A stretch of 64,000 nucleotides of DNA from Octopus sinensis (lineage: Eukaryota): assembly GCF_006345805.1 (NCBI RefSeq), contig NC_043001.1, positions 96,968,001-97,032,000 on the forward strand, written 5' to 3'. The notes under the pieces were generated by a model that saw nothing but the letters and a program-made list of their open reading frames with translations, was not told the origin of the DNA and did not search any database. Made by a program: the position numbers and the translations under genes. Shown piece after piece: positions 1 to 64,000 of the stretch; position 1 is the first letter of the stretch; the number at the start of each line of letters is the position of its first letter.

Positions 1-2054
1 AAGCAAAATTCTGATTTTAGGAAATTACTGGAATAATTTACCGGAGACAAGATCGTATGTGGAATGCTAAGTAAAAGCATCTGGGGGTTGCTGCACCAAA
101 ATTATTTCATATCAAACATATTATGGACAAATGTCATGGTAACGGAACAAGCACTGGAACAGACGTAAATGAAGATTCTTTAATTTCAGCCGTGAATATA
201 TGGTGTGGAAACAAGACACTGCATCGTGTTATTGTATATACAGCGTATGGAGTTGGACAAAATAACTTGTGTATTCTTTTTCAAGTTATTCTTTACGATT
301 ACTTAAAAATATTCGACTCCCAAAGTGTTAACAATAAGTTAATGAAAAAATAAAAATTTAACATCGACCGGAAATTTTCACTATCAATAAACTGACGTAT
401 GGAAAAAAAATGAAACAGAGTAAATAATTGAAAAATAAAATGAGATATATAATATAGAAATAAGTCTAAACGAAAGTGAACTAAGTTAAGCTTGGCTAGT
501 TTTCAAATTGGTTTGCTTATCGATTTGTAATCATCGAGTCCCCAAAATAAGTTATAAAATATATACCGTAGTGAAATATTCTATCCTGTGAAAGGCACTT
601 AATTTTACTTTTGTCCATTACGGTTGTAAGATATATTTCTTACAAGTCGACAGCAGCGAATCTGTGAAGAAATATTTGCATCGCCTCTTGGGTTTTTGCT
701 TTCACTGCAATTTCGATGAGCTTGCCTTCGATAATCAATACAGATATTTATTTATTGTTGTTGTGTTAGCTTAATTTGTAACCGGAATAATGTCTTAGAT
801 GTGTTTCATAAAGGGCTTGAAGAATTTTTATTGTCCAATAAACATGTCAGCATGGAATACACTACCCTGTCCGTTGGTCAGTGAATTGACTGCAAATAGT
901 ATAAAAAGCAGTTTGAATCTCGTTCAGGAGATGATGTTTTAAAGTAGATAAATAACTTTTGTTCCAACGGGTAACGAAAGAGTGGGGAAAATACATTATA
1001 AAAGTGTCTTGAACAAGAAAAAGAAAATAATAGGGAAAATAATTACACACATCCTATAGTTTGGGTATTCTGCTACGTATATCACGGAAGCTATTGTCCC
1101 TCTGGGGTTTCATGAAAACGCAAGTAGATTGCAGTTTTTATTTTTCCTTTCAAATATCTGAAAAAGTTAATTCGTAGTTTATGTTAAGTTTCTATTCAGG
1201 ACGTGCTCTTTCTTCCAACAAACGAGAGATAGATGGAAAAAAAAGGTCACTACACTCGAACAAAAAGTATATTACTATCTGAGTTGAAAATATTACATGC
1301 CTTCTCACGAAAGAATATTGCTCGGCAATTCATCTCCAACGGTTAGATATTCTTGTGGAAATGATATTTACTCGTAATATCTACGTACAGAGATAACTGA
1401 TGTAGAAGGGTTTAATTTGCAGCTGCTGCATATCAGAAGTTTGAATTCATTACAAAACCCTATAATCAAGGCCAGTTCATCCATAACGATTAAACTTTTG
1501 TCTAGTTATAATGCAACTAGAACTATATAATTGTGTATGTACATACACTTTCTAATTATGTGCGATGTGAAGAAGCTCTGCATGCCATTGATAGCATTTC
1601 GAGTTATTACATAAGGTGTCCGTGGCTGGTTTGTTGTAGATGAGTGTACAACATTGTAGTAAGCACACAAAAATGTATAATTTATATGTTTAGAGCATTC
1701 ACTAACAACCAGTTTTCAAATTAGTTTATCCCAATAACTTCAAGAGAGGTGATAGACTTTAACAGGCTCGGTATTAGATAGCGAAATAGATTAGGACAAG
1801 CGATCACAAACTCACTATTTATGGCATGCTTTTCGATTTTGCTAATGTAACTACTTGTAACTACATGTGTTTTCGTCACATTCACTCACAAGCATTCACA
1901 TATCTGTATGTATGTGTCTATCTATTAACTATGCTTATATGTATGTGTATGTATTTATATATGTATATATATATGTATACATATTTATGTATGTATATAT
2001 ATATATATATATATACATGCATCATGAATAAAAACACATACAACCACATATACA

Positions 2055-2103
<49 letters not shown>

Positions 2104-3041
2104 TATATACACACACACATTTATGTATTTTTATATTTGTATACACTCTCATACACACGTAAATATTTGTGTGTATATATATATATGTGTGTGTGTGTGT
2201 GTATGTATTCAGTATCAATCTGTCTTCTCAGTACATGAAGCGGAGAAAAGATAACCTAACATGCAGGCTATACTTGGATGTATCAAATGTAATCTCGATC
2301 CCAACATACGACACCAAATACCAAGGCCTTCTGCAAGAGCAAATCATATTGTTTTGCATGGCCGACAGCGGATGAACGAGATAGCCACAATCACATCTAC
2401 GAGCTAAGCCGCGTTTTTCCTGATGAACTACTCTGGTTATCTTATAGCATTACTTGACGCGTAAAGAATGGTTTGTGAGGGTAGGTTTGCAGATTAGAGT
2501 CACAATAAAAGCCGCATTTACGTATTGTGAATACGTGTACACGTCGGTTACGCTAAAAATGTATGCATATGTATGCATACGTATGTATGTAGACATATAC
2601 ACATAAATATATATACGTACGTATACAATATGATTATCTATATATATGTAATATATATATAACATACATACCTACACAACACACACACATATATTATATA
2701 TTATATATATATTATATATAATATATAATATATATATTATATATATATATAGTAAATGTATGTATGGTATGTATGTATGTATGTATGTATGTATGTATGT
2801 ATGTAGTATGTATGTGTGTGATGCATGTATGTATGTATCTATGAATGTATGTATATATATATAATTGGAATTTAAAAAACAAAAACCCAAATACGATGAC
2901 GGGCGTGTAAATAACAAACTGAAATATTAGTTGAACGCTCGGAAAGTGAGAAAGATTTTACGTTTCAATTGAAGGAACACAAACATAGAAAGAGAAAATA
3001 AAAAAAAAGGCTTAGAGGCTTTCTTCTTTCACCTTATAGGT

Positions 3042-3101
<60 letters not shown>

Positions 3102-3106
<5 letters not shown>

Positions 3107-3167
3107 TTAAAGCAGCAGAAAATTCAACAAAACCTGTTACTCTGAATTTTCTGCTGCTTTAAATATA
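3102..3167. repeat. Perfect 25-bp inverted repeat (hairpin) with 16-nt spacer
   Basis: tatatttaaagcagcagaaaattca (3102-3126) is the exact reverse complement of tgaattttctgctgctttaaatata (3143-3167). Confidence 0.95.
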
Positions 3168-3298
3168 GCATATTATTCTACCACTGGTATTTGAGTACTC
3201 TTTTTCCACCTTGTTTCACATTTATGTGTTTACTCCGGTATATTATATATATATGTATATATATATGTATGCATATATGTATGTATGTAGTATGTATG

Positions 3299-3407
<109 letters not shown>

Positions 3408-3550
3408 GGTGTTGTTGTGTGTGTGTGTGTGTGCATATATATATATATATACAGAGAAAGAGAAGAAGAATCAAACTTCTATATCTAGATTCAAAAGCGT
3501 TTTCTAATTAGTCGCAGGGCCGATAGCAGCAAATTATGTATGTATGTATG

Positions 3551-3595
<45 letters not shown>

Positions 3596-4104
3596 GGAAA
3601 GAGAGAGGGAGAGACAAATATAGGGAGAAACAGATGTTAAAGCCAACCATGTGCGTACTGTTTTTAAAAATAAAAATAAAATAATAACAAACGGACTTTT
3701 CTTCTTGGTACGATAAGAAGGCGTACTTTATTAGTTACTGAGGTCAATGCAAAACTAGTTTGACGTTTAATGTACAAATTAAATAAATCAATAAAAAAAA
3801 ATAATTTAGAAGCACATTTTACGATCTGCAATTGTATATACCCTATTTTATGAAAAATATAAAGAGCTATAAAATATATAATATATATATAGAGAGATTC
3901 AGATGAATATGGTACTTAAGTTGAGACACCAGAATGTAGTATGTTATAATCCATACAATTTAAAATAAGGTAATTACGTTTTTTGTGCAACTGATGATTG
4001 CTCTGCATTTTAAATTGATGTAATGTTTGCATTGTTCAATTAAATGGAGTCGCATGACACGATCGTACTTCATTACCTCTGGACATCATTGTTGCTTATT
4101 TTGA

Positions 4105-4150
<46 letters not shown>

Positions 4151-4164
4151 GATATATGCATACA

Positions 4165-4372
4165 AACATGCACAGGTGGTTTTGTGGTCGATTAAATAAT
4201 TAACAGTTACACACTGGGATCAATATAATCGACTTAATCCGTTTGTCAGTCCTTGTTTTTCCCCTCTGCGCAGTAAAGAAATAAGAAACGCTAGCACGCC
4301 TGGCGAAATGCTTAGCGGTATTACGTCTGTCTTTACGTTCTGAGTTCAAATTCGGCCGAGGTTGACTTTTCC
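4165..4372 (+). mobile_element. SINE family B, tail-to-head joined fragments
   Basis: Family B tail (aatcgacttaatccgtttgtc...agtaaagaaata) joined to a family B head (gaaacgctagcacgcctggcgaaatgcttagcggtatt...gagttcaaattcggccgaggttgac); matches copies at 5925 and 8925. Confidence 0.8.
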
Positions 4373-4457
4373 TGGCCTGCTTTGCCTGTCATTGTCTTCA
4401 GTTCGTCCTGAAGAAATTGTTCCGAAACGTCCTGATTCGTAATACTATATAGTATTG

Positions 4458-4812
4458 TGGCACTCCGTCGGTTACGAAGACGAGGGTTCCACTTGATCCG
4501 ATGACCTGCTCGTGAAATTAATGTGCAGGTAGCTGAGCACTCCACAAACACGTGTACTCTTAATGTAGCATGACACAGTGTGTGACAAGGTTGGGTTTTT
4601 GAAATACAGGTACAACAGAAACACGAAGAAAGAGTGAGAGAAAGTCATGGTGAAAGAGTACAGCAGCGTTCACCACCATCCTCCGCCGGAGCCTCGTGGA
4701 GCTTTAGGTGTTTTCACTCAATAAACACTCACTCACAACGCTCGGTGTTGGAATCGAAACCCGTGATCCCACTGCCGCGAGTCCGCTGCCCTACACACTG
4801 GGCTATTGTGCC
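4458..4812 (-). mobile_element. tRNA-headed SINE family C
   Basis: Minus strand begins ggcacaatagcccagtgtgtagggcagcggactcgcgg...gggtttcgattcc (A-box/B-box-like). Body is homologous to 5486-5820 and 13035-13204. Confidence 0.8.
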
Positions 4813-5165
4813 TCCACACTAAATAGTATATTTGTGGGACATACGGTAGCATGCTTTGCTATCAACTCCAACGGTGTAAGAAATATTTTGGTTTTCTTCA
4901 TGAAAAGTAGTTTTCATGCCTCTCCGCCTCCACACATTTGTTTGTTTTTTTACATGTTTTCTATTCATGATGAAGAATTAGTCACTTCCTTTGTCTACCC
5001 AGAAAATCACTTTTTAGTGTAATGTTAATCAGATACAGCTTTGAAGTTCTTAGTCAAGACTCCATTCTCTCATATGTTTTTCTGCCCTTGGGCATTGTGA
5101 CGCAGTTGAACACTATATAGAATAATTACATCATGATCATGATCATCATCATTATCATCATCATC

Positions 5166-5239
<74 letters not shown>
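5166..5239. repeat. (ATT)n microsatellite, probably the 3' tail of the adjacent family D fragment
   Basis: Pure attatt run abutting gtgtgagagagcagtgcacgccatc; the same arrangement recurs at about 20890-20930. Confidence 0.9.
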
Positions 5240-5242
5240 GTG

Positions 5243-5290
5243 TGAGAGAGCAGTGCACGCCATCAAAGTGACATTGGGGTAAAATACGAT
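5243..5290. mobile_element. Interspersed repeat family D, short terminal fragment
   Basis: gagagagcagtgcacgccatcaaagtgacattggggtaaaata matches gagagagcggtgcatgccatcgaagtgacactggagtaaaata in the 20929-21147 copy. Confidence 0.75.
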
Positions 5291-5334
5291 TATTATTATT
5301 ATTATTATTATTATTATCACTAATATTATTGCTT

Positions 5335-5370
<36 letters not shown>

Positions 5371-5485
5371 ATCATCAGGCAGAATTATCAGGATGCCGGA
5401 CAAAATACTTAGAAGCATTCGTTTTTATGCTCTCAGTTCAAATTCCGTTGAGGTCGACTTTGCGTACCATGCGTTTGTTTTCAAT

Positions 5486-5820
5486 GTAATTACCACGGCG
5501 CTCCGTCTGTTACGACGACGAGTGTTCCAGTTGATCCAATCAACGGAACGGCCTGTTCGTGAAATTCGCGTGCAAGTGGCCTAGTACACCACGGACACGT
5601 GTATCCTTAACGTAGTTCTCGAGGAGATTCAGCGTGACACGGAATGTGACAAGGCTGACTCTTGAAATACAGGTGCAACACAAATAGGAAGTAAGAGTGA
5701 GAGAAAGTTGTGGTGAAAGAGTACAGCAGGGTTCACCCCACCCTGCCGGAGCCTCGTGGAGTTTTGGCTGTTTTCGTTAAATAAACACTCACAATCCCCG
5801 GTGTGGGAATCGAAACCACG
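5486..5820 (-). mobile_element. SINE family C copy, head truncated within the tRNA region
   Basis: Colinear with 4458-4790 (ccagttgatcc...cgtgaaatt...gtgagagaaagt...ccggagcctcgtggag...ggaatcgaaacc). Confidence 0.85.
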
Positions 5821-5924
5821 CCTCCACTTTCAATATAATAAGCACAAGTTGGGGTCCACTTACTCCTCCCGTCCAAGTTTGCTAACCTTGTGCTAAAATT
5901 TGAAAGCAATATTATTATTAAAAC

Positions 5925-6430
5925 GACGGTGAGTTGACAGAGTAATTAGAACGCCGGGCGAAATGCTTAGCGGTATTTCGTCTGCCGTTACGTTCCGAGT
6001 TCAAATTGCGCCGAGGTCGACTTTGTTTTTCATCCCAGTTACGCACTGGGGTCGATATAATCGAGTTAATCCGTTTGTCTGTCCTTGTTTGTCCTCTCGG
6101 TGTTTAGCCCCTTGTGGGTAGTAAAGAAATAGGTATTTCGTCTGCCGCTACGTTCTGAGTTCAAATTCTGCCGAGGTCGACTTTGCCTTTCATCCTTTCG
6201 GGGTCGATAAATGAAGTACCAGTAACGTACTGAGGTCGATATAATCGACTTAATCCGCTTGTCTGTCCTTGTCTGTGTTTAGCCCCTTGTGGGTAGTAAA
6301 GAAATAGGTATTTCATACGCCTTTGCGTTCTGAGATTCAAATTCACTTAAGTTCGACTTCGCATTTTATCCGCTCAGTGTCGATAAAATTAGTAGAAAAT
6401 TGAATACTGAGATCGATATAATCTACACAT
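5925..6430 (+). mobile_element. SINE family B, head-to-tail trimer
   Basis: One full head, then two A-box-less units (~175 bp period) each starting ggtatttc. B-box-like gagttcaaattc; central gactttgcctttcatcctttcggggtcgataaa, recalled as resembling the Meta-SINE central domain (unverified). Confidence 0.85.
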
Positions 6431-6529
6431 CTCCGCCCACCCCACCACTTAATTTGCCAGAATGTGAAATGCTATTATCTGTATATATATAAGGTAGTAT
6501 GTGTGCGTGTGCGCGCTCGTTTGTGTGCG

Positions 6530-6565
<36 letters not shown>

Positions 6566-6877
6566 TATGTGAATGTAATTTATGCACGTCCACAAATTAG
6601 CACACATGTCACTCCAATTTTAGGAGGACATTCGTTATGACCCTAGCTGTATTTTCGTCAAATTATTTTTCCCAGAGGCACCAGCGAATAGCAGTAAAAA
6701 TAAATTTTCAACCAAAACTTTTAACAATTTTCAAGTCGGAGAAATCACCATTGTTTGCAAACAGGAGTTAAATCCCCTTCTAGCGACGAATAAGTATAAT
6801 CGACTGGCCCCTGCCCTAAAGTTTCAGGCCTAGTGCTTGTAATAGAAAGGATTATTTAATAAAAAAATACAAAATAG

Positions 6878-7085
6878 CCCGCGAGCTGTTAGAATCGTTA
6901 GCGTTCCGGACGAAATGTTTAGCAGGATTTCGCCCGTGTCCACGTTCTGAGTTCAAATTCCGCCGAGGTCGACTTTATCTTTTATTCTTTCGGGGTCGAT
7001 AAAATAAGTACCACTCGAACACTGGGGTCCCTGTAATCGACTCATTCCATCCCCCAAACTGTTGCCCTTGGGTGGGAAAATTTAA
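6878..7085 (+). mobile_element. SINE family B monomer
   Basis: gcgagctgttagaatcgttagc...gagttcaaattccgccgaggtcgacttt...cggggtcgataaaataagtacc. Confidence 0.8.
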
Positions 7086-8226
7086 AACGCTTATTAAAAA
7101 GACAAACCCCACACAAAATGACACCCTGCATACAGCATGTTCTATCAGGAAAATATCTATAACCTCCGAATTTGAACGTGTTCTTCTGTATGTCCACTCC
7201 GTATTTACTTCCAAATTGTCTTTCCCCTTAGCTACCAGAAATTCTTTTGGCAGGTTGGATCAAATGTATGTTTACATCTTCGTAACTAAATCTGAATACA
7301 TGCAAACACCGCACAAAACTAATTTTCCGCTACTGATATCTTACATTTTTTCTCTGTTTATGTGGCTTATAGTAAACACACTCTGTTTCCTCACTCCCTA
7401 TCTGAATTGTGTTATCAAATCATAGATCTCAAGGAGCATGAAATTTTCAAGCCGTGCATATTTATTTTCGACGCTTTTTACCCTATCATAGTCGTCGTAT
7501 TAATAGCTTCTCTATTCGGTTCGGAAATCATGATTACACGTTTTTTACCTTTGTTGATTTTTGTATAGTATATTCAAGCGGAGAATTATCTTTTCTGAAA
7601 GTTTACTATATATCTATGTCAAACTCATGTTTACTATGTGATGTTTATATGACACATCTTTCCTTCTTTTCTAGGAGACATTCATTTTCATATATAAGAG
7701 ATTTGTGTTCGTATACACGTGTCTCACAGTACGGTCTACCCTATCCTTGATGTGGCGGACATGTACTTAGCAGAATTTATTATAAATCTGTTTGATCTCA
7801 CTATTTACACCCATATAACCACTGTATTGATCCAGTGAGATTCTATGTCGAAAGATGTAACATTTTTTTTTCTTTTCTTATAAAATCTATTTTAAATCAC
7901 GTTGCCGTGAACTGCATATTTTCCGAGTTACGTTGCTATAAAACATTTCATAATGCATAACTAGATAGTTACATATGAAATAAAACAAAAAGGTTTTCGC
8001 AGCTGGATAGTCTAAACGGTTCAAGATTTTCGTCAAAAGAAATAACGATTTCTCTCTCCAACGATATTGGGAGAAATAACGATTTCTCCCTCCTATATGG
8101 TATTTTCCCGCATAGTTTCATTTTTGATAAATAGATTTATGATTCTAAATAACGATTCAGTACAATTTACATTTATATTGCACAGAAAACATACACACAC
8201 ACACACACACACACACACCACACACA

Positions 8227-8273
<47 letters not shown>

Positions 8274-8819
8274 ACACACCACATACGCACACACACACGC
8301 ATTCATGCATACACACGCAAACACTCGCATACACACACATACACACGATTATATATTCATATAAAGTTAATATATATATATATATATATATATATCTTCA
8401 ACCATTCTGTTGGCCTTCGTATCTCGACCAACATGTGTCCCCGCTACCGAAACGGTAATTATTTCTACGCCAGCTGCTATGTTGTTGTTGTTTTGTCTCA
8501 TTTGGTCTAAAGTCGTATGACAACCACCGTTATATATATTTTGTTTTTTCATTACTGTTTTCAATTTCGTTTTCGTCTCTTGTATTCACATCCGTCTTGT
8601 GCGTTCACATTCCTGTCTTCTACCAAGAAATCTAATGCTTACAGCTTAGTTTTTTTTCTTGGGGCTGGCCGAGTTGGAGCAAATATCAGAATTGAACAGC
8701 CGAAATTTGCTATGATGATTCGGTGTCTGACTGAAGATTGAAGGCTTCGAATGATTTGTCTGTGTTCCGTGTTCGTCCCTTCCTGTATTTCACGTTCATT
8801 ATATATAAAAACATTCATT

Positions 8820-8858
<39 letters not shown>

Positions 8859-8924
8859 TATATAACATTTTCATGTATAATGTGTATATGTCTGTGTGTG
8901 CTATGTTAAGCATGTACGCACAAA

Positions 8925-9528
8925 GGCGGCGAGCTGGCAGAAACGTTAGCACGCCGGGCGAAATGCGTAGCCATATTTCCTCTGCTGTTATGTTCTGAGT
9001 TCAAATTCCGCCGAGGTTGACTTTGCCTTTCATCCTTTCCAGGTCGATTAAATAAGTACCAGTTACGCGCTGGGGTCGATGTAATAGACTTAATCCGTTT
9101 GTCCTCTCTGTGTTTAGCCCCTGGTTGGTAGTAAAGAAATAGGTATTTCGTCTGCCGTTACGTTCTGAGTTCAAATTCCACCGAGTCGACTTTGCCTTTC
9201 ATCCTCTCGGGGTCTATTAAATAAGTACCAGTTATGCACTGGCGTCGATATAATCGAGTTAATCCGTTTGTCTCTCCTTGATTCTACCCTCTGTGTTTAG
9301 CCCCTTGTGGGTAGTAAAGAAATGAGAAACGTGCCTAGAGTAGAAAAGAATCGTTAGCACGCTGGACGATATGCTATATTAGTATTTCGCCCGTACCTAT
9401 GTTGTGAGTTCAAATTCAGCCGAGGTCGACTATGCCTTTTATTATTCGGCTTCAATAAATTAAGTACGAGTCAATTACTGGGGTCGATGTGATCGACTAA
9501 CTCAGGCCTTGAGTCTATTGTAGAAACG
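8925..9528 (+). mobile_element. SINE family B multimer (three units)
   Basis: Starts ggcggcgagctggcagaaacgttagcacgccgggcgaaatgc. The second unit joins at aaagaaata|ggtatttcg (~9141); a third unit starts at about 9347. Confidence 0.85.
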
Positions 9529-9628
9529 GTTATGTATGTACGCACATGCGCATGAGTATATATGGATATATACCTGTGTGCATATGAGTGTATTTGTGTA
9601 TATACATAAGCATGCACATATACTATCT

Positions 9629-10088
9629 TACTCTTTTACTTGGTTTAATCATTTGACTGCTGCCGTGCCGGAGCACCGCATTTAGTCAAGCAAATCAACC
9701 TGAGGATTATTCTTTGGAAGCGCAGTACTTATTCTATTGGTCCCTTTGCCAAACCGCTTAGTTACATGGACGCAAACACACCAGCATGGGTTGTCAGGCG
9801 ATGTTGGAGGGACAAATACAGACACACAAACTTACACACACATACACAAACACAGAAACACAGACACACACAGACAGACACACACACACATACACACATA
9901 TATATATATATATATAATAAATATTAGGGAATAAATCCAAATTTACAGGGAAAAAATCAGATTTAGGATTAAATCCAATTTTATAGTAAAATATTATATA
10001 ATATTAATTAGAGACAAAACCACTATTTTGCAAAACAAACAAGGAAAGACTTAATCAATACATAAAATTTTAATAAAAAGTAAAAAAT

Positions 10089-10143
<55 letters not shown>

Positions 10144-10340
10144 CATATATATATATATATATACATATATACGACGGGCTTCTTTCAGTTTCCGTCTACC
10201 AAATCTACATACAAAGCTTTGGTCGAGCAAAGGCTATAGTAGAAGACACTCACCAAAGGTGCCACGCAGTGGGACTGAACCCAGAACCATGTGGTTGGTA
10301 AGCAAGCTACTTACCACGCCTCCACAGCCCCTCCTGCGCC
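9629..10340 (-). mobile_element. SINE family A (tRNA head, CORE-like domain, internal microsatellite), full length, with nested insertion
   Basis: Head ggcgcaggagg...gtggtaagtagcttgcttaccaaccacatggttctgggttcagtcccactgcgtggcacctt at 10340->10260; 3' half at 9629-9830. Unrelated sequence 9925-10085 sits in the internal (TA)n. Confidence 0.85.
9925..10085. mobile_element. Fragment of the same element as the hammerhead-bearing repeat at 27608 (putative Penelope-like)
   Basis: 10007-10077 is identical over 71 bp to 27608-27678. Confidence 0.7.
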
Positions 10341-10702
10341 TTTTAAAGTGATGAACAACTTTAATCGATTTTCTGAGATTATTGGGTTCCCATATTCATG
10401 AATTTATAGGTATACGTATGTTTGACGCCGTGTATATTTGCAAGTATACCTGTGCGTACTTGTGTCTTGTGTATACATACAATTATCAAACTGCGTATAT
10501 ATTTATTCGAATAACTGTGAATAGGTAAAAAAAAATATGCATTCATTGAAGACTTAGAACCTTAATGACACACACATTCGTATTTTATCATAAACACATT
10601 CTCCAACGCATACAAATATGCATACGCCATAAATTAAGAAAAGGTTTTAGAGATACCAATTGGAAATTTCGAAAGGAAAGGAAGCTTTGCTGGAGGTAAT
10701 GC

Positions 10703-11498
10703 ATGTATGTATGTATGTATGTATGTATGTAATGTATGTATGTATGTATGTATGTATGTATGTATGAATGTATGTATGTATGTATGTATGTAGTATGTAT
10801 GAATGTAGGTATGTATGTATGTATGTATGATGTATGTATGTATGTATGAATGTATGTATGTTGTATGTATGTATGTATGTAATGTATGTATGTATGTATG
10901 TATGTAGTATGAATGTATGTAGTATGTATGTGTATGTATGTATGTATGTTATGTATGTAATGTATGTATGTGTATGTATGTATGTATGAATGTATGCATG
11001 TATGTATGTATGTATGTATGAATGTATGAATGTATGTATGTATGTATGTATGTATGTATGTATGTATGTATGAATGTATGTATGTATGTATGTATGAATG
11101 TATGAATGTATGTATGTATGAATGTATGTATGTATGTATGTATGTATGTATGTATGAATGTATGTATGTATGTATGTATGTATGTATGTATGAATGTATG
11201 TATGTATGTATGTATGTATGTATGTATGAATGTATGTATGTATGTATGAATGTATGTATGTATGTATGAATGTATGTATGTATGTATGTATGTATGTATG
11301 AATGTATGTATGTATGTATGTATGTATGTATGTATGTATGAATGTATGTATGTATGTATGTATGTATGTATGTATGTATGTATGTATGTATGAATGTATG
11401 TATGTATGTATGATGTATGTATGTATGTATGTATGTATGAATGTATGTATGTATGTATGAATGTATGTATGTATGTATGAATGTATGTATGTATGTAT
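10703..11498. repeat. ~800-bp (TATG)n tetranucleotide array with interspersed GAAT variants
   Basis: Direct reading. It explains the spurious 304-aa HTYI ORF. Confidence 0.97.
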
Positions 11499-11690
11499 AC
11501 ATTAATCTATCTATGTAGAAATGTATGCATGTGTGCGTTATTGTATGCTTGTATACAAAGATACATGTATATATCTATGCCAAGAAAGTATGCATATGAG
11601 CATGTATATATGTGTGTATGTGTTACTGTGTTAATAATGCGAGTATATTCGCTGACAATGTTTTTTTTTTCTTTTATTCTTTCTTTTAAT

Positions 11691-11897
11691 TTGTTTCAGT
11701 CATTTGACTGAGGCCATGCTGGAGCACCGCATTTAGTCGAACAAATCGACCGCGGGACTTATCGGTCTGTTTTACCGAGCGGTTCGGCAAAAAGGACGGA
11801 TGGAACAAGTACTATGATTACAGAAACTAAGTCCTGGGGTCAATTTGTTCGACGAAAGGCGATGCTCCAGCATGGTCGCAGTCAAATAACAGAAACG
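11691..11897. mobile_element. Two SINE family A 3' tails in inverted orientation
   Basis: 11691-11761 (minus copy) pairs with 11828-11897 (plus copy); ~70-bp arms, ~66-nt spacer. Confidence 0.8.
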
Positions 11898-11940
11898 AGT
11901 AAAAGAATAAAACGATTAAAAGAATAGATGTATATATGTT

Positions 11941-12386
11941 CTTTTATTCTTGTAATTGTTTCTGCCATTTGACTGCGGCCAAAGTCGAGCACCGTGTTTA
12001 GTTAAACAATTCTACCGCAGGACTTATTTTTTGTGAGCTTGGTGCTTATCATATCGGTTTCTTTTGCCGAACCGCTAGATTATGGTGACGTAAACACACC
12101 AACATCGGTTGTCAAGCGGTGATGGGGTGATAAACACAGACGCACAAGCATATAGACAGACACACTTACACACATACCTACCTACATACATACATATATA
12201 CATACATGCATACATATATATACGACGGTTCTTCTTTTAGTTTCCGTTTAAGAAATTCACTCAGAAGTCTTTGGTCGTCCTGGGGCTATAGTAGAAGACA
12301 CTGGTTAAAGTTGCCACGCAGTGGGACTGAATCCAGAACTATGTGGTTGGTAAGCAAGCTACTTGCCACACAGCCATGCCTGCGCC
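11941..12386 (-). mobile_element. SINE family A, full length
   Basis: Head ends at ggcgcaggcatggctgtgtggcaagtagc (12386); internal (CA)/(TACA)/(TA) tract; 3' tail at 11941-12000. Confidence 0.85.
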
Positions 12387-12679
12387 TATTTATTTTTCAC
12401 TACTGATTCCTACATTTCAGGATCCGTATTTATATTCTTCTTCCAGCCGTTCTTTTCTTCATTTTGCTCTAAAAATTCTTTTCTTGTCCTATCATTGAAT
12501 CGTACCCTCTTAAATTCCATTCCACTCTTTATAATTGTAAAGTAAAATATTTCTGAAATGTTAAAAATATATAGTTTCCATATACGTACATACACCATCC
12601 ATACACGCATACCCATATACATGTATATGTGAATGTATGTATGTACGCATATATTTCTTTCTTCATATATGTATGTATG

Positions 12680-12715
<36 letters not shown>

Positions 12716-13034
12716 ATGTATATATATATATTATATATATATATATGTATATATATATGTGTAGGTCTATTTATGTATGTATCTCTTCATATATATGTTC
12801 GTATATATGTATATATGTATATATATATATATATATACTCACAAAACACACACGCATGCACAGACATAAATTACATATACACACACACGCGCGAATAAAC
12901 GATAAACGTCACTCTTTTCAAGCCTAGCTAGAGTCATGGGCTCGGTTTCTCTGTTCCTGTTGCGTATGTGTACACCGCCCCACCACCAGCTGGACAGGAC
13001 GCCACACCATCGCAGTCTTACTGAAGAAACAGAA

Positions 13035-13204
13035 AGAGGGAGTGAGAGAAAGCTGTGGCGAAAGAGTACAACAGGGGTCAGCATCACCCCCTGCCGGAGC
13101 CTCGTGTTTTCGCTCTATAAACTCACACAAAGCCCGGTCTGGGAATCGAAACCGCGATCCTCTGACCGCGAGTCCGCTGCCCTAGCCACTGGCCGCTACG
13201 CTTC
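13035..13204 (-). mobile_element. SINE family C, 5' part
   Basis: Minus: cagtggctagggcagcggactcgcggtcagaggatcgcggtttcgattcccagacc, a tRNA-like head; body matches 4635-4760. Confidence 0.8.
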
Positions 13205-13475
13205 CAGGCACACACACACACACACACACAACACACACACGTATACACAGACATAAATATACATACTCGCACGCACATCGGCATTAGAGAATTTATACAT
13301 ATATTTTTCCTTCTCTGCTTCTTTTCTCTATATGTAAGCTTTAGTGTTAAGCAAAATAAATGAATCGAAAAAGCCTGTTGCAGGCAGAATACCAAAACAA
13401 AATCAAAACCAGAAAAGAAAATAATATATACTATTATATGAATGTGTGTTTTTATGTGTGTGTGTGTATGTTTGT

Positions 13476-13541
<66 letters not shown>

Positions 13542-15489
13542 GTGTGTGTGTGTGCGTAAATCACGAATTACAGAATATATGCCTTCAACTTTTCTTCGTT
13601 AGTGAAACGCATTAATTATATTACCCAACAGCGGAAACACTTTCTATCAAATTTACAAGATTCTTATTAAATTCCTCCTGCTTAATTCCCCTTCCTGTTT
13701 ACTCTTCTATTAACTAAAGTGGAATTTTCTGTTTCGCCGTTGGTTAGCATTTCAGTCATTGATTGTATTCCGTTAAAGCAACATTTATCAGTGAGTTAGT
13801 TAGTTAGTTAATTGTTTCGTGACTACCGGGAATAAGAATTGAAACTAGTGGCAAGTTACTAAATGTACATGAATCATTTGCTGCTAATGCACCTTCTACA
13901 TGATACGTAGGAACCTAATTACTGATTTGGTTGTTAACTAAGCTACGCTAACAATGTTAATCGACTCAACCGGTTTACACGATCCCGTTGGGTTAGTGGA
14001 AGTAAGCAAAAATGTTTTTCACTTGTAATAGAAATGAATGTTTTGTACATGTCTCCGGCGATCGTGTCAATTGCAAAGCATACAAGGTTAGCAGTACAAT
14101 GTAATTACGTATTATAACAATTTCGACCTAGGGAAACTTAATGGAATAAGACGATTTGCAGGAATTGAATTTCTTAGTCTTCTGATTTACTTTTCACGTT
14201 TCCATTTCATTCATGAGGTAAGTGCCCTGGTCAATAGCTTTTATAGACTCACTGGTTTAGTCAGACTACTTCATTGCTAGAGAACAATAAGCCGAATGAA
14301 ATTGATCATTAAATGGTATGATTCTGAAAATCTTTCAATGATATTAATTTATAAATAGTTGTTTTTCCAGTACTTCTCGTTGGCATAAATGTAAGAGTAT
14401 CGAAAGGAGAACGTAAGAAAGAAGGAAATGAAACGGAGCATAAATACCACGAGATGCGAGGAAAAGGAAAGGTGTTAGGGAGGAAGAAAGGAAAGAAGGG
14501 CGAATGAGAGGTAGTAGAGAAGTAGGGGGAAAGGAAAGAAAGTAACGTGGAGAATAAGTGAGAAGGAAATAAAGCAATATAGACAAGAAAGAGAGACGTG
14601 TTGGTGAGAAATATGAAACGAAGCAAATGCAAAACTCAGAGACACCATTAAAGGAGATTTGTTTCCGACAATAATTATTTTATTAAATTCAGTTGAGGAA
14701 AGTTCAAGAGCGGCGAAGATAATTAGAGAAAATATAGGTAAAAGTGTGGAATGGAGAAGAAAGAGAAATACATCTATAATTAGTAATTCAAAGATGGTGT
14801 GATATGGAGGGATAATATAAGAGGAAATCAGCGTAATGAATGATTAGATCAAGAAGAAGTATAAATGAGGGTCAGGTAGGAAGATAAGGAGATATTAAAT
14901 GATAGATATGTGTTACAAAATAAGATAAGAGGTGCGAAAACAGTCTCGACGAACGTGTATTCATTTTTATGTATAAATTACTTTACCGTTGTTTCTGATG
15001 TTTTCTGTTGAACCCTTTCATGTCTAATGAAATGATGCCTATATACATATGAAAATTGTGTGTATGTGCGTGTCTCCGTCTTGTATTTAGAAATTTAAAT
15101 AGATAAGGATGTCCCCAAGGGAGCTTCTCTCTTACTAAAAGCATATCATTCGTCATCACTTTGGCCAGTTATATATAACTGTAACGCTTTAATTTCGTTC
15201 GTGCTTTTATCAACATTTTTCACCAGTCGATCCAAAATTTTGCATGAGAACACGACATAGAGAATCAGAAAGTAGAACAGATAAATATAGAAATGGGAAT
15301 GCACTCATAAACAGGAAAAAGACATTCATATGAATCCAAGAAGTGGTCGCTGAAAGTTCCTGCAGAAAGACAGATTAATACTAGAGACAATAGATGAGAT
15401 TAATATGAATTTTATTTTAGTAATAAGAAAATAAGTAGGTAAATTCCTACTTAGAAGAGACTTACTAAGGACTTATATACATATATATA

Positions 15490-15536
<47 letters not shown>

Positions 15537-15550
15537 GTGTATATATATAT

Positions 15551-15581
<31 letters not shown>

Positions 15582-16389
15582 CATATATATGTATGTGTGT
15601 GTTGTGTGTGTGTATGTATGTATGTGTGTATGTGTGTGTCTGTGTATCTGTGTGTGTATACTTGTATACATTTGCGAGTGTATGTATAAAGTGGAGCAAA
15701 AGAAGAATTTATAAAAGTTCATAAAATTTATATTTATACAACTTACAAGATTCTTGTGTAACTGATATTCGTTCATTGTTAATGAAATGTGCGTAATATG
15801 GTGTAGCTAAATATTTTATAAACAAAATTTGCTGATTTGTCTAGCTTTCTGAATACAGTTTTCGGCTTATTTAGGCCCACCAAATGAAACTTGATTTACC
15901 TCCGTGTTTCCACTTTCCTTCAACAAAATTACATATAAACGTCTTAATAATTATTGATTGAAAATGAAATTTATATAGCATTAAGCATAATTTTCAAGTG
16001 TTGATATCGGTGCGTTGGACACGGGAAGAAAACTCCAGTAAAAATCCATGGCCTATTGAGAGTCTGAAGAAATGTTAATCCGACTAATTTGTTGTCTAAC
16101 GTAAATGCCGGTGAGTGCAAAAGGATTTTTTTTTACATAAACTTCGGTGGTGATAGCTACATCATTTACGAGTACTTCTTTCATCATCATCCACGATTTA
16201 CTTTGATGCAATTTCTCGACTGTCCATTAAAAAAGAAAAAAAGAAGAAATATTTTGTGTCGTGTCATACTGTCATATACAAAAGAGTAAACGGTGCGAAG
16301 AGCAGTCACGTAGAAAGTGTAATATACGATCTTTACATAAAATAATTTAACACTTTATGAAAGTATAAAGGAGAAACACGTGCACACAT

Positions 16390-18240
16390 ACATTATTATA
16401 GTTGGTGGAGGCTCGTTTTCCATGGGTTCGCATATGAGATTTGAGCCCAGCAAAGGACAGGTATGGTCAGTCACAAACTTATTGTCATTCAGCTTATTCA
16501 CAGCGAAATAAAAATCATTTAGCGTTGGTTCAAATGCCGTCTCTTCTATAATTGGAAGGTGTTCGATTTTTTTCTATCGTCCTCATGTCAGTGGATGATG
16601 ATTTATTCAAAAGTGAAGGAAATATTCTACCAAGCGCTTATGAATAGAAGCGGTGTCAGTTAGAAGCAAACATCCTTTTGCTGTTCTCAGTGGGGTTATT
16701 GAAGAAGGTTTTGGGCCATATACCGCCTTAACATAACAGTACAAACCATCGGCATCATTTCTATCAGCTGCTCTTTGTGCCCCTTTTGCTCTATCATTCC
16801 ATCATTCCTCTTTAATTTTCCTTAGAGCAGTCTGCAATTTCCTTTTCAGCTTTCTATAAGATTCGTTTGAGTTGGGTTTCAAGGACTGAGAAAGAAGTGT
16901 ATTGCTTAAGTTTTGTTGTTCTAAAAGTAGATCATGAATTACTACTGATCTGAGAACCAGTCACTGGACTTACGTGATTTAAATCCCACTGACGAACTTC
17001 CAGCCTAAAATATTCCCATAGATTGTTTGGGAGAAGATTGATACTTTCTATAGTATCTTGGAATCTTAGCAAGATGTTTGATAATTTAAAGTTTGCAACA
17101 TTAACTTTTGGGAACCCTAAAACCAGACTGTCGATTCTTAGGCATTATCGAAAAATCTGTTTCCACGCAGTAGACGATGGTCAGTCCAGCTCTCTGCCCG
17201 TCTCATGACCCGAATGCTAGAAACGTCTTTCATATCACGTTTTCTGTTCAGAATATAATCTATGAGATGCCATTACTTAGTCTTGGGTACATCCAGGTGG
17301 TTTTATATTTAGTTTTCTACTTAAACAGTGTGATGGTAACAACCAGAGTATTCTCAGTACAAACCGTCAAAAGATCTACTCCATTTTTATTACATTTTCC
17401 ACTCCCATGTTGACTTAAAACAGGCCATGAAACGTAGTCCTTCCCAACTCTTGCATTGAAACCTCCCAATATGACTAGCTTGTCAGAAATTGGCACTTTC
17501 CTCAATAATTGTGGTAGATCATCATAAAACTGTCCTACAGTTTCATAAGAATCGGACATTGTTGGTTTGGTGCATAAATACTGACAACGGTAAGAAACCT
17601 ACCTTTCGTCAGTTTAATACAGCATGACATGATCCGTTCAGATATACCACTTAGAAGCTCTGCAATGGAGGATACTAATGTATTCTTGAGAGCAAACTCA
17701 ACACCAGATTGCCTACGCTGACTCTTAGGTAGGCCTCTTCAAAAGATAGTATATCCATAAGTAGGTTAATTTACTTCACTCTCACCAGAGAGATGAGTTT
17801 CAGAGAGCGCAACTATATCAAGGGAATATTTCTTAAGCTCACATGCAATAAGTGCAGTACGCCTTTCTGGCATCTTGTTGAAATTATCATCAAGAAATGA
17901 GCGCACATTCCAACAGCCAAAATTCAAAGGATGTTTATTTTTACTTCTTCTGTTTAACCACAGTGCCAGGATGACGACCGGGCTCAGCCTGTAATAAACT
18001 GGGACACCTACCGAACCAAAACTATTGGCCCAAGAAGACTTTGTGTGTGACATGAAAATTGACAAAACCAGGAACTTCTAAGGCCTCGGCTTTTATTTCG
18101 GAGATTTCCCTCTCCTAGGTAGATTACCAACCAAGGTTACAGAGCTGCCCATAAGATAAGCTATCCCGTTTCAGACACCAAACCGACACTGAAGAACTCT
18201 ATAGAATGATCAAATATCATTCCGGTGACCGATGCGGAGT
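16390..18240 (-). mobile_element. RTE-clade LINE, degenerate: 5' UTR, APE endonuclease, linker and C-terminal motif, with the RT domain missing
   Basis: Minus-strand peptides NFGCWNVRS...ERRTALIACELKKYSLDIVALSETHL; LVILGGFNARVGKD...HGSGKCNKNGVDLLTVC; AQRAADRNDADGLYCYVKAVYGPK...PLRTAKGCLLLTD; and terminal SFAGLKSHMRTH (16457->16422). All are typical of RTE/BovB-like ORFs. Stops and frameshifts are present. Confidence 0.9.
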
Positions 18241-18523
18241 AGCTCATTCATACAGAGAAGGGAAAAGTACGATATCTGATCGGCAAATGTAAATAACAAT
18301 TAAATAGAAATAATATATATAATAATAAAAAAGTAAAATATATGTAATTGAAAATATAATTTAAATAAAATTTAAATAAAATATTTATATAGCAGTAAAA
18401 ATATGCATACATATACATATATGAAAAATGATATATATATATATATATATATATACATTTATAAATCTGCTGAGACTGGACTAGTCCGTCCAGTTCTGCC
18501 ATACTTTTTTGTGAATTGCAATT

Positions 18524-18650
18524 CTTCTTCTTCTTCTTCTTCTTCTTAGTCTTCTTCTTATTCTTCTTCTTCTTCTTCTTCTTCTTCTTCTCTCTTTCTT
18601 CTTCTTCTTAGTCTTCTCTTATTAGTCTTCTTCTCTGGTCTTCTTCTCTT
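18524..18650. repeat. (CTT)n imperfect microsatellite
   Basis: Direct reading. Confidence 0.95.
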
Positions 18651-18655
18651 TCTAT

Positions 18656-18713
<58 letters not shown>

Positions 18714-19025
18714 TGTGTGTGTGCGCGTGTGTGTGTATGTGTGTGTGTGTGTGTACCTGTCTGTGTCTAAAGTGTGGTGAAATTTGTTCTGCAGCAATAC
18801 TGCAGCCACATAGCAGACACGATCAAAAGAAAAAAGGCTGAAATTACACGTTAATAAATACACATACGTATATATATATATACATGCATATATACATACA
18901 TACATACATACCTACCTACATACATACATACATATATATATATATATATCATTACATGTATACATATAATGTGTGTGTGTATATATATATGTATGTATGC
19001 ATGTATGTCTAAGTGTATATATATG

Positions 19026-19075
<50 letters not shown>

Positions 19076-19555
19076 GTGTGAGTGTTTGTTATGTGTATGT
19101 ATCGATTGTATAGGTGTGTGCTAATGCAGACATGCTTACGCTCGAAAACAAAAACACGCACACACACACACACACACATGTGTGTATGTATGAATGTATG
19201 TATGTAAGCATATAAGATCCATTATAAATTTCAGAGTTTATAATTTTATAGTGCCTTGCATACTTCTCGCTTTGTTTAAATAGGGGATTGCAGCACGGGC
19301 AAAAACTCCTCTTGTTTTCGGTGCAATATTGTATATTTTAGGCAATATATAGACACACAAAGCGAAATCGAGTTATTATTCTGCGAAATGTTTGCACATC
19401 TATAGAAATTTGTTCAAATAATTTGTATATGTTTGACAATACAAGCAAAAGTGCCGGGGAACATATACTTATGTTTACTTTCGTAAATCCTAGAATAGCG
19501 CTTGTAGTGATTCTTATGACAAACTGGCATGTGTATATACCTGCATATATATATA

Positions 19556-19588
<33 letters not shown>

Positions 19589-20494
19589 TGATAAAAAAAG
19601 GTAATGTATATAAATGTATATATATAAATACCTTTTTATCAATATATGTATATATATATTATTGATAAAAAGGTAATGTATATATAATATATATGTATAT
19701 ATTTATATGTATGTATATGTGGTGTATAATATAATATAATGTATATATGTATATATATATAATGTATATATATGTGTATATATCATGTAGGTATATATGC
19801 ATATATACTATACACATATATATATATAATATATATAATATATTATATATATATCCATATATATATACATAGAAATCATATCTGCACACACATACATACA
19901 TATATATGTATTTTTATATCTATACATCTATAAATGTGTTTATGTATCTATATGTATATGAATTTATACATGCATATATATATATATAAATATATACATA
20001 TCTATAAATATATGCAGAAGTACATACATATGTATATTATGTATATTATATGTACGTATGTAAGCATGCGTGCCGTGCATTGTATATGGGTGTATATAAC
20101 TCTGTAGGCATATATATATGTATGTATATTTATTCTTGCGCAGTTATTTACACCCACCTCATTGAATTATTTTTTAAAAATAAAATTTCTTCAAAATAAT
20201 CTTTGTTTACTTTTGTGATTTTTTTTTTGTTTTTACTTTACTATTTCGTTGCTTTTTGTACATCCAAGTAAATTCCTTTCGGCAGAAATGGTTCGATTCT
20301 GCCATATTTCTTCGAACGTATTCTATTGTTTAGTTTTGTAGAATTGATGACTTTAAGAAACGCATATAATATTCATCAGAAAATTTTATATTCTTCAGAA
20401 ATTTTCATAAGCTGGAAGTATTAAGAAATAATGATAAATAACGATAAAATAAAATTACATTGCGCTTGGGAAAAAATTGTTTTTATTTTTTGTT

Positions 20495-20690
20495 GAGCTG
20501 GCGGAGCCGTTAGCACGCTGGGCGAAATATTTAGCGGTACTCCTTACGTTCCGTGTTCAAATTCTACCAAGGTCGACTTTGCCTTTCTTCGTTTCGGGAG
20601 CGATAAATTAAGTACCAGTTGCGTACTGTTGTCGATGAAATCGACTTGCCCCTTCCACCAAAATTTCAGGCCTAGTGCCTAAAGTAGAAA
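20495..20690 (+). mobile_element. SINE family B monomer
   Basis: gagctggcggagccgttagcacgctgggcgaaat...gttcaaattctaccaaggtcgactttgcctttc...gataaattaagtaccagttgcg. Confidence 0.8.
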
Positions 20691-20891
20691 TGACAAAAAT
20701 TAAATCCGTTATTATTATTATTATTGTTCTGTAGTTTTATTTTTATAACGTGCTTCCACTTCACTACCGAGCGCAGCTCTGTGTGCTTTGGGTTTGGGGT
20801 GTGATTTGTAGTGATGCTCTGATGGTTACTGCATTGAAAGTGTTCTGCGTAGGATGTGTGCAGTGCCTTATTATTATGATTATGATTATTA

Positions 20892-20927
<36 letters not shown>

Positions 20928-20928
20928 T

Positions 20929-21147
20929 GGCCGAGAGAGCGGTGCATGCCATCGAAGTGACACTGGAGTAAAATATACGAAAATGTCTGATAAGGGTACA
21001 CCGGTCACATGCATCAGAAGCACATGCACGTGACATGGTGATTTCATATCAAAATAAAAAGTGCATGACCTTGCAGGTGGGGCCCAATTAGAATTTCTTC
21101 ATGTCGAGTAGTCTATCCCACTCAAAAGGTCTCTGAATAAGGACTGT
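20929..21147. mobile_element. Interspersed repeat family D
   Basis: Starts right after (ATT)n. Shares ccttgcag...gagtag..tatccc.ctcaaaaggt with 39982-40050 and its first 45 bp with 5243-5290. Confidence 0.75.
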
Positions 21148-22441
21148 CTAATTTTTAAATTAGAATTGTCAGCATGCCTGGCGAAATACTTGATGATATT
21201 TCATCATTCTCTACTCCCTGAGTTCGAATACTATGAATGTTGAGCACTAGATCGATATAATCACCTGCCTTCTCCCACAAATTCCAGGCTTTGCTCCTAG
21301 ATTAGAGAGGATTATGATGGTTTTGTTATTTTTCTTCAAACTACTAAGAAAATATTCACGAGATTTTGTGTTTCTTCGTATATTTTCCACAATTTTCTCT
21401 TTACTTATATAGGAATTTTGTTGTTTACACTTTTAGTGAATTTGAATAAACTGCCTTATAAAACAACTATTATTTCGTTTTACGACGAACCCATATATCC
21501 AGTGTTTATGTAAACATCTATATTTTCCTTTAAAAAATAACATGGATTTCTTGTAAAGCTTGCACTCTGTAGAGGTGAATGAGAAGTTGCTAGTAATGCT
21601 AAGAATGCAGGGAAACTTTCGCTTGGTTTATGTCTTACAAAGACAAAAAATATATTTATAGAAATTGAAGATGCGAAGAATATGGCAACGGAATGCTGCT
21701 AGATTCATTTCTAATTTTACACAGACTGCAGGAAGAAAAAAAAAATTTACTATCACTAATGCAGCGGCAATAAAAATGTGAACAACGAAATGGACAGCAG
21801 GAAGAAGGACAACAACAGAACTGTCAAGAAACAAGACATACAGAAACAACAAAAGCATCGACGTCAACAACGACAAGTAATAAACGGATAAGTATCTTGT
21901 TTTGAAACTAGACATGGAAGGCATTTACACAGTAGTATTAGGAAGAATATCGGGATTGTGCAACCCGGAGTGAAGATGCGTTGTCCTGGAAGAGTAAACC
22001 CAATCTGAAAAGGAATTATGAGTGATTATAATTTTCGAAGTTATAAAATGCAGGCAAAAGTTGTTTGTTGCATGTCAACTCCAGCTCAAATAGACAAATG
22101 TCTTGCTGAAGTTGCTTTTATATACTTAATCCATCCATATGTAAACAGCACGGTATTGGCAGCCAACTACATCAGCGAGGAAAGTAAGTGATAAATGATC
22201 ACAACCCTTTGAAGCTCCCAGCATTTTGTTTCGCTGCCACTGTACAGCCGATTTTAGAAAACTGACCTCAAAATTACCCCCATTGTGCCACCTGACATTG
22301 AGGCAACCTGAACGATGGTGATTGAATAAAAGGTAGAGATAATTAGACTGAAATCCACCAATCCCAGATCTTGTGGAAAGAACTTCGTGGATCCCTGTTT
22401 TGCATGCTGCATACATACATACATACATACATACATACATA

Positions 22442-22473
<32 letters not shown>

Positions 22474-22496
22474 ATCTATATATATAGATATTATAT

Positions 22497-22570
<74 letters not shown>

Positions 22571-22574
22571 TATA

Positions 22575-22727
22575 GGCGCAGGAGTGGCTGTGTGGTAAGT
22601 AGCTTGCTAACCAACCACATGTTTCCGGGTTCAGTCCCACTGCAAGTGTCTTCTGCTATAGCCTCTGGCCGACCAAAGCCTTGTGAGTGGATTTTGTAGA
22701 CGGAAACTGAAAGAAGCCTGTCGTATA
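22575..22727 (+). mobile_element. SINE family A, 5' half (short internal deletion in the CORE-like part)
   Basis: ggcgcaggagtggctgtgtggtaagtagcttgctaaccaaccacatg...gggttcagtcccactgc...gacggaaactgaaagaagcc. Confidence 0.85.
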
Positions 22728-22798
22728 TATGTATATATATATATATTATAAGTATGTGTGATATTATATATATATATATAATATATATAATGGTGTTG

Positions 22799-22843
<45 letters not shown>

Positions 22844-23722
22844 TGTATATATATATGTAGAAAAAATATTTTCTTATCGTAAAATGTATGAAAATACCCC
22901 GTTCGTTCAGTTTCGCTCTCTCTCGGGAAACTCAGCCATGGATGTTTCGAGTCTATTTACTCTTGTCGATTAGATGTACGTAAGGGAGGCAAAACTGAAC
23001 GAATTGATAAAGCTTATAGCTTTATATATAATTCACCCAACACATTGACTTATTTGCGCCAGTAGATAGCTCGATCGAGAAAAATATCGGAGTAACTGCG
23101 CTAAGGAGTGTTTGCATATAATCACAATTTAGGTTAGTTGAAATATGTTTGTCACATATTTCAACTACTAAATGCAAATACACCGCAGTTGGGGTATATA
23201 TATATATATATAATATATTATATTATATATATATATATATATATATACATATGTATATACATAAGTATGTATGTATATATACATCTACGCATAGAAGATG
23301 GAAGAGTATGTGAGCAGAGCTGTCTGGTCATACGTAGAAATCCAAATGACACTTCTGCCGTATAAAAAACAGTTCACAGTTATGTATCTTAAGTTTGGGA
23401 ACACATGTTCTGAACATCAATCTCTATTGCTCATACAAATACCTCCTCCGGCAGGTACACGCATCGTGACACCGGAACAACAACGAGAAATATCATACTT
23501 AATAAGCATAAATTCTACTTCAGCCATAGAAAACTTATAACAGGAAAAGCAGAAAGAAGCCAAACGGTTCACTATACATCGTAAGAATTTTCAGAAATTT
23601 TCAAAATTTTCTTCGAATGAGGAAGGTGCGAAGGACGACTGGAAAAATTAGTTGCGAAAACAGAGTTGAATGATGAGAAAGGGCAGTGAGTAATGAGTAA
23701 GCAGCTAATTGATCCAAGAGCT

Positions 23723-23822
23723 NNNNNNNNNNNNNNNNNNNNNNNNNNNNNNNNNNNNNNNNNNNNNNNNNNNNNNNNNNNNNNNNNNNNNNNNNNNNNN
23801 NNNNNNNNNNNNNNNNNNNNNN
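23723..23822. other. Assembly gap (100 N)
   Basis: Exactly 100 Ns, a common placeholder for a gap of unknown size. Adjacency across it is unverified. Confidence 0.99.
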
Positions 23823-23904
23823 TGCAGTAATAAGAGGAGAATGAGGAGGGGAAGAGGGTAGTACTAGAAGAGAAAGTAAAGAAAAATACGGAAGAAAGAC
23901 AACA

Positions 23905-23938
23905 GCAATAATAATAATAATGATAATAATATATAATA

Positions 23939-23973
<35 letters not shown>

Positions 23974-23976
23974 TAA

Positions 23977-24007
<31 letters not shown>

Positions 24008-24120
24008 AAGAAGAAGAAGAAGAAGAAGAAGAAGAAGAAAAAGAAGAAGAAGATGATGAAGAAGAAGAAAGAGGAGCAGAAGGAGAAGAAAGAGGAGGAG
24101 GAGGGAAAGAAGATGAAACA
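23905..24120. repeat. Compound (AAT)n(AAG)n microsatellite
   Basis: Direct reading. Confidence 0.95.
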
Positions 24121-25108
24121 AGAAGACGACCTTACGATAACAATGCAAACAGTTTCTCTCCATTTTACAGTCTTAGAAATATGTTTGCATTAAATAATCT
24201 GCTCTAGAATATACTATTTATTCCAGCAAAGAAGCTAGGTGAAGTGATGGCTAGAATTCTGATGTTAATTGCTCTCCTAAATTAACGCTGAAGTTGGAGT
24301 AAAAGACAATATTTTTCGATATATAATAGATGAAATTTGAAGTATTTGACTGTGATGTGTATAACTCCAGGTCCAATACGTCCATTGAAAGTGAGTTCTA
24401 CTGCAAATGTTCGTTTCAGTAGTGTGACGTGTGTTTAATTTTCCATTTCGTCCATGTTATTGAAAAACCTAGTTCTACATACGCATGTACATTTGTAAAT
24501 GTAAATGAAGTGATGTGGATACACACAATGATTTGAACCAGAGCCTTAAGCATGGTTCACTGGGACGTCACTCTCTTTGGTGATTTAAACCAGTAGTAAT
24601 TTATTTTCCTTTAGTGTATATGTAATTGACTACAGAGCCTAACAGTTGCCTGAGTTTTGATTTAATAATCAATCTGTCTCTTTTCTTATTCAACATTTTC
24701 ACAAAAGCAAATAAAAGGGAAGACTAACTGAGCTCGTTTGGGCACATTAGAACAAGCTACAAGATAATGACAATAGTTATCTGCATGTGCAACAGATGAT
24801 TTTGCTAATTTACACCAAATCCTGTCTTCAATGAAGCAATTCAATTAAGCGAATTTAGTGAACAATCTGCATGATATAACTAACACGTTACTGATATCAT
24901 ACGAGTGAGTAAATTTCCGATACAATATTCTGGAGTTTCAATAAGCGTAATGTCTTTATGAACGACCGAAGAGGAAAACTGAAAATAGAATACTGTGCTA
25001 CGACAATTTTCTACCCTTTTAGATAGAGAATACTTAATAAACTCCAGCTGAATGCACATCTCATATATATATGTGTATTATATATATATAATATATATAT
25101 CTATATAA

Positions 25109-25141
<33 letters not shown>

Positions 25142-25371
25142 TATATAAATATATATAGATGTATGTATATATATTTCTATGTATATATATGTATTTATGC
25201 ATATATATAATATATTATATATATATATATATTATATATATACATATATATATGTAAATATATATTTAAACTCACACACACGTATATATAAGCATACTAT
25301 GTATGTGTGAGAGTGTAAGTTTGAATGTCTTTAGTGATGAGTATGCTATATATATGTATATATATAAATAT

Positions 25372-25413
<42 letters not shown>

Positions 25414-25453
25414 CTATACACATATATGTAATATATATGTATATGCATATATA

Positions 25454-25583
25454 GGCAAGCTGGCAGAATCGTTAATACACCGGGCGAAATGTTCAGCGGT
25501 ATTTGTGTGTCGTTATGTTCTGAGTTCAAATTCCGCCGAGATCGACTTTGCCTTTCATCCTTTCTGTGTCGATTAAATAAGTA
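25454..25583 (+). mobile_element. SINE family B, 3'-truncated
   Basis: ggcaagctggcagaatcgttaatacaccgggcgaaatg...gagttcaaattccgccgagatcgactttgcctttcatcc. Confidence 0.85.
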
Positions 25584-26448
25584 TGCATGAGTATATATAT
25601 GTGTATACATGTGAGTATGCGTCACTGAGTTTCATCACTATAATACAGTGGTATGAAATGCTTTAATTGACAGCCATTATCCCTGCAATTTGAAAATAAA
25701 TTCTCCCTTTAATCGATTTCAGCATACGCGCATATGTAGGAAAATATTTATCTCTAGCAATATCCACTAAAAATCAACTTTGGAAAATTAAGCTAATCGC
25801 AGGAATTTTTGCTAATATGAGCTGTCCTAAATAAACACGTTTCCACCTTATTCGACCTCAGTAGACAAGCATTTCAACATTTTCATACAATAGGGAATAT
25901 CGACTAATTTATGTAGAAATAGAGTGAATGCATCGAAGCTGATCATTAAGATCAACAATAGAAAGAGAAGAAAAATTCTCAAAGGCGCTTTTCGTGTGCT
26001 AAATACTCATGTGGGTGCGCCTCGCATCAGGTTCTCGTTTGATCTCCTTATTTCACTTTTTTTAAAAGATTATTTCTTCATATTTTGCGAATTAATCTCT
26101 TGAAGTTTGTTTGAAACACTAAAATATCGAGGTAATAACACCGATCATTTAAGAGTGTCCATCAATTAAAAGATATAAAGAGGTTCCAGCCATGTTTGAA
26201 TTCTAAAAGCACCGAGAAAGTGTATTAAATCCAATTATATCAGCTGATGCAAATTTTTGGAGAGCTAAAGCAACGCTGTTAGAAGTTAATCTTGTCTTTA
26301 AATTCAACAGATGTATTTCCATCTTGTATGATCGTATCAGCGATGCATATTTCCCTTTTGTTGGGAACAACAAGTGATTATAATGTGTGGAAATGGAGAT
26401 AAAGTGCTACCACTGTTTGTGAATGCAAATAACATATTCCCTTTTACC

Positions 26449-26850
26449 CTTTTACTCTTTTACTTGTTTCAGTCATTTGACTGCGACCATGCTGGAGCAC
26501 CGCCTTTAGTCGAGCAAATCGACCCCAGGAATTATTCTTTATAAGCCAAGTATTTATTCTATCGGTCACTTTTGCCGAACCGCTAAGTTACGGGGGACGT
26601 AAAAAACACCAGCATCGGTTGTCAAGTGTTATTGGAGGCACAAACACAGGCACACACACACACACACACACACACACCACACACATACACACACACACAC
26701 ACACACAAACACATACACACACACACTCATTTCAATGTCTCTCCATGAAATCCACTAAGAAGTGTTTCATCGGATCGTTGCCAAAGAAGAATAGACCGGG
26801 CCAAGTTGTCACGCTGTGGGATTGAACTCGTGAACATGTAAATAGCAAAC
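26449..26850 (-). mobile_element. SINE family A (well-preserved 3' half, decayed head)
   Basis: ttttacttgtttcagtcatttgactgcgaccatgctggagcaccgcc... at 26458; weak head similarity (gtgggattgaac) at about 26815-26830. Confidence 0.75.
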
Positions 26851-27127
26851 GTCTTTGTTTTCTTTTGTTATCCCTTTTCGGATTTAACACCGGAATATCT
26901 GTGAAAGAGCAGATCGATGAGGAAAGGAATTCCATCTAGGGCAAACTTGGTCTATTTTCTACCTCTATATTATGTATTGTATTTAAAGTGCCATCCCATC
27001 ATTTCTTTACGGCAGTACACCGTGAGAGATAGTTTACAACTATTTTTTATTGCAAAAGTTTAGGTATCCTTCCAGCTACTCGCTTAGTAGTTATCGTGTG
27101 TATATCAATATTATATCAGTATCATCC

Positions 27128-27186
<59 letters not shown>

Positions 27187-27693
27187 GTGTACAGTTAAAA
27201 TTGGAATAAAATTTTATACGAATTTGTCAAGTAGTTAGCGTGAAAAAGCTCATAAGAGAAATTTTTTCACTTAAATATATTTATTTATATTATATAGAGG
27301 GCATAAATCCCACAAGCGAGGAGGGACACCTAAAGTCAAAACTACCAAAATAAATAAACACATTGTACCGAATGCAACTCTCGAAGCAAGACACTTAAAA
27401 TCAAAATTCAGCTGTATATCACCGTGATTTCATAATTAATGCAGTAATGTACTTTTTAATCGTCAGTGCAAGGTTAACTCAAGATTTATAACGAATGAAC
27501 AAAATCGACACATATATATAATATGTTATTTACGTATGTATGTATTTATGTACATATGTATGTAAGCATATATATACGTATATATATATATATATATATA
27601 AAATATTATTAGAGACAAAACCACTATTTTGCAAAACAAACAAGGAAAGACTTAATCAATACATAAAATTTTAATAAATAGTCAAAAAAACCG

Positions 27694-27736
27694 CCACTAC
27701 AATCGTTTCTTGTCTTGATCGACAATCTTCAGGTGG
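27694..27736 (-). ncRNA. Minimal type I hammerhead ribozyme motif
   Basis: Minus strand: CCAC-CUGAAGA-UUGUC(GAUCAA)GACAA-GAAA-C(GAUU)G-UA-GUGG. Helix I is CCAC/GUGG, helix II is 5 bp, helix III is AC/GU. The core is intact and the cleavage triplet is GUA. Confidence 0.75.
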
Positions 27737-27779
27737 ACTTCCAATCTAAAAAAAAATCATATTTTAAAATATAAAAATA

Positions 27780-30240
27780 ATAATTTTAAAATAATTAAAG
27801 TATGAATGAAAAAAATAAGTATATAATCCATATATAACCTATATATAATCCATATATAATCAATATATAAACAATATATAAACTAAAAAAACCTATCAAC
27901 AATTAAATATAAAAATATAAAATATAAAATATAAAATATAAAACAAAACAAAAAAATAATAATAATATAATAATAAACTATATATACACCCATACACATA
28001 TACCTATTATATATAACCATATCTAACTACATACATAAATCACACACCTATATATATATCCCTATACATACACATAAAAACGTCTAGGCAACTATAAATA
28101 AATAAAATAGCTAAATACTTCAACACAATACTTATTCATACTCCCACACACACACACATACAACCCACATTCACGCTCTAGAAAAAACGGACATCACTCA
28201 AAACTATGAAGGAGAAATGGAATAAATGGAATTAAAAAATTATATTCACTTGGTAAAAAAACGAACACTACTTAAAAATATGAATGAAACAATGCAATAA
28301 AACAACAGACATCGCAAAGAGACACAAATTACTACGAATTCCTTAACAAACCTACCATGATAAACCAAAACTCATAAAAAAATATAATGATAAAATCTCC
28401 CTGTACTAAACTCTATAACAAACCTATATAGCAATCCCCCTAACCTAAACATTCACACACAAATACACACACGTAAACCACACACCCACGACATATACAA
28501 ATACCCACACCACTTACACATACCAATACATACATATAAACCTCAACATATACTCCAAAAACCCACTCAACCCCACACAGACAAATAAACACAAAAATTA
28601 TGAATGGATTCTTTATAAAACTACCATGATAAGCTAAAACTCACAAAACAGAAATGATATAAACCTCCCTTTACTAAACACTATAACATACTTATATAGC
28701 AATCCCTTTAACTATATACATTCACACACAAAAACATACACGTAAACCACACCACCCTAACAAATACAAACACCCACCCCACTCACACACACCCACAAGT
28801 ACATATAAGCCTCAACATATACACCAAACAAAATTACTTTACCAAGGAACTTAACATATGTATATAAAAAAGTAGAACCGCTCTGGAAACGAACATCTCT
28901 AAATTAATGAATGGAGAAATGGAATAAATGGAATTAAAAATAATATTCACGTGGCAAAACGAACACCACTCAAAAATTATGAATGAACAATGTGTAATAA
29001 AACAACCAACATCGAAAATAGACAAATTACCACGAATTCCCTAAAAAAAAACATGATAACCAAACTCTAAAAAACATATAACGATAAAATCTCCCTTTGC
29101 TAAACTCTATAACAAACCTATATAGTAATCCCCTAACCTAAACATTCACACAACAAATACACACACGTAAACCACGACCCACGACTTATACACATACCTA
29201 TACTAACTTATAAACCTCAATATACACCAAAACCCACTCCCTCCCACACAGACAAATTAACACATACATCCCAAAACCTAAAATAACCAAACCCATATAC
29301 ACATTCACACACAAACACACACACACGCAAAAACACAACACAACAGATACATATACTCCCTCACATATACGCATATACATACTCACTAAACTCGATATAT
29401 TACAACAATATTTACACACCCACACTCATACAGATAAATAAATTATACAACTAAAAACCACACACAATCTCATATACATAAACACTCCTATGAACACAAC
29501 ATTAAATACATCGTAATTAACCAGAATATCAAAAATAACAATATGACATAAGGATAAATAAAATACATACTTACAAGTCAGTTTCAAATAATGAAGTGAA
29601 ATTAAATTCTTAGCCGTTAAAAAAAATCAAACCAAAATTACGTTACCATAGAAAAACTTATGTATGTACAAAAAGAATACGCGCCAGGAAAGTAAACGTC
29701 ATTTAAATTATGAATGGAGAAATAGAATAAATGGAAATAAAAAACTATATCCGTGGCAAACCAACACTACTTAAAAAAATTTATTATGAATGGATTTTTT
29801 AAAAAACTACCATGAAAAAATTATTATATACATTTATGAGCTTTAGCTCACCTTAGCAGCTCTAACAAACAACTTGCAGTAACCCCAAACCCATTCTCTA
29901 TGCTACCTCACTACTACACTATTCCATTCACAATTCCAAGCAACGCTAGTCCACACCCGGTTATTCACGTGGCAAAACGAACACCACTCAAAAAATTATG
30001 AATGAAACAATGTAATAAAACAACCAACATCGAAAATAGACAAATTACCACGAATTCCTAAAAAAAACCATGAAACCAAAACTCATAAAACATATAACGA
30101 TAAAATCTCCCTCTATAACAAACCTATATAGTCCACCACCCGGTTACAATTCCCAACTCCACCCATTCATTCACAATTTCAACGACGTTCGCCTCCACAG
30201 CGCTACATATAAGCCTCAACATATACACCGGAGATACACT
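27780..30240. repeat. Degenerate A/C-rich tandem-repeat array with ~270-bp and ~700-800-bp periodicities
   Basis: ggagaaat(g/a)gaataaatggaa at 28211, 28913 and 29716; acgtaaaccac at 28471, 28740 and 29165; ctcaacatata at 28542, 28811 and about 30215. No G on the plus strand from 27820 to 28081. Confidence 0.85.
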
Positions 30241-30314
30241 TACACATCCGTGCGGATGGGTGAGAGTATACATTGAGTGTAGTGATGGGGCTCCCATTAC
30301 TATACACATTTGTA

Positions 30315-30355
<41 letters not shown>

Positions 30356-30734
30356 AGGTTTGGAGATGATGTACAGGTATGTTATATTAGAAGAAATGAG
30401 GTACTCAGAAATATATATATATATACGTATATATATATGCATAAATATTTACATAAATACATAACATACATAAATAACATATATTTAATATCATATGGGA
30501 AATAAATTTATAGGGTTCTTTCCAAATTTCCTTAACGAGTGTCAGCAGTTATATACTGTCATACATCATGAATGTCCTTTTATATATGTGGAATTCTGTT
30601 ACTATCTGCAGAATTCATGTAAAAGAATTTTAAATACAAGAAATTGGAACTAACATGTTTCATTTCTAAGACTCCAAGTGTTCCTTTGCATTAGTATCAG
30701 CTGGTAATTATCAGTTGTATATCAATTTAAGTGA

Positions 30735-30925
30735 GTGAGGGTATACTGCAAACCTTCCTGGATTTGGGTAAAAGAATATACAGGAGAATCGGTTAATTAT
30801 GATTTTATTCAACACATTCCCTTCTTAGATCCATACACTTATTGCAGTCGTTCTTCCGTTTTTCGAAGTCCTGTAACAGAACTCAGATTGTTGTACCTCC
30901 AGCCAGGCCTTTCGTGATACCCTAA
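30735..30925 (-). mobile_element. Mariner 3' end remnant with decayed TIR
   Basis: Minus peptide QDFEKRKNDCNKCMDLRRECVE* resembles the mariner C-terminus (..RW.KC....G.YVE*). Plus-strand gtgagggtatactgcaaaccttcctgg resembles TACGAGGG-type mariner TIRs. Confidence 0.5.
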
Positions 30926-30947
30926 AAACCAGGAAATTTTCAGTACT

Positions 30948-31117
30948 CAGGAGTGGTTGTGTAGTAAGTAGCTTTCTTACCAACCACATGGTTCCGGATT
31001 CACTTCCACTGCGTGGCAGCTTGGGAAGAGTGTCTTCTACTATAGCCTCGAGCCGACCAAAGCCTTGTGAGTTAATTTGGTAGACGGAAACTGAAAAGAA
31101 GATCGTCGTATATATGT

Positions 31118-31168
<51 letters not shown>

Positions 31169-31388
31169 TAATATATATATATATATATAATAGCCTGTGT
31201 GTTTGTGTGTCTGTGTTTGTCCCTCCATCATCACTTGACAACCGATGCTGGTGTGTCTACGTTCCCGTAACTTAGCGGTTCGGCAAAAGAGGGCGATAGA
31301 ATAAGTCCTGGGCTTGATTTGCTCGACTGAAGGCGGTGCTCTAGCATGGCCGTAGTCAAATGACTGAAACAAGTAAAAAAGCAAAAGG
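30948..31388 (+). mobile_element. SINE family A, full length
   Basis: tRNA-like head, gtggcagcttgggaagagtgtcttctactatagcc (CORE-like), internal (TA)n(GT)n, and 3' tail gcggtgctctagcatggccgtagtcaaatgactgaaacaagtaaaa. Confidence 0.9.
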
Positions 31389-32125
31389 TAGTACTCCCTC
31401 GTATATGGTGTATGGATATATTTTAATAGTGTATGAGAGAACAGCGCTAAGTAGTAGAGACAGAAAATCTCCACCGATTTGTCTTGTGATAACACATTTA
31501 TGCAAATGATTAATATTTTTTATATTTATCCAGGGTTGTTTTATTTTTTACTACTGTTTCTGTAGTATATTGTTTCCCCTGAACATAATACCGCAATGAT
31601 AGGCAGTATATTACTCATAGTGTAAGAGCAGCAGCTTCACATGTAATGTATCATCCTTAGAAATATGACCTAATTGACATTTGCAGTCGCATGAATATGA
31701 ATTAAGTGCGTCACTGCGTCATGTGTTCAAAGGTCCTGTCGTAGAATTCGCATTTGGCATCAAGGAAATTGAGACATATTCACGTTTGCACTTATATATG
31801 TGTGTTTGTATATTGGAGAGATAACCTTGTCCACAAATCTGTTATCTGTCACCTGGAGCGAAATACTTCGGTCCTCAGTGAGATGGTATCGGATTCAACT
31901 TAATTATTTGGATTACCTCGAGGGTATATATTGTTTCGTATAAATGCAGGAACGGATTTCAACTAATATGGGTCTGTATTAAGCTTTGTCGAATATATAT
32001 ATGTATGCATGTATGCAGATAGAAAGACGGGCAGGCAGATAGATAGCTATATAGATACATAGACAAACAGGAAGATAGAAAGATAGATAGATATACAAAA
32101 ATACACTGTAACATTTTCCTCAACA

Positions 32126-32400
32126 GGCCCTTCCCTCTGTAACATTGTCCCAAAACAGATCAAAGACAAAAATGATCTCATTATCTTTAAACGGAATGTG
32201 GGTAGATTTCTTCAAGGAATGCCGGATATACCTCCGGTACCTGGACGCAACTCACTCAACAAGTATTCACTACTCAAATGGGCCATGATGCCAAATAATT
32301 TGACTTAAAATTGATTTAGAAAATCTTATCTGGTGGTACTATTATGTTAGACATGACCTGGACCAATCTTTGGTCGGAACACATCTCAGTTTATCTAATG
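32126..32400 (+). mobile_element. CR1-like LINE 3' end remnant (second family)
   Basis: Peptide GPSLCNIVPKQIKDKNDLIIFKRNVGRFLQGMPDIPPVPGRNSLNKYSLLKW, matching the GP.LFN.LP..IR......FK..LD.FL..VPD.P ORF2 C-terminal pattern. Confidence 0.7.
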
Positions 32401-32409
32401 ATATATCTA

Positions 32410-32457
<48 letters not shown>

Positions 32458-32662
32458 ATCCAAACATGAACAAAGAGAAAAACATCAACGCGAGGACGTG
32501 GACAAGTATAGGAAAGGAAAGAAAGAAGAAGGAGGATTACCATTTCGAGCGGAGCTCTTGGTCAGAAACATAGAATAAGGAAAGGCCCAAGGAAGAGAAG
32601 ACGGAGAAAGACAATTGCTAACGATAGACACGCGGTCACATATTCATATCTATATGTAAATA

Positions 32663-32706
<44 letters not shown>

Positions 32707-32876
32707 GTCATGTTTCTCTGTTTGTCTTTTTCGCTGACGAAAAACAAGTCTGTTTTCTAAGTTTTGTTCTTTGTGTTCCCGTTTCACATTCTGTCCAAGT
32801 CTCTTTTTATATCCCGTAATCATACCTATATGCATGTATGTACATATACATACTTATTATAATATTTATATAATAT

Positions 32877-32930
<54 letters not shown>

Positions 32931-33939
32931 TATTCCTTTTGTACACCACCTGTCTTCGTCTTTTATTTTTTTCGTAAACTCTCCCTATTTATATATATAT
33001 AAATATATAGGTTAAATATGTTCTAATACTGTCTCGATTGATGTGATGTAGTTTCAGATTTGAAAACTAAACAATAACATGGCAATAATTGCATATAGTC
33101 TGGCCTTTGCATTGCAGGTCGTTGTAAAGATTTTTCTGGGCGATATAAAAGTGCTGTCACGAGATTTTGACATATGAATATAAAATGCGAACTAAAAGTG
33201 ACGAGCAAATGTCGAAATCATGCATTATATTGTTGTAATTATTGGGAATGATGTGTGTATTCGTACACACATCATTCCAACGAGTCTGTGGAAGAGTGTT
33301 AGCCGTATGACAATAAGACTTGGAACTTCCTTTCTGTTCAGAAAATGTAGTGTCTTTTTCCCCTTATATTCAGCCAATAAAATACACAAACACACATGGA
33401 TGCAACTCACATACATACACCCTCACAAGCTTGCATACATAACCATGCATACACAGAGCTATAAACGCACAGACAGAGATAAGAGAAAAGAATGTTTCGT
33501 ATTTATACATGTATATACACACAAGGAAATATAAACCAATATAACGGCATACACAATGTCACAAAGAAACGCACACACATATGGAAATATTTTGATCTGG
33601 ATTGTGTACGTACGAATGTTGTAATGTGTATACGTATGATCGTGTTTCTGTATGTGTGTGTGTATGTGATACATAAGCGTGTGTAGGTGGCATAAATATT
33701 TATGCAAACATTCATTGTTTTGTATACACGTGTGTTAATACGAAGGAGCGGGCACGTGTATGTATAACTCCGGCATTGTCTGTCTATATGAGTATGTGTG
33801 TGTGTGTGTGTGCGCGCGCGCATGTGTGTATATGTGTGTATGCGCGCGTATTTGTATGAGTGTGTGTATGCGCGCGTGTTTGCATGAATGTGTGAGAGAA
33901 AAATATATATATAACCATATATATGTGTGTGCATACATA

Positions 33940-34146
33940 TATAAATACATGTATATATACGTTTATATATACATATATATATACCCATATATATATATAT
34001 ACAGTTATATATACATATATATATATATATAATATATATATATATATGCATATATGTATATATTTATAGATGTATGTATATATATGTTTATGTATACATA
34101 TATATATGCATATATATGTACATGCATCTATAAATATATACATATA

Positions 34147-34209
<63 letters not shown>

Positions 34210-34330
34210 ATGTAAACATACATATGCATATACAGCTTTATACACACACCTACTTATAGATATAATAATGTGTGTATACATGTGCATTCGAGGTACAACA
34301 AGAGCAAAATAAGTGCTCAACTTCATATTT
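33940..34330. repeat. Imperfect (TA)n/(TG)n microsatellite block
   Basis: Direct reading. One of many similar blocks, e.g. 46580-46960, 48270-48630, 53860-54300, 54700-54960 and 56330-56570. Confidence 0.95.
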
Positions 34331-34677
34331 CAGTTTGTGCCAACGAGAATTTTCCTGTGTATCAGTGTTTCCGTGTCTAGTTTTGCGTATATACATGCGT
34401 GTGTATACTGGGAATTTTGTCCTCTCTGTTCATAGCCTGAAGTAATTAAAGGAATTTAGTACAACATTGTTTCCACTTATATTGACATTAATTTTCTCTT
34501 GGAATGAAAGAATGAAATTTAAAATATTCAATATATATAAGGAAATATAATTCGTTTAAATATTCCCCTTTTTTTAAAGGCAACAAAAGGTTATACAAGA
34601 CATACATACACACACACATGAGTATATATAGACACACATATAAATTAAATATATATATTGTATATATATTTATATAT

Positions 34678-34713
<36 letters not shown>

Positions 34714-35019
34714 CATACATAATCATATATATATATATATATATATATACATTTACATACATATATATACCTATACATATACATATACATATACATACAC
34801 ACACGTGTATATGTATACATATATACATACACGTGTGTGTGTATATGTGTGTGTATGTATGTGCGTGTGCGCGTATATATGAGGCTAGTTGTATTTCTGC
34901 TCATGATAAATTACTTGTCATTCACGACGAAGATAAGGAGTAAGGGGAGTAGGTGCGGCGGGGGAGGTAGAAGGTAGAGAAACAGGAGCGGGGGTGGAGG
35001 AAGGGGAGGAGGTGTAGGC

Positions 35020-35152
35020 AGAAATGGCGGTGATTATATCGTCTAATTTTGAACATGATTTCTATTACAATTATCACTATCATGATTGTTATGATGACGA
35101 TAATGACGACAACCATACTGCTGCTGTTGCTGATGATGATATTGATGACGAA

Positions 35153-35186
<34 letters not shown>

Positions 35187-35690
35187 GTTATAATCAAGAT
35201 CAACTTGACAGTGATCACCGTCGTCATTGTCATCACCTCGCTCGATGTTACCGCTATAATCTCATGGAAGATCTTCATATTTATCACCTCTATCATCATC
35301 AACCCCCCCCCCCCCACGCCGCATCTTCATCGTCGTCATCGTTGTCGTCGTATTCGCCATCGTCCTTATCGGCATTGTCATGATTGTCGTTATCGTCATC
35401 TTGCCTGATAATCGCAACTGTATCGCTAACCCATCTTGCAGCCTCTTCCATCGCAGACACCGTCATCGTTTTTAAACATCATCGACACCTTTACCCCCCC
35501 CCCCCCCCCACCTCACCCCACCCCATCGTCATCATCTCCACCATCATAACCGATTTCATCACGACGACGATGACGACGATGACCACCACGACCGCCACCA
35601 ACACCACCATCAATTCTACCTCAACTTCAATCTCTTCCGTCTCTGCTATCAATTCTCCCAACTATATCACCTATTCCAAAACGGCCATAC

Positions 35691-35745
<55 letters not shown>

Positions 35746-36339
35746 CAACCTCATCATTGTCATCATCATCATCATCGTAATTATCAGCATTATCATCATC
35801 ATCATCAACATGACCACCATCATCATCCTCAATATCACCACCATCATCACCATCATCAACAATCACCGCTACCACCACCAACAGCATCATCATCATTATC
35901 ATAACGATCCGCTTCCTCCTCATCATCATCAACATCATCATCATCAATATCTCACTCGCCCTCATTGTCATTATCCCCTTGAAATATCATCATCAGTATC
36001 ACCATCAACAACATCATTATCAACATTCATGCTTAGCACTCTTGTCACGAAATATAGCATTGTCATAATCGTCTTCATGATGATGATGATGATGATGATG
36101 ATGATCAGTATGGTCGTTTGCAGCATCATCATCATCATGATAATGATGAAGAGCAGGCAGTCGCGGCCAACCAGCACACGAAACCGCATTGTCATAATTA
36201 CAATCACCATCATCAGAACAGTCCTCCTCATTCGCATTCTCATTAGCAGGAACATCAGCCATTTTATTTTCATCAAAATTGTTATCATCACAATCACCAT
36301 CGACTTCAGCAAATATCGTCATAAATATCCTCATCATCG

Positions 36340-36372
<33 letters not shown>

Positions 36373-36710
36373 ACGTCATCGTCATCAGTTGCAGCACTAG
36401 CGGTAGCAGTGACAGCAGCACCACCTACTACCATCACCACCACCACCACAACCACCACCACCACCACCACCCCGTAGCCGCCGTCCCACCATCACCACCA
36501 CGACAACCATCATCATGATCATGATAAACGTCTTGGTCACCATTATCAACGTCATCGTCATCAGCAGCAGCAGTAGCAGCAGCAGCCTCTTCATCACACC
36601 ACTACCACCACCACTACCTACTACCATTACCCACCACCCACTCACCACTACCACCACCACCACCACCACCACCATCATCATCACCATCATTATCACTATC
36701 ACAGCTATCA
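35020..36710. repeat. ~1.7-kb mosaic of imperfect trinucleotide repeats (CAT/ATG/CAC/AAT/CGT)
   Basis: Direct reading. It yields the spurious poly-I/M/H/T ORFs. Confidence 0.92.
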
Positions 36711-37059
36711 AACGACAGCGTAAACCATCTTTTCTGACAGGCTTTCATTATTCAAATTTAAAAGGAGTCAGGTGACATAATAAAATTCCGGTTGTTAACG
36801 CGTTGCCAAGGTAATAATGAATATGGTTATATGGTTCGTTAGAGTGATTACAAGTCATCTACTTCACTCACTACCGAATAACCGCCTCCCAAACCCAATC
36901 TACCATAACGTCTTTAATATTAACATTTCACAAGCCAACAAAGAAGCCTGCACGTGTTGAGTCGCTACCCTGGAAATAGCAACCAAATGTTCCTAGATTT
37001 TTACATTGTTCAGTCTAAAATATTGTAAGATACATTGGGTGATGCCTTTTATATTTTTA

Positions 37060-37564
37060 ATTGTTTCAGTTATTTGACTGCAGGCATACTGGGTTATCGA
37101 CTTGGAGAATTTTAGTCGTACGAATCGATCCGAGTATTATTTAAGTCATAAGCCTGGTACTTATGATGGTGTCGCTCTTTTCTTAACAACCGCAGGTGTA
37201 TTAGATTAACGTTCGGCAAGAATGTAAAAGCCTTTTGACATCTTGAGCCCATGGTCTTCGACAGAAAAAAAAAGGAGAAAACAGAGAGAGAAAATATGTT
37301 TAGGGATTATACGTACACACACCCGCACACACACACACACACACACACACACCCAAACACACACACACACACACACAAACAAATATATATATACATATAT
37401 ACGATGGGCTTCTTTCAGCTTTCGTCTACCAAATCCACCCACAAGGATTTGGTCGGCCCGAAGCATTAGTAGAAGACACTTGCCCAAGGTGTCACACAGA
37501 GGCATTGAAACTGGAACCATATGGTTGGTAAGTCAGCTACTAAGCACACAGCCACTCCTACGCC
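37060..37564 (-). mobile_element. SINE family A, degenerate full length with extra internal sequence
   Basis: Head ends at cacagccactcctacgcc (37564); cttctttcagctttcgtctaccaaatcc; decayed tail at 37060-37100. Confidence 0.75.
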
Positions 37565-37579
37565 TATAGGGCGCGTTAG

Positions 37580-37619
<40 letters not shown>

Positions 37620-37738
37620 TAGTGTACATTTAAACACATAAGAAGCATCCATCATAGGATTCCTTGCACGCTAGAGAGGACAGTTAAATTCGAAACCACT
37701 ATTAGGGATAAAATTGCGAAGGGAATGAAAAATAAAAA

Positions 37739-37777
<39 letters not shown>

Positions 37778-37799
37778 CATACATACATATGTACATAAA

Positions 37800-37855
<56 letters not shown>

Positions 37856-37865
37856 GTGTGTGTGT

Positions 37866-38006
37866 GACGGGCGTCTTTCTGCTTCCGTCTACCAGGTATT
37901 CTCACAAGGCTTGGTCGCCCCGAGGCTATAGTAGAAGACACATGCCCTAGAGACTGAAGTTGGAACCATGTGGGTGACAGGTAAACTTCTTACCGCACAG
38001 CCACGA
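37866..38006 (-). mobile_element. SINE family A, 5' half
   Basis: gacgggcgtctttctgcttccgtctacc...gaggctatagtagaagacac...ggaaccatgtgg...cttaccgcacagccac. Confidence 0.75.
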
Positions 38007-38696
38007 ATGCTCCTATATGCGATATATATGTAAATATTTACGACTGCTATAAGCTATGTCGGCAAGCGCATTCATAAACTGACTGCGGGATCATGAATTA
38101 TTTGATGTTAGTCAACATACTTTTAGTGATGTATATAAATATACTACTTGTACGAACATGTGGCATAGTATTTTATGAATCTACGAAGAGATGCTGAAAG
38201 ATTCCTGGCTCTGGCTAAAAAATACAGAAGAATCCGTTAAATATGAATATATACAACATATTCCCTCTCAGATTCACATACGTATTGTAGCGCACATTCA
38301 ATCTTTCTGAGCCGTTGAGAAGAACTCGGTAGTTTGGGCCTACAAGAAGGCCTTTCCCAGTACATTTAAAGTCAGGATTTTTTCAGCGCCCGCTCGTAAT
38401 GTTCCTCAAAACACGCCCTGTTCTCCTCCAACACCAGATAAATAAAACAAAAAATAAATAAAATAAAATAAAAATAATCGCACCGAGCTAAGAAGGCGAT
38501 TGCTTGACGGTCATTTGGATTGCTATTAAAAGTGACGCAGTTCGCAAACGCCTTAAGTTAAAGAAGTACGCGTTAGATAAGTTCTTTCTAGGTACAAAAC
38601 ATCTCTGTCTAGCAGGGATGTGTCATTGTAACCTAGTGAACATCGGATGGCCTATCTCAGTTCAAGGCCAAAAGATACGACAACAGCAACAACGAC

Positions 38697-38697
38697 A

Positions 38698-38766
<69 letters not shown>

Positions 38767-38772
38767 ACTACT

Positions 38773-38818
<46 letters not shown>
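38697..38818. repeat. Compound (CTA)n(CTG)n(CTA)n microsatellite
   Basis: Direct reading. Confidence 0.97.
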
Positions 38819-39750
38819 CAATAGTATGGCCACCAGTCATCCATGTAAGTCATGAATCCGGCGGTTCAACACAGTCTTCTTGACGTAGACGCGTAATGTT
38901 TGTAAACAACGCGTGTTTATTCAAATCTAAACGGTTATTTCATGACATGCACTCATGCTCATAAAATATGGGCATGTGCGTGATTACGAATGCGTTTGTC
39001 GTGACTGTAAAAGCAAAAGTTCAAACACGTATATGCATATAGGTATCTGCATCTGCATATTAATATGTGTTTATCAGGTATTGTTGTGTATATGCGTACA
39101 TATAAGGTATTGCTGTGTATATGCGTACATATAATGCATTCATTTGCCACTAACCTCTGAAACGAATATGCACAGTATAAATACAAATTCTCTTTCAAGT
39201 ATAGACGTATACGCACTGTAGAACCAAGACAGAAGTCATCATTCACATTAGTGACAACAGCAAAGGAATATATCCCTGTTGTTAACTTATAATGAGTTAT
39301 GATGCATTGAGGAGAACAGCCTGGAAGAGAATAACAATATAGGAAACACCGACAAAGTCTGATAGGTAAAATGAATATTAATGGGACTTAAGCTTAAAAC
39401 AAACACTGAGTAAAATCACAACCTGTTAGATATTGTTATTGGGACCACAACAAAATATATTCTTTTCTGGTAATCAACTGAAGTCTAGTCATAAAAATAC
39501 AGATGAAAAAGGACATCCATGCTCCACTTTGTCTGCCTCCCATTTTCTAGTTTGTTTTGTGTTTTCAGCCATGTATGCTTGTGTATATATACAGATATAT
39601 ACCAGGGGCTGCTTTTAGTTTCCCTCAACCAAATCCACTCACTCTTGGTATGAAAATTAGGGACCCCTCCACTGAGTAACTGCTACATTTGTTCAGTATA
39701 TTTACAGTTTGGCTGATTGTTTCTCTGGAGACTGACAGAATAAAGTAGAC

Positions 39751-39793
39751 GCCTCTGATGAGAAACCAATAAGGTTCGAAAATCGATTAAGGT
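39751..39793 (+). ncRNA. Minimal type I hammerhead ribozyme motif
   Basis: GCCU-CUGAUGA-GAAACC(AAUAA)GGUUC-GAAA-AUCGAU-UA-AGGU. Intact core, helix II with one bulged A, palindromic helix III, triplet UUA, helix I GCCU/AGGU. Confidence 0.6.
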
Positions 39794-39853
39794 AGTACAT
39801 CATCTTTTTCAGTGCAGAGAATGGCTAAAATATGCCCTGTTACTAATTATACC

Positions 39854-39896
<43 letters not shown>

Positions 39897-39900
39897 AATA

Positions 39901-39933
<33 letters not shown>

Positions 39934-39981
39934 ATATATATATATTACATGTATGTATGCATATATGAACCGCTTGACAAC

Positions 39982-40363
39982 CCTTGCAGCTGGGACCCAG
40001 TAAGAGTTTTTCCTCAGGTTGAGTAGCCCATCCCGCTCAAAAGGTTTAGCTTAAGGATAATAAAGGAAACATCCATGTTTACAGATGTGAATTATTCAAA
40101 CCCCAAATAAATTATTCTCAACACAAGGCTATGATGTTCCCCTAACCCACCCCCTCATGATCAGTGATGCACACATCGTCACGTCAGCCACTAAGGGACA
40201 AGATCACCTGTTTATGCGCAAACAACGAAAAAAATAAAGCTTTGGTACTGGCCAGAATATTTGCTGTAGGCCATCTTTTATACCAAGACAAAACAATGTA
40301 TATGATAACAATTCCAATCATGAACAGAAGCCACGAAAGCCACTGCCTGGTACTGCATCAGGA
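39982..40363. mobile_element. Interspersed repeat family D, other portion
   Basis: Overlaps 21068-21140 in sequence; ends at (CAT)n. Confidence 0.7.
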
Positions 40364-40372
40364 AATTTACCA

Positions 40373-40449
40373 ACATCATCATCATCATCACCATGATCAT
40401 CATCATCATGATCATCACCATCATGATCATCATGAGTATCATCATCACC

Positions 40450-40491
<42 letters not shown>

Positions 40492-40546
40492 GTCGTCGTC
40501 GTCGTCGTCGTCATCACCATCCTCATCATCATCATCATCATCATCA

Positions 40547-40583
<37 letters not shown>

Positions 40584-40625
40584 TTTTATTATTATTATTA
40601 TTGCTATTATTATTATCATTATTAT
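40373..40625. repeat. Compound (CAT)n(CGT)n(CAT)n(TAT)n microsatellite
   Basis: Direct reading. Confidence 0.96.
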
Positions 40626-40862
40626 CGAAGATAATTTTAATAACAAGTATTAATATCTCAATAATTAACGTTAAGACAAAGTTAGAAATAAAGGAAACAA
40701 ATGCAAATACATATTTCAGAGATTATTGGAAATTTTCCTTCCACTCAGGATACTATTTGCTTATTTTATGTATGTCTTTCCCTCACTTTTACACTCACAT
40801 GCAAAACGATGTATACAAGCTACACATGCCATATGGTTACGTGCACAGATAATTTAGGCAAA

Positions 40863-40923
<61 letters not shown>

Positions 40924-41901
40924 TTAACTATATACATACATTTAACTATATATAGATATATGTATATATATGTTATATATTTATTGAAGCATACATATGT
41001 TTATATACATATTTATTTGTATAAACACACACACACACACACCCACCCACATATATATGTATGTTTATACACATATCTTCATTTATACATAAGTATATGT
41101 AATTGTATGTATACACATACATACAAACTCACGCACTCAGACACCCCCTCCACACACATATACATACATCCGTATTTTTGTCGGCCATTGATGTGGTGTA
41201 TAATGGGAAAGAATAAACTATATATTTTTTTTAAAAAGATTAGTTTTCCTTTTATTTGTTTAGAATTACAAATAGTTTTAATAAACTATTGTTCTCTTCT
41301 ACTTCCTGCGTATTGTCTGAAAGAGAAGCATAGATTTAATGTTTTAAAATATATTTCACAACATTTATATACTTGAGAACACAAGATAAGTTTGTTTTCT
41401 TCTTAAATTTCAGTTATCTGAACTGGAAATCTAAAATAATCATGTTATAAGATTGTTAATGTTATAGCTGACACGTGCGAGGTGATGGAGTAAATCCTGT
41501 TCTGTTAATCTGTTATTTATTTAAATATTAAACAGATCCCACCGCCATTACAAAACTCTTGAGTAAAGTTGCGTTAGTAATGACAATAAACCAACGAAAT
41601 TCTACTCTAATGAGTTCAAATTCAGAGGAGATGACTTTCACTTTCATTACCACTTACGGTTATAATATGGTGTTATAATATGCTTCAATTGTTTCCATTG
41701 GCTATACAATGTTATCGACGAAAATTATGCATATACCTTCGCAGGTCATCATTATTAGCAATTAATTCTTGTTCATTTAATATTTTTATTATGTCGTATT
41801 TATTATGATTCAGCGAGATATTGTCATCGATCATCATTTATAAATGATATGTGGTGCATCTCCCGCAGACAATAATATATTTTGCGGAAGCCACTTCTAT
41901 A

Positions 41902-42293
41902 CATTATTTATATTATTTACATTTGACGGATATTTGTCCTCATCTTCTTTGTTAACAGTCAACAACAAACAAGATGAGGACATTGTTAACAACAAGCAAG
42001 AAGAGGACAAATATCTGTCGAATGTAAATAATGTAAACAATGTACATAATTCCTCATCTCTTATCTAGAGAACTGTATTATCTAATCGGTATGGAACCGA
42101 CATTAGGCTTCAATGGAGACATATAGAGAAACTCCATGAAAATCTAACTCGTCTTTCAAACCAACTAACTTAATAAAAAAATAATACTGTGTTAACAACA
42201 AACAAGATGAGGACAACTATCCGCCGGATGTAAATAATGTAAATAATGTAAATAATGTACATAATTCCTCATCTTTTAAATACAGAACTGTAT
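41902..42293 (+). mobile_element. 392-bp insertion flanked by a 13-bp TSD; probable Penelope-like element fragment (inverted plus direct pseudo-LTR pieces)
   Basis: agccacttctata at 41889-41901 and 42294-42306. 41902-41946 is an inverted copy of 41998-42042. Direct repeats lie at 41985-42078 and 42191-42293. Internal peptide RTVLSNRYGTDIRLQWRHIEKLHENLTRLSNQLT recalls PLE ORF N-termini. Confidence 0.7.
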
Positions 42294-42814
42294 AGCCACT
42301 TCTATATTTTGTCATCGTAGAAGGGCATCAAACCAGCAGACTCGCTACTGTGTTGGACAAAATGCTTGGTGATATAATGTCCGGCTCTTCACGATCTGAA
42401 TTAATATTGCACTGAGGTCCATTTGACTTTTCAAAAAATAAGTACCTAATAAATTCCCCACCTGTCCTAAAACAGCGAACCTTCTGCCGAAATTTGAAGT
42501 GACATTTGGATTTCGACAGTATTGGACATTCAGGTCCTAGGATTGTTAATAGCTGAGTTATTATCTCTGCGGACAGAGTACAAGAAGGGATTTGTCCGAA
42601 CTTTTTATGTTCTGTGTCGAGTTCAGCGTTGCTGTTTATCTTTTAAGGGCCGATAAAAAGTACTGATTCTAGCTGGTGGATGGACGGAGCTCTAAGAACG
42701 TCGGATAGGATGCGGTGTCTCTATAGTTCAGATGCTTTGCGTTTAGAGTTCAAAACCCACCCTGGCCTGGAGCAACCCTTAACCACTCAAGTGCCTCCAT
42801 TGAAAGCATTCACC

Positions 42815-42990
42815 AGATTCGAAGTATGTCTATTGTGCTATAAGTATGGCCATACCTCGAGAATGAGATATTAAAAGATGCTGTTCCTGCTGCAAACTGG
42901 CTGCAGATGGCTGTCATGTGGTTGTATTGAACTACCAGCTGAGAATAAGTTTTTCCTTCTAAGCAACTGTGACATTGTATTCTTCCACGT
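42815..42990 (+). pseudogene. Possible decayed gag-like zinc-knuckle (LINE ORF1) remnant
   Basis: CLLCYKYGH (Cx2Cx4H), followed in other frames by CCSCC...CH and SNC...H. Frameshifted. Confidence 0.35.
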
Positions 42991-44224
42991 GGTTTAGTGA
43001 GGAAATGAAGAACAATGTGAAGGATATTTTTCAGAGTCGTCAAGTCTGGTGGTGAGGATGCGAAGTCACCGCATGAACAAAAACTAGGTTCATATACTTA
43101 TATTAGAGTATACACCGGTAATGATTACCAAGGCACTAGCGTTGGCGTTGAATGATGCGAAGGATTGTGTTTTTCATTTAAGGTAATCTATAAGAGGAAA
43201 AATAATGTACGGGAGATCATTTTAACTGCAGAAGAATCACGTTAGCTTGTCATGCTAATAAAATGTTCTCTGTAATATAATTTCAAGACCGTTAAGCAAA
43301 CGCCGTGAACCTAAGCCGCCTTTGATTCATTAAGTGATGGTCAATTCTTTCCGGATGTCGATTATCAAAGTTCATTTGCAATAGATATTCAGACTTATAT
43401 TATGCAGACAGTAAAATGATTGCTGTGATAATGAAGGGATATGAAATGATGTTTGCTCTACGGCATATAAAACGCTCTAAAGTGATGAATGTTAATTTAT
43501 TTATTTGGCACAAGGCCTTGCGCTTACTGGAAAACGATAAGGGAGTTGAAACCATTTCGAAAAATTAACGTACAAACTGAAAAGTAATGATGTAAATACA
43601 GGTTTCATTTTGGCTAACCCCAAAGGATATGTTTATGATAAGAAGTGTTAAGTTCACGACTTGCCAAAATGTCACTTGTTGCATAAGTTAAGCGAAATGT
43701 CTACCATCAGGGACCGAAAAAATGAGGCAATATCTCTCAGCCCTCTCTCGTTCATTCTCTCTCTTCCCAACACTATTCAAAACTGATATTCTACTCTAAA
43801 GAGCCCTTGAATTGCTGCAAGTAATATTGATTTTATTCTTAGCAACACTGCCAAAATCTAATAGACTGAAATCTAATAGAAGCGATTAAATTTGTGTCTG
43901 TTAATTATTGACATACTCTTATCGATATTTGATGATAAAATTCATAGTGAACTCTGTTCTATACTAAAAAATTGTGAAAATGAAACTATATACTGCAAGT
44001 CATATTATGGTAAAGTCTATGTATTGATTTCATAATGATGTTGATATTAGCTCAGTGGGTATAGGACTCTGTAAGGATATCTAATTCGCTCAGAGAAAGA
44101 GGAGGTCGTATGCTGGTAAAATACCGCATACGCTTACAAACAAACTTATACTCATATCTATACGCATATGTATGTATGTATATATATATATGCGAGTGTG
44201 TGTGTGCGTGTCTATGTGTGCATG

Positions 44225-44275
<51 letters not shown>

Positions 44276-45579
44276 TATATATAAATTATTAGAGAGTCAT
44301 CCACTATGTGGATAACTCTAGTGCTAAAAATAGCTCCGAAGCAACACCCAGAAGATCCGTTTCCAACTAGAATCAACACACATTTAACTGAAGGAAAGTG
44401 AAATACAACGAATAAAATAGATTGACTCTATATATATATATATATATATATACGTAAATATGCACCACACAAGAGTACATAAGCTCAACTCTTGTGTCTA
44501 TAGTAGACAGAAAGTATATATATATATATATATATATAGTGGTAGAAACCTCCTCGGCCATGAGTGACCATGGGATTGCACCTAGAAAGTTCCCCTTGTT
44601 TGTTGTCTGTCTAATAGATCTTTTCACCTCACGTTGTTGCAGAATAACCCCGCTCTCTGTTCAAATACATCATTCGCCATCGGACGAATTTTGGTAACAG
44701 TGGTTCTCCTTGCATTGGCTGACACAACGCCAGTATACGACTGGATGAACCATTTTACTATATGCAGCGCTGCCCACTGTATCTACCTCTCCTTCTTCCT
44801 TTGTAGCTGCTCTTCTTTCTCTTCTCCTCTTTCTACTTCTCTTTCGCCTTCTATTCGTTTTTCTCCCACTCTTTCTCTTTCTCCCTCCTATCATTATACG
44901 TATCTAACCTCTTGATTCCCCACCCAGCATAATGTCTTCCTCACATGCTCATCCCGCATACATACTTTTAATTTTCTTCTGCTTTTATTTCACCCCAATT
45001 ATTTCCTTACAACGTCTGATAGACGCCCAATATAATAGCACGCCTCTGATGCAAGCCTGAAAAAGCGCCTCTCCAATGCCCAAAACCGCAAATATTACGT
45101 AATTTTTTGTTTAGAAATTTCGCGTAAACTGGCGTTGAAATGGCACAGTAACATTTGTAACTTCTAATGAAAGTTGTGTTAAATAATTTTCTTTATCTTC
45201 TTCTCTTCATTGATATATCTTTAATTTCGTTTTGTCAGTTCTAAAATCTACATTGTATGGAAGCCATGCTTCTGTTTCTCAATTTATTTATGTCAGTTCG
45301 TTACTGTTTGTAAATAGTTACATCACGATCTACCAGCGCAAGTGAAGTTTCTTTTCGCACGTAATTATTCCTGCTATATATAATACAATATCTTGTAAAA
45401 GAAACTGAGGTGCACACAGTGGCCTGATCGAGATAAAACAAGATTAATGTCGAGCAGATTTGAAGACATTTTGTAACTTTAGCATTTTGATTAGATCTGA
45501 CAGCACAAACTAAGGCATGGGCGTCATTCGGTAGATGTAACGAGCCTGGTAGATGTAGAAGACTAACTGGAATTTCCAG

Positions 45580-45663
45580 TCAAGAGTACAGGCGTCTGTC
45601 GGATCGCTGAGGTTTGTCGTGCACACCGCTGTCGTTATATGATTGCTGTTATTCTGTGCATCC
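45580..45663 (+). CDS. Weak candidate 84-nt symmetric (phase 1-1) coding exon, product unknown
   Basis: CTAAC branch-like motif, then aatttccAG| acceptor and |GTGAGT donor. One open frame gives KSTGVCRIAEVCRAHRCRYMIAVILCI. Locally GC- and CpG-richer than the flanks. Confidence 0.25.
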
Positions 45664-45697
45664 GTGAGTAAAGATCAGGCTTCTATTTCTGTTTTTA

Positions 45698-46054
45698 TTA
45701 TTTACTTGTTTCAGACATCATGGTGGGGCACCGCCTTGAAGAATTTCCAGTTGAATGAATTAATCCCAGTATACTTATTTTAAAAGCTTGGTACTTATTC
45801 TATCGGCCACTTTGGCCAAACCGCTAGGATACGGAGAGATTCCGGTTATGAATCGGTGGTGGGGAGAAATAAAGATACACACTGGTATCTATACATATAT
45901 AGGATGGACGGGATCCTTTCAGTTTCCGTCTACTAAATTCACTCACAAGGCTTTGGTCCGTCCAAATGCTTGCCTTAGGTGCCACACAGTAGAAGTGAAC
46001 CTAAAACAATGTGGATGGGAAGCATACTTCTTACCACATAGCCACAGCTGCACC
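45698..46054 (-). mobile_element. SINE family A, degenerate
   Basis: ctttcagtttccgtctactaaattcactcacaaggctttggtc...ggtgccacacag...cttaccacatagccac; tail gcaccgcc...ggtacttattctatcgg. Confidence 0.75.
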
Positions 46055-46585
46055 TACATTTTATCTACCTTTTCAGTGACTGAAGTTAACTACATTTTCC
46101 AAAAACGTCATTTTCTTGTATATTGTAATTTGACTGCTAATTTGTGTAAGAGTTTCCCATAGAACTTTGTACAACCTCCAAATTACGCGATTCTTATAGA
46201 CGTAATTTAAACGATATTATCCTCAAGCCTTACAAAGTCTGCCTCACTACTTTAAAAGATTTAGCCACAAATTCACAACAAAATTTAGCCAAAACTTCAC
46301 ATCTTAATTTCAACAACGATAGTATCTCTTTTAAACTATTGTGCTTCAATTTTTTTATGCCTAGTTAAATCAACCCCCTACCCCAAAACATAGAAGAATA
46401 AATATTGAACAAATAAAGGAAATCAATAATTTGTGATATTACTTTTAAAGTTATTTACACAATAAAACGGGAGAACATATTTCTAACAAAGGAAATGAAA
46501 GAAAATCAAAATTAAAATTAAAATTTGAATTAACTAATAATAAAAATTGGGATAAGAAGTTATACAAAGGCGATTTACAGAAAAA

Positions 46586-46651
<66 letters not shown>

Positions 46652-46754
46652 ATGGATAGATAGATAGATAGGTAGAGAGTTAGATAACGTATCTCATTCT
46701 TTCTATGTATGTATATATATATACTTATGTATGTATACATTTACATGAGTAAGT

Positions 46755-46871
<117 letters not shown>

Positions 46872-47256
46872 TATTACATATATATATGTATATATATATG
46901 TGTATATATATATGTATATATATATATATAAGTATGTATAAATATATATATGTATATATGTACGTGTAATATACATATTTATTCATGTATGTATCTTTGT
47001 AGATATATTTATAATTTACGAGTACTACACCGAACATTTTACTTTGTTCTGTTTCTACTTTTAATATTTTTCGTGGTACGTTTTATTATTTTCCTTTCTT
47101 CTGTTGTGTTTAAGTTTCGTATTAGAAATTTTGTAAAGAATTCAAAAGAAATTCTACTGTATTTGACCTTTCCTTTTCAGACGATTAACTTCGCGTTACG
47201 TGATTCAACGCACTACTATTTTGGTCTTTTACATAAGATATACACTTTTATCCTTA

Positions 47257-47302
<46 letters not shown>

Positions 47303-47718
47303 TATGTATAAATATATATATGTATATGTATATATAAGCTCGCACAAACACACACACCTATACATAAATATTCACACACATATATGTAGATATATGTATG
47401 TTGGGTGTCCGTTTGTGGTCTGTGTACACATATATTTTTCTGTAAATTGAAATATAAAATAATATATCTTCTGCGGAAACATAGTGCAATGATAAACATA
47501 CGAGGATACAAACCCACACATAAATACATTTACTATAAATACTCACACACAAAGCAAACACACGTATAGAATTATATATATATATATACAAACATGTATA
47601 TATATATATATATATATATATATGCCTTGGTAGATATAGAAATATTGATACATACATGTATATATAAGCACACACACTTACGTACATACTATAATATAAT
47701 ATAATATAATATAATATA

Positions 47719-47787
<69 letters not shown>

Positions 47788-48478
47788 TATTATAAATTCT
47801 TATACGCGTTAACTTTTGATAAGTTTCGCCCAGAACCGTTTCAATATTAGCCATCTTACGCAAACATTTATTATATATATGACCCGAAATTCTCACAGTA
47901 ACACACACGTGAGTTATTACATAGGTAGACATAATTCCTATGTGCGAAACATCGTATAAAACGGTAATTTATAGATTATTTGATATGTAATAAAATTTTT
48001 ACACCACCTCTTTATGTATGTCTAAGCATAGAGATATATGAATATATATCTATTTTTACAAACACATATATCCATACCTATATATGGCTGTGAGTGTGAC
48101 TGTGTGTCTGTTTGTCTCTGTATGCATACATATGTATATATGTATACATATTTCTTTTTGTTTTTATACATATATATATATATAAGTATATGCAAGAAGA
48201 AAATGGAGGAAAAAGAACAGGAAGAAATTGGTCGTTTGCGCCTTTGGATTTAACCATCTATTATAGGTTTTAAGCATCTCTAACTTATACCTATATATAT
48301 ATACTTTATATATATGTGTATATATATGTATATATATATATATATATGTGCGTACATAAATATATATGTATATATATGTGTGTGTGTGTATATATATATA
48401 TGTGTGTATGTATAAATATATATATGTATATATATATGTGCATATATGTATATATATATATATATATGCACTTATATA

Positions 48479-48519
<41 letters not shown>

Positions 48520-48555
48520 TATATATACATATATATATACATATATGCACATATA

Positions 48556-48599
<44 letters not shown>

Positions 48600-49088
48600 A
48601 TATTTATATTTATATTCATATACATACATATACGAAATTTTTACCATTTAAAATACGTATCGGTATAGAGAGATAGATATAAACACTCCGAGTGTGGCAG
48701 CATGGATGCAGGAATGGCTATCTTTTCTTCACCATTAGAATACGTATTTGCAGACGCCGTGAGACGACAAGAGACACAAGTCTCTCTCACATTCTAGTCA
48801 TCATTAGAATATTGGCTACGCTATTCCAGGTTTCGCCTAAAATAAAATTAGGGACAGAGCAATTTGGAGGGATTTGCATAAACAGAAACGTGTTACCAGT
48901 TTAAATACACTTGAGACATTTTTGTAATATTAAAACTGACACAGGTAAAAGATTCTTCTCCCATTCGGATATATTCTTCCCAGAATAAAAAAAAAATGGC
49001 AACACTTTTACAGACGCTAAATTAAATTACGATATAGTCGCTGCCCCAATATGAAGCGCATCATTATTCGAAAACACCACCAATTGTT

Positions 49089-49160
49089 GGTAGTATAGCT
49101 CAGTGGTTCAGCATTTGATTGCAGATCGAGAGATCCTCAGTTCGAATCTGAGTGTCCTCT
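49089..49160 (+). tRNA. tRNA-Cys(GCA), probably a pseudogene
   Basis: GGTAGTA TA GCTC AGTGGTT CAGC A TTTGA TT GCA GA TCGAG AGATC CTCAG TTCGAAT CTGAG TGTCCTC T. 72 nt, perfect T stem, U73 discriminator, T5 run at 49179-49183. The acceptor stem has 2 mismatches and 3 G-U pairs; the D stem has a C-C mismatch. Confidence 0.8.
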
Positions 49161-49190
49161 CTAGTTTGATTCCGCTAATTTTTAGGTGGA

Positions 49191-49558
49191 AGAATGACTG
49201 TGTGGTAAGTAGCTTGATTACGAACCACATGGTTCCGGGTTCAGTCCCACTGCGTAGCACCTTGGGCAAGTGTATTCTACTATAGCCTCGGATAAACCAA
49301 AGCCTTGTAAGGGGATTTGGTAGACGGAAACTGAAAGAATCCTATCGTATATTATATATGTATAAATATATATATATGTATGTGTGTGTGTATATGTTTG
49401 TGTCTGTGTTTGTCTCCCCCCAACATCGCTTGAAAAGCGATGCCGGTATGTTTACCTCCCTGTAACTTAGCAGTTCGGCAAGAGACCAATAGAATAAGTA
49501 CTAGGCTTACAAAGAATAAGTCCTGGGGTCAATTTGCTCGACTAAAGGCAGTGCTCCA
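49191..49558 (+). mobile_element. SINE family A, 3'-truncated
   Basis: gactgtgtggtaagtagcttg...ggttccgggttcagtcccactgcgtagcaccttgggcaagtg...aaggcagtgctcca. Confidence 0.9.
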
Positions 49559-50019
49559 AAACACAACGCCCTCGGAATTGAAAAACCCGTATCTCAGACT
49601 TTAGGCCCCTTTACAATTTTACACCATCAAGACTTACGACTCGCTTTCATAGGGTACATAACTCTAATTCTTTTTCTCTGTGTCCTTTGCTTTTCTGCCC
49701 CATTCTACTTTTCGAACCCACTTTCGTCTAATTTTTCTCGTGATCTCTCTTGTTTTATTGTCCTGATTTCTAACTTGCATATGCCATATGCCCAGAAATT
49801 GAAGATTATTCGAGATATTAAGTGTGATTTAAAACCTCTCTGATTTCAGTGTATAAAGCTATCAGTAGCTCATAACTGTATATTGTGTACATTAAACGAT
49901 ATTTGTCTCTCACCATATGGAGTGCGTTTTTTGTTGTCGATTTTCTATAACGGAGAAGTAAGTAAACGATATACATACATACGTACAAATAGTGATATAT
50001 ACATACACACACATATACA

Positions 50020-50195
<176 letters not shown>

Positions 50196-50388
50196 TTAAC
50201 GAATTATAAATGCACCATAGTTTGAATACAGTAAATATTATGTGTAGCATCACAGTTATTCTTACCTAGCAGTACCACATTAGACGGGATTTTGAGTCAT
50301 CATTCACTGACCATTCCCTGTACGGTTTTGCTTCTTATATAATAAACAGTAATTCCGGTAGTCTTTTATTGACGCAATGTATGGTACT

Positions 50389-52692
50389 TTTTTTATTTTT
50401 TTATTACAGTTTTTCATGTGTATAGGGTGATTATCTATAGATTTCTTCCCAGTTAGATACCTACATAGAATCATAGCGAAACTTATATAATAGATTTAAT
50501 TAGAATTAGAATGAGCTACGAGAGAATCAAATCCAGGGGTATAGGCGTCATTTATGTATGAAGGCATATGAACACAATGGATTATATACAAATGGTTTGT
50601 TATTCATTTCTAAAAACCAGTAAAATAGGGTGCTTTCAAATTGACTGCTAGAAGAATAAAGGAAAGGCTACATTGGATGGTATTGGTGAATACATCCTCG
50701 GTGGTATAATTTAATCACGAAACACAACGATAAATCCTTTTTATAACATTACCTTGTTAATATTTACATAGCTGTATATCTAAATGCATGTACATATTTG
50801 TCTGTTTTTCAAATTCAGCTCAACATTGTTTGTAAAATTCGACCAAGTTGAAAGAGACGTGTGGCACGCATTGACGAATCCTACTCCATTTGTTTTTAGA
50901 ATGTGTTCCCTAGAGCCGGCAAATGCGACAAACTGAAAAACGTTGTTTAGCGTTAAGAGAGAGTGTAAATAAAAAAAGAGTAAATGTTATGAATCGACTA
51001 GTCGGTCCTTAATTTATCGATCTATACGGTTGATAAATGAAAATGAAAAGCAAGTTGATATCCGTGGGATTTGAACCCAGGATTGATGGCAAGAAAAATA
51101 TTTACCTATACATAGCAAATTATTTGTTAAACGCTCTAGCAGCTCAGCTAATTGACCGACTAGAAACACACCGATACGTGTTCTTAGACAGACCGCCAAA
51201 TAAATACATAAAACCACGTACACACACTGATCTACGCAGGAATGTGTGAAAAGCTTAAAGCAATAATGTCTAATGAATGTTCAATTCAGATAAGACATTG
51301 TGACAGAACAATCTTTTGTTCATAAACGCCTGTGTATTCTTACTGATAAGACAGTGAAAAATCATTGATAAATAGAGGAACCCTTTAGCAGAATTACCGA
51401 AGTATGAATAAAAAAAAAGATGATAAATTATGATCCAATATTTCCAAAGATTGCAACATATCTTTTGGGATCTGCAAATCTAGCTGATTCATCTTTTATT
51501 ATCATTGATGTAATGTTTATTTCATGAAGTAATATTTTTTATTTTTTATTACAGTTTTTCATGTGTATAGGGTGATTATCTATAGATTTCTTCCCAGTTA
51601 GATACCTACATAGAATCATAGCGAAACTTATATAATAGATTTAATTAGAATTAGAATGAGCTACGAGAGAATCAATCCAGGGGTATAGGCGTCATTTATG
51701 TATGAAGGCATATGAACACAATGGATTATATACAAATGGTTTGTTATTCATTTCTAAAAACCAGTAAAATAGGGTGCTTTCAAATTGACTGCTAGAAGAA
51801 TAAAGGAAAGGCTACATTGGATGGTATTGGTGAATACATCCTCGGTGGTATAATTTAATCACGAAACACAACGATAAATCCTTTTTATAACATTACCTTG
51901 TTAATATTTACATAGCTGTATATCTAAATGCATGTACATATTTGTCTGTTTTTCAATTCAGCTCAACATTGTTTGTAAAATTCGACCAAGTTGAAAGAGA
52001 CGTGTGGCACGCATTGACGAATCCTACTCTATTTGTTTTTAGAATGTGTTCCCTAGAGCCGGCAAATGCGACAAACTGAAAAACGTGTTTAGCGTTAAGA
52101 GAGAGTGTAAATAAAAAAAGAGTAAATGTTATGAATCGACTAGTCGGTCCTTAATTTATCGATCTATACGGTTGATAAATGAAAATGAAAAGCAAGTTGA
52201 TATCCGTGGGATTTGAACCCAGGATTGATGGCAAGAAAAATATTTACCTATACATAGCAAATTATTTGTTAAACGCTCTAGCAGCTCAGCTAATTGACCG
52301 ACTAGAAACACACCGATACGTGTCTTAGACAGACCGCCAAATAAATACATAAAACCACGTACACACACTGATCTACGCAGGAATGTGTGAAAAGCTTAAA
52401 GCAATAATGTCTAATGAATGTTCAATTCAGATAAGACATTGTGACAGAACAATCTTTTGTTCATAAACGCCTGTGTATTCTTACTGATAAGACAGTGAAA
52501 AATCATTGATAAATAGAGGAACCCTTTAGCAGAATTACCGAAGTATGAATAAAAAAAAAGATGATAAATTATGATCCAATATTTCCAAAGATTGCAACAT
52601 ATCTTTTGGGATCTGCAAATCTAGCTGATTCATCTTTTTATTATCATTGATGTAATGTTTATTTCATGAAGTAATATTTTTTATTTTTATTT
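50389..52692. repeat. Near-identical ~1.14-kb direct tandem duplication
   Basis: Copy 1 is 50389-51534 and copy 2 is 51535-52676. Offset is 1145 near the start and 1142 at the end. Both ends carry tttttta-ttttt(t)att microhomology. Confidence 0.97.
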
Positions 52693-53204
52693 TACTTTTT
52701 TTTCAAATTTCACATAATTGCATTAACAATAACGAATATATAAATAATAAAGCGACATAAACGAAAAATGAATTGTTAAAAATAATTTTCTGGAACTTGA
52801 AAACAACTTCAGCCTTCTGAATCTATTAAGAATAAATAGATTTTATATGAAAAATAGCTGATTTAGGTAAGGTAACGCATACGAAATGTTTTCTTTATAA
52901 TCTCGCAATTAATATAGAATAAGAAGTATCAGTTTTCCCAGTTTTTTTTCTTCATATGCGACGCGAAGAAGGAAATGTGAGGTGAGACAAATAAAAATCT
53001 TGCTAAGAGAGTGACAAATATTTGAAACGATATCAAGAGTAGTACCTTGCAGACAAATAAAACAACTTGGCTTGAAGTGGCCTGAGCTACTCCAAAGGAA
53101 CTGTCTTGATGACAAACTGTTTATAATAGTAATGTTTAAGACGAACACAAAGGTGTAATGAAAGTGATGTATTGAGTTAAGTATCCAAATACACTTGAAA
53201 CATA

Positions 53205-53414
53205 CAATATTCTGCTTTAGATGGAATTATTGATATGTATTGCTAGAAACATCTAGGTGTGTTTCTCTAATTTCAGCCTGCACAAGTTAAGGTGTGAAAA
53301 TAAAATAGGAATTTTGAAAGATGTTTCTGTAAAACTAGCTTTTAAATATCGAATAGTTCTGGGGTCCACAAGCTTAAGATGGTGGCCGTAGATAAAAAAT
53401 GGTTCAGAACCCCT
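53205..53414. mobile_element. Probable hAT-type MITE terminal fragment
   Basis: ggggtccac motif and terminus aaaatggttcagaacccct, the reverse complement of a (c)aggggttct(c)aacc-type hAT TIR. Confidence 0.4.
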
Positions 53415-53849
53415 ATACTTGAGTATCGAGCACTTCCAGTGACTATTGACAGTCGGTCGTGGGCTCGAAGACTTTTTTTAGTAAGGAATAATGGAAATAA
53501 GGTCAAGATCTAGAATCTGTTTGCATGTGCACATCAAACTATATTTGCCATTACAGATATAAATGCGTTTACCCATTTTACGTAAACTATTTAGGCTTAC
53601 TATTCAAGTTAATTTTTGTAAGTGAAAGGAATATTTTATATGCAAATTTATTAAGCATATGCAAGGTTTCTGATATGATGTGTTTCGGCATTTCTGTGAT
53701 AATGAGTTGAGTTGTGCGAAGAGGCCACATTTATATCCACAGATGTGTAAACATCCTGATCCACAAAATCAAACGTGCCCAAATTTATATTCGTGCACAT
53801 GTACTCGTGCATATTCAAATACGTGTGTACGTATACTCACACACACAGA

Positions 53850-53903
<54 letters not shown>

Positions 53904-53994
53904 GATATATATATATATTATCTTGCACATATATAGTCACATTCAAATATATATAATATATATATCTGTATATTTGTATATGTATGTGTATATA

Positions 53995-54080
<86 letters not shown>

Positions 54081-54698
54081 ATACATATATATATATATAG
54101 ATAGATATATACATATATATATATATAAATATGTACATATATATATATGTATATATGTATGCATATGTACATTATATACATACACACAAATAGTATATAC
54201 GTCGATGCAAAATTGTATGTATACAAGCATGTACACACGCACAAAGATACATACACACACGGACACACATACACACTCAAGCACACATACACATAATTGA
54301 TTAGGAATATGCAAGTATGTGCGTATGATGAAAGTATTTACCGAGGAGCATACTGATGCTAATATATATTTAAATGGGTATAAAATGAATAAGTCTTGTG
54401 GATTATGAGAAATAAATCAAGACTAGAAATAATGAAGAATAAAATTATTATGTGATAAATTCAAAACTTAGAGAATAAATATGAATATTTTTCAGGGATA
54501 TTAAAATACAAAAACTTATTAAATATATGAATATAAAAACAATCGTTTTTTTTTCATTCTTTACTATATTTTTTTATGCGTTAATCTATCATACATTTTT
54601 GTTCCCCACTATTTTGACTTCTGAATTATTCATGTATATCCACAATAGTTATCAAATTACTATACATTTTTACATATACTTCTACCAGTAGGTTGCAG

Positions 54699-54765
<67 letters not shown>

Positions 54766-55541
54766 CATATATATGTATATATATATATTATATATTATAT
54801 ATATATATATTATATATATAATATATATATATATATATATGTATGTATATATACATATATATATATATATGCACACACACATATATACATATATATATAT
54901 ATATGCACACACACATATATACATATATATATATATATTCACACAAACACATATGTATGTATGTATGTGTGTATGCATGTATCCTCTAATGCTGCTCCAA
55001 ATGAAATAATTTTGTTATCTAATAGCGTATATATAGTCAGACGCATCAATGAATACCAACATTTTGTGCATATATAAAGCTCTGATTTCAATGTGCGTGC
55101 TTATATGTGTACATAAATCTGTAAAAACGTATAAACGTGATTGACATGGGACACACATCATATAGATTCAGGGATATACAAATTTGCATAATATATGTAA
55201 ACTTGCTTCTATGTTTCAACCTATAAAGATACATTTACTGTCATGCATACATAAATACGTGCTGAAAAGATTTACACAGAAATACGTACACGCATACACA
55301 CAACAGTTACATACGCTTGCACACTCACCGGCATAGAAACACATATAAATTTATGTATATATTATCCACACACGCACACACACGTAGAATGCCTTTTCCC
55401 ATCTATTTATGTATATAGCAGTATACACCCCCCAGACGAATGCACGTACGTATGTATGTATGCATGAATATGAACGTAAAAATCGCACGTTATATTTATA
55501 GACATACATATAACTACATATAGATATGTATGAATATATAT

Positions 55542-55600
<59 letters not shown>

Positions 55601-56327
55601 TTGATGCATGCATGCTTTTATGTATGTGTATATATATATATGTGCATGTAAGTACGTATGGAAGTTCTCTTTTTGATTTAGAGTAAATTTTGATCGAACA
55701 TCTACCTAGTAATAATGTTGTGAAGTAAAGTATCATTCTTAAGAAGGTGTTGCAGATTTTATTAATGCCTCATATTGTGATCATTTGTAGTGTATGAATT
55801 AAGGATGTGTGTTCTCTCCGCAAGAGCACTAGTTCTTCCAAATATCGCTCTAGACGGCTGGGTACCTTTCTATATGCATGTATGCATGCATGTATGTATG
55901 TACCTACGTACGTATGCATTTACGTATGTCTGTAAGTATGTAATTATACATGCATCCATACATACATACACACATATATACATGTAAACAAGCACTCACT
56001 TTTCATGTTCGGTAGCTGTAGACATCGGCAGGTGTCTGTGAGGAAGACTGTTCGTTTTGTTGGCACTAAATTATGGGAGTATATTAAAAAAGAAACTAAG
56101 GTTTGAGGTAAGGAAGATTTTAAATATAATTCTAGCAGCTTGAAAAATGTTGTGAAACTCATTAATTAGTTCGTACAAATATAAGGTTTGTAAAGAGTTC
56201 AATTTAGTAGACGATACACGACAATATATTATGTATGACTTGATGGCTTGGTGCCAGTCTTATAAATAAATACACTAAAAAACGGATACAGATACATACG
56301 AAATATACATACATACTATCATACATT

Positions 56328-56397
<70 letters not shown>

Positions 56398-56481
56398 CAT
56401 ATATGTATATATATATGTATATATATATATATACATATATATATACATATATATACACACACATATATATATATATGTGTG

Positions 56482-56550
<69 letters not shown>

Positions 56551-56711
56551 GCGTACACACACATATATGTTTATATGATTTGTTTTCTCATTAAGACAGA
56601 GAATAATTGGAATTTAATGAAATAATTCGGTAATGAGACTATGCGAAAACTTGATTGGCAAAATAAAATATGTTTACAAAATGTTTAACTTCAAGAAGAA
56701 AGTACGATTGT

Positions 56712-57321
56712 CCTTGGAGGGCGTATATCCTCAGCCACTTGGAATTTTATCCCCAACCATGGTCACCACGCAGTATAATATTAACGGCGGAGCTCTAAGC
56801 ATCCAATGAAGCTATAGAAAGAAAATCGTCTCAATGCACTAAATTAGTAACTTGGATAGGCTAAAAGAGTTCAGGCTCTTCTCCTTAGAACGGATGCGGG
56901 AACGATATGCAATGATATACATCTGGGAAATCATGTAAGGCCTTGTACCAAACTTTGACACTGAAAGTTACAGAAACGGAAGAACAGGGTGTCACTACAG
57001 AGTTCCAAATATCCCAGGATGGGATATTGCAGCAGTCTTAATTTCAGGGTACTACAGTTCTTCAATATCCTTCGAAAATGCCTGAGAAATCTGCACGGTG
57101 TGGATGTAGGTGTCTCCAATGCAAAACGGGATCTTCGCCTGTCAAGTGTTCCAGTTGAGCCTACTGCGCGGCAGGAAACACAGATAAGAGCAGCAGCTTC
57201 AAACTCTCTCGTTCACCAATTTTCACACACCAGAGGCTGCTGCAAGTAATAAGGAGATAACACACAGCCCAATGTGGTGCTCTAGCATGACCGCAACTTT
57301 AATGTTTAAACCAGTAAAGAG
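56712..57321 (+). mobile_element. CR1-like LINE 3' end remnant with 3' UTR
   Basis: Peptides LSHLEFYPQPWSP; RLKEFRLFSLERMRERYAMIYIWEI; QFFNILRKCLRNLHGVDVGV...SSVPVEPTARQETQIRAAASNSLVHQ. Stops and frameshifts are present. Confidence 0.85.
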
Positions 57322-57418
57322 TTATATGTATATGCTTTTCATACACACACACACACACAGAGGTATGTATGCATATATATATGTATATATATATATATAT
57401 AGAAAGAGAGAGAGATAG

Positions 57419-57503
<85 letters not shown>

Positions 57504-58294
57504 GCAGGCAGATATAGATATAGATATAGATAGAAAGACAGACAGACAGATATGTAGATAGATAGACAGATAGACAGCTAGATAGCTAGATAGACAAACA
57601 AACAGATAGACAGATAGATAGATAAATAGATAGATATACACGGGGGGGACGTGTATATCATAATATACAAATAATGTGAGGACATAACAGTTGAAATAAG
57701 GGATTAAACTAAACGTGAAATGCCTAATTTCAATTGTTTCATAAAAATGCTGGCGGGCTTGATGTCTTTGTATCATTCTTTAGATGTTTCAGGAGAAACT
57801 AATAGTATTTCAAACGGTAAAATGAAAAAATAAAAAATAGCTACATTTATGAAAGAGCTCAAAAATACATACCAAATATCTGCGACTGCGATATTCAGAG
57901 CACAAAAATTAAAAGAGTATGATGTAGTTTAAGCAGTTACATCGGGAAAAAAAAAGAGATAAGAATAAATATATTGTTTTAGTCTTGCAGTGAAATAAGA
58001 CATATAGTAAGAAGACAGACTGTAGGAGTATGAGTTCCTAAGTTGTCCGTAAGCACGTTAAGGGATGGCCGAGATATATGTGTACGCGAAATAACCTGAC
58101 ATGAGAATGAAAAACAGAGCCAAAGCGAACGTAGAAATGTTAGAAGCTGAGAACGGAAAGGGCAGATTAAAAGGAAAGAAATGAAGAATTGGAAAGTTAA
58201 ATATAGAGATATACTTAGAAGAAAGATATAGAAGAAAAAGATGAACTTCATTTAGGCCCAGAATTTCAAGTTTATAAGCGAGAAAACAAGAAAC

Positions 58295-58745
58295 TGTTGG
58301 GTTGGCAACTAAATTCCCGCCGTTTTACTAAATTAAAAAAAAATAACAAATAACAATTGATTAATCAATAATGTATTCACACTTGTTGTTTGCAACTTTT
58401 TTCCAACGTTCAACAAGATTTTCAATACCTCGTTGGTAGAAAACACCCGATTTCCACTCGGAAAATTGATCCAACCAAGCTCTAGAGTTCTGCATCAAGC
58501 ATTTGAAAGAGATTGAAAGAGGTGGAAATCCGTTGGTACCAAATCAGGAGAGTACATCGGGTGTTGCAACACTTCCCAGTCATGTGTTTGAATGGCTTCC
58601 TTGGTAATATTAAAGTACAGGCACCATTTTACGTCGCCAGTAACGATTCGATAAAGAAATTGTTGCTTCTGTCCATGAGTTCAGCGGTGACAAGCAAGCA
58701 AACCAGCGAAGATTGTGGCTCGTTGATTTTTGACGTTGTCATGCA
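58295..58745 (-). mobile_element. Mariner (mellifera-like TIR) remnant with in-frame internal deletion
   Basis: TIR-like tgttgggttggcaactaa at 58295. Minus peptides FLYRIVTGDVKWCLYFN|ITKEAIQTHDWEVLQHPMYSPDLVPTDFHLFQSL and FYQRGIENLVERWKKVA. Confidence 0.88.
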
Positions 58746-59385
58746 TGTTTTATTTAATGGTGATATGTTAGGCGGTTTCTTAGACATTGGTGTCTTCTAG
58801 AATGCAGGCGACTTGTATACGTACTCGTTTGCCCATTTAGAAATTGATTAATTTTACCTTAAACGGTTGATTGCATGTTAACTACCTATTAAAATCTAAC
58901 GTAGATTTTATCTTTAAATTTTAAAATATATTATAAATATATAATTTCACTCAAACAAACATTATTCACTGCTGAATTATTTGGTTATTAACACGTGGTC
59001 GAAATAAACGAAACCATATTTTTGAGATTTTATTCAGTATATAAGTACGGACAGCGTATTTATGGTGTGAAACTGTTCTGTTCCTTGTATATGTATTTTG
59101 TTCGTGTTTATATTGAATGATTTGGTTATATTACACCGATGATAGAAAAAGAGATTATCCTTTAATCTTGAAATCAATTGATAGGTAATTGAACCGTTTC
59201 TTTAATCTGTTTCGTTTATTTGCACGAGTACGGTGCGTGTTTCATTTCATGGTGATGTTAGGTAGTTTCTTAGATATTGGCGTTTTCTTCTAGCATGTAG
59301 GCGACTTGTATACGTATTCTTTTGCTAGGTCTGTATAATATTGTTTCAGAAAATAATAATGGTAGACACTTAACTTACTCAAGAA

Positions 59386-60330
59386 ATGAAGAGGCCTGCT
59401 TTTATTGTGGTTAGGAAAGCTGAACATAGTGATTTAAAAATAAATCGAGTTTTAAATGTTGCCATATCTTTCGTCAACAAAGTCTCTAAGAAGCTACAAA
59501 CTGAAGATGGAACCGTATCATCACTATGAAAGCATAAGAAGCATTCTAAGCGCTCTGAAATTATCAGAACACTTGAATTTATCCAGCAAGTCTAATAGAC
59601 CATTGATTACAATCCCAGAAAGTCCATGAGGTTAATAGCAAAAGATCACCTTGAGTTCGAAGGAACAGTCAGAAATGATTTCCATAAAGATATCAGATAT
59701 AAGACATATGATAAGGAAAGGCTAGTTTCTTAGAAAAAGCAAAAGAAAATCACTACATCAGATCTAAAGCGCTCTTAAACAAACTGAAAAATCCACCAGA
59801 AGAAGATTTGATTTGGTTTTTCTCAAACGAGGAAAAATACGGCCAAGGTCAAAAAGTTAACAGAAGAAATGACTGATGGTTATGTGCAGACTGTTCTGAA
59901 GTTCGAAGCATTATGCGTCGAAAATTTCCTGCAATTGTCATAGTTTTAAGAGTCATCAGCAATGAAAAACATGCCTCCTTACTTCTTCCCACAAGACTGA
60001 AGTGTTAACTCTGCCTCCTACATTGAAGTCCTGGAAATAATTGTATAGTCCTGGATAGACAATGTATGAAATGGAAGGCCATATGTGTTTCAGTAAGACT
60101 CTGCACTATCACAGATTGCTCTGGTAACACAGGATCACATAATCCCTAATATTTGGACTCCTAAGTCCCCAGATCTCAATCCATTGGGCTATTACAAGTG
60201 CAGCGTTGTTGAGAGAGAGAGGTCAAGGAACACGCCCATAACACCAAAGATTCTATGAAAGCTGCCATAGTCAAAATAATGCCCAGAATGAACCAGGACG
60301 ACTTGATTCGAGCATGTAAATGATTTAGAT
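59386..60330 (+). mobile_element. Tc1/mariner-superfamily (maT/DD37D-like) transposase pseudogene
   Basis: MKRPAFIVVRKAEHSDLKINRVLNVAISFVNKV...; IWFFSNEE...QKVNRRND*WLCAD; YVFQ*DSA; WTPKSPDLNPLGYY. Many stops and frameshifts. Confidence 0.85.
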
Positions 60331-60593
60331 CTCAGGCTTTTTTGCTGTTTTGAAGAGGAGAATTTTGTTTTACACTTTCTTTTTCTTTCAAGACGTGGGA
60401 GAGAGAGAGAGAAAGAAAAGCAATGAGGGGAATAGAGAGAATGTGAAAGAGTGAGAAAGAGAGAGAGAGGGAGAGAGAGAGGACAATCAAGAAAGAGGAG
60501 AAAATAATAAAGGATGGAGAAAAATAGATAGATAACCGGACAGATAGCTAGCTAGATAAATATACAGACAGGAAGAGAACTAGCTGTATATAA

Positions 60594-60625
<32 letters not shown>

Positions 60626-61456
60626 TCAGGGGGAGGGGGGTTGTTTTGAATTTTATGTGGTCATATCTGTGAAACTTCATTACAAAGCATTTTTCTTTTT
60701 TCTTCTTTTTCCTTTCCATTTTATACCTACCAACGTATTTGTAAATAAACACATTTTCTCAGCAGAGCTGGTGACCTTTTAAATATGTCAATCTTAGGAA
60801 GTAGGTTGGAAAAATAAGAAAAAGAGGGGAGAGTGAGGTCATCATTGAAAAATAAACAGAGTATAAAGTCAAAGACTTATGAAAATGTATATTCATTTAC
60901 ACTTGTATAGTCAAGTCTCATATTCTGTGTTATTCATTGTTTTGCCTGAACAAACATTAAATATCAGTACAATATTCATAAATTAAGAAAATATTGACAG
61001 AATATATAAAAGAATTTGGTACTATTTATAATTCAATCTATTCTCTATGTATATTTAATCAAACATTATAAATCAGTTTTGTATGTGTATTGTATATTTA
61101 ACTGGAAGCTACTCAGTAGGATGTAGAATATATAATAAAGCAGGCGTTGCTTAAATATATTTTTGAGTATCTCTCATCCTTTTGTAGGATTTCTTTTTCT
61201 TTTTCATGTTTGCTTGGATAAGATAATTCAAAACAGATCTCATTCACGAATTATTTTTCCAAGTAGCTACATTAGATATATTTCCTAATCAGTGGTAAAA
61301 TTATTCTAGTATCATTTCTCGAGTAAATGTAGGTTCTATAAGAACAACAGTTGTCAAAATCCCAATATTATATAAATATATGATCATTTATAAAGATGAG
61401 CATCACCTTATTAACATATGGGCCTCATTCAGAAACAAGAGTATTTCTGTAATATA

Positions 61457-62013
61457 AAGGTTTTCACTGCATCCATCATCATTACTATTAAAACAAAAAT
61501 GATAATAAAAATGTAGTTCTTCTGCTTCTCTTTTAGACATTTAATCCTGGAGCGAATTTTTTTATGAAATGTAGCTACATCGCCTTTCAGAATTTTGGGT
61601 TATCTCTTAAATATTTGTAAACGACAAAGATTCTGAACTTGCCTTCACCGCATAATTCTACATGCTTGCTCAGCGGAATCTTGCGCAATACCTCTATCTA
61701 TAGTAATATTTTCAGTATGCAGGAATACAACTGTTATGCACAATTTCTTGCATACTGAAAATATTACTATAGATAGAGGTATTGCGCAAGATTCCGCTGA
61801 GCAAGCATGTAGAATTATGCGGTGAAGGCAAGTTCAGAATCTTTGTCGTTTACAAATATTTAAGAGATAACCCAAAATTCTGAAAAGCGATGTAGCTACA
61901 TTTTATAAAAAAATTCGCTCCAGGATTAAATGTCTGAAAGAGAAGCAGAAGAACTACATTTTTATTATCATTTTTGTTTTAATAGTAATGATGATGGATG
62001 CAGTGAAAACCTT
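61457..62013. repeat. 557-bp near-perfect palindrome: 269-bp arms, 19-nt spacer
   Basis: 61457-61725 is the reverse complement of 61745-62013 with no indels and 4 mismatches (three G-T, one C-A). Confidence 0.98.
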
Positions 62014-62744
62014 GTATTCCTAACTGCATGATTTTATTTTATATTCCCGTCACTGAATTACCATCGCTCAGCATCTCTGGATTTTGAATTCCATGGACTC
62101 TTTACTTTATGCTGCTTTCTAATTGAGAATTACCGAATACGTACCAGGAATTCACTGTGATAGCCGTGCGATTCTCTGATTCCATATCTATACGATTCAT
62201 ATGTATATATATATATATATATATCAAAACAAAAAATCAAAACAACTCAATAGCGACAGAACCACTTAATGAGTGTCAAGAGAGACAATCTCTCGCAGAT
62301 TGTGGCTATTGAGTTTGTTTTGGCCCTTATTTCTAGTAATACCGTGCTGCAGATTGGTATTACTAGTAATGCTGAATAGCCCCATTTGTTTACTTTAGTG
62401 ACGTCGCTACTCAGCCTTTGTCAAAGGTAAGATTTTACTTTTATATATAATTTCTACAACTTTCTGCCTAATATCATTATCTCTCTCTATCCCTCTATAA
62501 TCCTCTATATTTCCTTTTTTCTCCTCCTTCTCTGCTGTCCCCGTTTGTCTTTGTTTCACTCTCTATTTTTCTTTCTCCTCACTTCCTTTACTTCGACCCC
62601 ATCCTCTCTCTTGACCCCTTTCCCCTCAATCTGTTGTTCACTCGTGACTACAGGCCACTTTCCTTGACTCGCTGTCTCTTCTTGATGGCACATCACCTAT
62701 CCGGACGTCATTTCACTCGCCTCTTGATATCTTTTTTCTCTTCT

Positions 62745-62880
62745 ATTTAATCTATATACTTCCAAATTTTCTTCCAGGTGTTACCCATTACTCTTCGTTT
62801 TGGCCTAACGGACCTAGGCTTCTGTCTTCCTCGATCACTTCCGTACATACACTCTGGTATCGTTTGTTCGTTCGAAGCCC
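62745..62880 (-). mobile_element. Possible RTE LINE C-terminal remnant
   Basis: Minus peptide TIPECMYGSDRGRQKPRSVRPKRRVMGNTWK resembles the RTE P..LYG...G.R..GRP..RW.D motif. Confidence 0.3.
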
Positions 62881-64000
62881 TAACTCCCCACAAATTTAAT
62901 ATTTTAAAAATTTCTGGATGCTGCTGTCTTATGAAGTCTTCATGTATTGTTAAAAGCACCAAACAGATAGTAATAAACAGTCGACAACTGAGGAAGAGTT
63001 AGCCTTCTTTTGGTATTTTATCCTGTACTTCTCTCTCGCTGTACGTTTATGTAATTTTCACTCATTGGTGATGTTCTGCATTTAATGTGTATTTTTTTCA
63101 TTTTGATTAGGTATATATAGGTAGATAATGATAACTCTGAATTATGTTATTGCTTTCCAAGCTTATATAATATAGATAATTCAGATCCTTTTAGAAATAA
63201 TGCGACAATACATCCTTACATATAATTATTACTTTTGTATGTATTTTCCTGTGTGTATGTCAGCATGGATTCTTCATTTATAAACTCATCAGCAAGTCCT
63301 TTAAACTTACAAAGAGGCACAAATTAGGAATCTCAATAACTCGGGGACTGCTTTTACGCTACTTTGGTGCACCGCAAATTCAGACGATTCAATGGATCTT
63401 ATGACCATCAGAATACGAAACAAGGTATGCAACAGTGAATGTAGAAATATAGATCGCAAACAACCTGGATATTGAATAGAGAAGTCTGTTTGACCTATCC
63501 AGAAATATTGAATGACAGGAATAGAGAATAATTATTAGTTTTGGATTTTTTTAAACATTTATATATGATGCAGAAATAAAGTACTCTCCATATTGGCTTT
63601 AGATAATATACCGATGTGTAAGAATTTTGGCTTTTGATCAAATCCTGTTTGTACAAACGAAATTATTGTCAATTTCCTCATCTCGTGTCTGTTTTCTAAG
63701 AAGAAAATCTTCTTTCAAAATGTTTTACTTGTCAAACTCAATATCATAGACGGCAAAAAAAAAAAAGTTATTGTCATTGGAACACCGATCGAAATGCCGA
63801 AAAATATTGATGACTGAAATGGGGCAAAACTATTACGAAACATTGCTGCACTTCAACAATATCTGAAAACCTATCCAATGTAGTCGTGACTTGAACATGA
63901 TCTGAAGGTGATTTAGTCTGGACAAACCGAATGTATAGTTGCTCAAACTTTTATAGATGTAAAAGTTTGGGCAACTATACATTCGGATTATCGGGTGAAG

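What the first reader, a model, noticed from the sequence alone, without database searches (positions are those of the whole stretch)
61457..62013. 557-bp near-perfect palindrome in non-repetitive-looking sequence
Seen: 269-bp arms, 19-nt loop, 98.5% identity, no indels. All 4 mismatches are transitions, and three give G-U pairs in plus-strand RNA. The arms match no repeat family seen in this window. Established: such structures form cruciforms and fragile sites in DNA, and long dsRNA that is a substrate for ADAR hyper-editing or Dicer (hairpin RNA/endo-siRNA loci). Inference: a recent inverted duplication that could act as a hairpin-RNA locus. Internal mismatches argue against, but do not exclude, a fold-back library artefact.
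Basis: partly seen in the sequence, partly recalled or inferred. Interest (0 to 1): 0.75.

Follow-up and report, generated by a model that had tools for sequence, protein, structure and literature searches.

The report
Young 557-bp palindrome in octopus-like DNA
A real, nearly perfect 557-base inverted duplication sits in transposon-rich non-coding DNA of what is most likely an octopus genome, and it looks like an ordinary recent copying accident of a kind reported to be common there, not a dedicated small-RNA gene.

Summary
The arms are 61457-61725 and 61745-62013 (269 nt each), with a 19-nt spacer. There are 4 mismatches, all transitions, and no indels. It is far beyond chance: RNA fold -463 kcal/mol, z = -50.

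The arms are unique in the window, have no open frame, and no frame matches any protein in a 5.8-billion-sequence database. No target-site duplication flanks them. The borders are sharp. An 8-10-nt patch at the right border is an inverted copy of the left-arm/spacer junction.

A LINE remnant in the window has its closest named relatives in Octopus bimaculoides, so the host is probably an octopod.

Best reading: a young local inverted duplication made by snap-back or template-switch DNA synthesis, with no evidence of a selected function.

If transcribed it would form 269 bp of dsRNA. In an octopus that is more likely an ADAR hyper-editing substrate than a Dicer/endo-siRNA hairpin, because molluscs are reported to have lost DICER2 and siAGO. 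Published work also reports that near-perfect local inverted repeats are unusually abundant in octopus, so this is probably one ordinary example.

Not testable here: copy number in the genome, read support and transcription.

The parts
61457..61725 (.). Left arm of the palindrome (269 nt, 67% A+T)
   Evidence: It is unique in the window. It has no tandem sub-repeats. The longest stop-free stretch is 56 codons.
61726..61744 (.). 19-nt spacer (hairpin loop), TACAACTGTTATGCACAAT, not self-complementary
61745..62013 (.). Right arm, reverse complement of the left arm with 4 transition mismatches and no indel
61721..61730 (.). AGGAATACAA, the last 5 nt of the left arm plus the first 5 nt of the spacer; inferred template of the patch at the right border
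   Evidence: an exact 10-nt inverted match between the two junction neighbourhoods. About 1% of random pairs of 30-mers from this window share such a match.
62012..62021 (.). TTGTATTCCT, the last 2 nt of the right arm plus 8 nt of the right flank; inferred second short templated inverted copy (TT microhomology plus 8 copied nt)
   Evidence: Reading it as a second snap-back round is my inference.

Best explanation
This is a genuine, evolutionarily young, local inverted duplication in transposon-rich non-coding DNA of a probable octopod genome. A 269-nt stretch was copied in reverse complement right next to itself, leaving a 19-nt spacer. The most likely mechanism is snap-back or template-switch synthesis during replication or break repair. 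In that model a 3' end primes on its own or the sister strand, copies back along the arm, and then rejoins the original template. The 8-10-nt patch at the right border, an inverted copy of the arm/spacer junction, is read as a second short round of the same process. The four transitions accumulated afterwards. The element shows no sign of being a gene or a transposon insertion and probably has no selected function. Its expected consequences are physical. At the DNA level it could form a hairpin or cruciform and so be fragile. If it lies in a transcript, it would form 269 bp of near-perfect dsRNA. In a cephalopod that dsRNA would be expected to be hyper-edited by ADAR rather than diced into endo-siRNAs. 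Shown here: the structure, its uniqueness in the window, the lack of coding content, the lack of a target-site duplication, and the junction homology. Inferred: the mechanism, the young age, the host, and every RNA-level consequence.
For: The borders are sharp and there is no larger degenerate palindrome around it; only GA-rich against TC-rich low-complexity matches were found. No copy of the arm exists elsewhere in the 64 kb. No target-site duplication of 2-11 nt lies at or near the ends, apart from a TAT/TAT pair one base outside them. The arms contain no tandem sub-repeats. The 10-nt inverted homology between the inner-left and outer-right junctions has a window-specific chance level of about 1%. 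No protein similarity was found in any frame. Rfam gives only sub-threshold, both-strand, structure-driven hits to perfect-hairpin miRNA families, for example mir-5014 at 72 bits against a gathering score of 101. For the host, the closest named relatives of the LINE endonuclease remnant are Octopus bimaculoides proteins at 65-68% identity, against 42-43% for a sponge and a starfish. The window also has other short non-repetitive perfect hairpins (23 stems of 12 nt or more, about 7 of them not microsatellite, against 0-1 in shuffles) and a 99% identical 1.15-kb tandem duplication. Young local copying events are therefore not isolated here. In the literature, octopus has 4.4e-3 of random 50-bp loci with a reverse match of at least 95% identity and 40 bp within 2 kb, reported as exceptionally high, and the strongest hyper-editing signal (PMC5625713). 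The same measure in this window is 0.87%, all of it due to this palindrome. Template switching is reported to create perfect hairpins (PMC8794818, PMC10710096; titles and abstracts seen). Fold-back templated inverted insertions at breaks are also reported (PMC11724301, abstract seen).
Against: There is no outgroup or empty allele, so the order of events and which arm is the original are unknown. At the two main switch points the microhomology is only 0-1 nt by my own reading of the junctions, so a simple microhomology-primed four-point switch is not clearly supported. Templated inverted insertions documented at breaks in yeast are mostly 5-34 bp (PMC11724301), much shorter than 269 nt. Genomic copy number was not testable, so a transposon family cannot be excluded. 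Read support was not testable. The host assignment rests on one degraded LINE.
Confidence: 0.6

Rival explanations
1. It is one copy of a palindromic non-autonomous DNA transposon (a MITE or foldback-like element) whose whole length is two long terminal inverted repeats. The comparison is the palindromic Harbinger-derived repeat of Xenopus, which folds on itself and is heavily edited.
For: The size (557 bp), A+T richness (67%) and near-complete self-complementarity fit this class. Such a repeat explains the high hyper-editing in frog, and the nature of the octopus inverted repeats was left open (PMC5625713). The neighbourhood holds transposon debris, including a mariner remnant at 58364-58680. 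A TAT/TAT direct repeat lies one base outside the inverted-repeat ends.
Against: No target-site duplication abuts the inverted-repeat ends for any length from 2 to 11 nt, and no palindromic TA or TTAA is included in them. TAT one base off is expected by chance in roughly one scan in five in this A+T-rich DNA (my estimate). There is no second copy or fragment in 64 kb, whereas the SINE-like family has 8 copies. There are no sub-terminal tandem repeats.
Confidence: 0.2
2. It is an assembly or library artefact: a fold-back chimeric molecule or a mis-resolved graph path that the assembler wrote as an inverted duplication. The four differences would then be heterozygous sites or consensus errors.
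For: The window is a scaffolded draft with a 100-N gap at 23723-23822. It also holds a 99% identical tandem duplication with seven 1-base gaps, which could be a false duplication. No independent assembly could be retrieved.
Against: The palindrome is short and internal. Unique non-palindromic sequence lies on both sides, about 2 kb to the right within the window and 61 kb to the left. From general knowledge, unsplit fold-back reads give palindromes that run to the end of a read or contig. The arms differ at four sites, all substitutions, with matching homopolymer lengths and no indels. That is the signature of real substitutions rather than long-read error, and a graph fold-back would give identical arms.
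Confidence: 0.08
3. It is a functional hairpin-RNA gene: either a Drosophila-type hpRNA diced into endo-siRNAs against a target gene, or a selected dsRNA or miRNA-like locus.
For: A 269-bp, 98.5% paired hairpin with a short loop is an ideal Dicer or ADAR substrate in principle. Three of the four mismatches are G:U on the plus strand.
Against: Mollusca are reported to have lost DICER2 and siAGO, and an oyster small-RNA library shows no endo-siRNA signature (PMC11114477). No frame of the arm matches any protein, and no homologous target lies in the window. Rfam hits are below gathering scores and occur on both strands. The G:U excess is not significant (p = 0.31). Nothing could be learned about transcription.
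Confidence: 0.05

Closest known systems
Template-switch or snap-back inverted duplications (short template-switch mutations that create perfect hairpins; fold-back templated insertions at double-strand breaks)
   Same: A reverse-complement copy lies immediately next to its source with a short spacer. There is no target-site duplication and the borders are sharp. A small extra templated patch sits at one junction.
   Different: The arm is 269 nt, whereas described short events are tens of nt (PMC11724301: mostly 5-34 bp). Microhomology at the main switch points is only 0-1 nt. No ancestral allele is available to prove the path.
Near-perfect local inverted repeats of the octopus genome that serve as ADAR hyper-editing substrates (Porath et al. 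2017, PMC5625713)
   Same: A reverse-oriented match of at least 95% identity lies within 2 kb, giving long, tight dsRNA if transcribed. The host is probably an octopod.
   Different: Editing and transcription at this locus were not tested. The paper did not describe individual octopus loci or their origin.
Palindromic MITEs, for example the roughly 200-bp palindromic Harbinger repeat of Xenopus tropicalis
   Same: Size class, A+T richness, and a whole-length fold-back with a short loop.
   Different: No target-site duplication at the ends, no second copy in 64 kb, and no recognisable terminal motif.
Drosophila hpRNA loci (endo-siRNA hairpins derived from inverted duplication of a target gene)
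   Same: A long inverted duplication able to give a several-hundred-bp hairpin RNA.
   Different: No detectable parent or target gene. The probable host phylum is reported to lack the Dicer-2/AGO2 arm of RNAi (PMC11114477).
Fragile DNA palindromes such as closely spaced inverted Alu pairs and AT-rich palindromic repeats
   Same: Long arms, high identity and a short spacer are the features that make palindromes most recombinogenic (PMC7999016). In that review, Alu pairs with a 12-bp spacer stall forks in eukaryotes while a 52-bp spacer does not.
   Different: The spacer here is 19 nt, between those two values. No evidence of breakage or polymorphism at this locus is available.

Membership tests
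Template-switch / snap-back inverted duplication | Reverse-complement copy adjacent to its source, with a short spacer and sharp borders | tested here: met
   269-nt arms and a 19-nt spacer. Complementarity falls to background immediately outside the arms.
Template-switch / snap-back inverted duplication | No target-site duplication | tested here: met
   no direct repeat of 2-11 nt abuts the ends. The only match is TAT/TAT, one base outside them.
Template-switch / snap-back inverted duplication | Microhomology or templated patches at the junctions | tested here: inconclusive
   a 10-nt inverted homology links the two junctions, with a window null of about 1%. The two main switch points share only 0-1 nt by my reading of the sequence.
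Template-switch / snap-back inverted duplication | An ancestral allele or orthologue with a single arm | not testable with these tools
   No eukaryotic genome collection was searchable by DNA. Exact-pattern scans of the available collections gave nothing homologous.
MITE / foldback transposon | Terminal inverted repeats, size under about 800 bp, A+T rich | tested here: met
   This is trivially met by any palindrome of this size.
MITE / foldback transposon | Target-site duplication flanking the element | tested here: not met
MITE / foldback transposon | Many dispersed copies in the genome | tested here: inconclusive
   There is no second copy in the 64-kb window. Genome-wide copy number is not testable. 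The protein database lacks even the window's multi-copy SINE-derived ORFs, so its silence says nothing about copy number.
Drosophila-type hpRNA / endo-siRNA locus | Long hairpin-forming inverted repeat | tested here: met
Drosophila-type hpRNA / endo-siRNA locus | Arms homologous to a target gene | tested here: not met
   No similarity in the window. No protein match in any frame. Untranslated or species-specific targets elsewhere in the genome could not be checked.
Drosophila-type hpRNA / endo-siRNA locus | Host has the siRNA Dicer and Argonaute | not testable with these tools
   The literature reports DICER2 and siAGO lost in Mollusca (PMC11114477). The host is assigned to octopods only through a LINE remnant.
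Drosophila-type hpRNA / endo-siRNA locus | 21-22-nt small RNAs from the arms | not testable with these tools
   No expression data were available.
ADAR hyper-editing substrate | Long, nearly perfect intramolecular dsRNA | tested here: met
   265 of 269 positions paired, or 268 of 269 with G:U on the plus strand.
ADAR hyper-editing substrate | Transcribed, with clustered A-to-G mismatches in RNA reads | not testable with these tools
   No RNA-seq data were available.
Known RNA families (Rfam), including miRNA precursors | Score at or above the family gathering threshold | tested here: not met
   One search found nothing at gathering scores in the region. One search gave only sub-threshold hits on both strands, for example mir-5014 at 72 against 101 bits.
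Fold-back read / assembly artefact | Identical arms, and a palindrome that runs to a contig end | tested here: not met
   four mismatches between the arms. Unique flanks lie on both sides within the window. Whether the contig ends soon after 64000 is unknown.
Fold-back read / assembly artefact | No reads spanning both arms and both flanks | not testable with these tools
   No reads were available.

The most novel reading that the evidence does not exclude
The locus is one visible member of a large, still uncharacterised population of young palindromes in octopod genomes. These would be made either by unusually active long-range snap-back or template-switch synthesis, or by an undescribed palindromic transposon family. 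Together they would supply the near-perfect dsRNA behind the exceptional ADAR hyper-editing load of octopus. The other short perfect hairpins in this window would be smaller products of the same process.
Probability: 0.2. Interest if true: 0.5.

Novelty: new member of a known kind. Interest (0 to 1): 0.25.

Why it matters
As a single locus it matters little. It is a clean example of a young inverted duplication. It would be useful as a test case for palindrome handling by assemblers. It would also be useful as a positive control for hyper-editing pipelines, if it proves to be transcribed. The wider question it touches is why octopus genomes carry so many near-perfect local inverted repeats (PMC5625713), and whether these arise by template switching or by a palindromic transposon. 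A genome-wide census of such loci could answer that by recording their ends, spacers, junction patches and ages.

Tried and rejected
1. Independent assemblies of the locus. Exact-product look-ups of four window ORFs found nothing on record. The ORFs were 61406-61540(-), 62157-62309(+), 57342-57776(-) and 22129-22620(-).

2. Protein similarity of the palindrome. All stop-free pieces of 22 aa or more from six frames of 61330-62140, with two exact duplicates between the arms removed, were concatenated and searched. There was no hit at E <= 1e-3.

3. The same approach for ORFs of 52.8-64 kb plus the longest non-repetitive ORFs of the window. There was no hit. These included SINE-derived ORFs that must be multi-copy in the genome. 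The database therefore holds no ORF calls from this species' non-coding DNA, and both negatives say nothing about copy number.

4. Exact-pattern scans with 22-25-mers from the arm.
- Metagenomes gave 0 and then 1 match.
- The single match, L001, is a G+C-rich, probably bacterial contig sharing only 23 nt, which is chance.
- Prokaryotic genomes gave 0 and viral contigs gave 0.

5. A larger, older palindrome around the core. Only GA-rich (60.4-60.6 kb) against TC-rich (62.45-62.64 kb) low-complexity similarity was found, so this idea was rejected.

6. Rfam. Only structure-driven sub-threshold miRNA-family hits on both strands were found, so these were rejected.

7. Target-site duplications for every offset and length. 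Only TAT/TAT one base outside the ends was found.

8. Tandem sub-repeats in the arms, as in foldback elements. None were found.

9. A second Tc1-like transposase remnant at 59.7-60.3 kb, suspected from a remembered motif. Neither Pfam nor PDB sequences supported it.

10. Strand inference from the three G:U mismatches. Rejected as not significant with four mismatches.

Full report
**Observation**

- The arms are 61457-61725 and 61745-62013 (269 nt each), separated by 19 nt (TACAACTGTTATGCACAAT).
- There are four mismatches and no indel: 61534T/61936G, 61566G/61904T, 61584C/61886A and 61722G/61748T.
- All four are transitions. In a plus-strand transcript three would be G:U and one C:A.
- Outside the arms complementarity drops at once to background.
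- The 591-nt stretch folds into a single uninterrupted hairpin. As RNA it is -463 kcal/mol against -116 +/- 7 for dinucleotide shuffles (z = -50). As DNA it is -313 kcal/mol (z = -56).
- It is the longest inverted repeat in the window by a wide margin in quality.
- Once self-complementary (TA)n microsatellites are masked, it is the only reverse match of at least 95% identity and 40 bp within 2 kb.

The transitions-only and three-G:U remarks are true but carry no statistical weight (p about 0.2 and 0.31).

**What the arms are not**

- The arm has no second copy or fragment anywhere in the 64 kb.
- It has no internal tandem repeats.
- It has no reading frame open for more than 56 codons.
- A concatenate of the stop-free pieces from six frames of 61330-62140 found nothing among 5.8 billion proteins.
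- Rfam gives nothing at gathering scores. With permissive thresholds it gives only sub-threshold hits on both strands to families whose models are simply perfect hairpins.
- No direct repeat of 2-11 nt abuts the ends, and no palindromic TA or TTAA is included in them. The only match is TAT/TAT one base outside the inverted repeat, which is unremarkable in this A+T-rich DNA.
- There is no larger degenerate palindrome around it.

**Context**

The window is eukaryotic, 33% G+C, packed with microsatellites, and has one 100-N scaffold gap at 23723-23822.
- It carries a frameshifted LINE endonuclease remnant at 17320-18077(-) (Pfam Exo_endo_phos).
- It carries a mariner Mos1-like transposase remnant at 58364-58680(-) (E = 8e-20 against PDB Mos1).
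- It carries a SINE-like family with eight copies next to a tRNA-like Rfam hit.
- The closest named relatives of the LINE remnant are Octopus bimaculoides proteins at 65-68% identity. The next named ones are a sponge and a starfish at 42-43%.

I therefore treat the source as probably an octopod. This is an inference from one degraded element. No exon was recognised near the palindrome, so whether it lies in an intron or between genes is unknown.

**Junctions and origin**

The 10 nt AGGAATACAA at 61721-61730 are the last 5 nt of the left arm plus the first 5 nt of the spacer. They recur as their reverse complement TTGTATTCCT at 62012-62021, the last 2 nt of the right arm plus the first 8 nt of the right flank. 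About 1% of random 30-mer pairs from this window share a match of 10 nt or more, so this is suggestive rather than proof.

A simple account follows, and it is inference.
1. A 3' end that had reached the end of the spacer snapped back and copied the left arm in reverse complement for 269 nt.
2. It dissociated and re-primed through the TT/AA dinucleotide at the arm/spacer junction.
3. It copied 8 more nt and then rejoined the original duplex at 62022.

Repeated short rounds of templated synthesis are described for break repair and for replication template switching (PMC11724301, abstract seen; PMC8794818, PMC10710096 and PMC7954356, abstracts seen).

Against a neat fit, the two main switch points share only 0-1 nt. 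Documented templated inverted insertions in yeast are mostly 5-34 bp.

Arm divergence is 4/269 = 1.5%. Without gene conversion this gives an age of K/2µ. That would be a few million years at 1-5e-9 substitutions per site per year, but the rate is my assumption.

**Consequences**

At the DNA level, long arms, high identity and a short spacer are the properties that make palindromes recombinogenic (PMC7999016). A structure like this is therefore expected to be short-lived, which fits its youth.

At the RNA level nothing could be tested. The literature sets the priors.
- Porath et al. report that octopus has the strongest hyper-editing signal of the animals surveyed.
- They also report that 4.4e-3 of random 50-bp loci have a near-perfect reverse match within 2 kb, which they call exceptionally high (PMC5625713).
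- The same measure in this window is 0.87%, all of it from this palindrome. One such locus per 64 kb is therefore about what that genome-wide figure predicts.
- Formaggioni et al. report loss of DICER2 and siAGO in Mollusca and no endo-siRNA signature in an oyster library (PMC11114477).

If the palindrome is transcribed, ADAR hyper-editing is the likely fate. A Drosophila-style hpRNA role is unlikely.

**Rivals**

- Palindromic MITE. This is the main alternative (0.2). It fits the size and shape, and a palindromic repeat is known to explain frog hyper-editing. It lacks a target-site duplication and a second copy. Genome-wide copy number was not testable.
- Assembly artefact (0.08). This is made unlikely by unique flanks on both sides and by four substitutions with no indels. 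Only reads can exclude it.
- Selected hairpin-RNA gene (0.05). This has no positive evidence.

**What could not be done**

No eukaryotic DNA collection was searchable. Exact-pattern scans of metagenomic, prokaryotic and viral collections gave only one 23-nt chance match. Look-ups of window ORFs found no independent contigs.

The protein database lacks even ORFs from this window's multi-copy SINE. Its silence on the arms excludes a conserved coding origin but says nothing about copy number.

**Verdict**

The feature is real, clean and young. It is best explained as a local inverted duplication by template-switch or snap-back synthesis in probable octopod non-coding DNA. It is a new example of a known and, in this lineage, reportedly common kind of structure. 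Interest is low to moderate. The broader question of what generates the many near-perfect inverted repeats of octopus genomes is the part worth following.

Noticed in passing
window 63921-63992: A second, small near-perfect palindrome lies 1.9 kb downstream. It has 33-nt arms (3 mismatches) and a 6-nt loop. RNA fold z = -10 on the plus strand and -13.6 on the minus strand. Rfam gives only sub-threshold miRNA-family hits (MIR1878, let-7, mir-7563).
   Followed up: partly
window 62237-62323 and 62333-62366: Two further hairpins lie just right of the (TA)n tract. One has 20-nt arms around a 42-nt branched loop (z = -6.2). The other is a 12-bp stem (z = -2.4, not significant).
   Followed up: partly
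window 3102-3167, 19629-19675, 23135-23167, 33245-33278, 41935-41982: These are short, perfect or near-perfect inverted repeats in non-microsatellite sequence. Examples are 25-nt arms with a 16-nt loop at 3102-3167 and 15-nt arms with a 4-nt loop at 33245-33278. The window has 23 perfect stems of 12 nt or more, about 7 of them not microsatellite, against 0-1 in block shuffles. This may reflect frequent small template-switch events.
   Followed up: partly
window 50389-52702: A very young tandem duplication. Two units of about 1145 bp align over 1173 nt at 99.06% identity (4 mismatches, 7 one-base gaps). It is either real or a false duplication in the assembly.
   Followed up: partly
window 58364-58680 (-): A mariner (Mos1-like) transposase C-terminal remnant split over two frames. 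E = 8e-20 against PDB Mos1 transposase. Pfam did not detect it.
   Followed up: yes
window 17320-18077 (-): A frameshifted LINE apurinic-type endonuclease remnant (Pfam Exo_endo_phos). Its closest named relatives are Octopus bimaculoides proteins at 65-68% identity. This is the basis for the host inference.
   Followed up: yes
window 49089-49160 (+) and copies near 10.1-10.3, 12.2-12.4, 22.6-22.8, 31.0-31.2, 37.3-37.6, 37.8-38.0 and 45.9-46.0 kb: A tRNA-like Rfam hit (39.9 bits) that ARAGORN did not call. It adjoins a SINE-like repeat with eight copies at 69-84% identity in the window.
   Followed up: partly
window 60200-60650 and 62450-62700: A GA-rich microsatellite block lies left of the palindrome and a TC-rich block lies right of it. 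They are inverted relative to each other at 58-67% identity. This is low-complexity similarity only, not an extension of the palindrome.
   Followed up: yes
window 58742-58832 and 59234-59325: A direct repeat of about 92 nt at 83% identity, 490 nt apart, beside the mariner remnant. Its nature is unknown.
   Followed up: no
window 23723-23822: A run of exactly 100 N (a scaffold gap of conventional length), so the window comes from a scaffolded draft assembly.
   Followed up: no
L001 404-426 (contig JAAUYE010171398.1): A 23-nt exact match of the arm (61664-61686 and 61784-61806) inside a G+C-rich, probably bacterial, metagenomic contig. There is no similarity beyond those 23 nt, so it is a chance match.
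   Followed up: yes
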